A stretch of 64,000 nt of DNA from Polyangiales bacterium (GTDB lineage: Bacteria; Myxococcota_A; Polyangia; Polyangiales; Polyangiaceae): the NCBI GenBank assembly GCA_038231275.1, contig JBBRLQ010000018.1, positions 64,001-128,000 of the forward strand. Reading direction: 5' to 3'. Below the pieces are notes generated by a model that was not told the origin of the DNA, searched no databases, and saw only the letters and a list, made by a program, of their open reading frames with translations. Below are positions 1 to 64,000 of the stretch, one piece after another. Made by a program: the position numbers and the translations under genes. The stretch's first letter is position 1. Every line of letters begins with the position of its first letter.

Positions 1-994
1 GACGCGAGCCGTCCTGCGCTTGCCTCAAGATGGGCTCGAGGCTCGCGAAGAAGTCCTTCACGTTGTCGAACCGCGCCTCCGGATCGATCGCCGTCGCGCG
101 CGCGATCCGCAGGTCGAGCTGCTCGATGAGATCGTTCTGCCCCGCCAGCTCCGCCGGGAGGCTTCCTTTGTGCTTCATGCACGAGGGCCGCGGATCGACG
201 AGGATGCGCTTCACGATGAGCAGCGGATTTTCGCCGTCTTTGTAGGGAAACGCCGGCTTGTTCGTGAGCATCTCGAACACGATCGCCGCCAGCGAGAACA
301 CGTCCGTGCGCGGGGAGACGCGCTTATTTCCCTGCTCGTATTGCTCGGGCGGCGCGTAGCCGAGCGACGCTCCGGCGAGCGCTGCGGTGCGGTGGAGGTT
401 GATGTCGGCGAGCTTCACGAGACCGAAGTCGGTGACCTTCGCGACCTCGCTCCCCGCCTCGTTCGCGAGCAGGATGTTCGACGGCTTCAGGTCGCGGTGG
501 ACGACCTTCTGCTGGTGAACCGCGTCGAGCGCGAGGCACACTTGACGCGTGATGCGCCGGACGCGCTCGACCGGCAGGCCGCGGCTCGGTGTCTGCGCGA
601 GCACCTGCTCGAGCGTCGGACCGTTCACGTACTCGAGCACCGTGAACGGCAAGCTGATCCGCTCGCCCCCCACGGGCACCGGCATCTCCACCACCGAGTG
701 ATCGAAGAACCGCACGATGTGTGGATTCGGCCGCGCCTGTTGCGACAGCATTCGGAGCGTGTCCGCCTCGCGCTGGAACCGTCGCAGCGCCTCGCCGTGG
801 ACCGCGTCGGGCCGGAGGACCTTGACGATCACGACCAGGCCGCCCGGCTCGTCCCAGTTGGCCTTGTAGACCCAGCCCTGCCCGCCCTCGCCGATGCACT
901 CGCGGACGTGGTAAGCGACCCCCCCGGAGCCGCGCAGGACTTGCCCGACGAACGAGTCTCGAATCGAGACCAGACGCGGGTCGAACGGAATCAT
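1..994 (-). CDS. Serine/threonine protein kinase (runs off the left edge)
   Basis: Translated by hand from the minus strand: MIPFDPRL...IGEGGQGWVY (Gly loop), VIVKVL, HRDLKPSNILL, VTDFGL. Not in the ORF track because it is open at the edge. Confidence 0.9.
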   Translation of the reverse strand, partial: MIPFDPRLVSIRDSFVGQVLRGSGGVAYHVRECIGEGGQGWVYKANWDEPGGLVVIVKVLRPDAVHGEALRRFQREADTLRMLSQQARPNPHIVRFFDHSVVEMPVPVGGERISLPFTVLEYVNGPTLEQVLAQTPSRGLPVERVRRITRQVCLALDAVHQQKVVHRDLKPSNILLANEAGSEVAKVTDFGLVKLADINLHRTAALAGASLGYAPPEQYEQGNKRVSPRTDVFSLAAIVFEMLTNKPAFPYKDGENPLLIVKRILVDPRPSCMKHKGSLPAELAGQNDLIEQLDLRIARATAIDPEARFDNVKDFFASLEPILRQAQDGSR

Positions 995-1087
995 CGGGGG
1001 AACCCCAGCATAGGACCTATCGGCCCCCGCCGCCTACCCCCGCGCCTACTCCCGCGCCGACTCCCCCGCGCATCGACCCGCTCGGCT

Positions 1088-1411
1088 TCAGGCGAGCAGC
1101 TTGAGCAGGGTTTCTTTGTTCGTCACGCCGACGTGCTGGCCGGCCTTCTGGCCCGCCTTGAAGATGATGACCGTCGGAACGCCGCGGATCCCATAGCGTT
1201 GCGTGACGCCGGGCGCGTCGTCGATGTCGAGCTTGCCGACCTTGAACTTGCCGACGTTCTCGTCGGCGATCTTCTCGACGATGGGAGACAACATCTTGCA
1301 GGGGCCACACCACGTCGCCGTGAAGTCGACGAGGACGGGGACTTGCGACTCGAGGACCTCCTTGTCGAAGTTGCCGTCTGTGAGCTCGATCACGTTCTTG
1401 CTGGCCGCCAT
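1088..1411 (-). CDS. trxA: Thioredoxin
   Basis: VLVDFTATWCGPC active site and YGIRGVPT motif; GGAG RBS before the ATG at 1411. Confidence 0.95.
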   Translation of the reverse strand: MAASKNVIELTDGNFDKEVLESQVPVLVDFTATWCGPCKMLSPIVEKIADENVGKFKVGKLDIDDAPGVTQRYGIRGVPTVIIFKAGQKAGQHVGVTNKETLLKLLA

Positions 1412-1554
1412 GGGGTCTCCTGAGGTGCTGCGCCGTTGCCTTCGCCGTCTTGGCGCGATGGGTTCAGACGGGCTTAACAACTTAATCGTCCGGACCCCGT
1501 TTGTCACTCCACGCGAGGGCCCTTGTTTACAAGCGTTTCGTCATTTTTCGATGC

Positions 1555-2670
1555 TCAGGGGGCGCGCGAGGAGTCTCGCGGGGCGGCGTCGCGGGCGGGC
1601 AGCACCTCGTCCGGAGGGGGCGGCGGCCGAGGCGGGGTCGACGCTTTTTGTGGCGGGGCAGGGCGACCGCGGAGCTTTTGAATACGGTCGAGGCTCGCGC
1701 CAAGATCCGCGGAGCGGGCGTGCGTCGTCGCGGTCAACGTCGGTCCGTCGACCTTGGCGTCGAACGCGTCGATGACGGGACCGAGCCCGACGAGGCGAAG
1801 CGCGAGGTCCTGCGAGAAGCCGAGGCGCTTCGCGAGGGCGAGCTTGCGGACCTCGTCGCACGCGCTCGCGGAGTCGCAGCGCAGCTCGGCCTTCGCTTCG
1901 AGCATCCCGGAGTCGGTCTCGCGGAGGGCCACGCCGGCAGCGCGAACGCCGAGGACGCCGCCCATCGTCGCGTTGCTCCCGGCGACGCCGAGCTCCGCGC
2001 CCATCTCGCGCTTCAAGCGGTCGCGAAGGTCGCGCGGGAGGATCGCGGTGACGACGAGGAGCGGCTTGGTCCCCGACGGGGCGAGCGTCTCGCGAAGCTC
2101 CATGTGGTCGCGGCTCTCTCGCGCGCTCGGCGCCCGTCGCTCGGCGGTGGCGATCATCGCGCGAACGAAGGCCGCACGCCCCACGACGATCGGGCCGGTG
2201 TCGCGTACGGCGAGCGCGTGGCCCTTCTCGTCGGCGACGAAATAGAAGGCGCCGATCTGCTCGACCTTGCGCGTCTCGCCGCGCGCGCCGGCGACGTTCT
2301 CCGCACATCGGACCAGTTCCTCGCGCGTGAGCTGTGCGCTCGCGGCGACACCGAAATCGCCGGACTCGCCTCCTTCGGGGATCGCGATGGCCAGCTCGTC
2401 GATGCGCCCCAACGGGTCGAAGCCGCACGCCAGCGCGAGGTCTGCGAGGCCTGCGGTCTGCGTGAGCGGCCCGTCCTTGTCGAAGACGGCCGTGTAGAGA
2501 GGTGAGGCGCGGAGGCGGGCGACGTCGATGGTCGCGACGAGGAACGAGCCGGCGGGGACCGCGTCGAAGGGCCCGGTGCCGGGGCCGTGCAGCAGCGCCG
2601 CGTACGCGAGCGAGCCGGCAGCCAAGACCGCAGCCGCGAGCGCGAACGGACGAAGGTTGCCGGCGGGCAT
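1555..2670 (-). CDS. Hypothetical membrane-anchored/secreted protein
   Basis: N-terminal hydrophobic segment, globular body and Pro-rich tail; start chosen at MPAGNL. Confidence 0.7.
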   Translation of the reverse strand: MPAGNLRPFALAAAVLAAGSLAYAALLHGPGTGPFDAVPAGSFLVATIDVARLRASPLYTAVFDKDGPLTQTAGLADLALACGFDPLGRIDELAIAIPEGGESGDFGVAASAQLTREELVRCAENVAGARGETRKVEQIGAFYFVADEKGHALAVRDTGPIVVGRAAFVRAMIATAERRAPSARESRDHMELRETLAPSGTKPLLVVTAILPRDLRDRLKREMGAELGVAGSNATMGGVLGVRAAGVALRETDSGMLEAKAELRCDSASACDEVRKLALAKRLGFSQDLALRLVGLGPVIDAFDAKVDGPTLTATTHARSADLGASLDRIQKLRGRPAPPQKASTPPRPPPPPDEVLPARDAAPRDSSRAP

Positions 2671-2741
2671 GGGACGAAGCTGTAGCGCATTGACAGACCG
2701 GCCGCACCGGACCACGCTGGCCGTCGAGGGGATCCGGCACC

Positions 2742-2981
2742 ATGGCGCTCGTTCTGGGAATGGTCGCGTTGGGCGTCGTGCTCGTGGGCGTCGTCGTCGC
2801 GATCGTGTTCGCGGGGCGACAGGCCGATCACGAGGCGGCGCCGCGCAGCGAGCCCGGCGACTTCGTCGGGCCGGTCAGCTCCGGCGGCTACGCGTTCCGG
2901 CGCACGGACGAGACCCAAAAAGACTTCCACGACCGCATCGCGCGCGAGAACGCGCCGCCGCAGAGCTCGCCGAAGACCTGA
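2742..2981 (+). CDS. Small single-TM membrane protein
   Basis: Hydrophobic N-terminal helix followed by a charged tail; fills the gap between neighbouring genes. Confidence 0.65.
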   Translation: MALVLGMVALGVVLVGVVVAIVFAGRQADHEAAPRSEPGDFVGPVSSGGYAFRRTDETQKDFHDRIARENAPPQSSPKT

Positions 2982-3641
2982 TCACGCCGGTTTCCAGCCC
3001 GCGGCCGCCGCCTCCGCGAGCGCTGCCTCGGGGGCCGTCGCGGCGACCGATGGACGGGCGGCGAAGCGCGCCACCCGCGCCGCGACCCGCGCATACCGTT
3101 CGAGATCGCGCACGAAGCCGTAGTGGGCGACGTGCTGCCACATGCAGACGGCGGCGACGTCTCCGTAGTCGAAGCGCTCGAGATCCGGATCGGTGTTGCG
3201 ATCGAGCCACGCGAGCCCGGTCTCGATGGCCGCTGCGAGCTTGCGGAAATAGGCGACGCCGTCGACGTCCGGCAGGCCAGCGCGCTTCGCGAGGATGAGG
3301 ACGACCTCGTTGTTCATGATGCCGTTGGCGACGGCGAGGCGGTTCAAATCTTCGGCGCGCTCGCTGCGCACGCCGAAGCGGTCCGCGGGGTCGAACTTCC
3401 CGACGACGTAGCGCGCGATGTGGTCGGATTCGATGAGCGCGGTGCCGTCGTGCACGAGCGTAGGGACGCGCATGAGCGGGTTGTCGCCGTACCCCTCGGG
3501 CGTCGCCGACAGGACGCTCGTGGCGCGGACGAATTCGTAGTCCACGCCGAGCTCGGCGAAGAGGATGCGGATTTTTCGGGTGAAATGGGAAAGCGGAGTT
3601 CCGTGAAGCCGAGGCGTGCCCGAGGGGTATACTTGGTACAT
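2982..3641 (-). CDS. Glutathione S-transferase family protein (start uncertain)
   Basis: LHGTPLSHFTRKIRI, NPLMRVPTL, LIESDHIARY and FDYGD are GST N- and C-domain motifs. Confidence 0.88.
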   Translation of the reverse strand: MYQVYPSGTPRLHGTPLSHFTRKIRILFAELGVDYEFVRATSVLSATPEGYGDNPLMRVPTLVHDGTALIESDHIARYVVGKFDPADRFGVRSERAEDLNRLAVANGIMNNEVVLILAKRAGLPDVDGVAYFRKLAAAIETGLAWLDRNTDPDLERFDYGDVAAVCMWQHVAHYGFVRDLERYARVAARVARFAARPSVAATAPEAALAEAAAAGWKPA

Positions 3642-4536
3642 GAGCGCCTCGACGAACGTGCGTCAGCAGGCGGGCGCCCGCAAGACGTTCGATGCCATCT
3701 GTGTGGGAGAGGCGGCGTGGAAGCTCGTCGGCGACGGCGCCACGGGTCTTCGCCTTCGTCCGAGCAGCGGCGCGGTCAACATCGCACTCCACTTGTGCAA
3801 GGAGGGCATGCGCGTGGGGCTCTCGACGGTGCTCGTCGACGATGCGAACGGGCGCGCGGCCATGGCGCGGGTTGCGGCGGCGGGCGTCGACGTCACGGGC
3901 GTAACGTTCACCCGGCCGCGCGCGGGGCTGGTGGTCGTGGACGCGCGCGGCGAGGCGAACCCACTCGCCGCGGAGCTCGAGGCGACGCCGGCGTTCGACG
4001 TCCCGCCCGCATGGTCGTCGCAGGTGGTCGTGTTGTCGGGCCTCTCGCCCGTCGTGGCGCACGCGGCCGCGCTCTGCAAGGCGGCGCGACGCGCGCGTCG
4101 TGACGGATCGGTCGTCCTCCTCGACTTCAACGCCGCCCTCCACGCGTGGGCAGGGCGTGACGCGCGCACCATTCGCATGGTGCTCCGCAAGGTCGACGTC
4201 GCGCGATGCAGCGTCGCGGATCTCGCCGTTCTCGGCATGTCCGCCGACGAGGCGAGCGCGGCGTTGCGGCCCACGGCGACATTGGTCGTCGGCGAGCCCG
4301 GCGGACGCGTGAGCGCGGTCGGGCCGTTCGGCGCCGTCGTCTTCGCTCCGCCCGGGTCGGCTCACGAAGGCGCGGCCGCGCGGCCCGGCGCTGGCGACGC
4401 GCTCACGGCGTCGATTTGCCATGAGCTCACCGCCCGCCGCGACTCCGGTGAGAGCGTGGAGGCTCTTTGGGAACGCGCGCTGCGCCGCGGCAACGAGCTC
4501 GGCCGTCGCGCCGCCGCGCTACCTCGAACCCCTTAG
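3640..4536 (+). CDS. PfkB-family carbohydrate kinase
   Basis: ICVGE, GAVNIA, VLLDFN and the C-terminal PGAGDAL signature; TATACT lies 6 nt before the ATG. Confidence 0.8.
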   Translation: MSASTNVRQQAGARKTFDAICVGEAAWKLVGDGATGLRLRPSSGAVNIALHLCKEGMRVGLSTVLVDDANGRAAMARVAAAGVDVTGVTFTRPRAGLVVVDARGEANPLAAELEATPAFDVPPAWSSQVVVLSGLSPVVAHAAALCKAARRARRDGSVVLLDFNAALHAWAGRDARTIRMVLRKVDVARCSVADLAVLGMSADEASAALRPTATLVVGEPGGRVSAVGPFGAVVFAPPGSAHEGAAARPGAGDALTASICHELTARRDSGESVEALWERALRRGNELGRRAAALPRTP

Positions 4537-4553
4537 CCGGCTATGCTTCGGTC

Positions 4554-5828
4554 GTGGGCTTCGCCGCAGCGCGCATTGGAATCGGGACGACGGTCCTGCT
4601 GCTCGCATGCTCGACCTCCTCGGCACCGAAGGCCGCGGCAGATCCCGACGCAGGCGCCGACGCGAGCGTGCGCGATGCGGGTCCAGACGGGGGCGGCACG
4701 CTCGACGTCGCGATGTCGGCCGCGGTGAAATCCGGCGACGACTTCTACCACTGCAAGTACGTGACGCTCCCGCGCGCCGCTTCGGGGGCCACGACGTTCT
4801 TCGTTGCCGCCTCGCACACGTACGGGGGTTGCCATCACATCCTCGTCTTTCGCACGAACCTCACGGCGATCCCGGCGGGCCAGGAAGGCGAGCGAGATTG
4901 CTTCGCGCCCGACGACGTGATGCCCCACGCGCGCGCGCAAATTTACGGGTCCGAGCTGCGCGTCGACTCGTTCACGATGCCCGACGGTGTCGGGCTGCCG
5001 CTTGCAGATGGTGAGGTGCTTCTCGTGCAAGTGCACTACCTCAACGCGGCGGCTACGTCGTCGGATGCGAACGCGTCGCTCACGCTTCGCACGGCGACCG
5101 TCGGGGTCACTCAGCGCGCCGGCGCGTTCTATTTCGCCGACCCGTTCATCGACGTCGGTGTTGGCCAACGGGGTCAAGCGTCGATGCGTTGCGTGATCCC
5201 GCAAGACGCCACGTTGCTCACGGTTGCGGGTACCGCGCACGCCCGCGCGACCGATTTCTCGGCGTTCCTCGATCCGGCCGGGGCTCCACCCTCGACCTCT
5301 CCGCTTTACCGCGCGCCCGGCACGGCCAACCCACTTCCGCTGCGGACGAGCAAGGCCGTCGCGGGCGGGGAGCACGTCCGCTTCTCGTGCACGTTCGACA
5401 ACGCGCGCGGCACGACGGAGATCCTCGGCGGACCGCGCAACGACGCCGACGAAGCGTGCGCGCTCTCCGGTCTCTACACCCCGGCGCAAGGCGATGACGT
5501 CGACGCGTGCCGCGCCGCGCCCGACGGCTTCGGGACCGGCGCCGCGACCTGCGCACAAACGCGCGCGTGCGTCGACGCGTGCCCTGCGGCGAGCGCGCCT
5601 CCTCCCGATCTCGGGCTCGGGGACGGCGGCGCCGCCGATCCCTGCTGGCAGCGCTGCATGGTCGCGTCGTGCTCGGACGCGTCGCGGCTGCTCCTCACGC
5701 TTCGCGCGTGCGTCGCGGCGCGGTGCGCGTCCTCGTGCGCGGGCGGACCGAGCGCGCCGTGCACGACGTGCATCCAGTCGTCGTGCACCGCCGAGAGCAA
5801 CGCATGCGACGCCTACGCCTGCCCCTGA
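4554..5828 (+). CDS. Copper type II (PHM/DBH-like) monooxygenase-fold lipoprotein with Cys-rich C-terminus
   Basis: Lipobox LLAC; CHHILVF and QVHYLN motifs; second copper site appears altered (TAH, EAC); TATGCT lies 6 nt before the GTG. Confidence 0.7.
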   Translation: MGFAAARIGIGTTVLLLACSTSSAPKAAADPDAGADASVRDAGPDGGGTLDVAMSAAVKSGDDFYHCKYVTLPRAASGATTFFVAASHTYGGCHHILVFRTNLTAIPAGQEGERDCFAPDDVMPHARAQIYGSELRVDSFTMPDGVGLPLADGEVLLVQVHYLNAAATSSDANASLTLRTATVGVTQRAGAFYFADPFIDVGVGQRGQASMRCVIPQDATLLTVAGTAHARATDFSAFLDPAGAPPSTSPLYRAPGTANPLPLRTSKAVAGGEHVRFSCTFDNARGTTEILGGPRNDADEACALSGLYTPAQGDDVDACRAAPDGFGTGAATCAQTRACVDACPAASAPPPDLGLGDGGAADPCWQRCMVASCSDASRLLLTLRACVAARCASSCAGGPSAPCTTCIQSSCTAESNACDAYACP

Positions 5829-7171
5829 TCCTCGCGAGCGTCCCCGTGCTCGCGGGCGTCGTCGTCGCGTGCGAGCGTGGAGGCGATCCGCCACGGCCCG
5901 ATCCGCCGATCGCGCCGTCCGCGCCGCCTCCCGCGAGCACGGCCGCCATCGATCCCGAGACGTGCCGCGGGTGCCACGAAGGGCACGTCACCGCGTGGTC
6001 CGGCAGCATGCACGCGTACGCGACCGACGATCCGGTGTTCCTCGCCATGGAAGCGCGCGGACAACGTGAGACGGGAGGCGCGCTCGGAAACTTCTGCGTC
6101 TCGTGCCATGCGCCGCTGGCGGTGGCGAACGCGCGCGGCGCCGCCGTCGATCCGAAGAGCCTCCCGCGAACCCTTCGCGGCGTGACGTGCTTCTTCTGCC
6201 ACTCGGTGGACGCGACGCTCGATCTCCATGACGGCGCGCTTCGCCTCGCGGGCGATGGCGCGTTCCGTGGCGCGATCACCGATCCTGTACCTTCGAGCGC
6301 GCACGCGTCCATGTATTCGCCCATGCACGATCGCGCGCGCCCCGAGGCGGCGGCGACCTGCGGCGCGTGCCACGACGTGCGTATGCCGAGCGGCGCCGAT
6401 CTCGAGCGAACGTACGCCGAGTGGGCGACGACGGTGTTCGCGCAAGCCACGCCAGAGGCGAAGACGTGCGGGGGCTGCCACATGCCCGGCAGCCAAGGCG
6501 CCGCGGCCTCCGTCGCGGCCTCGCCGGTCCGGACGGTGCACGATCACACGATGGCGGCGCTCGACGTCCCGCTCGGATCATTCCCCGAGACGGCGCCGCA
6601 GCGGAAGGCGGTGCAGCTCGCGCTCGACTCGGCGCTCACGGCGAAGCTCTGCGTCATCGCGCCCGGCGACGTCCAGATCACCCTAGAAAATAGCCGGATC
6701 GGCCACGCGTGGCCAACCGGCGCCACGCACGACCGCCGCGCGTGGGTGGAGCTGCGAGCGTTCGCCGGCGGCGCCGAGGTGTGGTCGCGCGGAGCCGCCG
6801 CGAACGATCTGCCGCCGGATCCTCGGACCGAGCCCGACGCGATCCTCCTCGGCGGTACCCTCTTCGACGCGCACGCCGCTCCCGTGAAATTCTTGTGGCA
6901 AGCCGCCTCGACACGCACGGTCGTCCTTGCCCCGAAGACGTCGGACGCGCCTGGCGGCACGCATCCCCTCGTGACGCGCTACGCGCCGCCGGCGAACGTC
7001 GATCGCGTGACGATGCGCGTTCGGGTGACGCCGTTCGCGCCGGAGGTGCTGGACGATCTCGTCGCGAGCGGCGATCTCGCGGCGTCCGTGCGTGGAAACG
7101 TGCCGACGTTCTCGCTGGCCTCGACGACGCTCGAGTGGACGAAGGATCGCGGCTACGCGTGCGTGCCGTGA
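5804..7171 (+). CDS. Multiheme (5 CxxCH) c-type cytochrome lipoprotein
   Basis: CRGCH, CVSCH, CFFCH, CGACH and CGGCH; IGHAWPTG motif; lipobox VVAC. Confidence 0.9.
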   Translation: MRRLRLPLILASVPVLAGVVVACERGGDPPRPDPPIAPSAPPPASTAAIDPETCRGCHEGHVTAWSGSMHAYATDDPVFLAMEARGQRETGGALGNFCVSCHAPLAVANARGAAVDPKSLPRTLRGVTCFFCHSVDATLDLHDGALRLAGDGAFRGAITDPVPSSAHASMYSPMHDRARPEAAATCGACHDVRMPSGADLERTYAEWATTVFAQATPEAKTCGGCHMPGSQGAAASVAASPVRTVHDHTMAALDVPLGSFPETAPQRKAVQLALDSALTAKLCVIAPGDVQITLENSRIGHAWPTGATHDRRAWVELRAFAGGAEVWSRGAAANDLPPDPRTEPDAILLGGTLFDAHAAPVKFLWQAASTRTVVLAPKTSDAPGGTHPLVTRYAPPANVDRVTMRVRVTPFAPEVLDDLVASGDLAASVRGNVPTFSLASTTLEWTKDRGYACVP

Positions 7172-7178
7172 AGGTCGC

Positions 7179-8021
7179 TCACTGCTTCATCGTGATCGTG
7201 ATCGGCGCGCCCGCGACGGGACCGCTCACGATGGCGTCGTTCGCATATTTCGCCCAGTAGATGCGCACGGTCACCGGTCCCTGCAAGCTCGCGAGCGTGC
7301 TCCACGACACCGGATCGGGCGCCCAGAACGTCGTTGCGACCATCGCGCGCATCACTTCGGTGCAGCCTTGGGTGAACACGAGGACGTAGCCGTCGCCGCC
7401 GAGTGGCGTGAGCGCGTGCGCTTCGGGCAGCGCGAGATCGACGAGGTCCAGCACCGGCGAGCGTCGCGCCTGCGCTCCCTTGTTCCACGCGAAAATGGAC
7501 CACTCGTCGGCGGTGAGCGCGGTGCCGTCGGCAGGCTCGACGAAGACGGGCGCGCGGCCGCTCGCGCCATAGGAAACCGTGCCGCCGGTCTGCGCGTCGA
7601 CGAATGCGGCGCACGCGGCGCTCGTGAACGACACGTCGCCCGGCCCAACCGGCCCACAAGGATTTACTGCCGCGTCTCCGCCGTCGCCGCTCGCGCCTGC
7701 GTCGCCGCTCGCGCCCGCGTCGAGGTGCTTCGGATCGCACGCAAGCGACGGGAAGAAGACGGCGCGCGGATCGCTCCCGTCGCACGCTGCGCGAAGGTTC
7801 GCGCGGAGCGGGCAGCCTCCGCCGTCGTCGGTCGCGCCGTCCGGTCCTGGTCCGCCGTCGCCGACGGTCACGTCCGCGGCCTGCACGTCTCGCCCCGCGT
7901 CGTCGGCGGCGTTCGTGGACGAAGTGCTGCAGCTCGCGACCAGCACCGGGAGGCCCCACGCGAGCCCGGCCCCGAGGATCGTGCCGCGCGCCACACTCCG
8001 CCCGTTCATCCCTGTACTCAT
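7179..8021 (-). CDS. Hypothetical lipoprotein
   Basis: Lipobox VASC, DAG-rich linkers and a Cys-containing body. Confidence 0.7.
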   Translation of the reverse strand: MSTGMNGRSVARGTILGAGLAWGLPVLVASCSTSSTNAADDAGRDVQAADVTVGDGGPGPDGATDDGGGCPLRANLRAACDGSDPRAVFFPSLACDPKHLDAGASGDAGASGDGGDAAVNPCGPVGPGDVSFTSAACAAFVDAQTGGTVSYGASGRAPVFVEPADGTALTADEWSIFAWNKGAQARRSPVLDLVDLALPEAHALTPLGGDGYVLVFTQGCTEVMRAMVATTFWAPDPVSWSTLASLQGPVTVRIYWAKYANDAIVSGPVAGAPITITMKQ

Positions 8022-8272
8022 ACCGCGCCGCCGGGAAGGGGGCCACTCGCCGCTCCGACGAGCCAGGAGTTATCTACGCCGCCTTGGGATCCGCAGCGCG
8101 GCGGCCACCGTTCATCCTGCGCCCCTCGGGCCTCGGCGGGGACTCGCGACGCTCGACGACCTGGCGGCGATCGGGGGAGCTTCGGCGTTCTTTCGTCGGG
8201 GCGGGACGGGTGCGGCGGGCCATTTTCCGACCCTCGCGCCCGCGGCCCGCGAAGGCAACTTTTCGGCGAAGC

Positions 8273-8818
8273 TCACGTCGTCATGCACGCGCGCAGCGAG
8301 GCCTTTGCGCGATGCAGGAGCACGGCGACGTGGCCCGCCGAGATCCCGAGCGCGCGCGCGACGTCCTCGCCCGGCTGCTCCTCGAGCATGCGCAGTGTCA
8401 CGACCGCGCGCTGGATGGCGCACAGCTCCTCCACGCACAACCGGAGCCGGACGTGCTCCTCCGCGCGAACGAGGAGCGCCTCGGCCACCGGCGCGTCCAC
8501 ATCGGCGAGCGCGTCGACGAGCGGCTCGTGCGGACGCGCCCGGTCGTGGCGACGTCGCCGGTTTCGCGCGGCGTTCCGCACCATGCCGGCGAGGACGCTC
8601 GCCTGCTCGACGGCGTCCCCGGGCAGCCGTCCATTCCGCGCGGCGTCGAGCCACGTGCACAGCGCCTCTTGCACGCAGTCGACCGCGTCTTCTGGAGCGA
8701 GCCCCTCCGCGCGCGCCAAGGCCGCGAGCCCCCCACGCTCACGTCGCGCGAGGTGGGAGAGTCGCCCCAGGAGCTCGTCGTCGTCGTCGGTCGCGCTGTT
8801 CATCGTGGTGGTCGTCAC
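8273..8818 (-). CDS. ECF-type sigma-70 factor (Cys-rich)
   Basis: Region 2 (EDAVDCVQEAL...VRNAARNRRRR) and region 4 HTH (QRAVVTLRMLEEQPGEDVARALGISAGHVAVLLHRAKASLR). Confidence 0.88.
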   Translation of the reverse strand: MTTTTMNSATDDDDELLGRLSHLARRERGGLAALARAEGLAPEDAVDCVQEALCTWLDAARNGRLPGDAVEQASVLAGMVRNAARNRRRRHDRARPHEPLVDALADVDAPVAEALLVRAEEHVRLRLCVEELCAIQRAVVTLRMLEEQPGEDVARALGISAGHVAVLLHRAKASLRACMTT

Positions 8819-8906
8819 GGGAGCTCAGGTCTCGAGCGGGCCTAACATTACGAACGTTGTCACACGCGCTCGCGTAATTCGAGGACCCGGCGACACCTGT
8901 CCCGTC
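8819..8906. promoter_or_regulatory. Twin divergent ECF-type promoters, CGTAAT-N3-AGG-N6-CGAnACCTG-N7-start
   Basis: The same motif occurs on + (8873-8899, ATG at 8907) and on - (8852-8826, GTG at 8818), each starting 34 nt before its start codon. Confidence 0.75.
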
Positions 8907-9242
8907 ATGAAGAACCTCCCGTCCGTCACCGAGGCCTCGTTCGCCGCCGAGGTCCTCGCCTCATCCGTACCGGTCCTCGTGGATTTCACGGCCGCGTGGT
9001 GCGCGCCCTGCCGCGCCCTCGCGCCGATCCTCGAGCGCATCGCCGCCGAGGCGGAGTCTCGCCTGAAGGTCGTCACGGTCGACGGCGACGAAGAGAGCGG
9101 CCTCGCGTCCCGTTACGGCGTGCGCGGCTTCCCCACGATCCTCGCGTTCTCCGGCGGCAAGGAGGTCGGACGTCAAGTTGGCGTCGCGAACACGGAGAAG
9201 CTCCTCGCGCTCCTCGAAGGTCAGCGCGCGGTCGCGCCGTAA
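8907..9242 (+). CDS. Thioredoxin (WCAPC variant)
   Basis: VLVDFTAAWCAPC and YGVRGFPT motifs. Confidence 0.93.
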   Translation: MKNLPSVTEASFAAEVLASSVPVLVDFTAAWCAPCRALAPILERIAAEAESRLKVVTVDGDEESGLASRYGVRGFPTILAFSGGKEVGRQVGVANTEKLLALLEGQRAVAP

Positions 9243-10138
9243 AATCGGACGGTCGTGCGCGTCACGAGCGCCCCGCGCGCGGTGGCGACGTCAATCGTGA
9301 GGACGTTGCCCTCGCAGGTCAGCCCGTAGAGCGTCGAACCGAACGCGGCGAGGCCGTAGACGCACGCGAACCCGATGGGGCCGAGCGTCTTCGCGGCGCC
9401 CGTCGTCCGATCGAACTCCACCAGCGCGTCGCCTCCCGACGCCGCGCGGGCCGTCGCGAGCAGCCGCCCTTGGTAGAACGCGAGGTCTCCGCTCGACGTG
9501 AGGCCCAATGGAAACGCGGCGAACGGAGTCGACACGCCGGTCGCGAGATCGATCGTCGCGACCTGAGAGCTCCCGGCGCCGTACAGCGTGCCCTCCGGCG
9601 AGACATCGAGCGCGTTCATGGGATCCGGCCGCGGCGCGATGACGGTCAACGCCCCCGTCGTCGCGTCGACGCGCACGAAATCGGAGAACGTCACGCCGTA
9701 CACCGTGCGATCGGGCGCGAGCGCGAGATCGTCGAGCGCCGGCGACGTCGGGCCGAGCACGCGCAGCGCCCCCGAAGGCAGCTTGACCTCGTAGAGTGTG
9801 TCGGCGCTCGACGCCAGCGCGCGCGCCTGACATCCGAGACCGGGATCGCACCCGTAGCTCAGCGGGCACTGCCCATCGTCCGGCGCGTGCGCGCACACGC
9901 GCGTGTCGCACGTGTCCTTCGTGCACGCGATCCCATCCGTGCATTCTGCATTCGTCCGGCACGGCTGCGGCGGCGGCGGCGCATCGACCCGCGCATCGCT
10001 CCCACCGTCCCGCGAACGCGCCGCGTCGCGTCCCGCGTCCACGGGCCGCACCCCCTCCGTCTCCTCCTCGACGAGGAGCGCAGTCCGCGACCCGCACCCG
10101 AGGAGCAGCGCGGCGAGAAGGACGGCACGGCGACGCAT
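9221..10138 (-). CDS. Beta-propeller lipoprotein with Cys-rich repeat
   Basis: Lipobox LLGC; CTDGIACTKDTC repeat; repeated LAL.PD.T.YG / D..TG blades. Confidence 0.8.
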   Translation of the reverse strand: MRRRAVLLAALLLGCGSRTALLVEEETEGVRPVDAGRDAARSRDGGSDARVDAPPPPQPCRTNAECTDGIACTKDTCDTRVCAHAPDDGQCPLSYGCDPGLGCQARALASSADTLYEVKLPSGALRVLGPTSPALDDLALAPDRTVYGVTFSDFVRVDATTGALTVIAPRPDPMNALDVSPEGTLYGAGSSQVATIDLATGVSTPFAAFPLGLTSSGDLAFYQGRLLATARAASGGDALVEFDRTTGAAKTLGPIGFACVYGLAAFGSTLYGLTCEGNVLTIDVATARGALVTRTTVRFYGATAR

Positions 10139-10164
10139 TTTTCGCCCGCAGCCTACGCCATCTC

Positions 10165-10195
10165 GAGGCCTGACCGGAAAAGCCGGTCAGGCCTC
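10165..10195. terminator. Perfect 13-bp hairpin (terminator or part of the adjacent repeat element)
   Basis: GAGGCCTGACCGG-AAAAG-CCGGTCAGGCCTC downstream of the kinase stop; no clear U-tract. Confidence 0.5.
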
Positions 10196-10238
10196 TCCGT
10201 CAGGAGTCGTTTCGCTCCGCTGCGCTTCGCTCCACTCA
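10196..10238 (-). repeat. REP-like interspersed repeat, copy 1
   Basis: Minus strand reads TGAGTGGAGCGAAGCGCAGCGGAGCGAAACGACTCCTGACGGA; matches 43997 and 47670. Confidence 0.85.
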
Positions 10239-11816
10239 TCAGTCCGGCGTGTCGGTCGGCCCCGCGGGTCGAGGGGACGAGGGACGCGCGGATGAGGAGG
10301 AGGGCGGAGAGGGCCGCCGCACGCCCTTCGGAGTCGGCGTCGGCGTCGGAGTCGGCGTCGGCGTCGGAGTCGGCGTCGGAGTCGGCGTCGGGGTCGGGGT
10401 CGGGGTCGGCGTCGGCGTCGGGGTCGAGGTCGGGGTCGGGGTCGGGGTCGAGGTCGGGGTCGGGGTCGAGGTCGAGGTCGCGCCGCTCCTCCGGGTCATC
10501 ACTATCGCCGCCGCCCCGATCGCCAGCGCCGCAAGGGCCACCAGCGCGATCAGAAGACCGCTACGCCCTGGGGCAGAAGCGACGACGAGCGCGGGCGTCG
10601 GTGTCGGCGTCGCGGTGATCGGCGCCGCCACGCCACGCGTCGTCGCAAGGGGGCTCGTCGGATTCGAACGCGGCGGAGCCGGAGCGGCCGGGGCCATGCG
10701 GCGCACGCGATCCGCGAACGTCAGCGCGTGCGGTGGCGCGAAGGGAGCGAGGGCATCGACGAGCTCGCCGAGGCTCGCATATCGCTCGGAACGCTCCTTT
10801 TCCAGGCATTTCAGGACGAGCGCGTCGAGCTCTGGCGGGATCTCCGCGCGGAAGGACGAAGGCGTCGCGGGAGTCGCGGTGGCGATCGCGACCGACAGCG
10901 CGGAGATGATCCGCGCGGGGAAGGGAAGCCGGCCGGCGAGCAGCTGGTAGAGGATGACGCCGAGCGACCAGATGTCGGTGCGCTCGTCGACGTCCTTGCT
11001 GTCCTTGATCTGCTCCGGCGACATGAACAGCGGCGAGCCCACGATCGCCTGCGTCGTCGTCAAGCTCAGGTCGCCGCCGACGGCATCGCGGTGGAGCAGC
11101 TTCGAGATCCCGAAATCGAGCACCTTCACGAGCGACGTGCCGTCCGCGCGCTTCACGAGGAAGAGGTTCGCCGGTTTGAGATCGCGGTGAACGACGCCGG
11201 CCGCGTGCGCCTCGGCGAGGCCCGCGCACGCTTGCAGCACGTAGCTGACGGCGTCCGCGATCGGCACGTCGCCCGCGCGCACGAGGACGGCGAGATCGTG
11301 CCCCGTCAGGTACTCCATCACGAGGTACGGCAAGCCGTTCGGCAGGCGCCCGACGTCGAAGACGCGCACCACGTTCTCGCTCGTGAGGCGCGCGCACGTC
11401 TGCGCTTCGCGGAGGAAGCGCGCCATCGCGTCGGCCTCGCCGCGGAAGAGGACCTTGATCGCGACGCGGTGCCCGAGCTCCATGTGACGTGCCGCGAAGA
11501 CCGCGCCCATGCCGCCCTTGCCGATCGACTCCTCGAGCATGTACTTGCCGGCGATGCTCTGGCCGACGGTCGGAAGACCGAGCGCCGCCGCGACACCTGG
11601 CGCGAGCTGGACGTCGGTGCGTTCGCCGACTGACCCGACGCCGGACGAGGCGGCGTGCGCGGCGTCGGCGAGTCGGACGCCGCAGTTGAAGCATCCCGCG
11701 ACGTGCGCTTCGATCTCCTTCGCGCGCGACCCTTCGAGCTTTCCCGATGCGAACGCGGCGAGCGTCGGCTCGTCGAGGCACGCGGGGTCGCGATCGGTCG
11801 GCGAAGGGGTCCCCAC
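10239..11816 (-). CDS. Ser/Thr protein kinase with N-terminal HxxxCxxC zinc-finger domain, TM helix and (PT)n tail
   Basis: AHVAGCFNC; IGKGGMGAV, VAIK, HRDLKPAN, DFG, SPE; TM segment then a TPTPTP tract; start taken at GTG 11816. Confidence 0.93.
   Translation of the reverse strand: MGTPSPTDRDPACLDEPTLAAFASGKLEGSRAKEIEAHVAGCFNCGVRLADAAHAASSGVGSVGERTDVQLAPGVAAALGLPTVGQSIAGKYMLEESIGKGGMGAVFAARHMELGHRVAIKVLFRGEADAMARFLREAQTCARLTSENVVRVFDVGRLPNGLPYLVMEYLTGHDLAVLVRAGDVPIADAVSYVLQACAGLAEAHAAGVVHRDLKPANLFLVKRADGTSLVKVLDFGISKLLHRDAVGGDLSLTTTQAIVGSPLFMSPEQIKDSKDVDERTDIWSLGVILYQLLAGRLPFPARIISALSVAIATATPATPSSFRAEIPPELDALVLKCLEKERSERYASLGELVDALAPFAPPHALTFADRVRRMAPAAPAPPRSNPTSPLATTRGVAAPITATPTPTPALVVASAPGRSGLLIALVALAALAIGAAAIVMTRRSGATSTSTPTPTSTPTPTPTSTPTPTPTPTPTPTPTPTPTPTPTPTPTPTPTPKGVRRPSPPSSSSARPSSPRPAGPTDTPD
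10331..10480 (-). repeat. Pro-Thr dipeptide coding tandem repeat
   Basis: Hexamer (GGNGTC/GAGGTC)n array on + encoding TPTPTSTP. Confidence 0.9.
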
Positions 11817-11886
11817 GGCACCCTCAGTTTGCCTCGAATTCTCGCGAGGGCAAAACGCGCGGCCGGCGAGGTGCGAGGCGAGCCCG

Positions 11887-13098
11887 CTACGGCGAGCAGA
11901 CGCCCGTGCTGACGACGTCGGCGCACGTCGTCTCGGGGGCCTGGAGCACGAGGCGTCCGCGCGCGCCGCCTCCGCCGCCGCATCGCGCGTCGCCCGTTCC
12001 TTGGGCGCCAGTGCCGGGAGGGTTCGCAGCGCCTGCCTGTCCGCCGACCCCGCCAACGCCTCCGGGGCCGCCGGTCGCGCCTGCGCACGTCCCGCCGACT
12101 CCGGCGTCTGCTCGCGAGGCCGCGCCGCCGCTCGTCCACGGATCTGCCGCCGTCGGCCGGCAGGCGCCGCCACCGCCGCCACCCCCGGACAATTTGATCG
12201 CGGCGGTCGCGCTGTCGAAGACGATCTTCTTGTCGGACTGCATCCACACGGTACCGCCCGCGCCGCCGCCGTAGCCGTCGGGGCAGCCTTGATCGGCCAT
12301 CGCGCCGCCTCCGCCTCCGCCTCCGCTCGCCTCGATCGTGCCGCGGATCGTGATCGTCCCGCAGAGCGACACGAGCTGCACGGCGCCCCCGCCGCTTCCG
12401 CCGACGCGGCACCCTTGACGCGCGTCGAGCGCGCCGCCGCCATTTCCCCCAGCGAAGAGGCCGATTTCGATCGGGGACCCTCCGGTCGCGCCGCACGTCG
12501 ATCCGCCGCCCGGCTCCGCGTTTCCCCCGCCGCCGCCCGGGCCGGTGGCCGCTCCCTTCGTGTGCGGGCCCGCGCCGGGGAACGATCCGGTGTCGCCGCC
12601 CGCGACGTCGAGGAGCGCGTTGTTCTCCATCGTCAGGTTCTGCACGGTCATGACGACGAGCGGCCGCGAGCCGGCGGTCTGGAGCTTCGCGTCGACCCCG
12701 ATGTGCAGCTCGTAGAAGAGGAGGAGGCAGTACGGCGTGCTCGGCCCGGCGACCGGAATGCATCCGGCGTACGTGTCGGTGTCGACTTGGAGCGTGCTCG
12801 TGATGTCGAGGGCCGGCGGCGCCTGGGCGGGGTACTGGATGCCGTTGGCGACGACGAAGCGCGGCGTGCAGTCGTCGATCGGGTGAGGAGCCGCGTCGAA
12901 GGCGGCGTCGATGGCGCCTCCGCCGTCGCCTGCGTCGGTCGTGATCGGCGCGTCCGTCGTGCCGGTGGCGTCGCCTGCGTCGCCTGCGTCGGAGGACGGG
13001 ACGAGGTTCGTGTAGCCGGTGAACGACTCGCCGAGGACGACCCAGCAGCCACCGAGGAGCGGCACCAGCATCGCGATCGCGGCCGCACGCCGCTTCAA
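11887..13098 (-). CDS. Gly-rich surface lipoprotein
   Basis: TTG start overlaps the upstream TGA; lipobox LGGC; repeated GGGGG/GGSGG segments alternating with beta-strands. Confidence 0.75.
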   Translation of the reverse strand: MKRRAAAIAMLVPLLGGCWVVLGESFTGYTNLVPSSDAGDAGDATGTTDAPITTDAGDGGGAIDAAFDAAPHPIDDCTPRFVVANGIQYPAQAPPALDITSTLQVDTDTYAGCIPVAGPSTPYCLLLFYELHIGVDAKLQTAGSRPLVVMTVQNLTMENNALLDVAGGDTGSFPGAGPHTKGAATGPGGGGGNAEPGGGSTCGATGGSPIEIGLFAGGNGGGALDARQGCRVGGSGGGAVQLVSLCGTITIRGTIEASGGGGGGGAMADQGCPDGYGGGAGGTVWMQSDKKIVFDSATAAIKLSGGGGGGGACRPTAADPWTSGGAASRADAGVGGTCAGATGGPGGVGGVGGQAGAANPPGTGAQGTGDARCGGGGGARGRLVLQAPETTCADVVSTGVCSP

Positions 13099-14075
13099 AA
13101 CGCACCGCCGAAGGTGAGGCCGCCGGCCCGCGCGCCGCTCCCGCTGCTGCCGCCGTCGGGCCACACCGCCCACGCGCCGAATCCGACGGCGCCGACCGCG
13201 AACGCGACGGTGCTCGTGACGACGAGCGTACGACCGAGCGACGCGGCGTCGCTGCCCTGCGGATCGCACGCCTTGTCCGCGTTGCAGTGCGCGTGCACGA
13301 CACCTTTGCGCTCGAGCGCCCATGCGCCCGTGACGAGGCTGATGACCATCCCGCCGATGCCCGCGACGAGCGCCGCGGTGCGCAAAGGGCTCCCCGACGT
13401 CTGGGTCGTCGTCGGAGCGTTCGGCGGCGTCGTCTTCGGTGCGTCGCCTCGCTGCGGGGGAGCTGCCGGGGGTGGTGCCGCGCCCGATCCCACGGGCGAG
13501 AGCGGCTCGAGCGTCGTGGTGATCTTCTGCGGCGCCCCTTCGCGCACCGTCACGACCGTCTCGCGCGCGAGGTAGCCGCTCGCGGTCGCGACCACGACGT
13601 GTCGCCCCGCCTCGACGGCGACCGCCGACCACTCGCGTCGCGCGATCGGCGCGTCGTCGACACGGAGCTCCACCTTGTCCTCGGCCACGTTCGGGGGCGG
13701 CACGAGCTTCACGAACGAGAGGCGCGCCTCCACCGCCGCGAGGTGCTCCGACGCGATCGGCACGCGATCTGCCCGCGCGTCGCGCTTCGCGAGGGCCAGC
13801 GCGTCGCGGAGCTCGCGCCTCGCCGCGAGGAGCTTGCCTTGCTGCTCGTGGCAGAGCCCCACGCTGAGGAGCGTCCCGCCGCGCGGCGCGAGCTGGTTGC
13901 TCTCGGAGAGCTTGTCGCACGCCTCGCCGACCTTGCCCTCTGCGAGCAGGCGCTTTCCCTCGTCGAAGAGGGCATTCGACTTCGCGAGCACGTCGTCCGT
14001 CTGTGCGCCCGCCGCCGCGCCCCAGACGAGCGCCGCCGCGGTCAGGAGCGTGAGGCGCCGCGACGACCGGACCAT
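13095..14075 (-). CDS. TPR + PEGA-like secreted protein
   Basis: Signal peptide; LFDEGKRLL...EACDKLSES...GTLLSVGLCHEQQGK TPR; VEAGRHVVVATASGY PEGA-like domain; C-terminal hydrophobic helices ending in F. Confidence 0.85.
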   Translation of the reverse strand: MVRSSRRLTLLTAAALVWGAAAGAQTDDVLAKSNALFDEGKRLLAEGKVGEACDKLSESNQLAPRGGTLLSVGLCHEQQGKLLAARRELRDALALAKRDARADRVPIASEHLAAVEARLSFVKLVPPPNVAEDKVELRVDDAPIARREWSAVAVEAGRHVVVATASGYLARETVVTVREGAPQKITTTLEPLSPVGSGAAPPPAAPPQRGDAPKTTPPNAPTTTQTSGSPLRTAALVAGIGGMVISLVTGAWALERKGVVHAHCNADKACDPQGSDAASLGRTLVVTSTVAFAVGAVGFGAWAVWPDGGSSGSGARAGGLTFGGAF

Positions 14076-14119
14076 CGCTTTCGACCGTAGGAGAACCGCT
14101 CCATCGGAGCAACCCCTCT

Positions 14120-14971
14120 TCAGCCTTTGACGCCGCCTGCGGTCAGGCCGCTCACGAGCTGCCGTTGCGCCACGTAGAAGAGCGCCATGACCGGCACGCT
14201 CACCAGGATCGCGCCCGCCGCGAACGGGCCCCACGCCGCGTCGTGCTCGCCGACGAACTTCTGCAGCACCACCGGCAGCGTGAACGCGCTCTCGCGTGAC
14301 AGGATCGTTGCCGCGAGGATGAACTCGTTCCACGCGCTCATGAACGCGAACAGCGCCGTCACCGCGATCGCAGGCCGCGCCGCAGGAAGCACGACGCGCA
14401 AGAACGCCTGCGTGCGCGTCGCGCCGTCGACCATCGCCGCCTCTTCGATGTCGACGGGAATGGAGAGGAACGCGCCGCGCAGCTGGAAGATCGCGAACGG
14501 CACCGCGGTCGACGCGTACACGAGGACGAGCCCCGCGCGCGTGTCGAGGAGATGCAGCGTGTCGAGGAGCAGGTACAGCGGCACCGCGCTCGCGACCGCC
14601 GGGAACATCTGCGTCGCCAGGAGCGTGCGCATTCCCGTGCGCTGCCCCACGAACTTGAAGCGCGCGAGCGCGTAGGCCGCCGGCGTCGCGATGGCCACCG
14701 CCATGAACGCCGTCGCGAGCGACACCGCGAGCGAGTTGAACGTCTGCGTCGCGAAGAGCCACGCTTTGTCCCCGCCCCCGCCGCCGAGCACGCGCACGAA
14801 ATTGGCGAACGACGGATCCTTCGGCAGCGGAAGCGCGCCGCCCTGCATGCCAGTCGGTGACAGTGCGAGCGCGACGACCCACAAGAGCGGGTACACGGCG
14901 AAGGCCACGGCGAGGAGCACCAGCCCGTGCACCGCGACGACCTCGAACCGCGTGGGCTTCTCGTCGTTCAC
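14120..14971 (-). CDS. Sugar ABC transporter permease (MalG-like)
   Basis: EEAAMVDGA EAA loop, WNEF and GLTAGGVKG end; GTGA overlap with the upstream gene. Confidence 0.93.
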   Translation of the reverse strand: MNDEKPTRFEVVAVHGLVLLAVAFAVYPLLWVVALALSPTGMQGGALPLPKDPSFANFVRVLGGGGGDKAWLFATQTFNSLAVSLATAFMAVAIATPAAYALARFKFVGQRTGMRTLLATQMFPAVASAVPLYLLLDTLHLLDTRAGLVLVYASTAVPFAIFQLRGAFLSIPVDIEEAAMVDGATRTQAFLRVVLPAARPAIAVTALFAFMSAWNEFILAATILSRESAFTLPVVLQKFVGEHDAAWGPFAAGAILVSVPVMALFYVAQRQLVSGLTAGGVKG

Positions 14972-17139
14972 GCCGCCTCCGGATCGCCGAGGCGCTTCGA
15001 CATCACGCGCGACGACACCGCGAGCAAGCCGAAGATGAGGACCGCGTAGGCCGCCGCGTAGCCGTACTGCGCATCCTTGGTGAACGCCCAGCGGTACGCC
15101 TCGCTCACGAGGATGTCGGTCGCGCCGTCGGGCTCGCCGCCCGAGACGAGGAACACGACGTTGAACATGTTGAACGTCCACACCGCGCCGAGCACGACCG
15201 CGGGCAGGAGCGCGGGCTTCAAGAGCGGCATCGTCACGAACCGGAAGCGTTGCCACCGCGTCGCGCCGTCGACCGACGCGGCCTCCAGCACGTCCTTCGG
15301 GATCGACGTGAGCGCGCCCATCGTGACGACCATCATGAACGGGAAGCCGAGCCACACGTTGGTCGCGACGTTGGCGGCAAAGGCGGTGCTGAAGTGCGAA
15401 AACCACGACACCGGCTCGGCGCCGAGCCACGTCAGGATCGCGTTGATCGCGCCAAATTGCCTATGAAACATGCCCTTCCACGCGAGCGCCGTCACGTACG
15501 AAGGCACCGCCCACGGGAGGATGAGGAGGATTCGGTAGACCGCACGTATCTTCATCCACGCGCGCGAGAGCGCCGTGCCGGCCGCGACGCCGATGGCCAC
15601 GTGGAGCGACACGTTCACGACCGTCCACACCACCGTCACCAGGAGCGTCAGGTAGAACGAGCCGTGGCCGAGCAGATCGCCGCCGCGCGCGGTCATGATC
15701 GCGAGGTAGTTCGCGAGGCCGACGTAGATGGGCGCGTCACGCGTGCCGGCAAAGAGCGACGTGAGCGCCCCGGCAGCGAGCGGGAACACGACGAGGAGAC
15801 CGACGGTGATGACGGCGTGGGTGACGTAGCGGTAGGCGGGCATCGACGCGCGGAGCTCCGCGCGAAAGCCGGGAGCGCGCGCGCGGCGGACGGCGAGCGC
15901 GGCGAGACCGAGGAGGACGAGCCCCCCGATCGCGAGGCCTGGCGTCGGCGACGCGGCGGGCGGCGGCGGGCGCATCGTGTCCTCCCAGCGGTGCTTCGCT
16001 TGCTCGAGCGCGTCTTTCGAGGTCATGTCACCGCGGAGCGCTTTCAGGATCGCCTGGTTCGCCGGCACCCACGCCGCGCGCATGGCGGGCGTCACGGGCG
16101 TCACGATCCCGGTGCGCGCCGCCTCGCGAAAGCTCTGGAGCTGAGGATCGCCTGCGATCGTCGGGTCCTCCCACGCCGAGAGCGTGGCGACCGCCTGACG
16201 ACCTTGCCGCGCGCGCACCACGCTGGCCTCGCGGCTGGCGAGCCATTTGGCGAACGCGCGCGCCGCCGGTGTGGCGTGGGGCGTCGCGCAGACCGCCTCG
16301 ATCGTGACGTACGGCCTCATCGGCTGGCCCGTCGCGCCCAGGATCGGCAGCGGCTCGGAGTGGTAGCGGAGCCCTTTGGCCTCCTCACGCAACTCGGCGG
16401 CGAGCCACGGACCGCTGATCACAGCGGCGACCTGGCCCGTCAAAAAGAGCCGCTTCACGAGCGCGCCGCTCGGCTCGTCGGGGACCGCGCCCGCGCGTGA
16501 CAGATCGCGCACGAAATCGAGCGAGCGCGCCGCGCCGTCACCGACGAACGCGAACTGGTCGTGGTCGTCGAGCATGCGCGCTCCGAATGCGTGCATGAAC
16601 GGCGCATGGAAGAACGCGCTCGTCGACTCGTACGCGAGCGGATAGCCGCCGGGCACTTTGATGGCCGCGAGCTCCTCCATCGTGCGCGGCGCGTGCAGGA
16701 GGAGCGCGTCGTTCAGGAAGAGCACGAGCGCCTTGCCCGCGAGCGGCACGCCGTACGCCACGCCGTCGATCGTTACCGCCGCGAGGCTCGCGGGATCGAG
16801 GCCGCGCCGCGTCTCGTCGTCGAGGCCGTCGCCGATCGGCGCCACGATCCGCTCGCGCAGATAGAAGCCGAGGCGCTCGTGCGGATCGACGAAGAGGTGC
16901 GGCCCGTGGCCTCGCGGGACCGCGGCGCCGAGCTTCGCCGAGTACGCGTCGTGGGGGATCGCGAGGAGATCGATCGTGACGCCCGGGTTCTTCTGTTCGT
17001 ACGTCCGCGCGACCGTCACGAGCGCCGCCTCCTCGTCGCCGCGGTACGCGTGCCAAACGACCACGGCCTCGGCGCGCGCGCGTGCGGCCCCGAGGAGCAC
17101 GGCGAGGGCCGCGAAGAGCGCCAGGAACGACCGCGTCAT
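14968..17139 (-). CDS. Fused maltose-type solute-binding protein and MalF-like permease
   Basis: Signal peptide, VWHAY, GPHLF...HERLG and ISGPW (MalE-like), then TM helices with EAASVDGA. Confidence 0.9.
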   Translation of the reverse strand: MTRSFLALFAALAVLLGAARARAEAVVVWHAYRGDEEAALVTVARTYEQKNPGVTIDLLAIPHDAYSAKLGAAVPRGHGPHLFVDPHERLGFYLRERIVAPIGDGLDDETRRGLDPASLAAVTIDGVAYGVPLAGKALVLFLNDALLLHAPRTMEELAAIKVPGGYPLAYESTSAFFHAPFMHAFGARMLDDHDQFAFVGDGAARSLDFVRDLSRAGAVPDEPSGALVKRLFLTGQVAAVISGPWLAAELREEAKGLRYHSEPLPILGATGQPMRPYVTIEAVCATPHATPAARAFAKWLASREASVVRARQGRQAVATLSAWEDPTIAGDPQLQSFREAARTGIVTPVTPAMRAAWVPANQAILKALRGDMTSKDALEQAKHRWEDTMRPPPPAASPTPGLAIGGLVLLGLAALAVRRARAPGFRAELRASMPAYRYVTHAVITVGLLVVFPLAAGALTSLFAGTRDAPIYVGLANYLAIMTARGGDLLGHGSFYLTLLVTVVWTVVNVSLHVAIGVAAGTALSRAWMKIRAVYRILLILPWAVPSYVTALAWKGMFHRQFGAINAILTWLGAEPVSWFSHFSTAFAANVATNVWLGFPFMMVVTMGALTSIPKDVLEAASVDGATRWQRFRFVTMPLLKPALLPAVVLGAVWTFNMFNVVFLVSGGEPDGATDILVSEAYRWAFTKDAQYGYAAAYAVLIFGLLAVSSRVMSKRLGDPEAA

Positions 17140-17143
17140 GCAG

Positions 17144-18340
17144 CTACTCGGCGTCGAGCGCGCGTCCCGTCTCGGGATCAAAAAGGTGCACTTTGCACGG
17201 ATCTACGGTGAGCGGCAGCGTGTCGCCGGTCTTCACGCGGCGCGCATCCTCGGCGTCGAGCCGGGCGATGACGCGCGGACCGCTCGCGCGAAGCCAACCG
17301 TGCGCGAACGCCTCGAAGCCAAGCGCTTCGACGATCTCGACCTTGAGGGAGCACGCCGCGGGACCGGAGCCCGCCGGCACGAAGTCGTGTGGACGCACGC
17401 CGAACGTGACCTTGCGTCCGGGCGTCAGCGCCGACCTGAAGCGATCCTCGTCGACCTTCACCGAGAGCCCGCCTCCTTCGGCGTAGATCGCGCCGTCCTT
17501 CGACACGAGCGTGCCGGTCTCGAGGTTCATCTGCGGCGAGCCCAGGAAGGTGGCGACGAACTTCGTGCGCGGGCGCTCGTACACTTCGAGCGGCGCGCCC
17601 TTCTGCTCGACGAGGCCCTTGTTCATGACCCACAGCGTGTCGGCGAGCGTCATCGCCTCCACTTGGTCGTGGGTGACGTAGAGCGTTGTCGCGCCGAGGC
17701 GATCGTGGAGGCGCCGGATCTCGACGCGCACCTCGGCGCGCAACGCGGCGTCGAGGTTCGAGAGCGGCTCGTCGAAGAGGAAGATCGAGGGGCGACGGAC
17801 GATCGCGCGCCCCATCGCCACGCGCTGCCGTTGCCCGCCGGAGAGCTGCTTCGGGAGGCGATCGAGCAGCGCGTCGAGGCCCAGCATCGTGCTCGCCTCG
17901 CGGATGCGCGACGCGATCTCGTTCTCGGCGGCGCCGCGGAGCTTGAGGCCGAACGCCAGGTTGTCCCGCACGCTGAGGTGTGGGTAGAGCGCGTAGCTCT
18001 GGAAGACCATCGCGACGTCGCGATCGCGCGGGGGCAGGCGCGTCACGTCCTTGCCCGCGAGGGAGAGCGTGCCCTCATCTGCCTCTTCGAGGCCGGCGAC
18101 GAGGCGGAGGAGCGTGCTCTTGCCGCAGCCGCTCGAGCCGACGAGGACGGCGAAAGAGCCCTCGGCGATCTCCAAATCGACGCCGCGAAGGATGGGCGTC
18201 GTGCCGAACGACTTCTTCACGCCGTGCACGGCGCAACGAATCGGTTTGGGCGACGCGACCGGGACCGGCGTCTCGGTGGCGGTTGTCGCCGCGCTCGCCG
18301 CCGGCCCTTGCCGCGGCGCGATCCCTGCGTCTGCCATCAT
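17144..18340 (-). CDS. Sugar ABC transporter ATP-binding protein (MalK/UgpC-like)
   Basis: GSSGCGKST, VFQSYALYPH, LSGGQRQR, DEPLSNLD, YVTHDQ. Confidence 0.95.
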   Translation of the reverse strand: MMADAGIAPRQGPAASAATTATETPVPVASPKPIRCAVHGVKKSFGTTPILRGVDLEIAEGSFAVLVGSSGCGKSTLLRLVAGLEEADEGTLSLAGKDVTRLPPRDRDVAMVFQSYALYPHLSVRDNLAFGLKLRGAAENEIASRIREASTMLGLDALLDRLPKQLSGGQRQRVAMGRAIVRRPSIFLFDEPLSNLDAALRAEVRVEIRRLHDRLGATTLYVTHDQVEAMTLADTLWVMNKGLVEQKGAPLEVYERPRTKFVATFLGSPQMNLETGTLVSKDGAIYAEGGGLSVKVDEDRFRSALTPGRKVTFGVRPHDFVPAGSGPAACSLKVEIVEALGFEAFAHGWLRASGPRVIARLDAEDARRVKTGDTLPLTVDPCKVHLFDPETGRALDAE

Positions 18341-18459
18341 GGTGCACTCTACCGGCCCACCCCCGCCTCGGGCGGGCGAGCGACGTAACGTACCTCTGAG
18401 TTACGTTCAGGCAAGCGCAAATTGACGGTCGCGTGTCGATCTTGGACGATCCCGGACGA

Positions 18460-19578
18460 TCACGCGGCGCTGCCGGGCGCGAGCGCCTCTGCCCAGCCCT
18501 CAGCCCACCCGACGACGCGATCGGCCGTCCAGCGCGGGACCAGCAGGCGCGCGCGGCGTCCCATCGCGCCGACGCCGCGACGGCGGACCTCGAGGAGCGC
18601 CGCGGCGATGTCGGCAGGGCGCGACGCGATCCCCGCGCCGCCGTCGACGACGAACGCCTCGTTGAGCGTCTCGTTGCCGGGCACGGCGCCGACGACGATC
18701 ATCGGGCGCCCGGCGGCGAGCGTCTCGGACACGGTCAGCCCGCCCGATTTTCCGACGACGACGTGCGCCTCGGCGACGCGCGCCGGCATGTCGCGCTCGA
18801 AGCCGAGGACGCGCGCGCGCACACCGGCCTCCGCGGCGTCGCGCTCCACTTTGGCCGCGAGATCCTTCGCAGCGCCGCATACGACGGTCAGCTCGACACC
18901 GGGCACGCCTGCGAGGGCGCGGACGATCTGGCGCATGGGGCCAACGCCGAAGCCGCCGCTCGTGACCAGCACCCGCATCGGCTCGCCGGCCGCCGGCGCC
19001 TTCACGTCGGGGATCGCGTGGAACTCGCGCCGCACGGGAATTCCGGTCACTTCGATCCGCCGCGCTTCGATGCCGTGCGCCTCGAGCTCTCGCTTCGCGA
19101 GCGCGCACGGGACGGCGAACCCGTCGACGCCGCGCTCGGCCCACACCGCGTGGCTCGTGTAGTCGGTGACCACCCCGATGAGCGGCGCATCCAGGCGTCC
19201 TTGCCGCCGCGCGCGACCCAGGACGACGAGCGGCAGGTGGTGCGTGGCCACCACCGCCCGCGGGCGGAGCGACAGGACGCGCGCGACGAGGGGCGCCAAC
19301 GCGATATGATCGACCCCGCGGCGCAGCGGTTCGAGGGCCCCACCGGTTCGATTCGCCGCGAAGTACAGCGGCCCGTAGAGCTGCGGAAGCGCGCCTTGTC
19401 CGGTGAGGTGCGCCTGCACGTACGTGCGACCGAACAGCGCGGGCGCGTAGTCGAACGCGTCGAGCACGGTGACGCCGAGACCGCGCGCGCGCGCCGCCTC
19501 GCAGACTGCGAGCGCCGCGGCCTTGTGACCGCCGCCGACGGGGCTGTGGATGACGACCAGATCGCTCGTTTGGGCCAT
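18460..19578 (-). CDS. MGDG synthase/UgtP-like glycosyltransferase
   Basis: GGGHKAAA, VVATH, VVTDY..H..W, TGIPV, KSGGLTVSE, PGNE..N. Confidence 0.88.
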   Translation of the reverse strand: MAQTSDLVVIHSPVGGGHKAAALAVCEAARARGLGVTVLDAFDYAPALFGRTYVQAHLTGQGALPQLYGPLYFAANRTGGALEPLRRGVDHIALAPLVARVLSLRPRAVVATHHLPLVVLGRARRQGRLDAPLIGVVTDYTSHAVWAERGVDGFAVPCALAKRELEAHGIEARRIEVTGIPVRREFHAIPDVKAPAAGEPMRVLVTSGGFGVGPMRQIVRALAGVPGVELTVVCGAAKDLAAKVERDAAEAGVRARVLGFERDMPARVAEAHVVVGKSGGLTVSETLAAGRPMIVVGAVPGNETLNEAFVVDGGAGIASRPADIAAALLEVRRRGVGAMGRRARLLVPRWTADRVVGWAEGWAEALAPGSAA

Positions 19579-19745
19579 GCCTTCCCAAAAGCAAGGCGCG
19601 CGCCGACCGCCAAGTACTCGAATTTACATATCGTCAGATGGTAAACTGGTTCAACCACTCAACGAGAGGTGTGTACCGTTCGCGCCACGTGCGTACGGCA
19701 GTGCCCGCCGGCCCCTCTTCACGGGCGGGCGTCAGGGGTCGCTCC

Positions 19746-21124
<1,379 letters not shown>

Positions 21125-21128
<4 letters not shown>

Positions 21129-22510
21129 GCCGCTTGCTCCGTCGAGGCAGCGGCGGCGGCGGGCAGGGTCAGCTCGAAACGTGTCGCATCGCCGTGGCGC
21201 GCGTAGGTCACCTCGCCGTCGTGCGCCCGCGCGACGGCGCGCGAGATCGCCAGACCGAGGCCGGTGCCCTCGGCCTTCGTCGTGAAGAACGGCTCGAAGA
21301 GCTCCGAGGCGCGATCGCCGGGCACGCCGGCGCCGTGATCCGTCACTGCGACCACCGCCGAGTCTCCACGTCGCGCCACCGCGACCTCGACGGTGGCGCC
21401 GTAGGGCGACGCCTCGATCGCGTTGCGGAGGAGGTTGTCGATGGCGCGCGCGATCGAGTCGCAATCGGTGGACGCGCGCGCGTCGCCGGTCACCGTCACG
21501 GTCACGCCGCGCTCCTGCGACCACGCGGCGAGCCCGTCGGCGCGGCTCCGCACGAGCGCGCCCAGCGACGCCGGGGCCTTGGGACCGATGGCGCGCCCCG
21601 CGACGACGAGGAGATCGGCCACGAGCCTGTCGAGACGCGAGATCTCCGACGACGCGTGCGTGATCGCCTTGCCGACGACGTCCGGCTGGGCGCCCTTGGC
21701 GGCGGCGAGATCGAGGCGAAGCTTGATCGACGCCAGCGGATTTCGGACCTCGTGCGCGACGCCGGCGACGACGCGGCCGAGCGCGGCGAGGCGCTCCTGC
21801 CGTGCGAGCTCGCGACCGAGGCGCTCCTCTTCGTTCTTTGCGCGCGCGAGGCTCTGCGCGAGGACGGCGATTCCATCGGCTACGTCGCTCAGCTCTCGCA
21901 CGGTAGGCCGCGGGATCGTCGCGTTCAGATCGCTAGCGAGTGCGACCATCGACGCTTGCAGCTCCGCGGCGCCGCGGTTGACCGTCACGACCGCGCGCAC
22001 CGCGCTCGCGACGAGCAGGGTGGTCGCGATCGCGAGGAGGACGACGATCCACTGCCAGCGGCGGAGCGACGGCAGCGGGCGCACGAAAAATCCCGCCCAA
22101 ACGCAGGCGCCGCGCGCTCCCTTCGGATCGGGCTCGGCGGCGACGACGAGCGTTGCCTCTCCGACGGGAACCTCTTCGACGGTTCGGGCCCCGCGCTCGA
22201 TCGCGTGGGCCAGGACGCCACGAAGCGGCGCCGCCCAGGGATCGGGGAGCGCATCTGGAGTGACGCCCGCGCCGTCCCATCTCCCGCCCCGCATCCCCAC
22301 GTAGCCGACACTGTTGGGCTCGGTGATGTCGGCGGGGCGTCGCGCCAAGCGATCCATCTCTTCGACGACGCCGTCTCGGGCGCGTTCGATACGCTGCGCA
22401 GTGCTCGTGGTCAGGAGATGCACGAGCGCCACGAGAGACAAGACGCTCGTGAGGACGCCGAGGACGACGACCGTGAGGAGGCGATGTCGAATCAGGTGCG
22501 TCTTGACCAC
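21125..22510 (-). CDS. Sensor histidine kinase
   Basis: Two TM segments, AHEVRNPL H-box, NLLRNA, D.GAG, FEPFFTTK and GTGLGL. Confidence 0.93.
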
Positions 22511-22688
22511 GTCAGCGACCTTAGCAAGGGCGGTTCCCGACCGCGACCTTGCCCGCCGCAGCTGCAAGTGCGCGACCTGCGCACCGGAGGTTGATCTCGA
22601 CCGTTCCGAATCGTTACACCTGTTCTCGCGGCGTACACGTTCGGGTGCGCCGCCGCCGCGCTGACGCTGCGTTCGGGCAAGGCTTGCG

Positions 22689-22703
22689 TGGCGCGCTTGT
22701 TGC
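22689..22703 (+). promoter_or_regulatory. Sigma-54 (-24/-12) promoter of the efflux operon
   Basis: TGGCGCGCTTGTTGC = GG-N10-GC; lies next to a divergent NtrC-type regulator. Confidence 0.75.
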
Positions 22704-22720
22704 CCCAGCGGGCCCGTCCA

Positions 22721-24022
22721 ATGGTGCTTTTTCTGCCCCTCGTCCTTCCGGTGCTCCTGCAAGCCGCGCCTCCGCCTGCGCCAACGGCCGCTCCGTCGTC
22801 GTCGTCCGAGTCACGCGTGCTCGGTCTCGACGAGGCCGTCCAGGTCGCGCTCAAACACCAACCCACCATCCTCCAGGCGCAGGCGACGACCCGCGCGGCG
22901 TCGGGTAGGGCCGATCAGGCGCGCTCCGGGCTCCTTCCTCAGGTATCCGGCGCGGCATCGTACAACCGCGCGCACGGACCGATCGTCGGCGCCGCGGGGT
23001 CGCAGAGCGCAGGGACCTACGATCTCTTCAACTTCAGCGCGAGCGCCACGCAGCTCATCTGGGATTTCGGCCAGACCTACGAGCGCACGCGCGCCGCCGA
23101 AAGGTCCACCGACGCCTTCCGCGTCTCCGAGCGCACGACGGAGCTCACCGTTGTCCTCAACGTGCGCCGCGCGTACTTCCAAGCGCGCGCGCAGAAGCAG
23201 CTGATTCGCGTCGCTGAAGACACGCTCGCCAACCTCGAGCGGCACTTGAAGCAGATCCAGGGCTTCGTGACCGTCGGCACGCGCCCCGAGATCGATCTCG
23301 CCCAGGCCAAGAGCGATTTGGCGACCGAGCGCGTGGTCCTCATCAACGCGCAGAACGGCTACCGCATCGGCAAGGCGCAGCTCGCGGTCGCGATGGGGAC
23401 GCCTGGCGGCGACTTCGAGGTGTCGAACGACGAGCTCGGTGCGATCGACGTCGAGGAGCAGCCGGTCGACCAGCTCACCAAGACGGCGCTGGCGGCGAGG
23501 CCCGAGCTCGCGAGCCTCACGCGCCAGAGCGAGTCGCAGGCGCTGACCGTCAAAGGGCTCAAGGGTGCCTACGGGCCGACGCTCTCTGCGGCAGCAGGCG
23601 CGGGCGAGTCGGGCACAGCGCTCGACGCGCTCGCAGGCCGCTGGAACGTCGGCGCGACGGTGGCGTGGCCGATTTTCCAGGGCGGCCTCACCAGGGGGCA
23701 GGTCCGCGAGGCCGAAGCCAACCTCGACGTCACCCGCGCGCAGCTCGATTTGCAGAAGCTTCAAGTGCGCCTCGACGTCGAGCAGGCCGCGCTCAACGTG
23801 CGCGCTGCGAAGAGCGAGATCTTGGCGACGAACGAGGCCCTCGTGAACACGAAGGAGCGCCTTCGCCTCGCCGAGGGTCGCTACGAAGCGGGCGTCGGTG
23901 CCATCATCGAGCTCGGCGACGCGCAGGTCGCCGCCTCCGCCGCCGCCGCGCAGGTGGTCCAGGCCGAGTTCGACCTCTCCGTGGCGCGCGCACAACTCCT
24001 CACCGCGATGGGAAGACGATGA
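22721..24022 (+). CDS. TolC-family outer membrane efflux protein
   Basis: Signal peptide; LDEAVQVAL, LPQVS, IWDFG, PIFQGG and RYEAGVG OEP repeats. Confidence 0.93.
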   Translation: MVLFLPLVLPVLLQAAPPPAPTAAPSSSSESRVLGLDEAVQVALKHQPTILQAQATTRAASGRADQARSGLLPQVSGAASYNRAHGPIVGAAGSQSAGTYDLFNFSASATQLIWDFGQTYERTRAAERSTDAFRVSERTTELTVVLNVRRAYFQARAQKQLIRVAEDTLANLERHLKQIQGFVTVGTRPEIDLAQAKSDLATERVVLINAQNGYRIGKAQLAVAMGTPGGDFEVSNDELGAIDVEEQPVDQLTKTALAARPELASLTRQSESQALTVKGLKGAYGPTLSAAAGAGESGTALDALAGRWNVGATVAWPIFQGGLTRGQVREAEANLDVTRAQLDLQKLQVRLDVEQAALNVRAAKSEILATNEALVNTKERLRLAEGRYEAGVGAIIELGDAQVAASAAAAQVVQAEFDLSVARAQLLTAMGRR

Positions 24023-25230
24023 CGATCGAAGCGCTCGACCCGCCCCAGGACCCGCACCCGCAGCCGCAGCCGGTCCGTCGCAGCAGCGCGGCGCGGTGGA
24101 TCTTCGTCGTGCTCGCGATCGCCATCCTCGGCGGAATCGGCTGGTTTTTCCGCGGTCGCGTGATGAAGCCCGCCGCTGTCGGCCCGGTCACCGCCGGCAG
24201 CGCCGACCGCGTCGTGCCGGTGCAGACCGCCGCCGTCGCCGTCCGTGACGTCCCCATCTACCTCGAGGGCCTAGGTAACGTGATGCCGATCGCGTCGGTG
24301 CAGGTGAGGCCGCAGGTCGATGGTCGTCTCGACACCGTGGCGTTCAAAGAAGGGCAGAAGGTCAAACGCGGAGACTTGCTCGCGCAGGTCGATCCGCGGC
24401 CCTTCGTCATCCAGCTCCACAACGCCGAGGCCTCCCTGGCCAAGGACTCCGCGCAGCTCCGCAATGGGCAGCTGAACCTCGAGCGCTACAAGACGCTCCG
24501 CCAGCAGAGCCTCATCCCCCAGCAGCAGGTCGATGATCAGCAGACGCTCGCCGATCAGTACGTGGGCGCCGTCCGCGCCGACGAGGCGGCGGTCGAGGCC
24601 GCGAAGCTGAACCTCGACTACGCGCGCATCGTCTCGCCCATCGACGGCGTCGTCGGTGTTCGCCAGGTCGATCCCGGCAACTTGGTGCGCGCGTCGGATC
24701 CGACCGGCATCGTCGTCGTCACGCAGCTCGATCCGATCGCGGTCCTCTTCACGCTGCCCCAGGACGATCTCGGCGCCATCTCCACCGAGATGGCGAAGGG
24801 CACGCTCGTCGTCGACGCGCTCAGCCGCGAGGGGGACAAGAAGCTCGCGAGCGGCAAGCTCACCGTCATCGACAACCAGATCAACACGACCACCGCGACG
24901 ATCCGCCTCAAGGCGACCTTCGACAACCCCGATCGCGTCCTGTGGCCGAACGCGTTCGTGAAGGCGCGCATCACGTTGAGCACGCGCAAGGGCGCGACGG
25001 TGATCCCCGCCTCCGCCGTGCAGCGCGGCCCGCAAGGGACCTTCGCGTACGTCGCCGCCGCGGACAAGACGGCGCAGATGCGGCCGATCGAGATCGACGC
25101 GACCGTCGGCGAGGTCTCGATCGTCGCCAAGGGCCTCCAGCCCGGCGAGCAGGTCGTCATCGACGGCCAGAACCAGCTGCGTCCCGGCGCCAAGATCTCG
25201 CCGACGGCGCCGGCCAGGAGCGCTCCTTGA
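24019..25230 (+). CDS. mdtA: RND efflux membrane fusion protein (MdtA-like)
   Basis: VRPQVDGRL, FKEGQKVKRGDLLAQVDPRPF, SPIDG and LWPNAFV; ATGA overlap. Confidence 0.88.
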   Translation: MTIEALDPPQDPHPQPQPVRRSSAARWIFVVLAIAILGGIGWFFRGRVMKPAAVGPVTAGSADRVVPVQTAAVAVRDVPIYLEGLGNVMPIASVQVRPQVDGRLDTVAFKEGQKVKRGDLLAQVDPRPFVIQLHNAEASLAKDSAQLRNGQLNLERYKTLRQQSLIPQQQVDDQQTLADQYVGAVRADEAAVEAAKLNLDYARIVSPIDGVVGVRQVDPGNLVRASDPTGIVVVTQLDPIAVLFTLPQDDLGAISTEMAKGTLVVDALSREGDKKLASGKLTVIDNQINTTTATIRLKATFDNPDRVLWPNAFVKARITLSTRKGATVIPASAVQRGPQGTFAYVAAADKTAQMRPIEIDATVGEVSIVAKGLQPGEQVVIDGQNQLRPGAKISPTAPARSAP

Positions 25231-28200
25231 GCATCTCGGAGCCGTTCATCCGGAGGCCGGTCGCCACGACCCTCCTCATGTTCGGCGTTCTGCTCGCCGG
25301 GATCGTCGGCTTCCGTCAGCTGCCCGTCTCTGCGCTCCCGCAGGTCGATTACCCCACGATTCAGGTCGCGACGTACCTTCCGGGCGCGAGCGCCGAGACG
25401 ATGGTGAGCGCCGTCACGACGCCGCTCGAGCGCCAGTTCGGACAGATGCCCGCGCTCGCGCAGATGACCAGCGTGTCCTCGTTCGGCAGCTCGCAGATCA
25501 CGCTTCAGTTCACGCTCCAGCGCAACATCGACGCCGCCGAGCAAGACGTGCAGGCCGCCATCAACGCCGCGTCGAGCCTGCTGCCGCGCACGCTCCCGGT
25601 GCCGCCCGTCTACAGCAAGGCCAACCCCGCCGACACGCCAATCCTCACGATGAGCGTGAGCTCCGACACGCTCCCGCTCAACGAGGTCGACGACGTCGCC
25701 GACTCCATCCTCGCGCAAAAGATCTCGCAGGTGTCGGGCGTCGGCCTCGTCACGATCAACGGCGGGCAGAAGCCGGCGGTGCGCGTGCAGGTCGATCCGC
25801 AGGCGCTCGCGGGGAGCGGCCTCAGCCTCGAGGAGGTGCGGCTCGCGCTCGTCGCGGCGAACGTGAACCAGCCGAAGGGGACCATCGACGGTCCGCGCCA
25901 GTCCTTCACGATCGCCACCAACGATCAGCTCTTCAAGGCCGCCGCGTTCAAGCCGCTCGTCCTCGCCTACAAGAACGGCGCGCCGGTGCGCCTGGTCGAC
26001 GTCGCGAACGTCTCCGACGGCGTGGAGAATTCGCAGCTCGCGGGGTGGTCCAACGAGAAGCGCGCGATCATCATGAACGTGCAGCGCCAGCCGGGCGCGA
26101 ACGTCATCGAGGTCGCCGACCGCATCAAGGCGCTCCTCCCGCAGCTCCAAGCGTCGCTCCCACCGGGCATCGAGGTGAAGATCGTCAGCGATCGCACCGA
26201 GACCGTGCGCGCGTCGGTGGAGGACGTCGAGAAGACGCTGGCGCTGACGATCGCGCTCGTCGTCGGCGTCATCTACATCTTCTTGCGGAACATCCGCGCC
26301 ACGGTGATTCCAGGCGTCGCCGTGCCGCTGTCGCTCGTCGGCACGTTCGGCATCATGTACTTGCTCGGATACAGCCTGAATAACCTGTCGTTGATGGCGC
26401 TCACCATCTCGACAGGCTTCGTCGTCGACGACGCGATCGTCATGATCGAGAACATCGCGCGCTACATCGAGCACGGCGATCCGCCCTTCGTCGCGGCGCT
26501 CAAGGGGGCCAAGCAGATCGGCTTCACGATCGTGTCGCTCACGGTGTCGCTCGTGGCGGTGCTCATCCCGCTGCTCTTCATGGGCGGAATCATCGGGCGC
26601 CTGTTCCGCGAGTTCGCCGTCACGCTCGCCGTCGCGATCGCGGTCTCCGCCGTTCTCTCGCTCACCCTCACCGCGATGATGTGCGCGCACATGCTCAAGC
26701 CCGAGCCGCCGCCCTCCGAGCGTGGATGGTTCTACCGAACGAGCGAGCGCGGCTTCGACGCCGTCCTGGCCCTCTACGATCGCGGCCTAAAGGTCGTGCT
26801 GCGCCATCAACTCACGACGCTCCTCGTCACCCTCGGAACCGTCGCCTTCACGGTCTACCTCGCGTGGGTCGTGCCGAAGGGCTTCTTCCCGCAGCAGGAC
26901 ACTGGCCTCATCCTCGGCGTGTCGGAGGCGCCGGCCGAAGTGTCGTTCCCGCGCATGCTCGGACTCCAGCGCGCGCTCGCCGACGTGATCATGAAGGATC
27001 CCGACGTCGAGAACGTCGCGTCGTTCATCGGCTCCGACGGCACCAACCCGACGACGAACAGCGGCCGCCTCTCGATCACCCTAAAGCCGCGCGATCAGAG
27101 GAGCGCCAGCGCCGACGAGGTGATCCAGCGCTTGAAGCCCCACCTCGCCGCCGTCGAAGGGGTCGAGGCGTACCTGCAATCCGTGCAAGATCTCCAGATC
27201 GATACGCGTGTAGGACGCACACAATTTCAGTACACGCTGGAAGACGCCGACGCGAAGGAGCTCGCGACATGGGCGCCGCAGATGCTCGCGAAGCTGCGCA
27301 CGCTCCCCTCCTTACGCGACGTCGCCAGCGATCAACAGACGACCGGCCTCCAGATGTCGGTCACGATCGATCGCGACACGGCGTCGCGCCTCGGCATCTC
27401 GCCGCAGCTGATCGACGACACGCTCTACGACGCGTTTGGACAGCGCCAGATCTCGACGATCTTCACGCAGCTGAATCTCTACCGCGTCGTCCTCGAGGTG
27501 AAGCCGGAGTTCCAGGATCGCCCCGAGGCGCTGCAGCAGATCTACGTGCGCGCGCAGTCGGGGGAGCAAGTGCCCCTGAGCGCCTTCGTGAAGCTGTCGC
27601 ATACCAGCGCGCCGCTCGCGATCAGCCATCAGGGGCAATTCCCGGCGATCACGCTTTCGTTCAACGTGGCCGACGGCGTGGCGCTCGGGCAGGCGGTCGA
27701 AGCCATCCACGCGGCGGAGGCCGATCTCGGTCTCCCGCCCGGCGTGCACGCGAGCTTTCAGGGCACCGCGCAAGCGTTCAAAGAGTCCCTCGCGAGCGAG
27801 CCGATCCTCATCCTGGCCGCGCTCATCACCGTCTACATCGTCCTCGGCATCCTCTACGAGAGCTACATCCACCCCGTCACGATCCTCTCGACGCTCCCGT
27901 CGGCCGGCGTAGGGGCGCTGCTCGCGCTGATGATCTGTCGCGTGGAGTTCAGCGTCATCGCGCTCATAGGGATCATCCTGCTCATCGGCATCGTGAAGAA
28001 GAACGCGATCATGATGATCGACTTCGCGCTCGAGGCGGAGCGCGACCACGGCCTGACGCCGGAGCAGTCCATCTACCAGGCGTGCCTGCTTCGCTTCCGG
28101 CCCATCATGATGACGACGGCCGCGGCGCTCCTCGGCGGCATCCCCCTCGCGCTCGGCACCGGCACCGGCTCGGAGCTTCGTCAGCCGCTCGGCATCACGA

Positions 28201-28361
28201 TCGTCGGCGGGCTCATCATCTCGCAGATCCTGACGCTCTACACGACGCCGGTGATCTACCTCTACATGTCGCGCGTGTCGGCGTTCTTCTCGAAGGGGCG
28301 GACCGCGCCGCTCGAGCACGTGGAGCAGCCGGCCGCGGAGCCGATGGGGACGGGCGAGTGA
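25227..28361 (+). CDS. mdtB: RND efflux transporter (MdtB-like)
   Basis: FIRRPVATTLLM, LPVSALPQVDYPTI, GFVVDDAIV, GIVKKNAI, RFRPIMMTT; TTG start overlaps the upstream stop. Confidence 0.9.
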   Translation: MSISEPFIRRPVATTLLMFGVLLAGIVGFRQLPVSALPQVDYPTIQVATYLPGASAETMVSAVTTPLERQFGQMPALAQMTSVSSFGSSQITLQFTLQRNIDAAEQDVQAAINAASSLLPRTLPVPPVYSKANPADTPILTMSVSSDTLPLNEVDDVADSILAQKISQVSGVGLVTINGGQKPAVRVQVDPQALAGSGLSLEEVRLALVAANVNQPKGTIDGPRQSFTIATNDQLFKAAAFKPLVLAYKNGAPVRLVDVANVSDGVENSQLAGWSNEKRAIIMNVQRQPGANVIEVADRIKALLPQLQASLPPGIEVKIVSDRTETVRASVEDVEKTLALTIALVVGVIYIFLRNIRATVIPGVAVPLSLVGTFGIMYLLGYSLNNLSLMALTISTGFVVDDAIVMIENIARYIEHGDPPFVAALKGAKQIGFTIVSLTVSLVAVLIPLLFMGGIIGRLFREFAVTLAVAIAVSAVLSLTLTAMMCAHMLKPEPPPSERGWFYRTSERGFDAVLALYDRGLKVVLRHQLTTLLVTLGTVAFTVYLAWVVPKGFFPQQDTGLILGVSEAPAEVSFPRMLGLQRALADVIMKDPDVENVASFIGSDGTNPTTNSGRLSITLKPRDQRSASADEVIQRLKPHLAAVEGVEAYLQSVQDLQIDTRVGRTQFQYTLEDADAKELATWAPQMLAKLRTLPSLRDVASDQQTTGLQMSVTIDRDTASRLGISPQLIDDTLYDAFGQRQISTIFTQLNLYRVVLEVKPEFQDRPEALQQIYVRAQSGEQVPLSAFVKLSHTSAPLAISHQGQFPAITLSFNVADGVALGQAVEAIHAAEADLGLPPGVHASFQGTAQAFKESLASEPILILAALITVYIVLGILYESYIHPVTILSTLPSAGVGALLALMICRVEFSVIALIGIILLIGIVKKNAIMMIDFALEAERDHGLTPEQSIYQACLLRFRPIMMTTAAALLGGIPLALGTGTGSELRQPLGITIVGGLIISQILTLYTTPVIYLYMSRVSAFFSKGRTAPLEHVEQPAAEPMGTGE

Positions 28362-31300
28362 GCATCTCGTCGCCGTTCATAAAGCGTCCGATCGCGACGA
28401 CGCTGCTCGCGATGGCGATCCTCATCGCGGGCATCGCCGCGTACACGCAGCTGCCGGTGTCGCCGCTGCCCGCCGTGGCTTTCCCGACGATTTCGGTGAG
28501 CGCGGCGCTGCCGGGGGCGAGCCCGGAGACGATGGCGTCGTCCGTGGCGACGCCGCTCGAGCGGAGGTTCGGGCGCATCGCCGGCATCACCGAGATCACT
28601 TCGACGAGCTCGCTCGGCAACACGCAGCTGACGCTCCAGTTCGATCTGGGGCGCGATACGGACTCGGCGGGGCGCGACGTGCAAGCGGCGATCGCGGCGG
28701 CGGGAGGCGAGCTGCCGCCCAACATGCCGTTCCGCCCGACGTACCGAAAGGTGAACCCCTCCGACACGCCCATCCTCATCCTCGCGCTCACGAGCGACAC
28801 GATCCCGCTCGCGCAGGTGTACGACGCGGCGAACACGGTGCTGGCGCAGAAGATCGCGCAGGTGCCGGGGGTCGGTCAGGTGTTCATCGGCGGAGGGCAG
28901 CAGCCGGCGGTGCGCGTGCAGGCCGATCCGGTGGCGCTCGCTGGCATCGGGCTGAGCCTCGAGGATCTGCGAGCGACGATCGCGTCGTCCACGATCGACG
29001 CGCCAAAGGGGAGCCTCGTCGGTGCGTCGCAAGCGCACTCCATCGGCGCGAACGATCAGCTCCTCGGGGCCGCGGCGTTCGAGAAGCTCCTCCTCCCGAC
29101 GGCGCCCGGCAAGGGCACCGTCCGCCTCGGCGACGTCGCCGACGTGTTCGACGACGTCGAGAACAACCGCGTCGCCGGCTGGATGAACGGCACGCGCTCC
29201 GTCACCGTCATCATCCGCCGCCAGCCCGACGCGAACATCCTGGAGACGAGCGACCGGATCCGCGCGCTGCTCCCCTCCTTGATGACGTCGATCTCGCCGG
29301 CCATCAAGGTCGAGGTGGCGCTGAACCGCACGCAGACCATCCGCGCGAGCGTCAAGGACGTCGAGGTCACCCTCGGGATCAGCGTCGGGCTCGTCATCGT
29401 CGTGGTGTTCACGTTCTTGCGCTCGGTCCGAAGCACCGCGATTCCGAGCGTGGCGGTGCCCCTGTCGCTCGTCGGCACGTTCGGCGTCATGTACTTGCTG
29501 CATTACAGCGTGGACAACCTGTCCTTGATGGCGCTGACCATCTCGACCGGCTTCGTCGTCGACGACGCCATCGTCGTGACCGAGAACATCTCGCGGCACA
29601 TTGAGCTCGGGATGTCGCCGCGCGATGCGGCGTTCAAGGGAGCAAGAGAGGTCGGGTTCACGATCGTGTCGATCACGTGCTCGCTTCTCGCCGTCTTCAT
29701 CCCGATCCTGATGATGGGCGGCGTCGTCGGTCGCCTCTTCCGTGAGTTTGCCGTGACGCTCAGCGTCGCCGTCGCGCTGTCGGCGGTCGTCTCGCTCACG
29801 CTGACGCCCATGATGTGCGCGCGAATGTTGCGCCACGACACCGGAGGGCACGGCCGCCTCTACAACGCGTCGGAGTGGGTGTTCCAAGGTCTCCTTGACG
29901 CATACGCGCGGAGCCTCGACTGGGTGCTGCGGCACCAGTTCATCATGCAGATCGCCACGCTCGCGACGGTCGCCGCGACGGTGTGGCTCTTCATCATCGT
30001 GCCGAAGGGGCTCTTCCCGCAGCAGGACAACGGGCTCCTCATAGGCTTCAGCGACGCGCCGCAGGACGTGTCGTTCGCGTCGATGAAGGCGCGGCAATCG
30101 GCGCTCAACGCGGCGCTCGACGGCGATCCCGACGTGGCGCACTACGTCTCGTTCATCGGCGCGGGCGGCTTCGGCGGCGCGGGAAACACCGGCACCGTGT
30201 TCATCGATCTCCGTCCCCGGCCGCCGCGCAAGGCGAGCGCCGACGAGGTCATCGCGCGCTTGCGACCCAAGCTCGCGAAGGTCCCCGGCATCACCCTCTA
30301 CATGCAAGCGGCGCAGGACGTCCGCGTCGGAGGTCGCTTCGCGCGCACGCAGTACCAGTACACGGTGCAGGACGCCGACCTCGACGAGCTGCGCCTGTGG
30401 GCGCCCAAGCTCTTCGAGCGTTTGAAGAAGGTGCCCGAGCTGAAGGACGTCGCGACCGACCAGCAGACTGCCGGCCTCCAGCTCAACGTCGACATCGATC
30501 GCGACTCCGCGTCGCGCCTCGGCATCAACCCGCAAATGATCGACGACACGTTGTACGACGCGTTCGGGCAACGTCAGGTGGCGACGACGTTCACGCAGGC
30601 CAACCAGTACCGCGTCGTTCTCGAGGTGCTGCCGCGCTACCAGCAGTCGCCCGCCGCGCTGGACAGCATCTTCGTGAAGGCGGCCAACGGCAGCCAGACC
30701 CCGCTCAGCGGTCTCACGAAGATCTCGCGCGGCTCGGTTCCGTTGTCGGTGAACCACCAGGGGCAATTCCCGTCGGTCACGCTGTCCTTCAACCTGGCGC
30801 TCGACAAATCGCTCAGCGACGCGCTCGCCGCGGTGCACAAGGCCGAGCGCGACATCGGACTTCCCGGCAGCGTGCACGCGTCGTTCTCAGGCACCGCGCA
30901 GGCGTTCCAGGATTCGCTCGCGAGTCAGCCGATGCTGATCATCACCGCGCTGCTCGCCGTCTACATGGTGCTCGGCATCCTCTATGAGAGCTACGTCCAC
31001 CCCATCACGATCCTCTCGACGCTCCCATCGGCCGGCCTCGGCGCGCTCTTGGCGCTGCTGCTCTTCAAGGTGGAGCTGTCGATCATCGCGATCATCGGGA
31101 TGATCCTGCTCATCGGTATCGTGAAAAAGAACGCCATCATGATGGTCGACTTCGCGATCGAGGCGCGGCGTCACGGCGCGACGGCGGCGGAGGCCATTCG
31201 CGAGGCGTGCGTCCTGCGATTTCGTCCCATCATGATGACGACGGCGGCGGCGCTCCTCGGCGGCTTGCCGCTCGCGCTGGGGACGGGGATGGGCTCCGAG

Positions 31301-31483
31301 CTGCGGCGGCCGCTCGGCATCACGATCGTCGGCGGCTTGCTCGTGTCGCAGGCGCTGACGCTCTTCACGACGCCGGTGATTTACCTCGCGCTCGATCGCT
31401 TCACGAAGAAGACGCGCGCACACGAAGAACCCCCCGCAACCGACGCCGCGCCCGCCGGCGATCTCGCGTACAAGAACCCATGA
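28358..31483 (+). CDS. mdtC: RND efflux transporter (MdtC-like)
   Basis: Second RND paralog with FIKRPIATTLL, LPVSPLP and GFVVDDAIV; GTGA overlap. Confidence 0.9.
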   Translation: MSISSPFIKRPIATTLLAMAILIAGIAAYTQLPVSPLPAVAFPTISVSAALPGASPETMASSVATPLERRFGRIAGITEITSTSSLGNTQLTLQFDLGRDTDSAGRDVQAAIAAAGGELPPNMPFRPTYRKVNPSDTPILILALTSDTIPLAQVYDAANTVLAQKIAQVPGVGQVFIGGGQQPAVRVQADPVALAGIGLSLEDLRATIASSTIDAPKGSLVGASQAHSIGANDQLLGAAAFEKLLLPTAPGKGTVRLGDVADVFDDVENNRVAGWMNGTRSVTVIIRRQPDANILETSDRIRALLPSLMTSISPAIKVEVALNRTQTIRASVKDVEVTLGISVGLVIVVVFTFLRSVRSTAIPSVAVPLSLVGTFGVMYLLHYSVDNLSLMALTISTGFVVDDAIVVTENISRHIELGMSPRDAAFKGAREVGFTIVSITCSLLAVFIPILMMGGVVGRLFREFAVTLSVAVALSAVVSLTLTPMMCARMLRHDTGGHGRLYNASEWVFQGLLDAYARSLDWVLRHQFIMQIATLATVAATVWLFIIVPKGLFPQQDNGLLIGFSDAPQDVSFASMKARQSALNAALDGDPDVAHYVSFIGAGGFGGAGNTGTVFIDLRPRPPRKASADEVIARLRPKLAKVPGITLYMQAAQDVRVGGRFARTQYQYTVQDADLDELRLWAPKLFERLKKVPELKDVATDQQTAGLQLNVDIDRDSASRLGINPQMIDDTLYDAFGQRQVATTFTQANQYRVVLEVLPRYQQSPAALDSIFVKAANGSQTPLSGLTKISRGSVPLSVNHQGQFPSVTLSFNLALDKSLSDALAAVHKAERDIGLPGSVHASFSGTAQAFQDSLASQPMLIITALLAVYMVLGILYESYVHPITILSTLPSAGLGALLALLLFKVELSIIAIIGMILLIGIVKKNAIMMVDFAIEARRHGATAAEAIREACVLRFRPIMMTTAAALLGGLPLALGTGMGSELRRPLGITIVGGLLVSQALTLFTTPVIYLALDRFTKKTRAHEEPPATDAAPAGDLAYKNP

Positions 31484-31887
31484 ACGCCATCACCGCGCTG
31501 CTCGGCTTCACCGCATGGTCGCTGCTGCTCGTCGCCGGCGTGTTCCTCTACCGCGGCGTGCGATTCTTGCAGGGTGCACCCATCAACGGGTGGCCGCGCG
31601 GCGGCAAGAGCGCGTCCGATGCGCCCATCGTCAAGCGCCTCGAGGACGCCCACGCCAACTGCCTGGAGAACCTGCCGGTCTTCGCGGTGATCGTCCTGGC
31701 TGCTGCGGCGCTCGGAAAATTGCCGGTGATCGACGCCATCGCGCCGTTCGCGCTCTACGCCCGCGTAGGACAGTCGATCGCGCACCTCTCGGGAACGGGC
31801 AAGCCGAACGTCTTCGTCCGCGCGACCTTCTGGTTCGCGCAGCTCGGTCTCTTCGGGTTCATGCTGGTGAAGCTCTTCGGCGCGTGA
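31480..31887 (+). CDS. MAPEG family membrane protein
   Basis: [16 protein letters not shown] and R..Q...H pattern across four TM helices; ATGA overlap. Confidence 0.85.
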
Positions 31888-31975
31888 GTCGATTTCGAAC
31901 GGCGGGGACGCGGGCAGGTGCACCTCGCGAGGTTCATACGCCACGCTACGTGCGCGTAACCTCTGTGAGCTAGCG

Positions 31976-31991
31976 TGGTCCGGCACTTGCT
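31976..31991 (+). promoter_or_regulatory. Possible sigma-54 promoter of the phosphoesterase gene
   Basis: TGGTCCGGCACTTGCT = GG-N10-GC, about 20 nt before the start. Confidence 0.55.
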
Positions 31992-32011
31992 GTTCAGCGG
32001 CGCAGAGGTGC

Positions 32012-33478
32012 GTGATGAGGATGCGGCAGGTCGGCGGAGTCGCGGCGGGACTGCTCGCCCTGGCGGGCCTCACGCGCTGCGGTGGGAGCTCGAGCTCGGA
32101 CGCCGGTGGCGTCGCCGACGCGTCGGCCGAGGCGAGCTCCGATTCGGACGCCAATGCCTCGGGTGACGCTGCGGCAGGCGACGCAGGAACCGACGGACCC
32201 GGACCCGGCGGCGGCAAGATTCAGCACATCGTCATCATCATGCAGGAGAACCGCTCGTTCGATCACTACTTCGGCACCTTCCCCGGCGCAGAGGGCTTGC
32301 CGCTCGAGGCCGACGGCGGGTTCGCGCCGTGCCTGCCCGATCCGAACCTCGACGGCGGCGGGTGCGTGCGACCGTTTCATCTCACGACCGACAAGAACAG
32401 CGGCGGCCCGCACGGCGGCAAGAACGCGACCCTGTGCATCGGCGGCGGAAAAATGGACGGCTTCATCGCGAACGCGGAGACCGGCAAGAAAGGCTGCGCC
32501 GATCCGAACGATCCCAACTGCACCAACGGCGCGCTCCTCGACGTGATGGGCTTCCACACCGCCGCGGAGATCCCGAACTACTGGGCGTACGCCGAGAACT
32601 TCGTCCTCAACGATCACATGTTCCAACCGAACGCGTCGTGGAGCTTCCCGCAGCACCTCTACATGGTGAGCGGCTGGTCCGCGCTGTGCTCGACGCCCGG
32701 CGACCCGACCACGTGCAAGACCGAGCTGACCTCGCCCGGCAACGGCAAGCCTGCGGGTCCGAACAACGAGTACGCGTGGACGGACATCACCTACCTCCTC
32801 CACCACGCCGGCGTGACCTGGAAGTACTACCTCGGCGAGGGGGACGATCCGCATTGCAACGGCGACGCCGACGACTGTCAGCCGACGCAGATCGCCGCGA
32901 ACGTGCCGAGCATCTGGAACGTGCTGCCGGAGTTCGACACCGTGAAGGCGGACAACGAGGTCGGCAACGTCCAGGCGATCGACGCGTTCTACCAAGACGT
33001 CGCGATGGACACGCTGCCCAAGGTCTCGTGGATCGCGCCGGCGGGGATCGTGAGCGAGCACCCGTCGAACCTGGTGAGCAACGGTCAGGGATACGTGACG
33101 GCGCTCATCAACACGATCATGAAGAGCAAATCGTGGGGCTCCACGGTCATCTTCCTCTCGTGGGACGACTGGGGCGGCTTCTACGACCACGTGGCGCCGC
33201 CGAAGGTCGACGACGGTGGCTACGGCATTCGCGTGCCGGGGATCGTCATCAGCCCGTGGGCAAAGAAGGGCCACGTCGACAAGCAGGTGCTCAGCCACGA
33301 CGCGTACCTGAAGTTCATCGAGGACGTGTTCCTCGGCGGCGCGCGCCTCGACCCCAACACTGACGGTCGGAAGGACTCGCGACCGACGGTGCGCGAGAAC
33401 CTCCTCACGGGCGATCTCATGAACGATCTCGACTTCAACCAGGCGCCGCTGCCACCGCTGATTTTGCCGCTGAAGTAA
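32012..33478 (+). CDS. Phospholipase C/acid phosphatase (phosphoesterase family), secreted
   Basis: [39 protein letters not shown] and [12 protein letters not shown]. Confidence 0.93.
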
Positions 33479-33490
33479 GGCGGTTCTCCG

Positions 33491-34048
33491 TCAATCCCAC
33501 GTGAGGCAAGATCGTGCTGACGTGGGGAGCGGAGACCACATGGCGGCCGGCAGATCGCCGTCTGGACCGACATCGTCGATGTGACCGTCGTCCGCGACGT
33601 ACGCGGACATCGAGGCGATTGGGATCGGCTTGGGTGGCCGCGGAGGGGGGACCGCGCCGTAGTAGTGGAGCTCGAGTCGAAGCGGCTTGGGCGAGTCGTT
33701 GACGATCACCGTCTTGTGCCGGGCCGGCTCGAGCGATGCGCTATGCCCGTCCTGGAAGACGTACGAGCCGCCGAGGATCAAATGGCCACGCGTGATCGCG
33801 GCGGGACCTTGCGAGCCCTGCGGCACACTCTGGTCTCGCGGGTCTGGCATTCGAACGATCACGATCGGCGCTTCGAGGAGGTCCCCCCATAGCGCGGCCG
33901 CCACGCCAAGCAGCATTCCGAAGATGAGCGCGGCGCGTCGAACACCAGAACGAACGGAAAACGCGCGCCATACGATGCCAAGAGAGGCCGTCGTTGCGAG
34001 CGCCGCCCACGGAAGCGCGTCGAAGACGACGTCGGGAACGGTCACCAC
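33491..34048 (-). CDS. Hypothetical membrane protein
   Basis: Two N-terminal TM segments; starts 7 nt after the dnaJ stop. Confidence 0.55.
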   Translation of the reverse strand: MVTVPDVVFDALPWAALATTASLGIVWRAFSVRSGVRRAALIFGMLLGVAAALWGDLLEAPIVIVRMPDPRDQSVPQGSQGPAAITRGHLILGGSYVFQDGHSASLEPARHKTVIVNDSPKPLRLELHYYGAVPPPRPPKPIPIASMSAYVADDGHIDDVGPDGDLPAAMWSPLPTSARSCLTWD

Positions 34049-34055
34049 GCGGTCG

Positions 34056-35180
34056 CTATCCGAAGAGATCGCGCAGCTTCTCCATGAAGCCGCGGCGCTG
34101 GGGTTGAACGTCCTCGCCGAGCTCGCGCGCGAGCTCTTCGAGGAGCTCGCGCTGGCGGGCGGTGAGCTCGGTCGGAACCTCCACCGCGACCTCGACCCGC
34201 TGATCGCCGCGCCCGAGGCCCGCGCGGCGCGGGATTCCCTTGCCCTTGATGCGGAGCACGGTGCCCGGCTGCGTGCCGGCGGGGACCCTGAGCTTGCCCT
34301 TGCCGTCGAGCGTCGGCACCTCGACCTCCGAGCCGAGCGCGGCTTGCACGAAGGTGATGGGGACCTGGCAGAGGACGTCCTCTCCCATCCTCTTGAAGAA
34401 GGTGTGCGTGCGGACCTGGATGGTGATCTCGAGCTCGCCGGGCGCGCGATCGGGGCGGGGTTTGTTGCCGGCGGCGGCGACGAGGCGGGTGGCGCCGGGC
34501 TCGACGCCCGGCGGGATGGTGACGCTGAGCGTGTGCGTGCTCGTGACGAGCGCGCTGCCCTTGCACGCCTCGCAAGGCACCTTGACGATGCGCCCGGTGC
34601 CGCGGCATCGCGAGCACGTTCGCTCGACGGCGATAGGGAGCAGGCCCTGTTGGAAGCGCACGCGCCCGCGGCCGTTGCAGGCGCTGCACGTCTCGGGGCG
34701 ATGGCCTGGCGCCGAGCCGGTCGCGTGGCACTCGGCGCACGCGATGACGCGCTCGTATTTCAGCTCCTTTTCGCAGCCGAACGCGGCCTCTTCGAAGCTG
34801 ATCTCGAGATCGCGTTTCAGGTCCCCCTTGTCGCCGCGGCCGACGCCGAAGACGCCGAGGAGATCGCCGAGGATGCCGTCGATGTTGATGTCGCTCATGT
34901 CGACGACGCCGCCCGCGAACGGGCCGTTGGCACCGAACGGCGAGCCGGGCGCTTCCGCGCGGTGGCCGAGGCGGTCGTACATCGCGCGGCGCTGCGGGTC
35001 CGAGAGGACCTGGTAGCTGGCGTTGACCTCTTTGAAGCGGACCCCGGCCTTGGGATCGTCGGGGTTGCGGTCGGGGTGGTGCTGCGAGGCGAGCTTGCGG
35101 AAAGCCGCCTTGATCTCCTCGGGCGAGGCGCCTCGGGTGATCCCGAGCACGTCGTAGTGGTCGCGCTGCGGCGGCGGCAT
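34056..35180 (-). CDS. dnaJ: Chaperone DnaJ
   Basis: J-domain HPD, four CxxCxxxG-type zinc repeats (last one variant) and the C-terminal ALG..VEVPTLDG. Confidence 0.95.
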   Translation of the reverse strand: MPPPQRDHYDVLGITRGASPEEIKAAFRKLASQHHPDRNPDDPKAGVRFKEVNASYQVLSDPQRRAMYDRLGHRAEAPGSPFGANGPFAGGVVDMSDINIDGILGDLLGVFGVGRGDKGDLKRDLEISFEEAAFGCEKELKYERVIACAECHATGSAPGHRPETCSACNGRGRVRFQQGLLPIAVERTCSRCRGTGRIVKVPCEACKGSALVTSTHTLSVTIPPGVEPGATRLVAAAGNKPRPDRAPGELEITIQVRTHTFFKRMGEDVLCQVPITFVQAALGSEVEVPTLDGKGKLRVPAGTQPGTVLRIKGKGIPRRAGLGRGDQRVEVAVEVPTELTARQRELLEELARELGEDVQPQRRGFMEKLRDLFG

Positions 35181-35275
35181 CTCCCCCTGCGGAGTAGCAC
35201 ATCTGCCCTCCCGGCGTGCGCCGGGGCGTGCTATTCGAACCGCTCCCCGTTTTCGGCCTGGTGCAGGTCCCCCTG

Positions 35276-36028
35276 ATGTCGATCCCGTCGAACTTCACCC
35301 GTCTCCCCGCCGCCGATCAGCGCGCCCTCCTTCGCGCGATCATCACGCGCTGTACGCCGGACCGCGGCGGCCCGACGCCGGTGATCGTGTTCGATCTCGA
35401 CGGCACGCTGATGGACAACCGGCCCCGCACCGCCGCCATCCTGCATGAGTTCGCGGCGACGCTGCCGACCCATGACGAGGTGCGCACGCGCCTCGCGGCG
35501 ACGAAGGCCGACGAGCTCGCGTACCTCCTGACCGATTCGCTCGGCCGCCTCGGCGTCACGCGCACGGAGCTCGTCGCCGCGGCGGAGGCGTTCTGGCGCG
35601 AGCGCTTCTTCGCCGACGAGCACCTCCGCCACGACGTAGAGGTCCCGGGCGCCGTCGCGTTCGCGCGCGCCTGCTACGAGGCGGGGGCCGTCCTCGTGTA
35701 CATGACCGGCCGCGATTTGCCGCTGATGGGGCTCGGATCGTTCCGGAGCCTCCGCGATCTCGGCTTCCCGATCGGCGTGCCCGGCACCGAGCTCGTGCTG
35801 AAGCCCGACGCGAACATCCCCGACGAGGCCTACAAGCGCATCGAGGGCCCGAAGCTCTCGCGCGTCGGGCGCGTCGTCGCGGTGTTCGACAACGAGCCGG
35901 CGAACTGCAACGCGCTCCTCGAGATGCATCCCGAGTGCGTCAGCGTGCTGCTCGACACGCAGCACCTCCCGGGCGCGCCGCCGCTCCATCCCGACGTGAA
36001 GGTCATCGGCGACTTCGTGATGTCATGA
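35276..36028 (+). CDS. HAD-superfamily hydrolase
   Basis: VFDLDGTL motif I, MTGR motif II, K and FDNE motif IV. Confidence 0.85.
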   Translation: MSIPSNFTRLPAADQRALLRAIITRCTPDRGGPTPVIVFDLDGTLMDNRPRTAAILHEFAATLPTHDEVRTRLAATKADELAYLLTDSLGRLGVTRTELVAAAEAFWRERFFADEHLRHDVEVPGAVAFARACYEAGAVLVYMTGRDLPLMGLGSFRSLRDLGFPIGVPGTELVLKPDANIPDEAYKRIEGPKLSRVGRVVAVFDNEPANCNALLEMHPECVSVLLDTQHLPGAPPLHPDVKVIGDFVMS

Positions 36029-37278
36029 CGGAGCGCGCCGTCGTGGCGGCGAGCCTCGTCTTTTGCGCGGCGTGCGCGGTCGCCTTGGGCGGGTGCTCAC
36101 GGAGCAGCGGGGCGCTCGACGTGCCCGACGCGCTCGCGAGCCCCCAAGCCAAGGCCGTCCCTGCGCAGCTCGCCGCGATGCCGCAGTTGTCGCCGAGCGG
36201 CGCGCTCCCGCTCAGCCTCGACGCGGGGCCGCCGCCCGTTCCGCTGCGTGGAGACGTCGCGGCGGCGGGCGACTCGGTCGGCACCAAGGAGGTCGTCGGC
36301 TACACGATGCACGCCGTCTTTCGCGCCGGCGATCTGCCGCCTGCGTCGAAGGGACCGGAGGTGAGCCAAGCCGGTCTCGAGGCGGCGAGGCGAAAGACCG
36401 AGCCGCGGATGACGATCGATCTGTCGGCGACGCGCGCGCGCATCGTCCTCGGAAACGGCTTCGTCCTGCCTGCGGAGAGCGAGCTCCGCGCGCGCGTCGA
36501 TCGGTACGGCTTCTTGTTGATGGCCCCCGGTGGCGGCGCGTATCGGAACGCGGCGCCCGGCAGCCTCCGCGCGCTCCTCGGCGAACGCCGCCTCGACGTC
36601 GCGCCGCTCTCGCCCGCCGACGTCGCGCCGCGCGGCGAGGGACCACGCCTCGTCGGATACCGCACGCGCCGCGTCGAGATCGTGACACGCGCCGCGAACG
36701 CGACGATCGAGATCGCGCACGTCCCGGACGCAGGCGATGGCGGATCGCTCCTCTGCCGTGCGCTGCTGGACCTCGTCAACGCGCCGCCGTCGACGCCGCT
36801 CTGCGGCTGGGAGGACGTGCCGCTGCACGCCGAGCTGCGCTGGACCACGCGCGGCGCGCTCGGATTCGAGGTCACGAGCATCACGCGCCACACCGATCTG
36901 TCGCCGCTGGTGCTCGCCGCGCCGCCCGCGACAGCTGCATTTTTGCCGACGCCGCCGCCGCCGAGCGCGGGCGAGGCGCTCCTGGGGCAGAACGATCTCG
37001 CGGCGCTCCGAACGCAACCGGTCGAGGTGCCGGATGCAGGCGCGGACGCGGCGCTGGGGCTCGTGCTCATCAACTCGACCGACGAGCTGCGCGTCGCGTG
37101 GCTCGACGGCGTGCCGGTGGCGTGGGTCGGCCCCGGCGCGCGCCTCGCGATCCCCGGCCTCGTGCGCGGCCGCTACACGCTCGCGTGGCGGACCTTCCTG
37201 GGAGACGTGCTCGAGCCGCCGCAGCCGATCACCATCCCTGGCACGAACCGCGTCGGCCCGGAGGATGGCGGCCTGTAG
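36025..37278 (+). CDS. Hypothetical lipoprotein
   Basis: Lipobox LGGC; ATGA overlap with the HAD gene. Confidence 0.7.
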   Translation: MTERAVVAASLVFCAACAVALGGCSRSSGALDVPDALASPQAKAVPAQLAAMPQLSPSGALPLSLDAGPPPVPLRGDVAAAGDSVGTKEVVGYTMHAVFRAGDLPPASKGPEVSQAGLEAARRKTEPRMTIDLSATRARIVLGNGFVLPAESELRARVDRYGFLLMAPGGGAYRNAAPGSLRALLGERRLDVAPLSPADVAPRGEGPRLVGYRTRRVEIVTRAANATIEIAHVPDAGDGGSLLCRALLDLVNAPPSTPLCGWEDVPLHAELRWTTRGALGFEVTSITRHTDLSPLVLAAPPATAAFLPTPPPPSAGEALLGQNDLAALRTQPVEVPDAGADAALGLVLINSTDELRVAWLDGVPVAWVGPGARLAIPGLVRGRYTLAWRTFLGDVLEPPQPITIPGTNRVGPEDGGL

Positions 37279-37284
37279 TCGCGT

Positions 37285-37935
37285 TTACGCTGCCGCCGAC
37301 TGCGGCTTGAAGAGCGGTCCGCCCATCGGAAAAATCGCGCGACCCGCGGCGCCGTTCAGCAGGATGGCGAGCGCGATGTAGAGCGCGATGCCTCCGAGCG
37401 CGATGGTCGCCAGCCCTACGCCGAACGCCAACGTCGGCCCCGCGGACGGCACGAAATGGCGCGCGATGCGCAGTAGGTAGAGCAGATCGATGTCGAGCAG
37501 GAACACGAAGAGGAGCTTCGAGAAGAAGCCGAACGCGTACGTCAGCACGACGAAGATCACGATGAACGCGAAGTCGACGCTGAGGCCCACCATCGGATCG
37601 GGGATTTTTCCCTGCGACAGCTGGTCGAGCACCCACCAGTTCATCACCCAGTTGAACGAGAACGTCGTCAGCAGCGTCCCGCCCAGCGTGTTCTTGTTCG
37701 CGAGCGACATCATCCCCGCGAGGAACTGGCAGCCGGCGCCGAAGAGCAGACAGAACCACGAGGCGCTGCGGAACATCGACGCGGCCGCCACCGGATCGCG
37801 CGGGATCATCCCGAACGCGATCGGCACGAGCGCGCCGCAGCCGATGGCGAGGCCGAGGAGACCGAGCGGCGTCGGCTCCCCGAAGACCGGCGGCGAAGGT
37901 GCGGAGACCGCGTGACCGTTGGGGCTGGGTTCCAT
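37285..37935 (-). CDS. SatP/YaaH (GPR1/FUN34) acetate channel
   Basis: GEPTPLGL, FGAGCQFLAG, NTLGGTLLTTFSFNW; six TM helices. Confidence 0.85.
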   Translation of the reverse strand: MEPSPNGHAVSAPSPPVFGEPTPLGLLGLAIGCGALVPIAFGMIPRDPVAAASMFRSASWFCLLFGAGCQFLAGMMSLANKNTLGGTLLTTFSFNWVMNWWVLDQLSQGKIPDPMVGLSVDFAFIVIFVVLTYAFGFFSKLLFVFLLDIDLLYLLRIARHFVPSAGPTLAFGVGLATIALGGIALYIALAILLNGAAGRAIFPMGGPLFKPQSAAA

Positions 37936-37975
37936 GGCGCCCTTATCGCAAACCGCGGGCCCTGCCGCACGCCCC

Positions 37976-38007
37976 AAAGTTGTACTACAAATTGGTAATA
38001 CAACTTT
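37976..38007. promoter_or_regulatory. AT-rich imperfect palindrome, probable operator (or terminator of the pilT-like gene)
   Basis: AAAGTTGTACTAC-AAATTG-GTAATACAACTTT, 12 of 13 bp paired, upstream of the SatP-like gene. Confidence 0.6.
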
Positions 38008-38010
38008 TGT

Positions 38011-39576
38011 TCAGGCGCGTGTGTACGACTCGAACGACGCAAGATCGTTGACGAACCCGCGCGCTACATCGACGGTGACAGCGCCCTCCTTGATCATGTT
38101 CGCGAGGCAGCGCTCGAGCGGCAGCATGCCCTCGCGCCGGCTCGACTGGAGGATGCTCGGGATCTGCGCGGTCTTGCCTTCGCGTACGGCGGTGGCGACG
38201 GCGTGCGTGCCTCGCAAGATTTCGAGAGCGGGAATCCTACCGCCTCCTCGCGCACGCGGGAGGAGACGCTGCGCGACGATCGCCCGAAGCGCGTCGGCGA
38301 GCTGGACGCGGATTTGCCCCTGACGCTCCGGTGGATACGTGTCGACGATTCGCTCGACGGCCGAACCGGTGCTGCGGCTGTGGAGGCTCGTGAGGACGAG
38401 GTGTCCCGTCTCCGCCGCCGTCAGCGCCAGCGAGATCGTCTCCGGATCGCGCATCTCGCCGACGACGAGCACGTCGGGATCTTCGCGCAGCGCGTCGCGG
38501 AGCCCCGTCGCGAAATCCTTCACGTCGCGCCCGATCTGCCGCTGACGCACGAGTGAGCTTTCCCCATGCGCGGCGAGGACGTACTCGATCGGATCCTCGA
38601 GCGTGACGAGGACCGTCGAGCGTCGCCGCAGCACCTCTTGTGCGAGAGCCGCCAGAGTCGTCGATTTGCCGGAGCCCGTTGGGCCGCACACGATGACGAG
38701 CCCGTGCGGGAGCTGGACGAGATCGTCGAGCGGCACGGGCAGATCGAGGCCGGAGAGCTGCGGCGGTCGTCCCGGCAAAATGCGGATCGCCGCCGCCACA
38801 CCGTTCGCCGAGCGATACACGTTCGCGCGAAAGCGCCCCGCATCCTGCACGTCGAACGCGAAATCGACGGACGCGCCCGCCGCAAGCCGCGCGCGCGCGT
38901 TCGCGTCGAGGTGACCCGCTAGGAGCTGCTCGGTGTCGATTGGGGCGTCGTGGATCGTGCGAAGGCGTCCATCGATGCGGGCGCGAACGGGCTCGCCCGT
39001 ACAGAGATGCACGTCGCTGGCGCGGAGGGCGGCAGCGCGCGAAAGAAGCTCCGCGAGCTCGGAGGACGTCGTCGCGGGAGGCTCGAAGTCGGCTGTGATC
39101 GCGGTCGGCGTCGGGGTCGGGGTCGGGGTCGCGGTCGGGGTCGGGGTCGCGGTCGGGGTCGGGGTCGCGGTCGCGGTCGCGGTCGCGGTCGCGCCGGTGA
39201 ACGGAGCCGGCTCGCGGCGGCGTGCCGACGCGGCAAAGATCACGTCGAAGCCCGATGCGCCTGCACGCGGGACCACCGCCACGTGAAACGAGCCGAGGGG
39301 ACCGGCGTCGTACGTCAGCTCGACGCGACGGCCTGCCCGCAGCTCCTCCTCCCGTTCGGGCGTGAGCAGCCCGCCCATGAGATGGCGCAGCTCGTCGTCG
39401 CTCGTCTCCGGCACGGCGAGCTTCTTCTGCGCGCCATGATGAAACATCCGCGGCGCGCGCCCGGTGCCGAGGCGCAGCTCCGTCGCGCCTTGTTGGGCGA
39501 GGATCCCGAGAAGCCCATCGACCGGTACGCGCAACGCCTTGCCTCCGTCGCGGGGTGAACCCGCCGCGCTCGTCAC
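38011..39576 (-). CDS. PilT/PilU-family ATPase with duplicated N-terminal domain
   Basis: GPTGSGKST, EDPIE, LREDPDVLVVGEMRD and AAETGHLVLTSLH; extra N-domain copy joined by an (AT/PT)n linker. Confidence 0.92.
   Translation of the reverse strand: MTSAAGSPRDGGKALRVPVDGLLGILAQQGATELRLGTGRAPRMFHHGAQKKLAVPETSDDELRHLMGGLLTPEREEELRAGRRVELTYDAGPLGSFHVAVVPRAGASGFDVIFAASARRREPAPFTGATATATATATPTPTATPTPTATPTPTPTPTAITADFEPPATTSSELAELLSRAAALRASDVHLCTGEPVRARIDGRLRTIHDAPIDTEQLLAGHLDANARARLAAGASVDFAFDVQDAGRFRANVYRSANGVAAAIRILPGRPPQLSGLDLPVPLDDLVQLPHGLVIVCGPTGSGKSTTLAALAQEVLRRRSTVLVTLEDPIEYVLAAHGESSLVRQRQIGRDVKDFATGLRDALREDPDVLVVGEMRDPETISLALTAAETGHLVLTSLHSRSTGSAVERIVDTYPPERQGQIRVQLADALRAIVAQRLLPRARGGGRIPALEILRGTHAVATAVREGKTAQIPSILQSSRREGMLPLERCLANMIKEGAVTVDVARGFVNDLASFESYTRA
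39100..39192 (-). repeat. Thr-Ala/Thr-Pro coding tandem repeat
   Basis: (GCGGTC/GGGGTC)n on + encoding ATATAT...PTPTP. Confidence 0.85.
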
Positions 39577-40187
39577 TTCTTCCGGTAATCCTCGCCGCCG
39601 AACGTCACGTCCTCGTGCCCGTCGGCGATCATCTTGCCCCGGAGCGCGTCGAACGCCAGCGACACGACGTCGTAGCGCGTCGACGGGAGGAAATACTCGT
39701 CCTCTTCCAGCTCACCGAGCGCGGCGAGGCGCCGATCGATCTCGTCCTTCTCGGCGTCGTCCATCTCGAGGTGAGCGTGCCACCCGTCTTGCTCCTCCAA
39801 GAGGAGCGCCTCGCGCGCCATCCCTAGCGGGTTGAACGTGAGGAACACGCGCGTCATGTCGAGCCGCCACCCGTCGTGGTCGCCCTCCGCGAACCACACC
39901 CCGCCGAACGCGCGCCGCATCACCTCGCCGAGGTATGCGCCCGTCGTCGCAGCGAGCAGATCGAGCGCCTCCGGCTTCGCCTTGATGTCGGCGCGCGCGT
40001 CCTTCACGTACTGATCGAGCAGGCTGAGGGTGTCGCCGGTGCCGTCCAGAGGCACTTTGTACTTCGACAAGACGAACCGCGCGCACGACGCCGCGAGCTC
40101 CGCGACCCGCTCGGGGGCGGGCTCCCACACCGTCTCTTCGTCCGCCGCGTCCGGGAAATGGGACGTCTTGCCGTTGGATTCACTCAT
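39573..40187 (-). CDS. Hypothetical cytoplasmic protein coupled to the pilT-like gene
   Basis: Acidic globular protein (GAYLGEVMRRAFGGVW); its stop overlaps the pilT-like GTG. Confidence 0.75.
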   Translation of the reverse strand: MSESNGKTSHFPDAADEETVWEPAPERVAELAASCARFVLSKYKVPLDGTGDTLSLLDQYVKDARADIKAKPEALDLLAATTGAYLGEVMRRAFGGVWFAEGDHDGWRLDMTRVFLTFNPLGMAREALLLEEQDGWHAHLEMDDAEKDEIDRRLAALGELEEDEYFLPSTRYDVVSLAFDALRGKMIADGHEDVTFGGEDYRKK

Positions 40188-40274
40188 GATGGCCCTGCTT
40201 TACACGAGAGATCGCGTTAGATCTTCACGCAGCTAGATTCGAACGCAATTTGTGCATAAATTCGATGATCCAAC

Positions 40275-41012
40275 ATGCGCCTTGGGATCCTCAGCGACAT
40301 CCACGCAAACTTCGAAGCGCTCAGCGCGGTCCTCGAGGCCTACCGCACAGCGAACGTCGATGTTTATTACTGCCTCGGTGACACCGTGGGCTACGGCGGC
40401 TCGCCCAACGAGTGTTGCGATCTCATTCGCGACCTCTGCAAGACGACCATCCTCGGCAACCACGACGCCGCGGTGAGCGGGCGTATGGACTACTCGTATT
40501 ACTACGAGGCCGCGCGCCACGCGCTCGACGTCCACGCCGCGATGATCAGCGCCGAGAACATGGCGTGGCTGAAGGGCCTGCCGTACCAGGAGATGTTGAC
40601 CGAGATCAACGTGCTCCTCTGCCACGGCTCGCCCGTGCGACTCGAGGAGTTTGAGTACATCTTCGCGCCCGAGCAAGCGCGCGAGTGCTTGCCGCTCTGG
40701 GACAAGCTCGGTCACATCACGCTCATCGGGCACTCGCACCTCTGCAAGGTGTTCGCGCTCTCCAAGACGAGCGTAGAAGAGCTGCCGGCCACGGACTTCG
40801 AGCTCGACGACGACAAGAAGTACATCGTCTCGGTCGGCTCGGTCGGCCAGCCGCGCGACTTCGACAACCGCGCGAGCTACACGGTCTACGACTCGGACAA
40901 GCGCCGCTTCGAGTTCAAGCGGATCGAGTACGACATCGAGCTCAGCGCGGACAAGGTCCTGCGCGCGCGCCTCGAGCGGAACTTCGCGCACCGGCTCTTC
41001 ATCGGCGTCTGA
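40275..41012 (+). CDS. Calcineurin-like metallophosphoesterase
   Basis: SDIHAN, LGDTVGYG, GNHD, HGSP, GHSH and GSVGQPRD. Confidence 0.95.
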   Translation: MRLGILSDIHANFEALSAVLEAYRTANVDVYYCLGDTVGYGGSPNECCDLIRDLCKTTILGNHDAAVSGRMDYSYYYEAARHALDVHAAMISAENMAWLKGLPYQEMLTEINVLLCHGSPVRLEEFEYIFAPEQARECLPLWDKLGHITLIGHSHLCKVFALSKTSVEELPATDFELDDDKKYIVSVGSVGQPRDFDNRASYTVYDSDKRRFEFKRIEYDIELSADKVLRARLERNFAHRLFIGV

Positions 41013-42141
41013 CCGCGGCGGTCGGCAGCCGAACGACGTCGCGCACGAAGGTCGTCGCTTCGGCGTGGATCGCGTACGCGTGCGGCGCCGCGCCGATCGT
41101 ACCGTCGAGGACGAGGGAGACCTCGCCGCCGCGCGTCGCGTCGAGCTTGGTCACCTTTACCTGCCCGCTCCATCGCGCCCCGGGGACGACGAGTGTGGCG
41201 CTGCCGGGCACCGTGACCTCCAGGTGATCGATCGCCGGCGGCTTGTCGCCGGCGACCACGATCGCGAGCGAGAGGCGCGCGCGCTGGAGCGGCGTCGGCG
41301 CGAAGACGGTGGCGCCGACCTCGCGGGCTGCGCCGAGCGTGAGGTGATCGCCGGCGAAATCTTGCACCACGACGACACCTCGCGCGACATCCCCGCCGAG
41401 ATCGGTCTCGACGACCGGCGGATCCGCGGTCCCTTCGACGCCGTGCACCACGAGCTTCGCGCGTGTGGTCGCAGGAGTGCCGAGCGCGAATTTCGCCTCG
41501 GGCAGCGCGTTCTTCCACCGCGCCGCGTCGCGCATGCACGCCGCGTCGCCGCCGCACCGACCGGGATCGCGCAGCACCAGCGCCTCGCACGCCGCGCGAT
41601 CGCCCCTCGCGCCGCCCGCGCACACGCGCGGATCACGGCTGGCTGCGGCGAGGCAGCGCACGTCGCGGCCGCCCCCTGGGACCTCGAACGTCTCGAGCGG
41701 GCACGCGTCCGGCGCCCCCTCCTGCATCGCGACCGACGCCTCGCATTTGCTCCGTAGCCCTTGCGCGTCGATCGCTTTGCACGCGTCGCTCTTCTTCTCC
41801 TTCATCGCGAGGAGCACGCGGCACGCGTCGCGGAGGAACGTGTCGTAGCCGATGGCGTGGAGCGCGTCGCCGACGAGCGGATCGGTCTTCGCGTGCTCGG
41901 TCACGCACGCGTCGAGCGTCGTGAAGCGGTCGACCTCGGCCTTCACGTCGCCTGCCGGCGAAGGGGGATCCGCGGACGGACCGATCGCCGCGGCATCCAT
42001 CCCCAGCGCGCGCGCGAGGCTCGATGGGCTCGCAGGCTCGGTGCTCCTCTGCGGCGCGGGCGGATCCTTCTCACACGCCGTCACGCTCACGATCGCGACG
42101 GCGATCACGAGCATCGCGCGGCCCACGATCCTGCGCCCCAT
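40999..42141 (-). CDS. Hypothetical Cys-rich lipoprotein
   Basis: Lipobox VTAC; repeated C-x(n)-C helical units, then a beta-rich domain. Confidence 0.72.
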   Translation of the reverse strand: MGRRIVGRAMLVIAVAIVSVTACEKDPPAPQRSTEPASPSSLARALGMDAAAIGPSADPPSPAGDVKAEVDRFTTLDACVTEHAKTDPLVGDALHAIGYDTFLRDACRVLLAMKEKKSDACKAIDAQGLRSKCEASVAMQEGAPDACPLETFEVPGGGRDVRCLAAASRDPRVCAGGARGDRAACEALVLRDPGRCGGDAACMRDAARWKNALPEAKFALGTPATTRAKLVVHGVEGTADPPVVETDLGGDVARGVVVVQDFAGDHLTLGAAREVGATVFAPTPLQRARLSLAIVVAGDKPPAIDHLEVTVPGSATLVVPGARWSGQVKVTKLDATRGGEVSLVLDGTIGAAPHAYAIHAEATTFVRDVVRLPTAAVRRR

Positions 42142-42151
42142 CGCGCGACGC

Positions 42152-42691
42152 TCAACCACGCGTGTCGGTCTCGGGCGCGAGCTTGGCGAGGATGACGCTG
42201 TCGCGCAGGCCGAGGTGCGTCCTCCACGCCTTGCGCAAGAACCCTTCGCGCTCGAAGCCGCCGCGCTCGAACAAGCGAAGCGACGCGACGTTGTCCGGAT
42301 CGACATCCGCGCAGACTCGGTGCGCGCCCGTGACGAAGCCATGCGCCACCGCCGCCGCGAGCGCGTCCCTCGCGAAGCCACGCCCCCACGCCGCGCGCGC
42401 GAAGATGATCCCAACCTCGAGCACGCCCTCACGAACATGGAAGAGGCTCACGCGCCCGACCGCCTCGCTCTCCTCTCCTTGCGCCGCGTCGAGCACCGCC
42501 CAGCTGAGCCCGTGCTCGATCTCCCACGCGACCGCGGTCTTCGTCTCGTCGACACTTGCGTACGCAGGACGGGCCCAGTAGGTGCACACCTCGTCGTCGC
42601 CATACGCCGCGAAGAGCGCGGTCGCATCGGCGAGGGCGAGGGGCCGGAGGATCGTCCGGGCGCTGGCCCTTAAAAGAGGAAGGGGTCGCAT
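42152..42691 (-). CDS. GNAT acetyltransferase (RimJ/RimL-like)
   Basis: ILRPL...D, WGRGFA and N.ASLRLFERGGFEREG.LR. Confidence 0.9.
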   Translation of the reverse strand: MRPLPLLRASARTILRPLALADATALFAAYGDDEVCTYWARPAYASVDETKTAVAWEIEHGLSWAVLDAAQGEESEAVGRVSLFHVREGVLEVGIIFARAAWGRGFARDALAAAVAHGFVTGAHRVCADVDPDNVASLRLFERGGFEREGFLRKAWRTHLGLRDSVILAKLAPETDTRG

Positions 42692-42698
42692 CTCTTTC

Positions 42699-42727
42699 TT
42701 GGCACCTGAACGGATTCGCAGTATACC
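42699..42727 (+). promoter_or_regulatory. recA sigma-70 promoter with a Myxococcus-type LexA box in the spacer
   Basis: TTGGCA-N17-TATACC; the spacer CCTGAACGGATTCGCAG matches the reverse complement of CTRHAMRYBYGTTCAGS (consensus recalled from memory) at 16 of 17 positions. Confidence 0.75.
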
Positions 42728-42772
42728 GTTCCTCTAGCCCGTAAGCCTACCCGACAGCCGCAGGAGCCACCC

Positions 42773-43996
<1,224 letters not shown>

Positions 43997-43999
<3 letters not shown>

Positions 44000-44036
44000 G
44001 TGGAGCGAAGCGCAGCGGAGCGAAACTCCTGACGGA
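43997..44036 (+). repeat. REP-like interspersed repeat, copy 2
   Basis: TGAGTGGAGCGAAGCGCAGCGGAGCGAAACTCCTGACGGA, beginning at the recA stop codon. Confidence 0.85.
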
Positions 44037-44089
44037 AATCGGCCTCGGCCATGAAAGGCGCGCGCCGCGCTTCGTGGTAAACCGAATCC

Positions 44090-44572
44090 ATGAAGCTCTA
44101 CGTGATGCGTCACGGCCCCGCAGAGGACTTCTCCGCGTCGTGTCGTGACGCCGATCGCGCGCTCACGTCGTCGGGTCGCGATCGCGTGCGTGACGTGGCG
44201 CAGGCCCTCGCGAGCGAGGACGAGGCGCCGAACGTGATCTTCACGAGCCCGCTCGTGCGCGCACGGCAGACCGCGGAGATCGTGGCGACGGTGACGAAGC
44301 TCGAGTCGCGCGGCGGCACGGTGGAGGTCGCTACCGAGCTCGCGCCGGGGGGAGACGAGGTGAGCTTCGTCAACGCGCTCGTGCGTGATCAGAAGAAGCG
44401 CGCGATGCTCGTCGGGCACGAGCCGGATCTGTCCGCGCTCGTCCAGGCGCTCACGTCTCGCCGCGTGGAGATGCTGAAGGCGCTCGTCGTCGGCATCTCA
44501 GCGCGTGAGGACGGCATGCGCCTCCGCTTCGTCCTCGACCCCAAGTCGCTCACCTGGGAGCGCGCGCAGTAG
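44090..44572 (+). CDS. sixA: Phosphohistidine phosphatase SixA-like
   Basis: [25 protein letters not shown] and LVGHEP. Confidence 0.88.
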
Positions 44573-44585
44573 CCGCCGAGCACCC

Positions 44586-47500
44586 GTGCGCCGCGCATCT
44601 CTCATCGCCGTCGCGTTCGCCGCCGCATGCGCGGGAAACGACGCCGCGCCGCCCGCGCTCGCGCCCGCGCTCGCGCCCGACGCCGCGCCGCGCGCCGTCG
44701 CGCGCTCGGTCGCAGACACCGCGCCGCGCCCCGTTCGCGCGCTCTCCGACACGACCGTGATCGTGGAGGCCGAAGACCTGCGCGTCGCGACGCGCTCGAC
44801 GGGAGACGTTGGGCACGCTGGCGACGCCGGCACGGGAGGATGGCAACCGCGCCCGTTCGGGACGAACTACTACGCGGCGACGCTTGCCGACTCGTTCCTC
44901 AGTCGCAAGGCGTACCTTGGCGCGCCCGAGCAGTGCGCGCCGAGCACGGCGTCGATCGAGGTGGAGGTTCCTTCCACAGGGCGCTACCTCGCGCTCGCGC
45001 GCTACGAGGCCGCGCCGCGCTTCGCCACCGAGTTTCGGCTCGTCGTCGAGCAAGGCGGCGCGACGAAGCTCGATCGTGTGTATGGCGCACGCAAAAATAC
45101 GAAAATCTGGCCGTTTCATCAGGGGCTCGGCGACGAACGAATCCCGCCGTGGGGGAGCTCGGAGAGCATCGTGTGGGAAGGCCACGACGCCGCCGTCGAG
45201 CTCGTGGCTGGCACGGCGAAGCTCACGCTCGTCGCGGGTCCGCAGCCGACCCCCGCCGCGCGCCGCAACGTCGACGTGCTCATGCTGACGCGCGACGAGG
45301 CCGACGTGAAGCGTCGCATCGAGAAGGAGGGGTACCTTCCGCTCGACGGGCTCCTCACGCAGGCCGGCGACGTGCTCGTCGACGTCGCGAACCGCGGCGC
45401 GTCACCCATCACCGTCACGATCCCGTCGGGCATCGAGCACTCTCCCTATTGGGTCCACCTCCGCGAGTGGAAGCCGAAGAAGCTCGTCGTCGCGCCGGGC
45501 GCGTCGTCGGGATGGGTGGAGGTCGGGAGCCTGCTCGACGCGCTCTACGACGGCGATTGGAAAATCACCGCGGCCGGGACTGCGCCGCTCCTCTACGATC
45601 TCGACGTCGCGATCCCGGGCGCGCGCGGGGCCGCGGAGCGCATCGGCCACTTCGCCGATCGCACCGGCAACACGACGCTGGCCTACGCCGCCGACACGCG
45701 AGTATCGCGAAAAATCGCGCTCGCCGACGACGCGCTTTACGCGCTGACCGAGCACCTCCGCGCGCGCCCCGTTCGAGGCACGCCCCCGCGGCGCACGCCG
45801 ATCTTCGGGATGACGTTCGACCAGCACCCCGACGATCCGCGGTACGACGCCGCCGAGACCGAGTTCATTCGGCTCATGGGCGCGCCTCAGCTCCAGCGCG
45901 GAGGCGGACACGGCGTCGGCCTCGTCGACTGGCGCTACGTCCCCACCGACAAGCTGGAGGCCCAGTGCACCAAAGCCAAAGCCGAGGGCGACCCCGGCGC
46001 GATCCGCGTCGTCAGCCTCGGGGACGAGATCTCCCTCGCCGCGCCCAAGGCCGACGATCACGCAGCGTTTCGAGCGTGGCTTCGGACGCGCGTCGATCCG
46101 TCGTTCCTCGATCCGGCGATCGGACATCGCTTCGACGCGCTCGCCTTCTCGCCGGGCGCCGAGACCGCCCGCACGCACCCGGGGCTCTACTACTGGTCGA
46201 AGCTCTACGCGTACCGCTTCGGCATCCGCGTCCTCAAGGAGCGGACGGACATCCTCCACAAATGCCTCCCCACGGCGGCGATCGGTGCGAATTTCTCGCC
46301 CCACATCCGCCCGATGTACATCGGCGCGACGAACCAGTTCGTCTCCCTCTTTCGCGAGGGAGGGATGATCACTCCGTGGGGCGAGGACTACGTGTTCCAA
46401 GTCCCGGTCGTGAGCCCGCAGGTGACCGGGCTCCTCGTCGACACGTTCCGCGCCGCCGTTCGCGGGCGCGCCGACCGACGAATCCTCATGTACGTCATGC
46501 CGCACTCGCCAGGGAACACGCCGAGCGCGTGGCGTCGCCAGCTCTACTCGGACATCGCGCATGGGACGAAGCTCTTCAGCCTCTTCGAGTTTCGACCCGT
46601 GCAGGCGGCGTACACGGAGAACCACGTCGACGCGCCAGAGATGTACGACGCGATCCGCGAGGCTCTGCACGAAGTCGGGACCTTCGACGATCTGCTTCAG
46701 GAGACCGAGGTCCGCGCGGGGGTCGCAGCGATCTTCCGAAGCGAGGCCGCGGACGTGTGGGACGATCACCATCCCCCCTTCGACGCGGCGCTGCGAGCGC
46801 TCTACGTCGCGCTTCGGCAGGATCAAGTGCCGCTCGACGTTGTCCTCGAGGGAGACCCGCTCGACGCCTACAAGGCGCTCTACCTCACCGATCGGCACGT
46901 GACGCTCGCAGCGTCGCGCGCCATCGCCGCGTGGGTGCGTTCCGGAGGACAGCTCGTCGCGACCGCCGGCGCGGGGATGGTCGACCAATTCGAGCGCCCC
47001 AACCACGTCCTCCGCGAGCTACTCGGCGTCGACGAGAAGACGCTCGATCTCGATCCCGAGCCGGTCCGCTTCGAAAAACAGGATCTGCCGTTCGCGCGCG
47101 CGATGGACAACGTCCACGTCGCCAGTGGCGCGTCCGTCCCCGTCTTCTCCGCGCAGAGCCGCTTCGCCGCGGACCCAGCGATTGTGACGGCCCGCTACGA
47201 CGACGGATCACCCGCCGCGACGACACGCACTGTAGGCCGCGGCGTCGCGCGCTACCTCGGGCTCCTGCCGGGGCTCTCCTACTTCCGCCCCGGGCTCCCG
47301 CAGCGTCCGATGGATCGTGTCTCCGACGACGATGCGGCGTGTCACCTAATGCCAACGGCGTTCGACGCCGCGGCCGCGGACATGATCCGCGTCGCGGGCC
47401 TCAAGAAGCCGGTCGTCGTCACGGCGCCGTTCGTGGAGAGCATGGTCCTCACCTCGCCGCGCGGCGCGCTCGTTCCGCTCGTCAACTGGACGGCCCACCC

Positions 47501-47672
47501 GATCCACGCACTCACCGTGACGCTCGCCGACGTCCGCTGCGCCTCGTGTCCCGGTGGCGCTTGGCGCGAAGTCTCGCTCGCGAGCGGCAAGCCGGTTCGT
47601 GTTCGGACGACGCCGGACGGCACGGTCCTCGAGCTCGATCTCGACGTCGCCGATGCGGTGCTCTTGCGCTGA
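44586..47672 (+). CDS. Large glycoside-hydrolase-like lipoprotein with GH42-type trimerisation-like domain
   Basis: Lipobox AAAC; beta-sandwich N-region; TIM-like core (LGDE, ANFSPH, WGEDY); C-terminal LDAYKALYL...WVRSGGQLV and GRGVARYL. Confidence 0.7.
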   Translation: MRRASLIAVAFAAACAGNDAAPPALAPALAPDAAPRAVARSVADTAPRPVRALSDTTVIVEAEDLRVATRSTGDVGHAGDAGTGGWQPRPFGTNYYAATLADSFLSRKAYLGAPEQCAPSTASIEVEVPSTGRYLALARYEAAPRFATEFRLVVEQGGATKLDRVYGARKNTKIWPFHQGLGDERIPPWGSSESIVWEGHDAAVELVAGTAKLTLVAGPQPTPAARRNVDVLMLTRDEADVKRRIEKEGYLPLDGLLTQAGDVLVDVANRGASPITVTIPSGIEHSPYWVHLREWKPKKLVVAPGASSGWVEVGSLLDALYDGDWKITAAGTAPLLYDLDVAIPGARGAAERIGHFADRTGNTTLAYAADTRVSRKIALADDALYALTEHLRARPVRGTPPRRTPIFGMTFDQHPDDPRYDAAETEFIRLMGAPQLQRGGGHGVGLVDWRYVPTDKLEAQCTKAKAEGDPGAIRVVSLGDEISLAAPKADDHAAFRAWLRTRVDPSFLDPAIGHRFDALAFSPGAETARTHPGLYYWSKLYAYRFGIRVLKERTDILHKCLPTAAIGANFSPHIRPMYIGATNQFVSLFREGGMITPWGEDYVFQVPVVSPQVTGLLVDTFRAAVRGRADRRILMYVMPHSPGNTPSAWRRQLYSDIAHGTKLFSLFEFRPVQAAYTENHVDAPEMYDAIREALHEVGTFDDLLQETEVRAGVAAIFRSEAADVWDDHHPPFDAALRALYVALRQDQVPLDVVLEGDPLDAYKALYLTDRHVTLAASRAIAAWVRSGGQLVATAGAGMVDQFERPNHVLRELLGVDEKTLDLDPEPVRFEKQDLPFARAMDNVHVASGASVPVFSAQSRFAADPAIVTARYDDGSPAATTRTVGRGVARYLGLLPGLSYFRPGLPQRPMDRVSDDDAACHLMPTAFDAAAADMIRVAGLKKPVVVTAPFVESMVLTSPRGALVPLVNWTAHPIHALTVTLADVRCASCPGGAWREVSLASGKPVRVRTTPDGTVLELDLDVADAVLLR

Positions 47673-47707
47673 GTGTAGCGAAGCGCAGCGGAGCGAAACG
47701 CTCCTGA
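47670..47707 (+). repeat. REP-like interspersed repeat, copy 3
   Basis: TGAGTGTAGCGAAGCGCAGCGGAGCGAAACGCTCCTGA, beginning at the stop codon. Confidence 0.85.
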
Positions 47708-47823
47708 AGCGCCAGGGAATATTTCACAAGACGCCGGCGCCGAATACCTACACCAAACGGGGCCAGTGGGGGCGGCGGGCCTCACGTGCAACCGGCGGAA
47801 CTAACGCATGAAAGTGCCTCGCC

Positions 47824-47852
47824 TTGACAGCCCCGGACCCGTCCCATACCTC
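47824..47852 (+). promoter_or_regulatory. Sigma-70 promoter
   Basis: TTGACA-N17-TACCTC followed by AAAGGAG. Confidence 0.6.
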
Positions 47853-47875
47853 CCCAGAAAGGAGACGATTTCGCG

Positions 47876-48733
47876 ATGGGAGGCCGCCGTTGGACCGACC
47901 TGGTTCGCACCCGCTGGGCAGCTCCACGCCTCGCGCGCGCCTCCTCGGCCAACGCCCTTGCGGCACGCCCGATGGGGGCGGCGGCGATCCGAATTCCCGA
48001 GCGCGTGAACGCGCAGCTCGCCCTGGTCGTGCCGTCGTCGCACCCGCGCATCTTCGTTCACGAGGGGGCGCGTCAAGCGCTGGAGCGGCGGTTCGCGAGC
48101 GCGGTGCCGGTCCCGGTGCTCCTCTCCATCACCGACAATCGCCACGCGATCATCTCGCACTCGCGCGCGAACGGCATCTTGCGCGTGCGGCTCCACCACA
48201 TGTTCCTCGACGCGCCGGCGTCGGTGAAGGCGGCGCTCGTGCGGTACGTCGTTCGCGGCGAGCGCGCGGCGAGTGCCTTCGTGGGGCAGTACATCGAGGC
48301 GAACGGCGCGCGCTTGGCCCGCCGCTCGCGCGCTGTGCCGCTCGTGACGAAGGGCGCACGACACGATTTGCTCTCGATCTTCCAGGACCTCAACGAGCGC
48401 TACTTCGACGGCGAGGTGAACGCGCTCGTCACCTGGGGGCGCGCCGGGACGCGCCGTGGCATGCGCCGCTCGACGATCAAGCTCGGCAGCTACAGCGCGC
48501 TCGATCGCCTCATCCGCATCCACCCGGCGCTCGATCGCCGATGGGTACCGCGCTACTTCGTGGCGTACGTGATCTTTCACGAGATCCTCCACGCCGTGAT
48601 TCCCCACGGCCGCGGCGCGGGGCGTCGCTCGCTCCATCCCCCCGAGTTCCTCGCGCGCGAGACGGAGTTCCGGCACTGCGAGCGGGCGCTGGCGTGGGAG
48701 AAGCGCCACCTCGCGCGCCTCCTGCGCGCCTGA
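47876..48733 (+). CDS. SprT/YgjP-like zinc metallopeptidase
   Basis: LNERYF, LGSY, IRIHPALD, YVIFHEILH and H.PEF; start uncertain. Confidence 0.85.
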   Translation: MGGRRWTDLVRTRWAAPRLARASSANALAARPMGAAAIRIPERVNAQLALVVPSSHPRIFVHEGARQALERRFASAVPVPVLLSITDNRHAIISHSRANGILRVRLHHMFLDAPASVKAALVRYVVRGERAASAFVGQYIEANGARLARRSRAVPLVTKGARHDLLSIFQDLNERYFDGEVNALVTWGRAGTRRGMRRSTIKLGSYSALDRLIRIHPALDRRWVPRYFVAYVIFHEILHAVIPHGRGAGRRSLHPPEFLARETEFRHCERALAWEKRHLARLLRA

Positions 48734-48751
48734 ACCTGCTAGAACGGGCCC

Positions 48752-49183
48752 GTGATGGCCGCCCGGATGATCTCGCACGCCTCGCGTGTTCTCGCCGCGA
48801 TGATGCTCGCGCTCCCCGTGGTGCTCGTCCCGGCGGCGTGCACGTCGGGCACGACCGACTGCAGCTGCTTCGCCCCGGGCGCGCACGTGCACGTCGCGCC
48901 GGAGAGCGCGGCGGCGGTCACTTCGATCACGCTGCGCGGTCCGGCCTGCGACGGCGTCGCGACGACGTGCGTTCAAGCGGCGGCGACGGGGTGCGAGACG
49001 TACTCGATCGTGCCGAAAGCGGCGGGGAGCTGCAGCGTATCGGTCGTTTTCGTCGACGGCACGTTCACCGCGAGCGTCACGTTCGAGCAGACGAGCGGCT
49101 GCTGCGCGGGCCTCTACGCCAGCCCGTCCAGCGCCGGTGAGATCGACGCCGTTCGTTCGCCCGCCGACGGCGGTGCCGGATGA
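48752..49183 (+). CDS. Small Cys-rich lipoprotein
   Basis: Lipobox PAAC and nine Cys residues; TAGAAC lies 6 nt before the GTG. Confidence 0.7.
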   Translation: MMAARMISHASRVLAAMMLALPVVLVPAACTSGTTDCSCFAPGAHVHVAPESAAAVTSITLRGPACDGVATTCVQAAATGCETYSIVPKAAGSCSVSVVFVDGTFTASVTFEQTSGCCAGLYASPSSAGEIDAVRSPADGGAG

Positions 49184-51789
49184 CGCGCGCGCCCCTCGTC
49201 GTCCTCGGGCTCGGCCTCGCGCTCGCGCCGGCGTGCGGCGGCAAGAAGAACGCAAGAGACCCCATCGGCGTCACCGAGAAGAACCCGCCGGATGGGGGAG
49301 CGGCCGCGGCGCGAAAGATGGATGGGACCCGCCCGCCCGCGTCGTCGTTCATCGCCACCGTCGGCGACAAGAGCATCGGCCCTTTCGCGACGCGCCGTGA
49401 CGGCGTCGGCATGGCGGTGTACGTCGGACCGGCGGACACGGGCGCGCGGCGGGTCGTCAGCGTTCCGCTCGCCGAGGACGGCGAGACCCGCGGCGACGCG
49501 CACGTGGTCGCGCCCGTGAGCGCCGACGTGACCGCCCTCGCGGTGAAGCCCACGCATGGCACGGGCGCAGGCTTCTTGGCCGCGTGGACGTCGCTCACCG
49601 AGCGCGGCGAAGCGTTGACGATCGTCGGCATCGACGACGCGGGAGCGCCGCGCGGCGCCGCGACTGAGCTAGCACGCACGCCGGACGACATCGTGTGGTT
49701 CGACATCCTGCCGTGCGCGAAGGGAGCGGTCGTGGTGTGGGCGGAGGAGACGCGCGGCGGAGACGCGAACGTCCTGTCGGTCGGCATCGAACCGGACGGG
49801 CGCATGCGCGGCGTGCCCGTCCGCATCGCGCGCGGCGTCCTCGGGTGGCAAGTCGCGGCGGCCGGCGACGCGCTGGGCCTCGCGGTCGTGATGACGACCG
49901 GCGAGCCTCAAAAAAAAGGGTCCGCGCGCGCGGGCAGCCTCTCGTGGCTCAGGCTCGACGCCGACGGCAGACCGGCGGGCGCGCCGATCGTCGTGACGCC
50001 CAAGCCGATCGTCAGCGGTGACGTCGACGTCGCGCGGGTCGGCGCGCGCTTCATCTTCGCGTGGACCGATCGCACGGGCAGCGAGTCCGAGGTCACCCTC
50101 GCGAGCGTAGGTGACGACGGCGCCGTTCAGCCGCCGCACCGCGCGCTCAGCGCCGCGGGAGGCTCCGCGCTGGTGGGGCTGACCGCAGGCCCAGCCGGCG
50201 GCCTACTCGCGTGGGACGCGCCGAACCGCCGCGGCCGCCCGACGCGACGCGTGTATCTTGCACACATCGATCCCCTCGGCGAGCTCGACGGGCGCGCGGC
50301 CGCGGTGGATCTCGCGGGACGCGCGGCCCCCGAGGTCGCGGCGACGCAGACCGGCTTCGCGATCAGCGGCGCGGTGCGCTCGGCCGCAGGTGCCGCGCTC
50401 CCCACGTTCGTCCGCTTCGACGCGAACCTCACGGCGGTGCAGACCGAGCCGCTCGTCTTTGGTCCCGCCGACGAGCGAGATCCCGCGCAGCTCGCCTGGG
50501 GCCTCGCGTGCACGGGCGATCGCTGCACGATCCTCACTGCCTCCGGCGATCCGGCAAAGGTCCGCGCCGTCGACCTCGTCGCGCGCACCACGTCGTTTGC
50601 GGCCCCTGTCGCGCCGTCGGTTCCGCCCGACGCGCCACGCCTGGGCGTCGTGACCACACTCGCGCAAGGCGAGCCCTACGCCGACGTCGCGGTCGCGAAG
50701 GTCGGCGACGGCACCGTCGTCGCCCTGCTGACGACCGCCCTCGACGATGCCGCGCAGCGAAAGAACGGTGCCCCGTCCGCGGGCGCGACGCTCACGACGC
50801 GTCAGCTCGACGCCAAAGGCCTCCCTGTCGGCCCGCCGTCCACCATCACGACGCGCGCGCTCACGATCGGCGGCGTGTCCATCGCGGCCGGAGGCGCCCC
50901 CGAGGACGGCGCAGCGATCGCATGGGTCGCGCGAGAAGGCGGCGATCCTCAGGTCCACGTCACGCGCGTCGACAAGCGCGGCAAGCGACAGAACGACATC
51001 CAGCTCACGACCACCAAAGGCGACGCGGCCGACGTCGCGATCGCATGGGCGGGCGGCGGCTGGCTCGTCGCGTGGGTGGATTGGCGCGGCGGCAACGGCG
51101 AGGTTTTCGCCACGAAGGTCGGCCCCGATCTGTCGCGCATCGCCCGCGAAGAGCGCATCACCGACGCTCCCGGCGACGCCAGCGACGTGAGCCTCCTCGC
51201 GCGCGGCGACGCGGCGTGGCTGGCGTGGTCCGACCCACGCGAGAGCCCCGCCGACGGCTTCGCGGACATCTTCGTCACGCAGATCGGCGCGAAGGATGCC
51301 AAGCGCCTCGGCGAGGAGCAGCGAGTCCTCGCGAGCGCCGCGCACTCGCGCTCACCGGTCCTCGCGGGGACCACCGACGGCGTCGCGATCGGTTGGATCG
51401 AGGAGGCGCCTTCCGGAGCCGACGCCCAGAGCTCGGTCGCCCACGGCGCGATGATCGCGCGCCTCGACGAACGTGGAAAACCGCGCGGCGGTCTCTTCAA
51501 GGTGCGCGCCGCCGGAGACGGCTTCCCCACGGCCCTCACGCTCGAAGGTACGGGCACCGGCCTCCGTGGCGTCCTCGCGCGCGGCGATCGTGAGCAGCTC
51601 GAGCTCGACGCGGTCGAGTTCGTCGCGAACGACGCCGGCCCCCGCGCGTTCCCGCTCGTCACACTCGACGGCCCGCCCTCCCTCGACGTGTCGCTCGTCC
51701 TCTTCGACGGCGCCCTCTACTACTACGACGACGGGCCCGAGCCCGGCGACCGACGCGCCCGTCGCGCGGGCATCCTCTGGAAGAAGTGA
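49180..51789 (+). CDS. Large lipoprotein, probable double beta-propeller
   Basis: Lipobox APAC; repeated hydrophobic-AW strands followed by D..G turns; ATGA overlap. Confidence 0.75.
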   Translation: MTRAPLVVLGLGLALAPACGGKKNARDPIGVTEKNPPDGGAAAARKMDGTRPPASSFIATVGDKSIGPFATRRDGVGMAVYVGPADTGARRVVSVPLAEDGETRGDAHVVAPVSADVTALAVKPTHGTGAGFLAAWTSLTERGEALTIVGIDDAGAPRGAATELARTPDDIVWFDILPCAKGAVVVWAEETRGGDANVLSVGIEPDGRMRGVPVRIARGVLGWQVAAAGDALGLAVVMTTGEPQKKGSARAGSLSWLRLDADGRPAGAPIVVTPKPIVSGDVDVARVGARFIFAWTDRTGSESEVTLASVGDDGAVQPPHRALSAAGGSALVGLTAGPAGGLLAWDAPNRRGRPTRRVYLAHIDPLGELDGRAAAVDLAGRAAPEVAATQTGFAISGAVRSAAGAALPTFVRFDANLTAVQTEPLVFGPADERDPAQLAWGLACTGDRCTILTASGDPAKVRAVDLVARTTSFAAPVAPSVPPDAPRLGVVTTLAQGEPYADVAVAKVGDGTVVALLTTALDDAAQRKNGAPSAGATLTTRQLDAKGLPVGPPSTITTRALTIGGVSIAAGGAPEDGAAIAWVAREGGDPQVHVTRVDKRGKRQNDIQLTTTKGDAADVAIAWAGGGWLVAWVDWRGGNGEVFATKVGPDLSRIAREERITDAPGDASDVSLLARGDAAWLAWSDPRESPADGFADIFVTQIGAKDAKRLGEEQRVLASAAHSRSPVLAGTTDGVAIGWIEEAPSGADAQSSVAHGAMIARLDERGKPRGGLFKVRAAGDGFPTALTLEGTGTGLRGVLARGDREQLELDAVEFVANDAGPRAFPLVTLDGPPSLDVSLVLFDGALYYYDDGPEPGDRRARRAGILWKK

Positions 51790-53207
51790 TGGGCGCGGGA
51801 CGATCGGCGGTGATCGCGCTCGCCGTGAGCGCCGCGCTGGTCGCGACCGGCTGCCCGATGATCCGTCGCCACGAGACGCAGGCGAAGGCCGCAGAGCAAG
51901 CGCTCCCGAAGACCGCCGAGGGTCTCCTCTCCGCCGCGACCGTCTTCAGCAGCGTGCGGCACGAGTTCATCCTCGACCCGACGAGCAGCTTCGCGCCCGG
52001 GCGCGGCCTCCAGAAGCGTGAGAACGGCCTGTGGGAAGCCGTCCCCACCGAGTGCGCGCGGGGCAAGCGCGCGCGAGAGGGCCAGGCCGCACCTCCGCGC
52101 GTCGATCCCGCGACGATCGATTTCGGCTACGTCGGCGTCGCGATCGACTCGTCGCTCGTCGGCCTCGACGCCGATCTCACCAAGTTCTTCGGCGCAGGCT
52201 TCGAGGTGTCGTCCCGCACGCTGCGCCTCGTCGCGATCGCCTTTGCGCGCGATCTCGATCCGCAGTTCTTCGAGGCCTCCGACGACGTCGCCTACGCGGG
52301 CGAGGGCTGCGCCTGCGCGCGCGCGACGCATTTCGTCGGCGCGGTGAAGCTAGGCGCGATGCTCTCGTACGAGACCACCGCGGTCGCCTCCGAGGTGCAC
52401 GGCAACGCGTTCGACTACTTCAAGGCGAAGCTCGCGCTCAAGGACGAGACGGTGAAGGAGCGGCGCGTCGGCGTCCTCGAGATCGACGGCCTCGAGACGC
52501 TCGGCGCCGACGCCACGCACCCGCCCACCTTCCACGTGAAGGACGCCGTGCCGTTGGCGTATTCGGTCTATCCCATCTCCGACGTGTGTCGCTTCGCCCT
52601 ACCGGCGCCCGACGTCGCCCCTGCGCTCGTCGACTTCGGGGACGTCGCGTACGGCGGGGAGTCGACGCGCCTCGTCCACGTGCAGAACCGCGCCGCCATC
52701 GATCTTCTGGCGATCCACGAAGGTCGGAACTTCGCGGTCCCCGCGCGCGGGAGCGTCGACGTCCCCATCTCGTGGCGTCCGCGCGGCGACGCGCTCGGGT
52801 GCGAGGCGCAAACGCGAGAGGAGACGCTGCTCTTCGTGCCGCGCGACGACGGCGTCGTGGTGGTGCCGTCGCAGCAAGCGGTCCGCGTGGTGGAGCGCGT
52901 GCGCGCCGGAAGGGCGTCGCTCCGTCAGGTCGAGCGCATCGACACCGGTGACCACCGCAAGCCCGACTATACGAAGACGCAGCGCGACACGACCTGCCCC
53001 GCCGACTACGCGGCCCGCGCCTGCACGATCGACAACGCCCAGTGCGCCGACAAGAGCGGCGTCTGCAAGGGCGACGGGTATTCCGTGACGGCGGCCCTGA
53101 CGCCGGCCGGGTGCCATTTCGCCTGCCAAGGCCCCGACGCTTTGCTGCGCAGCCAGTTCTGCCGGTTCGACGCGGTCACCGAGTGCGCGCTTCGGTGTGC
53201 AAAATAG
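51786..53207 (+). CDS. Lipoprotein with possible MACPF/CDC-like domain, ASH/Ig-like domain and Cys-rich C-terminus
   Basis: Lipobox ATGC; ATHFVGAVKLGA and AVPLAYSVYPI motifs; VDFGDV...V.N Ig-like module. Confidence 0.6.
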   Translation: MMGAGRSAVIALAVSAALVATGCPMIRRHETQAKAAEQALPKTAEGLLSAATVFSSVRHEFILDPTSSFAPGRGLQKRENGLWEAVPTECARGKRAREGQAAPPRVDPATIDFGYVGVAIDSSLVGLDADLTKFFGAGFEVSSRTLRLVAIAFARDLDPQFFEASDDVAYAGEGCACARATHFVGAVKLGAMLSYETTAVASEVHGNAFDYFKAKLALKDETVKERRVGVLEIDGLETLGADATHPPTFHVKDAVPLAYSVYPISDVCRFALPAPDVAPALVDFGDVAYGGESTRLVHVQNRAAIDLLAIHEGRNFAVPARGSVDVPISWRPRGDALGCEAQTREETLLFVPRDDGVVVVPSQQAVRVVERVRAGRASLRQVERIDTGDHRKPDYTKTQRDTTCPADYAARACTIDNAQCADKSGVCKGDGYSVTAALTPAGCHFACQGPDALLRSQFCRFDAVTECALRCAK

Positions 53208-53228
53208 CGACCCGCGCGCGCTTTTGAC

Positions 53229-53255
53229 GCAACCCGCGGCGGCTCGTGCCGATGG
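53229..53255 (+). promoter_or_regulatory. Sigma-28 (FliA)-like promoter
   Basis: GCAA-N15-GCCGATGG versus the consensus TAAA-N15-GCCGATAA. Confidence 0.5.
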
Positions 53256-53314
53256 GGCAACGAGGAGACGGGCGCGTCCGCCTGGGCCCTCGCTGAACCA
53301 GAGGAGAAAACATC

Positions 53315-53827
53315 ATGGACATCAATGGAATCGGCAATCGCCCCGACGTCACCGCCGTCGCCTCCGCGCCGCGCCCCACCCCGACGCCCGTTCGCGTCCA
53401 CTTCGCGGAGGTCATGGCCAAGACCGTCGTGAGCGGCGCCGAGAGCGCGATCCGCGCGCTTCCCGGCGGGCCCATGATGGCGGTCGCGCTTCGTGGGGGA
53501 GGCGCGGCGTCGGCGTCGACGATGTCGATCACCCGCCCGTTCGGCGGCGCGCACGCCGCGCTCGCGACGCCCGAGGGCCCGGGTGGCTCGGCGTCGGGCC
53601 TCGGCGGAATCGGCGGCGCAGCGACGGGGGTCGGCGGCACCGGCACCGGAACGGGCGCCGAAGGCGGGAGCATCGAGGCGACGATGCAGCAGAGCCAGGA
53701 GATGAACCTCTACTACCTTCAGATCCAGGAGCAGGTGAACGCGCAGAACCGCTCGTTCTCGACGCTCTCCAACGTGCTCAAGGCCGAGCACGACACCGTC
53801 AAGACCGCCATCGGCAACGTTCGCTGA
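53315..53827 (+). CDS. Hypothetical protein with T3SS needle (SctF)-like C-terminal helix
   Basis: Strong RBS (AGAGGAG); no signal peptide; Gly-rich linker; ends SNVLKAEHDTVKTAIGNVR. Confidence 0.75.
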   Translation: MDINGIGNRPDVTAVASAPRPTPTPVRVHFAEVMAKTVVSGAESAIRALPGGPMMAVALRGGGAASASTMSITRPFGGAHAALATPEGPGGSASGLGGIGGAATGVGGTGTGTGAEGGSIEATMQQSQEMNLYYLQIQEQVNAQNRSFSTLSNVLKAEHDTVKTAIGNVR

Positions 53828-53894
53828 AACGATGGCGATCCCGCTCACCTGTGCTCGCGCTTGCTTCGTTCGACCTGTAGTCTAGGAGACGGCC

Positions 53895-54257
53895 ATGCCG
53901 ATCGATCCCATCGGAAAAGGCGGGGGGATCCCGCCGCAGACGCCTGGCCCCACCGGTCCGGACGCGGTGGCCCCGACCAAGGCGTTCGAGGTGAGCCCAG
54001 CGGGCGGGGCGCAGAAGGCCGAGGGCGCGCAGGCGGTCTCGGCCGGCCCGCTCGACGAGCTGCGCGCCGGAAAGATCGACGTGAATCGGTACGTCGATCT
54101 CAAGCTCGACGAGGCGACCGCGCACCTGAAGGGGCTGCACACGTCCGAGCTCGCGCACATCCGCGACGTCCTGCGCGACAAGATCGTCCACGATCCGCAG
54201 ATCGCGGATCTCGTGCGCCAGGCCGCGGGCGCGGTGCCGGCCCCGCACGACGAATGA
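53895..54257 (+). CDS. Small hypothetical protein (disordered N-terminus, helical C-domain)
   Basis: AGGAG RBS; MPIDPIG Pro/Gly-rich start; stop overlaps the next ATG. Confidence 0.75.
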   Translation: MPIDPIGKGGGIPPQTPGPTGPDAVAPTKAFEVSPAGGAQKAEGAQAVSAGPLDELRAGKIDVNRYVDLKLDEATAHLKGLHTSELAHIRDVLRDKIVHDPQIADLVRQAAGAVPAPHDE

Positions 54258-55210
54258 GCGCGCCCCTCCTCTCGCGCCGCGCGCTCCTCGTCGGCGTGGG
54301 CGCGGGCGTCGCGACAGGATGCTCGAAGAAAGAGCCCCCGCCTCCGATCGTCGCGTCGAGCCCTCCGCCACCGCCTCCGCTCGACGCAGGAATGCGCGGG
54401 TCGTCGCGGCTCGTCACGATGACGTTCGACGCCGACGCCGGCGGGCCACAGACGGCCGCGATCTTGGTGCCGACGTGGGGCCCCGAGGGGACGCGCTTCC
54501 CGGTGGTGGTTGCCTTGCACGGGCGCGGCGAGGCGCTGAAAGGCCCCGATCGCGGCGCGTTCGGCTGGCCGCGCGATTACGCCCTCTCGCGCGCGATGGA
54601 ACGCATCGCGTCACCGCCGGTCACCCCCGCCGATCTCGAGGGCTTCGTCGACGACGCTCGGCTCGCGCAGATGAACACCGATCTGGCGGCGCGCCCGTTC
54701 GGCGGCGTCATCGTCGCGTGCCCGTACGTTCCCGATCTGGATCTGCGAACCTTCAAGGACGTGCGCGCGTACGGAAAATGGATCGTGGAGGTCTTCCTCC
54801 CGCGCGTCCGCCGCGAGACGCCCGCGATCGCGTCGTTCGAGGCGACTGGCATCGACGGAGTGTCGCTCGGCGGCGCGACGGCGCTGCGGGTCGGCTTCGC
54901 GAATCCGGAGGCGTTCGGCGCGGTCGGCGCGCTGCAACCCGCAGTCTTCGACGACCAGGCGCAGGAGTGGACCGAGCTCGCGCGCTACGCGAGGAAGAAA
55001 CGCCCAAGCATGGCGCTCCGCCTCGTCACGAGCCACGACGACTACTACAACGGCCCCATCACGCACCTTTCCCAGGCGTGGCGCGCAGGCGGCGTCGAGC
55101 ACGAGTTCGCGGATCTGCCCGGACCTCACGACTACGCGTTCAACCGCGGCCCCGGCAGCTACGAGCTCCTCTCGTGGCACGATCGCGTCCTCCGCCGCGC
55201 GTCGCGTTGA
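54254..55210 (+). CDS. Alpha/beta-hydrolase esterase, Tat-type lipoprotein
   Basis: SRRALL twin-arginine signal with ATGC; LHGRG, GVSLGG nucleophile elbow and GPHD His. Confidence 0.85.
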   Translation: MSAPLLSRRALLVGVGAGVATGCSKKEPPPPIVASSPPPPPPLDAGMRGSSRLVTMTFDADAGGPQTAAILVPTWGPEGTRFPVVVALHGRGEALKGPDRGAFGWPRDYALSRAMERIASPPVTPADLEGFVDDARLAQMNTDLAARPFGGVIVACPYVPDLDLRTFKDVRAYGKWIVEVFLPRVRRETPAIASFEATGIDGVSLGGATALRVGFANPEAFGAVGALQPAVFDDQAQEWTELARYARKKRPSMALRLVTSHDDYYNGPITHLSQAWRAGGVEHEFADLPGPHDYAFNRGPGSYELLSWHDRVLRRASR

Positions 55211-55225
55211 CTTGGGAAGGAGCCT

Positions 55226-55801
55226 TCAGGCGTCTTCTTCCCGTAAACGAATCGGGCTGAACGCGCTCGGATCGTAAGCGGTCGGGTTCTTTTCCTTGTA
55301 GAATGCACGAATACGGTCCATGTCGGCGCGCACGTCGCCGGTCAGCGTGATCGCCGCGCCGAGCCCCGCGCGCTTGCGGCCGAAGTCGAGGTAGCCAGGG
55401 ACCACGGGGACGTCGGCGCCCCGCGCGATGTGGTAAAAACCGGACTTCCACGCCTCCGCGCGCGAGCGCGTGCCCTCCGGCGGGATGGCGAGCACGAATG
55501 CGTCGCGCGCGCGGAACTGTTCGATCATCTGCTCGACGACGTTCCGCGAGCGGCTCCGGTCGATCGCGACCGCGCCGAGGCGTCGCATCGGAGGACCCAT
55601 CGGTCCTTTGACCCACGCATCCTTCACCATCCAGTCGATCTGGAGGCCGATGCTGCGCGTGAGCCCGATGAGGAGGAGCCCGTCCCAGTTGCTCGTGTGC
55701 GGCACCGCGAGCAGCACGTACTTCTTCTCGGGAGGGACCGGCCCTTCGTATTTCCACCCGACGAGCTGGAGAGACAGACGCGCGGCGTGGCTCGGCTTCA
55801 C
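55226..55801 (-). CDS. PlsC-like lysophospholipid acyltransferase
   Basis: PHTSNWD (HxxxxD), IDR, PEGTRS and WKSGFY. Confidence 0.92.
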   Translation of the reverse strand: MKPSHAARLSLQLVGWKYEGPVPPEKKYVLLAVPHTSNWDGLLLIGLTRSIGLQIDWMVKDAWVKGPMGPPMRRLGAVAIDRSRSRNVVEQMIEQFRARDAFVLAIPPEGTRSRAEAWKSGFYHIARGADVPVVPGYLDFGRKRAGLGAAITLTGDVRADMDRIRAFYKEKNPTAYDPSAFSPIRLREEDA

Positions 55802-55898
55802 GACCCAAAGTCTTACGAGTTGCGGGTGCTGGAGGCCACCCCCTTGCAGCGGAAAGGGTATGATGCCGCCGATCCATGGTGTCGGCATTGGTGACCGC

Positions 55899-58559
55899 GT
55901 GACCTTGCTCTCGCTCGAGTCGCTCGCCAAAAAGCGCGCGGACCCTCGCGTGGTCGGCGGGAAGGCCGCGGGGCTCGCGTGGCTCCTCAAGAACGATTTC
56001 GCGGTGCCCGAGGGGTGGGTGATCCCGCAGGAGTCGTTCGAGGCGGCGATCCGCGAGCTGTCGCCGGGATGCGAGCCGCGATCGCTCCTCCGCGCCGCGT
56101 CGGGTCGCGCCGGATACGCGAGGGCAGCAGAGGCACGTCAGGAGATCCTCGGCGCCGCGCTGCCCAAAGGGCTCGAGGCCGAGCTCGCCGATCTCTGGCG
56201 CCGCATCGAGCGCACGTGCCCGTGGGGCCTCGCCGTGCGCTCGAGCGCCACGTGCGAGGACGGCGCGCTCGTGTCGATGGCCGGCCTCGCGGAGACGCGC
56301 CTCGGGGTGCGCGGCGTGCCTGCGCTGATGGACGCGGTGCGGGCGGTGTGGGCGTCGATCGCGTCGGGTCGTGCGCTCGCGTACCTCGCCGCGCACGGCG
56401 TGAAGGACGTCGGGATGGCGGTGGTCCTCCAGCGGACCGTCGAGGCGCGCGCCGCCGGCGTGATGTTCACGCGCGCGCCCGACCGCAGGAGCGGCAGCGG
56501 CGACGAGCGCATCGTCAACGCCGGCTTCGGCCTCGGCGCACCGGTGGTCGATGGCGTCGCGACCCCCGACATGCTCCGCATCGACGCGCGCGGCCGTACG
56601 ATGGAAGCGACGATCGCCCACAAAACAAGGGCTACCGTGGTCACCGCGAGCGGCCTCAAAGACATCGCCGTCGCCGATCCCGACGCGCCGGCGCTCGGCG
56701 AGGCGCGCCTCGTCGAGCTCGCCGAGATCGCGCTGCGCCTCGAGAGGCTGGAGCGCGTCCCGTGGGATGTCGAGTTCGCGTGCGACGACAACCGCACATG
56801 GCTCGTCCAGGCGCGCCCGATCACCGGCCGCGGCTTCCCCGAGGGCGGCGACGAGACGACGGTGTGGAGCAGCGCGAACATCGGCGAGGCGCTCCCCGGC
56901 GTCGCGACGCCGCTCACCTGGTCGATCGCGGGAGCGTTCAGCGACGGGGGCTTTCGCAGCGCGTTCGCGGCGCTTGGCTGCACGGTGCCCAAGAACGCGC
57001 ACCTCGTCGGCAACGTCTACGGCCGCTTCTACCTCAACCTCTCGCAGTTCATGCGCATCGCCGCGCAAGTGCCGTGGCTCGACGCGCGCACGCTGGTCGA
57101 GCTCGGCGGAGGCGCGGGCGGCGACGAGCTCGCGCTTCAGGTCGCCGACGTGTCGCACCGCAGCTTCTACGCGCGCCTGCCGCTCACCGCGACGCGGCTC
57201 ATGAAGGAGCAGCTCCGCCTCGACGACGAGGTCTCCAAGTTCGAAGCGTTCGCGGAGAAGGCGCAGCGCATTCAGAGCGCGCTCGATCTCGCGATCCTGC
57301 CGGACGACGGCCTCGCGCGCACGCTGCGCGATTTGCAGGGGCTCCTCGAGCGGACCGGAAACGTGATGCTCACGTGCGCGTCGAGCGCCCTCGGCACGCA
57401 CCTCGCGCTCAAGATGCTCCTCTCGCGGGTCGCGCCGATCGGCGCCGAGCGGCTCGCGCAAGGCCTGAGCAGCGGCATCCGCGATCTCGAGAGCGCGCGT
57501 CCGGCGATCGGAATCCTGCGCATCGTGGCGCTCGCACGCCGCGAGCCGGAGGCACGCGCGGTGCTGGAAAAAGAAGGCATCGGCCTCGACGCGATCCCCG
57601 ACGGCCCCACCCGCCGCGCGCTCCAGAGCTACTTCGAGCTGTACGGCGATCGCGCCGTGCGTGAAGCCGAGCTGTCGACGCCGCGCTGGCGAGAAGATCC
57701 GCGCCCGGTCCTCACGATGGTCCGCGTCTCGCTCCGCGGCGAAGCGCGCGATCTCGAGGCGCAGATCGCGCGCGCAAAGGCGCACGCCGACGCGGAGATG
57801 GCGAAGCTCCTGCCGCGCCTCTCGCTCATCGAGCAGACGGCGGTGCGGCACCTCGTCGCGCGCGCGCAGAGATCGGCGCGGCTCCGCGAGCGAATGCGCG
57901 CGTGGGTGACGCGCGTGCTTGGGATGCTCCGCGAGGCCGCGCTCGACGCGGAGCGGCGCTTGCTTCGCCTGGCGCCGGAGCTCGTGCAAGACCAGCTCTC
58001 GCTCGCCAAAGCCGGCTCCACCGTGGCGCAGATCCCCAGCGTGTTCTTTTTCACCGTCGACGAGCTGGTGCACGCGCTCAAGAGCTCGCGCACCGATCTG
58101 GCGCCGCTCGTGCGCGCGCGACGCGCCGAGTTCGCGCGGGATCAGGCGCGCCCCGATCCGCCGCCGACCTTCACGGGGGCGCCGCCGCCGGTCGTCCTTC
58201 CGCCGTCGAGCGGGGACACGCTGCGCGGCTTGCCTGCGTCGGGCGGCGTCGTCGAGGGGCGCGCGCGCGTGCTGCTCGGGCCCGATCACATGGGCGAGCT
58301 CGTACCGGGGGAGGTCCTCGTCGTCCACACGACCGACGTCGGGTGGACGCCGCTCTTTCCGCTCGCCGCCGGCATCGTGACCGAGCTCGGCGGACCGCTG
58401 TCGCACGCCGCCGTCGTCGCGCGGGAGTTCGGGGTGCCGAGCGTCGTGAACGTGCCGGGCGTGACGCGCGCGCTGAAGACCGGCGATCTCGTGCGCGTCG
58501 ACGGCGATCGCGGCGTCGTCGAGCGGCTCGAGCGGCTCGAGCGACCGGCGAAGACGTGA
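55899..58559 (+). CDS. PEP-utilising phosphotransferase with rifampin-phosphotransferase-like domain order
   Basis: ATP-grasp motifs VGGKA, AVRSSA..ED, DVEFA and QARPIT; large central domain; C-terminal GGPLSHAAVVARE swivel His. An alternative start lies at 55860. Confidence 0.9.
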   Translation: MTLLSLESLAKKRADPRVVGGKAAGLAWLLKNDFAVPEGWVIPQESFEAAIRELSPGCEPRSLLRAASGRAGYARAAEARQEILGAALPKGLEAELADLWRRIERTCPWGLAVRSSATCEDGALVSMAGLAETRLGVRGVPALMDAVRAVWASIASGRALAYLAAHGVKDVGMAVVLQRTVEARAAGVMFTRAPDRRSGSGDERIVNAGFGLGAPVVDGVATPDMLRIDARGRTMEATIAHKTRATVVTASGLKDIAVADPDAPALGEARLVELAEIALRLERLERVPWDVEFACDDNRTWLVQARPITGRGFPEGGDETTVWSSANIGEALPGVATPLTWSIAGAFSDGGFRSAFAALGCTVPKNAHLVGNVYGRFYLNLSQFMRIAAQVPWLDARTLVELGGGAGGDELALQVADVSHRSFYARLPLTATRLMKEQLRLDDEVSKFEAFAEKAQRIQSALDLAILPDDGLARTLRDLQGLLERTGNVMLTCASSALGTHLALKMLLSRVAPIGAERLAQGLSSGIRDLESARPAIGILRIVALARREPEARAVLEKEGIGLDAIPDGPTRRALQSYFELYGDRAVREAELSTPRWREDPRPVLTMVRVSLRGEARDLEAQIARAKAHADAEMAKLLPRLSLIEQTAVRHLVARAQRSARLRERMRAWVTRVLGMLREAALDAERRLLRLAPELVQDQLSLAKAGSTVAQIPSVFFFTVDELVHALKSSRTDLAPLVRARRAEFARDQARPDPPPTFTGAPPPVVLPPSSGDTLRGLPASGGVVEGRARVLLGPDHMGELVPGEVLVVHTTDVGWTPLFPLAAGIVTELGGPLSHAAVVAREFGVPSVVNVPGVTRALKTGDLVRVDGDRGVVERLERLERPAKT

Positions 58560-58560
58560 C

Positions 58561-59445
58561 GTGAAGCGCTGGCGCGTTGCGACGTCGGGCGAGGGGACGC
58601 TGCTGGCCCTCGTACGCGATCCGGTCGCGATCGCCGAAGGGCGTGTTTTCGTCGATCGAAAACGCGTGCAGGATGCAAATTTAATCGTCCGCGCGGACAG
58701 CGAGGTGACGCTCTCGCCTCCGGCGCGAACGCAGGTCGAAGACGTTCCCGTGCTCGCGCGCGAGGGGGAGCTGCTCGCGCTCGCGAAGCCTGCGGGCATT
58801 CCCACGATCCCCGACCACGGCGGCGCCTCGCACTCCCTCCTCGCGCACGCCGCGCGCATCGCAGGGCTTCCGGAGGCGCGCGTGCACCCGACGTCGCGCC
58901 TCGATCGCGAGGTGAGCGGCGTCGTCGTCTTCGCGCTGTCCGCCGACGCCGCCGCGCGGATGAAAAAGGCACGCGACGAAGGCGCCTACGAGCGTCGCTA
59001 CGTCGCGCTCGCGTCGCGAGCCCCGACGCCGGAGCGTGGATCGTGGGACGCGGGCATCGGTCGCGCGAAGGATCCGCGCAAGCGCCAGGTCGACGGCCGC
59101 GACGCGACGGACGCGCGAACGCGCTACGCCGTGGTGGCGACGGCGCCCGGCGGACAAGCGCTCCTCGCCGTCGCCCCGGACACCGGACGCACGCACCAGA
59201 TCCGCGTCCACGCGAGCCACGCCGGCGCGCCGCTCCTCGGCGATCGTACCTATGGAGGCCCACCGCGATTGACCCTCCCCGGTGGCCGCGTCCTCTCGCT
59301 CGATCGCATCGCGCTGCACTGTGCGCGCGTCGTCGCGTGCGGCCTCGATGTCACGGCGCCCGTTCCGTCGGAGCTCGAGGCGACGTGGGCGTCCCTCGGC
59401 GGTGATCCCGACGCATGGGCGCGTGCGATGACGACGCCTGTGTGA
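58561..59445 (+). CDS. RluA/RluD-family pseudouridine synthase
   Basis: KPAG, SRLDREVSG, TGRTHQIRVH, LGD..YG and ALHC. Confidence 0.92.
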   Translation: MKRWRVATSGEGTLLALVRDPVAIAEGRVFVDRKRVQDANLIVRADSEVTLSPPARTQVEDVPVLAREGELLALAKPAGIPTIPDHGGASHSLLAHAARIAGLPEARVHPTSRLDREVSGVVVFALSADAAARMKKARDEGAYERRYVALASRAPTPERGSWDAGIGRAKDPRKRQVDGRDATDARTRYAVVATAPGGQALLAVAPDTGRTHQIRVHASHAGAPLLGDRTYGGPPRLTLPGGRVLSLDRIALHCARVVACGLDVTAPVPSELEATWASLGGDPDAWARAMTTPV

Positions 59446-59466
59446 CGCTCGCGATGCGCGTGCCCC

Positions 59467-60129
59467 TCAGCCTCGCGTGACGCGGCCGTCTCCCGTGATC
59501 GGCATGGGCGCGCCAAGGTGTCGCGGAACGCGGTGGGTCGCGACGTCGAGGAAGGCGCGCGTTCGCGACGCGATCTCGCGCGTCTCGGAGTAGAGCGCGC
59601 CAGGGTACCGCCTCCGGTCCGCGGGGACGCCGTCGGCGGTCAGGCCGAGCGCGCGTGCGATGTAGAGCGCGCGCGGCAAGTGGAAGCGCTGTGTTGCGAC
59701 GAGCACCCGGCGCACGTGGAAGACGTCACGCGCGCGCGCCATCGAGCTGTAGGTGTCGAGGCCCGCGTGGTCGAGGAAGATGTCCTCGCGAGGCACGCCG
59801 CGCGCTTCCAGCCAGGCGCGCATCGCGTTCACCTCGTCGTAGCCGTCGGTGCGGTGGTCGCCGGACACGAGGATGCGCGGCACGCGACCCTCCTGGTACA
59901 GATCGAGCGCGGTCTGGAGGCGATCCTCGAGGACCGCCGAGACCGCCCCGTCGGCGTAGACGCGCGCGCCGAGGACCAGCGCGCAATCTGCGGTCTGCCC
60001 CTCGAGCAGCTCCGCGGCGAACGGCGTTCCGCCACGAAGGACCGTGACGTTGCAGATCGCGACCACGGCCGCGATGGTCACGGCCGCTACGGTGGTGCGG
60101 CGACGCAGTTTCTTCGAGAAAATGGCCAC
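59467..60129 (-). CDS. SanA/YdcF (DUF218) family protein
   Basis: LVLGA, DRL, VSGD, E...M, DHAGLDTYSS, TQRFHLPRA and RE. Confidence 0.9.
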   Translation of the reverse strand: MAIFSKKLRRRTTVAAVTIAAVVAICNVTVLRGGTPFAAELLEGQTADCALVLGARVYADGAVSAVLEDRLQTALDLYQEGRVPRILVSGDHRTDGYDEVNAMRAWLEARGVPREDIFLDHAGLDTYSSMARARDVFHVRRVLVATQRFHLPRALYIARALGLTADGVPADRRRYPGALYSETREIASRTRAFLDVATHRVPRHLGAPMPITGDGRVTRG

Positions 60130-60218
60130 GAAACCACTACGCCGACGCAATACGGCGCATTCCACCGTCGCACGAGACCGCAGGAATAAATCCGCGTCGC
60201 CGCCCGTCGAACCTTCCC

Positions 60219-61025
60219 ATGCCGTACCGAAGCGACCTCGACGCCTTGAGGACGCGCGAGGAAGCGCTCAGCCGCGAGCTCGCCGAGCTCGCCGAAGCCG
60301 CGACGAAGAAAGCGCGCCTCGAGCGCGAGCTCGACGAGGTCCGCGCCAATCTCCGGGCGAAGCGCCGCGAGCCGCTGCAGGTGCTTCGTGCGCCGCCGAT
60401 CCCGCTCCCTTGCGACGTCCCGTGGGACTCCATGGTGGGCGACGCCCGGGTCCGTCACTGCGGTCAATGTGAGAAGAAGGTCTACAACCTCTCAGCGATG
60501 ACCCGGCGTGAGGCGGCGGAGCTCCTCCACGACGACGACGCGCAGTGCGTCCGTTACTACGAGCGCCCCGACGGCACCGTCCTGACGTCCGATTGCCCCA
60601 TCGGCGCGCGAACGCGTCGGCGCCGTCGGACGGCCTCGGCGGCGCTGACCCTCGCGGGCGCCGTCGGCCTCGCGGCTTCGGCCAGCGCGATGACGCCGTA
60701 CATGGACGCCGCACGACCGGTCATCGTCGTGTCGGTCGATCAGGCCGTCGCCGATGCGCGCATCGGTCGTGTCATGCGCGTCGAGGGGACCCTCGTACAC
60801 GGCTCGATCGAAGAGCACTTTCGCGAGATCCGCTTCGAGCTCGTGAGCCGAGGCGTGAACTTGCCCGTGCGCTTCGTCGGTCCCATCCTGCCCGACACGT
60901 TTCGCGACGTCCCCGGCGTATCCATCAACGTGATGGTCGAAGGCGAGCTCCGCGCGGACGGCACCTTCGTCGCCACGAACGTGCTCGCCAAGGTCCCGTC
61001 GGGCGCGCGCTACATGGAGCGCTGA
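60219..61025 (+). CDS. Fusion of Cys-rich domain, TM helix and degenerate CcmE-like domain
   Basis: C..W..M.GD.RVRHC..C.K.VYNL; TM helix; MRVEG.LV.GSI, PDTFRD, VEG and F.A..VLAK CcmE pattern. Confidence 0.75.
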   Translation: MPYRSDLDALRTREEALSRELAELAEAATKKARLERELDEVRANLRAKRREPLQVLRAPPIPLPCDVPWDSMVGDARVRHCGQCEKKVYNLSAMTRREAAELLHDDDAQCVRYYERPDGTVLTSDCPIGARTRRRRRTASAALTLAGAVGLAASASAMTPYMDAARPVIVVSVDQAVADARIGRVMRVEGTLVHGSIEEHFREIRFELVSRGVNLPVRFVGPILPDTFRDVPGVSINVMVEGELRADGTFVATNVLAKVPSGARYMER

Positions 61026-61049
61026 AGGCTCCGAGCGCGCCCACGCGGG

Positions 61050-61739
61050 CTAGAACCGCGAACGGACACCCAGCGTCGTAGGGCGCTCGCCGCCGCCGAT
61101 CTCGATCGCCATCTCGGGGTTGAAGCCGCGCACCTCGTCCTCGTACGCCTTGGCGCGTGCTTGCCCGAACGAGTCGAGCACGAAGAACGTGAGCGCCTCG
61201 GCCGCGACGCCGATGCCGACACCTTTCCAAGTGTCCTGGTTCTTCACGAACCCGTACGTCGCGACACCGGCCCCGCCCGCCGCGAGGGCGAGCTCGCTCA
61301 GGCGGTAGGCGACGAACCGCGAGGTGGTGCCGTGGATGTGCGCGAGCTCCTCGCGCTTGAACGCCGTCGGATCTTTTGCGAGCGCGGCGGAGTAGTGATC
61401 GATCTCCGCGTTCACCTGAAAGGCGTAGAACGCCGCGCCCGCCGCCTCGAGCACGCCCACCGTCAGGAGGGACCAGCCGAGGCCGCGCGAAAAGTCTCCG
61501 TCGCGTGGCGCCGTCGCCGCGAGCACACCGCCGGCCGCCGCCGAGCCCGCGCCCACGCCGATGAAGAGGAACGCCGTCGATCGCTCCGACGCGTAGTACC
61601 CGCGCATGCCGTCGGCGATTGGCGCGGGCATCGCGGCGGGCGCAGGCGCGAGGTCGTCCGCCGCGGCAGGGACCGAGGTCGCGACGAGCGCGGCGCCCAG
61701 GGCGGCGGCGAGGCATGTGTGGATACGGCGCGCGGCCAT
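61050..61739 (-). CDS. Hypothetical membrane protein
   Basis: Signal peptide and several Gly/Ala-rich hydrophobic helices. Confidence 0.7.
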   Translation of the reverse strand: MAARRIHTCLAAALGAALVATSVPAAADDLAPAPAAMPAPIADGMRGYYASERSTAFLFIGVGAGSAAAGGVLAATAPRDGDFSRGLGWSLLTVGVLEAAGAAFYAFQVNAEIDHYSAALAKDPTAFKREELAHIHGTTSRFVAYRLSELALAAGGAGVATYGFVKNQDTWKGVGIGVAAEALTFFVLDSFGQARAKAYEDEVRGFNPEMAIEIGGGERPTTLGVRSRF

Positions 61740-61876
61740 GAGCTTCCCCCAGCAATTCCTCTCGACATACGAACTCGTATGTGGCGAATGCTCTGACACA
61801 TACGGCCCCTTATCGCAAACGCTTCCCCGACTTCGGCCCACTTGGCGTCCTCCTCGCGGCGTGGGATACCCCAGGC

Positions 61877-62461
61877 ATGTCCGCGATTCGCATGCGCTTC
61901 GTCGTCGCGACCCTCGGCCTCATCGCCGGGGTCGGGGTGTCGTTCGTGTGCGCGGCAGCGGCGGACGCGCCGGCCCTCGCCGCCGATCCGCCGCGCCCGC
62001 TGGCCGACGCAGGCGCCCCCGACGCGACGGTCAAACCCCCAATCTCGCGCATCCCGCCCGATCCCGCGCCGATGCACGAGCGCTCGCATTGGATCTTCGA
62101 CCTTCGGTGGGCCAAGGGCGAGGTCTATCTTGTAGGCGTGCACAAGCTCGAGCAGACGACGCCGCAAGAGACGCCGCGCGCGATGGGTCGCTTCGCGCTC
62201 GAGCTCCTCGAGGGGCCGACGTTGATCGAGCGCGTCCGCTTCGATTTCCCCCTCCTCGGCGACGAGCCGAAGGACGGAGGAACTCGTCCGGTGCCCTTCT
62301 TCGGAAAGAACCTGGTGACGCGCATCGGCGTCATGTTCCCGGCGACGTCGCGCGGGACGAAGCTCGAGCTCTGGGATCGCGCGTCTGACAAGCGATGGGA
62401 GCTGCCGTGGCCGCCTTCGGAGGGAAACGACGCGTCGGCGCCGACGGGGCCTCGTCAATGA
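61877..62461 (+). CDS. Hypothetical secreted protein
   Basis: Signal peptide, DAG linker and a beta-rich domain. Confidence 0.72.
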   Translation: MSAIRMRFVVATLGLIAGVGVSFVCAAAADAPALAADPPRPLADAGAPDATVKPPISRIPPDPAPMHERSHWIFDLRWAKGEVYLVGVHKLEQTTPQETPRAMGRFALELLEGPTLIERVRFDFPLLGDEPKDGGTRPVPFFGKNLVTRIGVMFPATSRGTKLELWDRASDKRWELPWPPSEGNDASAPTGPRQ

Positions 62462-64000
62462 GAGGCGCGGTCGCGCTCGCCGTCGCGGCGCTCGGCGCGT
62501 TGCCGGTCGCGTGCTCGAAGAAGGACAGCGGCCCGGCCGGTCCGCACTATGTCGATCCGCCGGATCTGATCTCGTCGATCAAGGACGCGCCGTCGTGCGT
62601 CCTCGACTGCGCGTCAGGCACGCCGTGCGACGAGGCGCGGAAGCCGTGGACCTGCCCGGCGCTCGCCGACTACGCGAGCCTCCCCCACGATCCGTCATGC
62701 CCCGCCTACGACGGCACGCCGCCTCCTGCGACGACCGGCGCGTGCACCGCGACCGATCCAACCGGCGACGCGCTCGCCAAGACGAGCTTCGGCGGCACGC
62801 CCGTGATCTTGCCCGACGGTCGCCGCCTCACGCCCGCCGGCACCGAGTGGGTCTTCGACGAGGCCGACGTCGATGGCGGCTTCCCCGTGACGAGCGTCCT
62901 CGTTCCCGGCACGAAATGGCTCGTCGTGATCGACGCCGGCTACGGCACCCACGCGGTCCGCGCCGTCGACACGACCGTCCTGCGCGGCGGCGCGGCGAAG
63001 CCGGTCGCGTCGTACGTTCGGTACCCGATCCCCAAGGCGATCAACTACGGCGTCGCCGTCCACCCCACGACGAAGACGATCTACGTCGCCGGCGGAACCC
63101 CGGACTCGAAGGTCCTCGCGTTCGATCTCGACGCCGCGACCGGAAAGCTCACCGAGAACGCCGCGCGCGCCGTCACGCTTCCGAAGGACGTGGTCGGGCA
63201 AGGGCTCGACGTCTCGCCCGACGGCAAGACCCTCCTCGTCGGCGAGGGGAAGGACAGCCACGTCTACGTCTTCAGCCTCGACGACGCGTCGTACGGAAAG
63301 GCGCTCGGATCCATCGACGTCGGCGCCAGCGATGTCTTCGCGGTGCGCTTCGATCCAAGCGATAAGGCGGGAAATACCGCGTATGCGACGTGCTGGATCG
63401 GCGCCGTGGAGCTGAGCAAACCGAACGTCATGCGCCTCGCGCAGCTCGACGTCGGCGCGAAGAAGGCGCGCATCATCCCGGTCGGAAAGGCCCCCGAAGA
63501 GATCGCGTTCCTCGATGCGCGATGGGCCGTCGTCGCCAACTCGCTCTCCGACACGCTCTCGATCGTCGACCGGCCGGCGAGCAACGTCGCCGCCGAGGTG
63601 CCGGTCGCGATGGATCCCGCCGTCCCGCACGGCGCCGGGCCGAGCGCGCTCGCATGGGACGCGCCGCGCAAGCGCCTGTACGTCACGCTCGCGGACGTGA
63701 ACGGCGTCGCCGCGTACGACGTGGACCTCACCGGCGCGTCGCCGACGCTCACGCCCGCCGGAATCTTCGCGACCGCGTGGTGGCCCACCGGGGTCGCCGT
63801 CGATCCCGCGGATGGCGCGGTCTTCGTGACGAACGGCAAGGGCCATGGAACCGGCGCGGACAAAAAGCTCCGCGGCTTCACCGACGGCGAGGTCGCCGAT
63901 TTGATGAAGGGCAGCGTGCAAGCCGTCCCGTTCATGGATGCCACCGCGCTTGCGGCCGCGACGAAGGCGTTCAAGGCCGCGAGCACGCCCGCCGCCATCC
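62458..64000 (+). CDS. YVTN/YncE beta-propeller lipoprotein, possibly phosphoesterase-fused (runs off the right edge)
   Basis: Translated by hand: MRGAVALAVAALGALPVAC; ILPDGRRLTPAG, VSPDGKTLLV, VGKAP, VANSLSDTLS, LYVT, WPTGV and FVTNGKG. Confidence 0.85.
   Translation, partial: MRGAVALAVAALGALPVACSKKDSGPAGPHYVDPPDLISSIKDAPSCVLDCASGTPCDEARKPWTCPALADYASLPHDPSCPAYDGTPPPATTGACTATDPTGDALAKTSFGGTPVILPDGRRLTPAGTEWVFDEADVDGGFPVTSVLVPGTKWLVVIDAGYGTHAVRAVDTTVLRGGAAKPVASYVRYPIPKAINYGVAVHPTTKTIYVAGGTPDSKVLAFDLDAATGKLTENAARAVTLPKDVVGQGLDVSPDGKTLLVGEGKDSHVYVFSLDDASYGKALGSIDVGASDVFAVRFDPSDKAGNTAYATCWIGAVELSKPNVMRLAQLDVGAKKARIIPVGKAPEEIAFLDARWAVVANSLSDTLSIVDRPASNVAAEVPVAMDPAVPHGAGPSALAWDAPRKRLYVTLADVNGVAAYDVDLTGASPTLTPAGIFATAWWPTGVAVDPADGAVFVTNGKGHGTGADKKLRGFTDGEVADLMKGSVQAVPFMDATALAAATKAFKAASTPAAI

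Follow-up and report, generated by a model that had tools for sequence, protein, structure and literature searches.

An ORF pair from a Polyangiales bacterium resembling a dispersed fragment of a type III needle operon

The window analysed here is a 64,000-nucleotide stretch of a contig from a member of the Polyangiales. Its forward strand carries two neighbouring open reading frames, ORF-A and ORF-B, which are preceded by a conserved promoter block and followed by a third frame, ORF-C (Table 1). Both the 170-residue protein and its downstream neighbour, on which the initial annotation had commented, are present in the ORF calls; the listing of frames around the pair covered 50-58 kb of the window. 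ORF-C matches the Pfam Esterase family (E=7.2e-5, 23.1 bits against a cut-off of 22) and is probably co-transcribed with ORF-A and ORF-B. It lies downstream of ORF-B in 56 of 69 related loci and is absent from that place in the locus L080, described below. Family scans of the five proteins encoded between 49180 and 55210 found no type III secretion system (T3SS) or flagellar family near the pair, in line, for this part, with the earlier remark that the window holds no such apparatus gene.

Table 1. Features of the ORF-A/ORF-B locus (positions refer to the window)
Feature	Position	Strand	Description	Basis
Conserved promoter block	53222..53259	+	TTTTGACGCAAC-N12-GTGCCGATGGGGC	Sequence; three-genome comparison
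Shine-Dalgarno-like site	53303..53308	+	GGAGAA, 6 bases 5' of the ORF-A ATG	Sequence
ORF-A	53315..53827	+	170 aa, ends ...SNVLKAEHDTVKTAIGNVR; candidate needle-position (SctF-position) type III early substrate	ORF call
ORF-A F30-A-E-V-M34 motif	53402..53416	+	Conserved F-x-x-[VI]-[LM], after the Pro-rich disordered N-terminus	
ORF-A residues 136-170	53720..53824	+	Stretch of the long C-terminal helix; end-to-end alignment with the SctF C-terminal helix	
ORF-B	53895..54257	+	120 aa, starts MPIDPIG; candidate FlgM-like anti-sigma factor	ORF call
ORF-B residues 52-112	54048..54230	+	Four short helices, predicted sigma-binding surface	AlphaFold2 model
ORF-C	54254..55210	+	318 aa, putative esterase; start overlaps the ORF-B stop (ATGA)	

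Within the promoter block, the -35-like element GCAAC occupies 53229-53233, and GCAA (53229-53232) is separated by 15 bases from the -10-like GCCGATGG at 53248-53255; the sequence suggests a transcription start at about 53262. The N-terminus of ORF-A is not hydrophobic and contains no signal peptide, as had been stated for it. An AlphaFold2 model of the monomer (mean pLDDT 55) consists of a short helix (residues 30-48) and a long C-terminal helix (residues 120-168, pLDDT 74-81), with residues 52-114 falling below a pLDDT of 50, and this fits the earlier description of a disordered N-terminus and a helical C-terminus. A total of 902 homologues of ORF-A were found. The C-terminal 50 residues are almost invariant across 20 homologues, and Phe30 is invariant among the homologues aligned.

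The initial annotation had drawn attention to seven identities (S, N, K, D, I, N and R) between the last 19 residues of ORF-A and the end of the Salmonella needle subunit PrgI. When the PrgI sequence was replaced by a consensus derived from 20 SctF proteins of the SPI-1/Mxi type, ending SNTVKVFKDIDAAIIQNFR, the same seven of 19 residues matched, in register up to the last residue. This 19-residue match is weak on its own, and a comparison of 20 close ORF-A relatives with SctF using hhalign gave P=0.052 over 21 columns. Widening the set to 63 diverse relatives produced an end-to-end alignment of 35 columns with a score of 24.3-24.4 (P 0.0012-0.002). Reversed profiles reached 12.6-12.8, unrelated families 10-12 and 60 column-shuffled SctF profiles no more than 18.2. 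The corresponding hhalign probability is 14-19%, obtained with an SctF profile that represents needles of the SPI-1/Mxi type only. Neither ORF-A nor its operon-type homologues have a Pfam or NCBIfam match or reach a curated SctF threshold (PF09392 or TIGR02105); ORF-A itself gave no SctI match in NCBIfam, and profiles built from it retrieved no SctF or needle protein from the sequences of solved structures. Among 150 representatives of the ORF-A family, sub-threshold matches at the C-terminus involved PF09392 in four (E 0.027-0.18), HrpA_pilin in four and HrpF in one, and one Atlas cluster neighbouring ORF-A carries PF09392 on 11% of its members. PF09392 also produces two sub-threshold matches in this genome, neither of them at ORF-A; one (contig C28) is the C-terminus of a tip-like protein.

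ORF-A resembles SctF (MxiH, PrgI; PF09392) in having no signal peptide and a strongly conserved C-terminal helix, in sharing with it the C-terminal pattern S-N-x-x-K-x-x-x-D-x-x-x-x-I-x-N-x-R, and in the position of its gene directly 5' of an sctI-like gene in some relatives. The differences lie mainly in size and architecture. SctF has about 80 residues, whereas ORF-A, with 170, is double the length of known needle subunits; and where SctF has a short N-terminal helix and a P-x-x-P turn, ORF-A has an N-terminal region conserved over 60 residues and a Gly-rich linker of 70 residues. The helix-turn-helix hairpin of around 80 residues that is typical of SctF is absent from the monomer model of ORF-A, in which the helices are separated by some 70 low-confidence residues. 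Given the unreached curated thresholds, the low hhalign probability and a model that is not a hairpin, membership of ORF-A in SctF is unproven.

ORF-A and the inner-rod protein SctI (MxiI, PrgJ, YscI) both combine a disordered N-terminus with a conserved helix at the C-terminal end. The SctI-like family of the related loci can be aligned with ORF-A only over a short F-x-x-x-L motif of ten columns (hhalign P 0.15); this family has invariant Phe41 and Leu45, in the same spacing pattern as the Phe30 motif of ORF-A, and hhalign pairs the two motifs with a score of 17.4 (P=0.034). The F30-A-E-V-M34 segment may be a docking motif for early substrates, a candidate role modelled on the concept of a gate-recognition motif as it is set out in PMC8983047.

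The genomic context of ORF-A homologues provides a further line of evidence. In 58 of the 69 related loci ORF-A is followed directly by ORF-B, and the neighbours of ORF-A there are an esterase and a PEP-utilising enzyme, with no T3SS genes. The remaining 11 have, next after ORF-A, a gene for a weakly SctI-like protein of 104-110 residues, usually within an operon that also holds weakly tip-, chaperone-, translocon- and ruler-like genes and a gene with a significant match to the FlhB C-domain (PF01312, E 8.4e-21). For the SctI-like gene, T3SS_SctI was the top NCBIfam family in all three proteins tested (E 0.035, 5.2e-4 and 1.8e-3), PF09392 was matched with E values of 1.6e-4 and 2.6e-4, and a precomputed annotation with PF09392 is attached to 23 of its 120 best homologues. 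Its best match among solved structures was MxiI, in the C-terminal register (E 0.36), and hhalign of the family against SctF gave P 0.31. SctI (NCBIfam NF038054) is the nearest known family, also for an SctI-like homologue on another contig of this genome. The remaining operon genes encode a TPR chaperone similar to LcrH/SycD (E 3e-10) and proteins similar to SseC (E 3.5e-4), SseD (E 0.0025) and YscP (E 0.025); most of these assignments (SctI, SseC, SseD, YscP, LcrH) lie below the curated cut-offs. At L080 the FlhB C-domain, LcrH-, SseC-, SseD- and YscP-like genes occur together with ORF-A and ORF-B, all on one strand; the stop codon of ORF-A overlaps the start of the SctI-like gene, and ORF-B is the last gene of this full operon, five genes away from ORF-A. 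Three loci have a non-flagellar sctV upstream of ORF-A, at a distance of 110-150 bp, and this sctV is 58-69% identical to the second sctV of this genome. Set beside these neighbourhoods, ORF-A and ORF-B appear to be a dispersed fragment of a type III needle operon.

The place of ORF-A within such a module can be argued in two ways. It might be a minor axial part, such as an adaptor, a second rod or a filament of the EspA/Bsp22 kind that tops a needle, with the needle itself formed by the 110-residue SctI-like protein or by an undetected one; the PF09392 and SctF/SctI matches do fall on the 104-110-residue neighbour and not on ORF-A, and the large size and the missing hairpin are in keeping with this. 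Moreover, a protein of 208-299 residues from the same operon shares with ORF-A the C-terminal motif S-N-x-L-x-x-x-H-x, so that several paralogous axial-type proteins appear to exist. We nevertheless regard a minor role as unlikely, as ORF-A holds the canonical sctF slot with coupling to the sctI-like gene, the SctF alignment of its 35 C-terminal residues runs through to the last one, the near-invariance of its C-terminal 50 residues is that expected of a major polymerising subunit, and no SctF candidate other than ORF-A was seen in the operons examined.

The operon is not intact in the present genome: ORF-A and four further pieces are found apart from one another, with the same promoter motif before each. 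A second set of export-gate genes is located outside the flagellar cluster, comprising sctV (contig C8), sctU (C2) and sctR (C6), and a FliN/SctQ-like gene is found on C1. The second sctV product is closer to Shigella MxiA (404 bits) than to the FlhA of the same genome (352 bits), and the second SctR likewise scores higher against Shigella SpaP than against the genome's own FliP. Another contig holds a complete flagellar cluster that includes FliA, FlgM and four flagellin genes.

Three genomes of the genus share the promoter block without change, while its flanks differ. Among the 69 related loci, the exact motif of the window occurs in the same genus only, and a relaxed form, CGCAAC-N13-15-G(C/T)CGA(T/C), derived by eye from the upstream sequences of these loci, precedes the ORF-A homologues in most of them. 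A genome-wide search, which had been proposed earlier as a check, returned 11 sites for the strict motif against none in the reversed genome and 21 against two for a looser motif. The arrangement CGCAAC-N12-GTGCCGATGG precedes the SctI-like, TPR-lipoprotein, ruler-like and tip-plus-chaperone homologues of this genome as well as ORF-A. The promoter is not T3SS-specific, since unrelated genes (for DprA, a ComF-like protein, a kinase and lipoproteins) also belong to the regulon.

Promoters of sigma-28 (FliA) are found upstream of flagellar late genes and have the consensus TAAA-N15-GCCGATAA, in which GCCGAT is the core of the -10 element. The ORF-A site shares this GCCGAT core but has the -35-like element CGCAAC in place of TAAA. 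The canonical pattern TAAA-N15-GCCGATA[AT] was found at one site in the genome, within a repeat-like stretch of a small contig and with no clear downstream gene. The motif before ORF-A marks a separate set of about 20 sites, apart from the flagellin genes: it is upstream of none of the four, and the flagellar cluster (C15, ~95-132 kb) contains no strict site. The sigma-28-like promoter noticed at the outset, GCAA-N15-GCCGATGG, is thus a real and conserved site, but its assignment to the flagellar sigma-28 type was rejected, owing to its absence from all four flagellin genes and its CGCAAC -35-like element.

A survey of 151 Myxococcota genomes identified the ORF-A family in 28 and the SctI-like gene in 26; both occur together in 26 genomes, ORF-A alone in two and the SctI-like gene alone in none. 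All 28 carriers of ORF-A have a match to this type of sctV with a best E value of 9.1e-117 or lower, a range reached by two of the 123 non-carriers (next best non-carrier, 1e-101). Phylogenetic co-occurrence, the kind of check suggested at the outset, is thus seen with the SctI-like gene (26/28) and with one sctV type (28/28). The carriers span at least seven families of the phylum, although related genomes are kin and the counts overstate the independence of the observations. In several large families with an sctV-like gene, none of the needle-module genes was found in this sample. The distribution of ORF-B is far narrower than that of ORF-A: it was detected in 11 of the 151 genomes, almost exclusively in the window's own family.

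These data bear on whether the pair could instead be flagellar, with ORF-A and ORF-B as class-3-type genes under FliA (sigma-28) and ORF-B as an accessory regulator or chaperone. This would suit the full flagellar cluster on another contig and the -10 core, and FliA scored above its cut-off in four of five other carrier genomes tested. It is, however, extremely unlikely, as the motif avoids the flagellin genes and the flagellar cluster, ORF-A adjoins non-flagellar sctV, SctI-like, LcrH-like and translocon-like genes, and the sctV concerned is nearer to MxiA than to FlhA. ORF-A also tracks this one sctV type without exception, while some FlhA/SctV match is present in 89 of the 151 genomes.

It is likewise very unlikely that ORF-A is an unrelated helical protein, for which the T3SS link would reflect inherited synteny and the likeness to SctF a convergent helical composition. 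Such an explanation would sit well with the low HH probability, the failure to reach any curated family and the prevalence of loci (58 of 69) with genes for an esterase and a PEP-utilising enzyme, and none for a T3SS, as neighbours. It is weakened by the agreement of three independent signals, namely two distinct T3SS contexts (the operon type and the type that follows sctV), a promoter motif held in common with four other dispersed pieces of the operon, and co-occurrence across at least seven families; in addition, the alignment with SctF scores above all 60 shuffled profiles and all reversed and unrelated controls. The proposal that ORF-A is a needle- or filament-like T3SS substrate encoded away from the apparatus is strongly supported by neighbourhood, promoter motif and co-occurrence, but not by the SctF thresholds or by a predicted hairpin.

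If the promoter is not read by the flagellar sigma factor, a FliA/WhiG-like paralogue encoded beside an SctI-like gene is a likelier reader. The best-matching families of this protein are FliA and WhiG (84.5 and 81 bits); unlike flagellar sigma-28, it is a divergent paralogue that falls below all FliA cut-offs. Its gene is followed directly by the SctI-like gene in nine of 20 orthologous loci, and in a search of 31 genomes it was present in all 16 that carry ORF-B. Our reading of the sequences is that the promoter is served by this dedicated sigma-28 paralogue.

ORF-B has no Pfam or NCBIfam match and nothing meaningful among the sequences of solved structures, and a search of the Atlas led to Myxococcota clusters only, with no named neighbour. 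Its AlphaFold2 model is of poor quality (pLDDT 59) and predicts residues 1-50 to be disordered. Modelled together, ORF-B and the sigma paralogue gave a complex score of 0.88 in three runs, the best of three controls being 0.00; of 157 solved complexes, 116 attain the mark applied to this score, as do two of 215 mismatched pairs. The contacts agree to at least 82% with a partner pLDDT of at least 66, and residues 52-112 of ORF-B are predicted to touch regions 2, 3 and 4 of the sigma factor. A sigma-28/FlgM complex has been solved, and the score may consequently reflect likeness to it and not binding. On the strength of the model, ORF-B is a candidate FlgM-like anti-sigma factor for the paralogue. 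Like FlgM, it is a small protein whose N-terminal half is disordered and whose helical C-terminal half is predicted to touch a FliA/WhiG-like sigma factor, and in L080 it lies inside a type III operon. Sequence similarity to FlgM is absent, with none of 36 family members matching the FlgM profile PF04316 at E values up to 1, and the regulons differ, consisting of filament genes for FlgM/FliA and of needle, rod and ruler genes here. ORF-B was rejected as the canonical FlgM, which is encoded at C15:123240-123383 (50.6 bits) in the flagellar cluster together with canonical FliA.

The initial annotation had taken ORF-B, too, for a type III export substrate, noting that its start, MPIDPIG, is similar in style to MDINGIG; the stylistic argument carries no weight alone, and the predicted sigma complex makes ORF-B better read as an anti-sigma factor than as a further structural substrate. 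Alternatively, ORF-B could serve this T3SS as a chaperone for secretion, or be secreted by it as a regulator or substrate, the sigma complex then being an artefact of modelling. We consider this rather unlikely, though it would account for the lack of FlgM similarity and of any named Atlas neighbour, the place next to ORF-A that it has in 58 of 69 loci would suit a chaperone equally, and a complex score of this kind can arise from likeness to a solved complex. A disordered N-terminal stretch such as that predicted for the first 50 residues is, on the other hand, unusual for needle chaperones; in L080 ORF-B lies at the end of the operon, away from ORF-A; and the separation of the complex score from those of the three controls, together with the sigma paralogue in all 16 carrier genomes, speaks against this alternative.

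The explanation that we favour, and consider reasonably probable, is that ORF-A and ORF-B are a detached fragment of the type III needle module of Polyangiaceae-type Myxococcota and operate by the mechanism outlined below. It draws on computed neighbourhoods, the regulon motif, co-occurrence, weak family matches and the predicted complex. Some relatives have the module as a single operon. Ahead of ORF-A in it lie genes for a small protein, for one that is tip-like, for a TPR chaperone, for SctE-like and SctB-like translocators and for a TPR lipoprotein; after ORF-A come an SctI-like inner rod and an SctP-like ruler, then a stand-alone FlhB C-domain, a protein of outer-membrane-like character and finally ORF-B. 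The present genome would have lost this single operon, the parts of which are spread over at least five contigs, every one behind the same promoter. ORF-A, in the SctF slot directly 5' of the SctI-like gene and translationally coupled to it, would act as an unchaperoned early substrate, with the Pro-rich disordered N-terminus and the F-x-x-x-hydrophobic motif docking at the export gate. Beyond the glycine-rich linker, the near-invariant C-terminal helix would then polymerise into a needle or filament. The helical C-terminal half of ORF-B is predicted to wrap around regions 2, 3 and 4 of the sigma paralogue, and its disordered N-terminus may allow export through the finished apparatus. We infer that such export would free the sigma factor for transcription from CGCAAC-N14-GCCGAT promoters, including that of ORF-A, and so constitute a checkpoint of the FlgM type. 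Secretion and polymerisation of ORF-A, the reading of the promoter by the sigma paralogue and the checkpoint itself are thus all proposed from sequence and modelling.

The T3SS of Myxococcota is described, in PMC3459982, PMC12075869 and PMC11509652, as being without a needle (SctF), tip, translocon or secretin. From this absence it has been argued that the first non-flagellar T3SS did not work as a contact-dependent injector (PMC3459982), and models of predation by a 'needleless' T3SS* build on it as well (PMC12075869, PMC11509652). As far as these texts describe it, the T3SS* of Myxococcus xanthus (the 'Myxo' NF-T3SS) resembles the present system in belonging to the same phylum and in having a non-flagellar export apparatus, and no obvious secretin gene is seen in the operons here. 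The present system differs from it in possessing SctI-, ruler-, tip- and translocon-like genes, a chaperone and ORF-A, in 26-28 of the 151 genomes. The view that the myxobacterial T3SS lacks a recognisable needle, invoked in the initial annotation, applies to the Myxococcus-type system; the present one has a different sctV type and its own candidate needle, rod and ruler genes. Full-text searches for the T3SS of Myxococcota, over papers free of subscription, turned up no earlier description of needle-module genes of this kind.

If the favoured reading is correct, a considerable share of the phylum (28 of the 151 sampled genomes, from at least seven families) carries needle-position, rod-, ruler-, tip- and translocon-like genes, which would have escaped notice through their divergence and, in many genomes, their dispersal. 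It would bear on the reconstruction of injectisome origin from flagella and on what these soil predators use the system for, and it would raise the possibility of a sigma-28/FlgM-type assembly checkpoint outside flagella. A more far-reaching proposal, which we offer tentatively and hold to be somewhat less probable than even, is that these genomes represent a Myxococcota T3SS lineage which does not lack a needle: its axial structure would comprise an unusually large SctF-like subunit (ORF-A), an SctI-like rod, a ruler, a tip-like protein and translocators, and their expression would be timed by a checkpoint made of exported ORF-B and the FliA paralogue. The lineage would be a surviving intermediate between flagellum and injectisome, in which the module has become a dispersed regulon bound together solely by its promoter. 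The same arrangement of ORF-A, ORF-B and esterase is found at locus L086 in the complete genome of a cultured organism, Labilithrix luteola DSM 27648.

Judged from gene order, the neighbourhoods found in relatives decide the case for ORF-A, the candidate in the needle position. Among 69 related loci fetched for comparison, ORF-B, the small downstream gene, directly follows ORF-A in 58, and in the remaining 11 the next gene encodes a protein of 104–110 residues that is, at a sub-threshold level of sequence similarity, SctI-like (inner rod). T3SS_SctI was its top NCBIfam family in all three cases tested (below cut-off), its PF09392 matches were also sub-cut-off, 23 of its best 120 homologues carry a precomputed PF09392 assignment and its best match to a solved structure was MxiI, in the C-terminal register (E 0.36). 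Further genes resembling parts of type III secretion systems (T3SS) lie nearby (see table), with family assignments that are mostly sub-threshold. In locus L080, where the needle operon is undispersed, the full set occupies a single strand with ORF-B as the final gene, and the stop of ORF-A overlaps the start of the SctI-like gene; in three loci a non-flagellar sctV (export gate) lies 110–150 bp upstream of ORF-A. A 190-residue protein that begins with a signal-peptide-like stretch and has GWAF at its C-terminus is also encoded in the L080 operon, with homologues in seven of the 69 loci; it might serve as an outer-membrane component of a system whose operon has no secretin gene.

The Myxococcota T3SS is described in three reports as lacking a needle, tip, translocon and secretin (PMC3459982, PMC12075869, PMC11509652), whereas the related loci here carry SctI-, YscP-, SseC- and LcrH-like genes together with ORF-A. 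A further study merely scores the Myxococcus xanthus T3SS homologues (PMC11821767), and a full-text literature search returned no description of SctF- or SctI-like genes in the phylum.

Both ORFs of the initial annotation are present on the same strand, and scans of the two against Pfam and NCBIfam gave no family match. Homologues of ORF-A of similar length number 902 at E up to 0.01, those with names coming from Polyangiaceae and Labilithrix, including L. luteola, and profile searching across 1.84 billion representatives yielded 1468 matches at E up to 0.001. Across 20 aligned homologues the 50 C-terminal residues are almost invariant, and a conserved N-terminal block has an invariant F30. 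The AlphaFold2 model (mean pLDDT of 55) comprises a short helix (30–48), ∼70 low-confidence Gly-rich residues and a long helix (120–168).

The proposed identity of seven of 19 residues with the C-terminus of the needle subunit SctF was reproduced against the consensus of 20 SPI-1/Mxi-type sequences, an alignment built starting from mxiH of a Shigella plasmid. Using hhalign, 20 close ORF-A sequences gave P 0.052 over 21 columns against this narrow reference, while 63 diverse sequences aligned over 35 columns (ORF-A 136–170 with SctF 49–83; score 24.3–24.4, P 0.0012–0.002, probability 14–19%); reversed profiles scored 12.6–12.8, unrelated families 10–12 and 60 column-shuffled SctF profiles at most 18.2. 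Sub-threshold matches to PF09392, HrpA_pilin or HrpF were seen for nine of 150 family representatives, and PF09392 is assigned to 11% of members in one Atlas neighbour cluster. The suggestion of a needle subunit fits the gene position, and the C-terminal alignment stands above controls at low probability; SctF membership is withheld since ORF-A missed every threshold of the curated families, its profile searches of PDB sequences gave no match to SctF and its monomer model has no hairpin. ORF-A is placed in the SctF position and probably works like SctF; its likeliest role is that of an early substrate in the needle position.

The gate-recognition motif of early flagellar subunits has the form F-x-x-x-hydrophobic. 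ORF-A has such a motif (F30-x-x-V-M/L), as does the SctI-like family, in which F41 and L45 are invariant, ∼30–40 residues from a disordered N-terminus in both; one is also discernible by eye in the ruler-like protein. In flagellar early subunits a short hydrophobic gate-recognition motif, residues 36–40 of FlgD, docks at the FlhB C-domain (PMC8983047). By analogy, this may be how ORF-A is recognized, which we regard as a lead and not a result.

In the window's own genome (G000) the homologues of the operon genes are spread over four other contigs and the window, and CGCAAC-N12-GTGCCGATGG precedes the first gene of each piece; the operon is dispersed here, and from this motif its pieces appear to be co-regulated. 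Genes once between ORF-A and ORF-B would have moved off, making neighbours of the two, and the pair would look orphan because the operon is dispersed. Dispersal seems to extend to the entire non-flagellar T3SS, needle module included: a second export-gate set (sctV, sctU, sctR and a FliN/SctQ-like gene) occurs as singletons among unrelated genes. Scores of its sctV and sctR products against Shigella MxiA and SpaP exceed those against FlhA and FliP of this genome, which is not the case for sctU and its counterparts.

Coordinates of features in the window, on contigs (C) of its genome and in related loci
Feature	Location	Strand	Details
Promoter-like site	GCAA 53229-32, 15 bases, GCCGATGG 53248-55	+	from sequence
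ORF-A	53315-53827	+	170 aa; ORF listing
ORF-B	53895-54257	+	120 aa; same strand as ORF-A
ORF-C	54254-55210	+	start inside ORF-B stop codon (ATGA)
869-aa ORF	window 49180-51789
473-aa ORF	window 51786-53207
Small protein, tip-like protein, chaperone, two translocon-position genes	C28
SctI-like gene	C2
TPR lipoprotein	C4
Ruler-like gene	C22
Further motif sites	C2:76857, C18:179651, C2:7295, C53:5858, C3:411668, C16:4624		C18:179651 in genome coordinates, outside window
Near-leaderless motif sites (examples)	C3:411668, C4:243427(-), C16:4965(-), C18:179651, C28:6475(-)
TAAA-N15-GCCGATAA site	C95, ~300-340	-
Flagellar cluster	C15, ~95.6-132 kb, outside window		rod, hook, MS-ring, C-ring, export gate, FlhF, FliA, MotAB, FlgM
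Second sctV	C8:158436-160430
Second sctU	C2:269335-270408
Second sctR	C6:160520-161194
FliN/SctQ-like gene	C1:458146-459267
YscP-like protein	near SctI-like gene		E 0.025
Stand-alone FlhB C-domain	near SctI-like gene		PF01312, E 8.4e-21
LcrH/SycD-like chaperone	near SctI-like gene		E 3e-10
Outer-membrane-like protein, TPR lipoprotein	near SctI-like gene
SseC-like, SseD/YopD-like proteins	near SctI-like gene
208-299 aa protein	near SctI-like gene		C-terminus resembles that of ORF-A
190-aa protein	L080:7160-7732		inside needle operon

The strict form of the motif is present 11 times genome-wide and never in the reversed sequence; for a looser form the numbers are 21 and two. The GCAA-N15-GCCGATGG site upstream of ORF-A is as initially described; the motif is invariant there within the genus, and a relaxed form, CGCAAC-N13-15-G(C/T)CGA(T/C), was found by eye in most other loci, including those in which ORF-A follows sctV. 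The site called sigma-28-like is real and conserved, but the motif is absent from the upstream regions of all four flagellin genes, and the site is most likely a promoter that a dedicated FliA paralogue reads. Further genes with the motif in front encode DprA, a ComF-like phosphoribosyltransferase, a Ser/Thr kinase and several large lipoproteins (Kelch, DUF7481), so the regulon is wider than the T3SS and may link genes of the competence type and surface proteins to the T3SS module. At many sites the ATG lies only ∼6 bases past GCCGATGG (GTGCCGATGGggaggcATG), which implies that the transcripts are leaderless or nearly so; ORF-A departs from this, with a predicted leader of ∼58 bases and a normal Shine–Dalgarno sequence. 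Only one exact match to TAAA-N15-GCCGATAA exists genome-wide, within repeated GGTGCCT-like words and with no clear downstream gene.

A 262-residue sigma factor, with FliA/WhiG as its best families (below cut-offs), is encoded just before the SctI-like gene of this genome; the SctI-like gene directly follows the sigma gene in nine of 20 orthologous loci, and among 31 genomes searched all 16 carriers of ORF-B have the sigma factor. The start of ORF-B is conserved (M-x-I-D-R-I-G-K-G-G), and its model shows ∼50 low-confidence residues followed by four short helices. With both partners supplied as alignments, the predicted sigma/ORF-B complex scored 0.88 in three runs (best of three controls 0.00), a mark that 116 of 157 solved complexes and two of 215 mismatched pairs attain; contact agreement was at least 82% and partner pLDDT at least 66. 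A sigma-28/FlgM complex has been solved, so this score may partly reflect likeness to it. None of 36 ORF-B family members shows sequence similarity to FlgM, yet residues 52–112 are predicted to contact sigma regions 2, 3 and 4, and the likeliest role for ORF-B is that of an anti-sigma factor of the FlgM type. It was found in only 11 of 151 genomes sampled evenly from the phylum, almost all within the window's family.

Myxobacteria are usually described as non-flagellated. The flagellar cluster of this Polyangiaceae-type genome, recognized from ORF N- and C-termini, is complete and on a contig other than the window's, with FlhA, FliA above cut-off, FlgM and four tandem flagellin genes; FliA is also above cut-off in L. 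luteola. Among the same 151 genomes, matches to the ORF-A profile came from 28 and to the SctI-like one from 26 (both 26, ORF-A only two, SctI-like only none), counts that are not independent since the sampled genomes are kin. Some homologue of the second SctV occurs in 89; the 30 strongest matches (best E 9.1e-117 or lower, a threshold picked once the gap had been seen) comprise all 28 ORF-A carriers and two others, the next non-carrier standing at 1e-101. The carriers belong to at least seven families, among them one family of a different class in which all 13 genomes are carriers.

ORF-C, the third ORF, weakly matches the esterase family (Pfam E 7.2e-5), and its N-terminus is twin-arginine-like and lipobox-like (SRRALLVGVGAGVATGC); translational coupling links it to ORF-B, which it follows in 56 of the 69 loci, and the L080 operon does not include it. 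Upstream of ORF-A, the large 869- and 473-residue ORFs, neither with a family match, are syntenic in 40 and 18 of the 69 loci, respectively; the latter is rich in Cys at its C-terminus and matches choice-of-anchor-D weakly.
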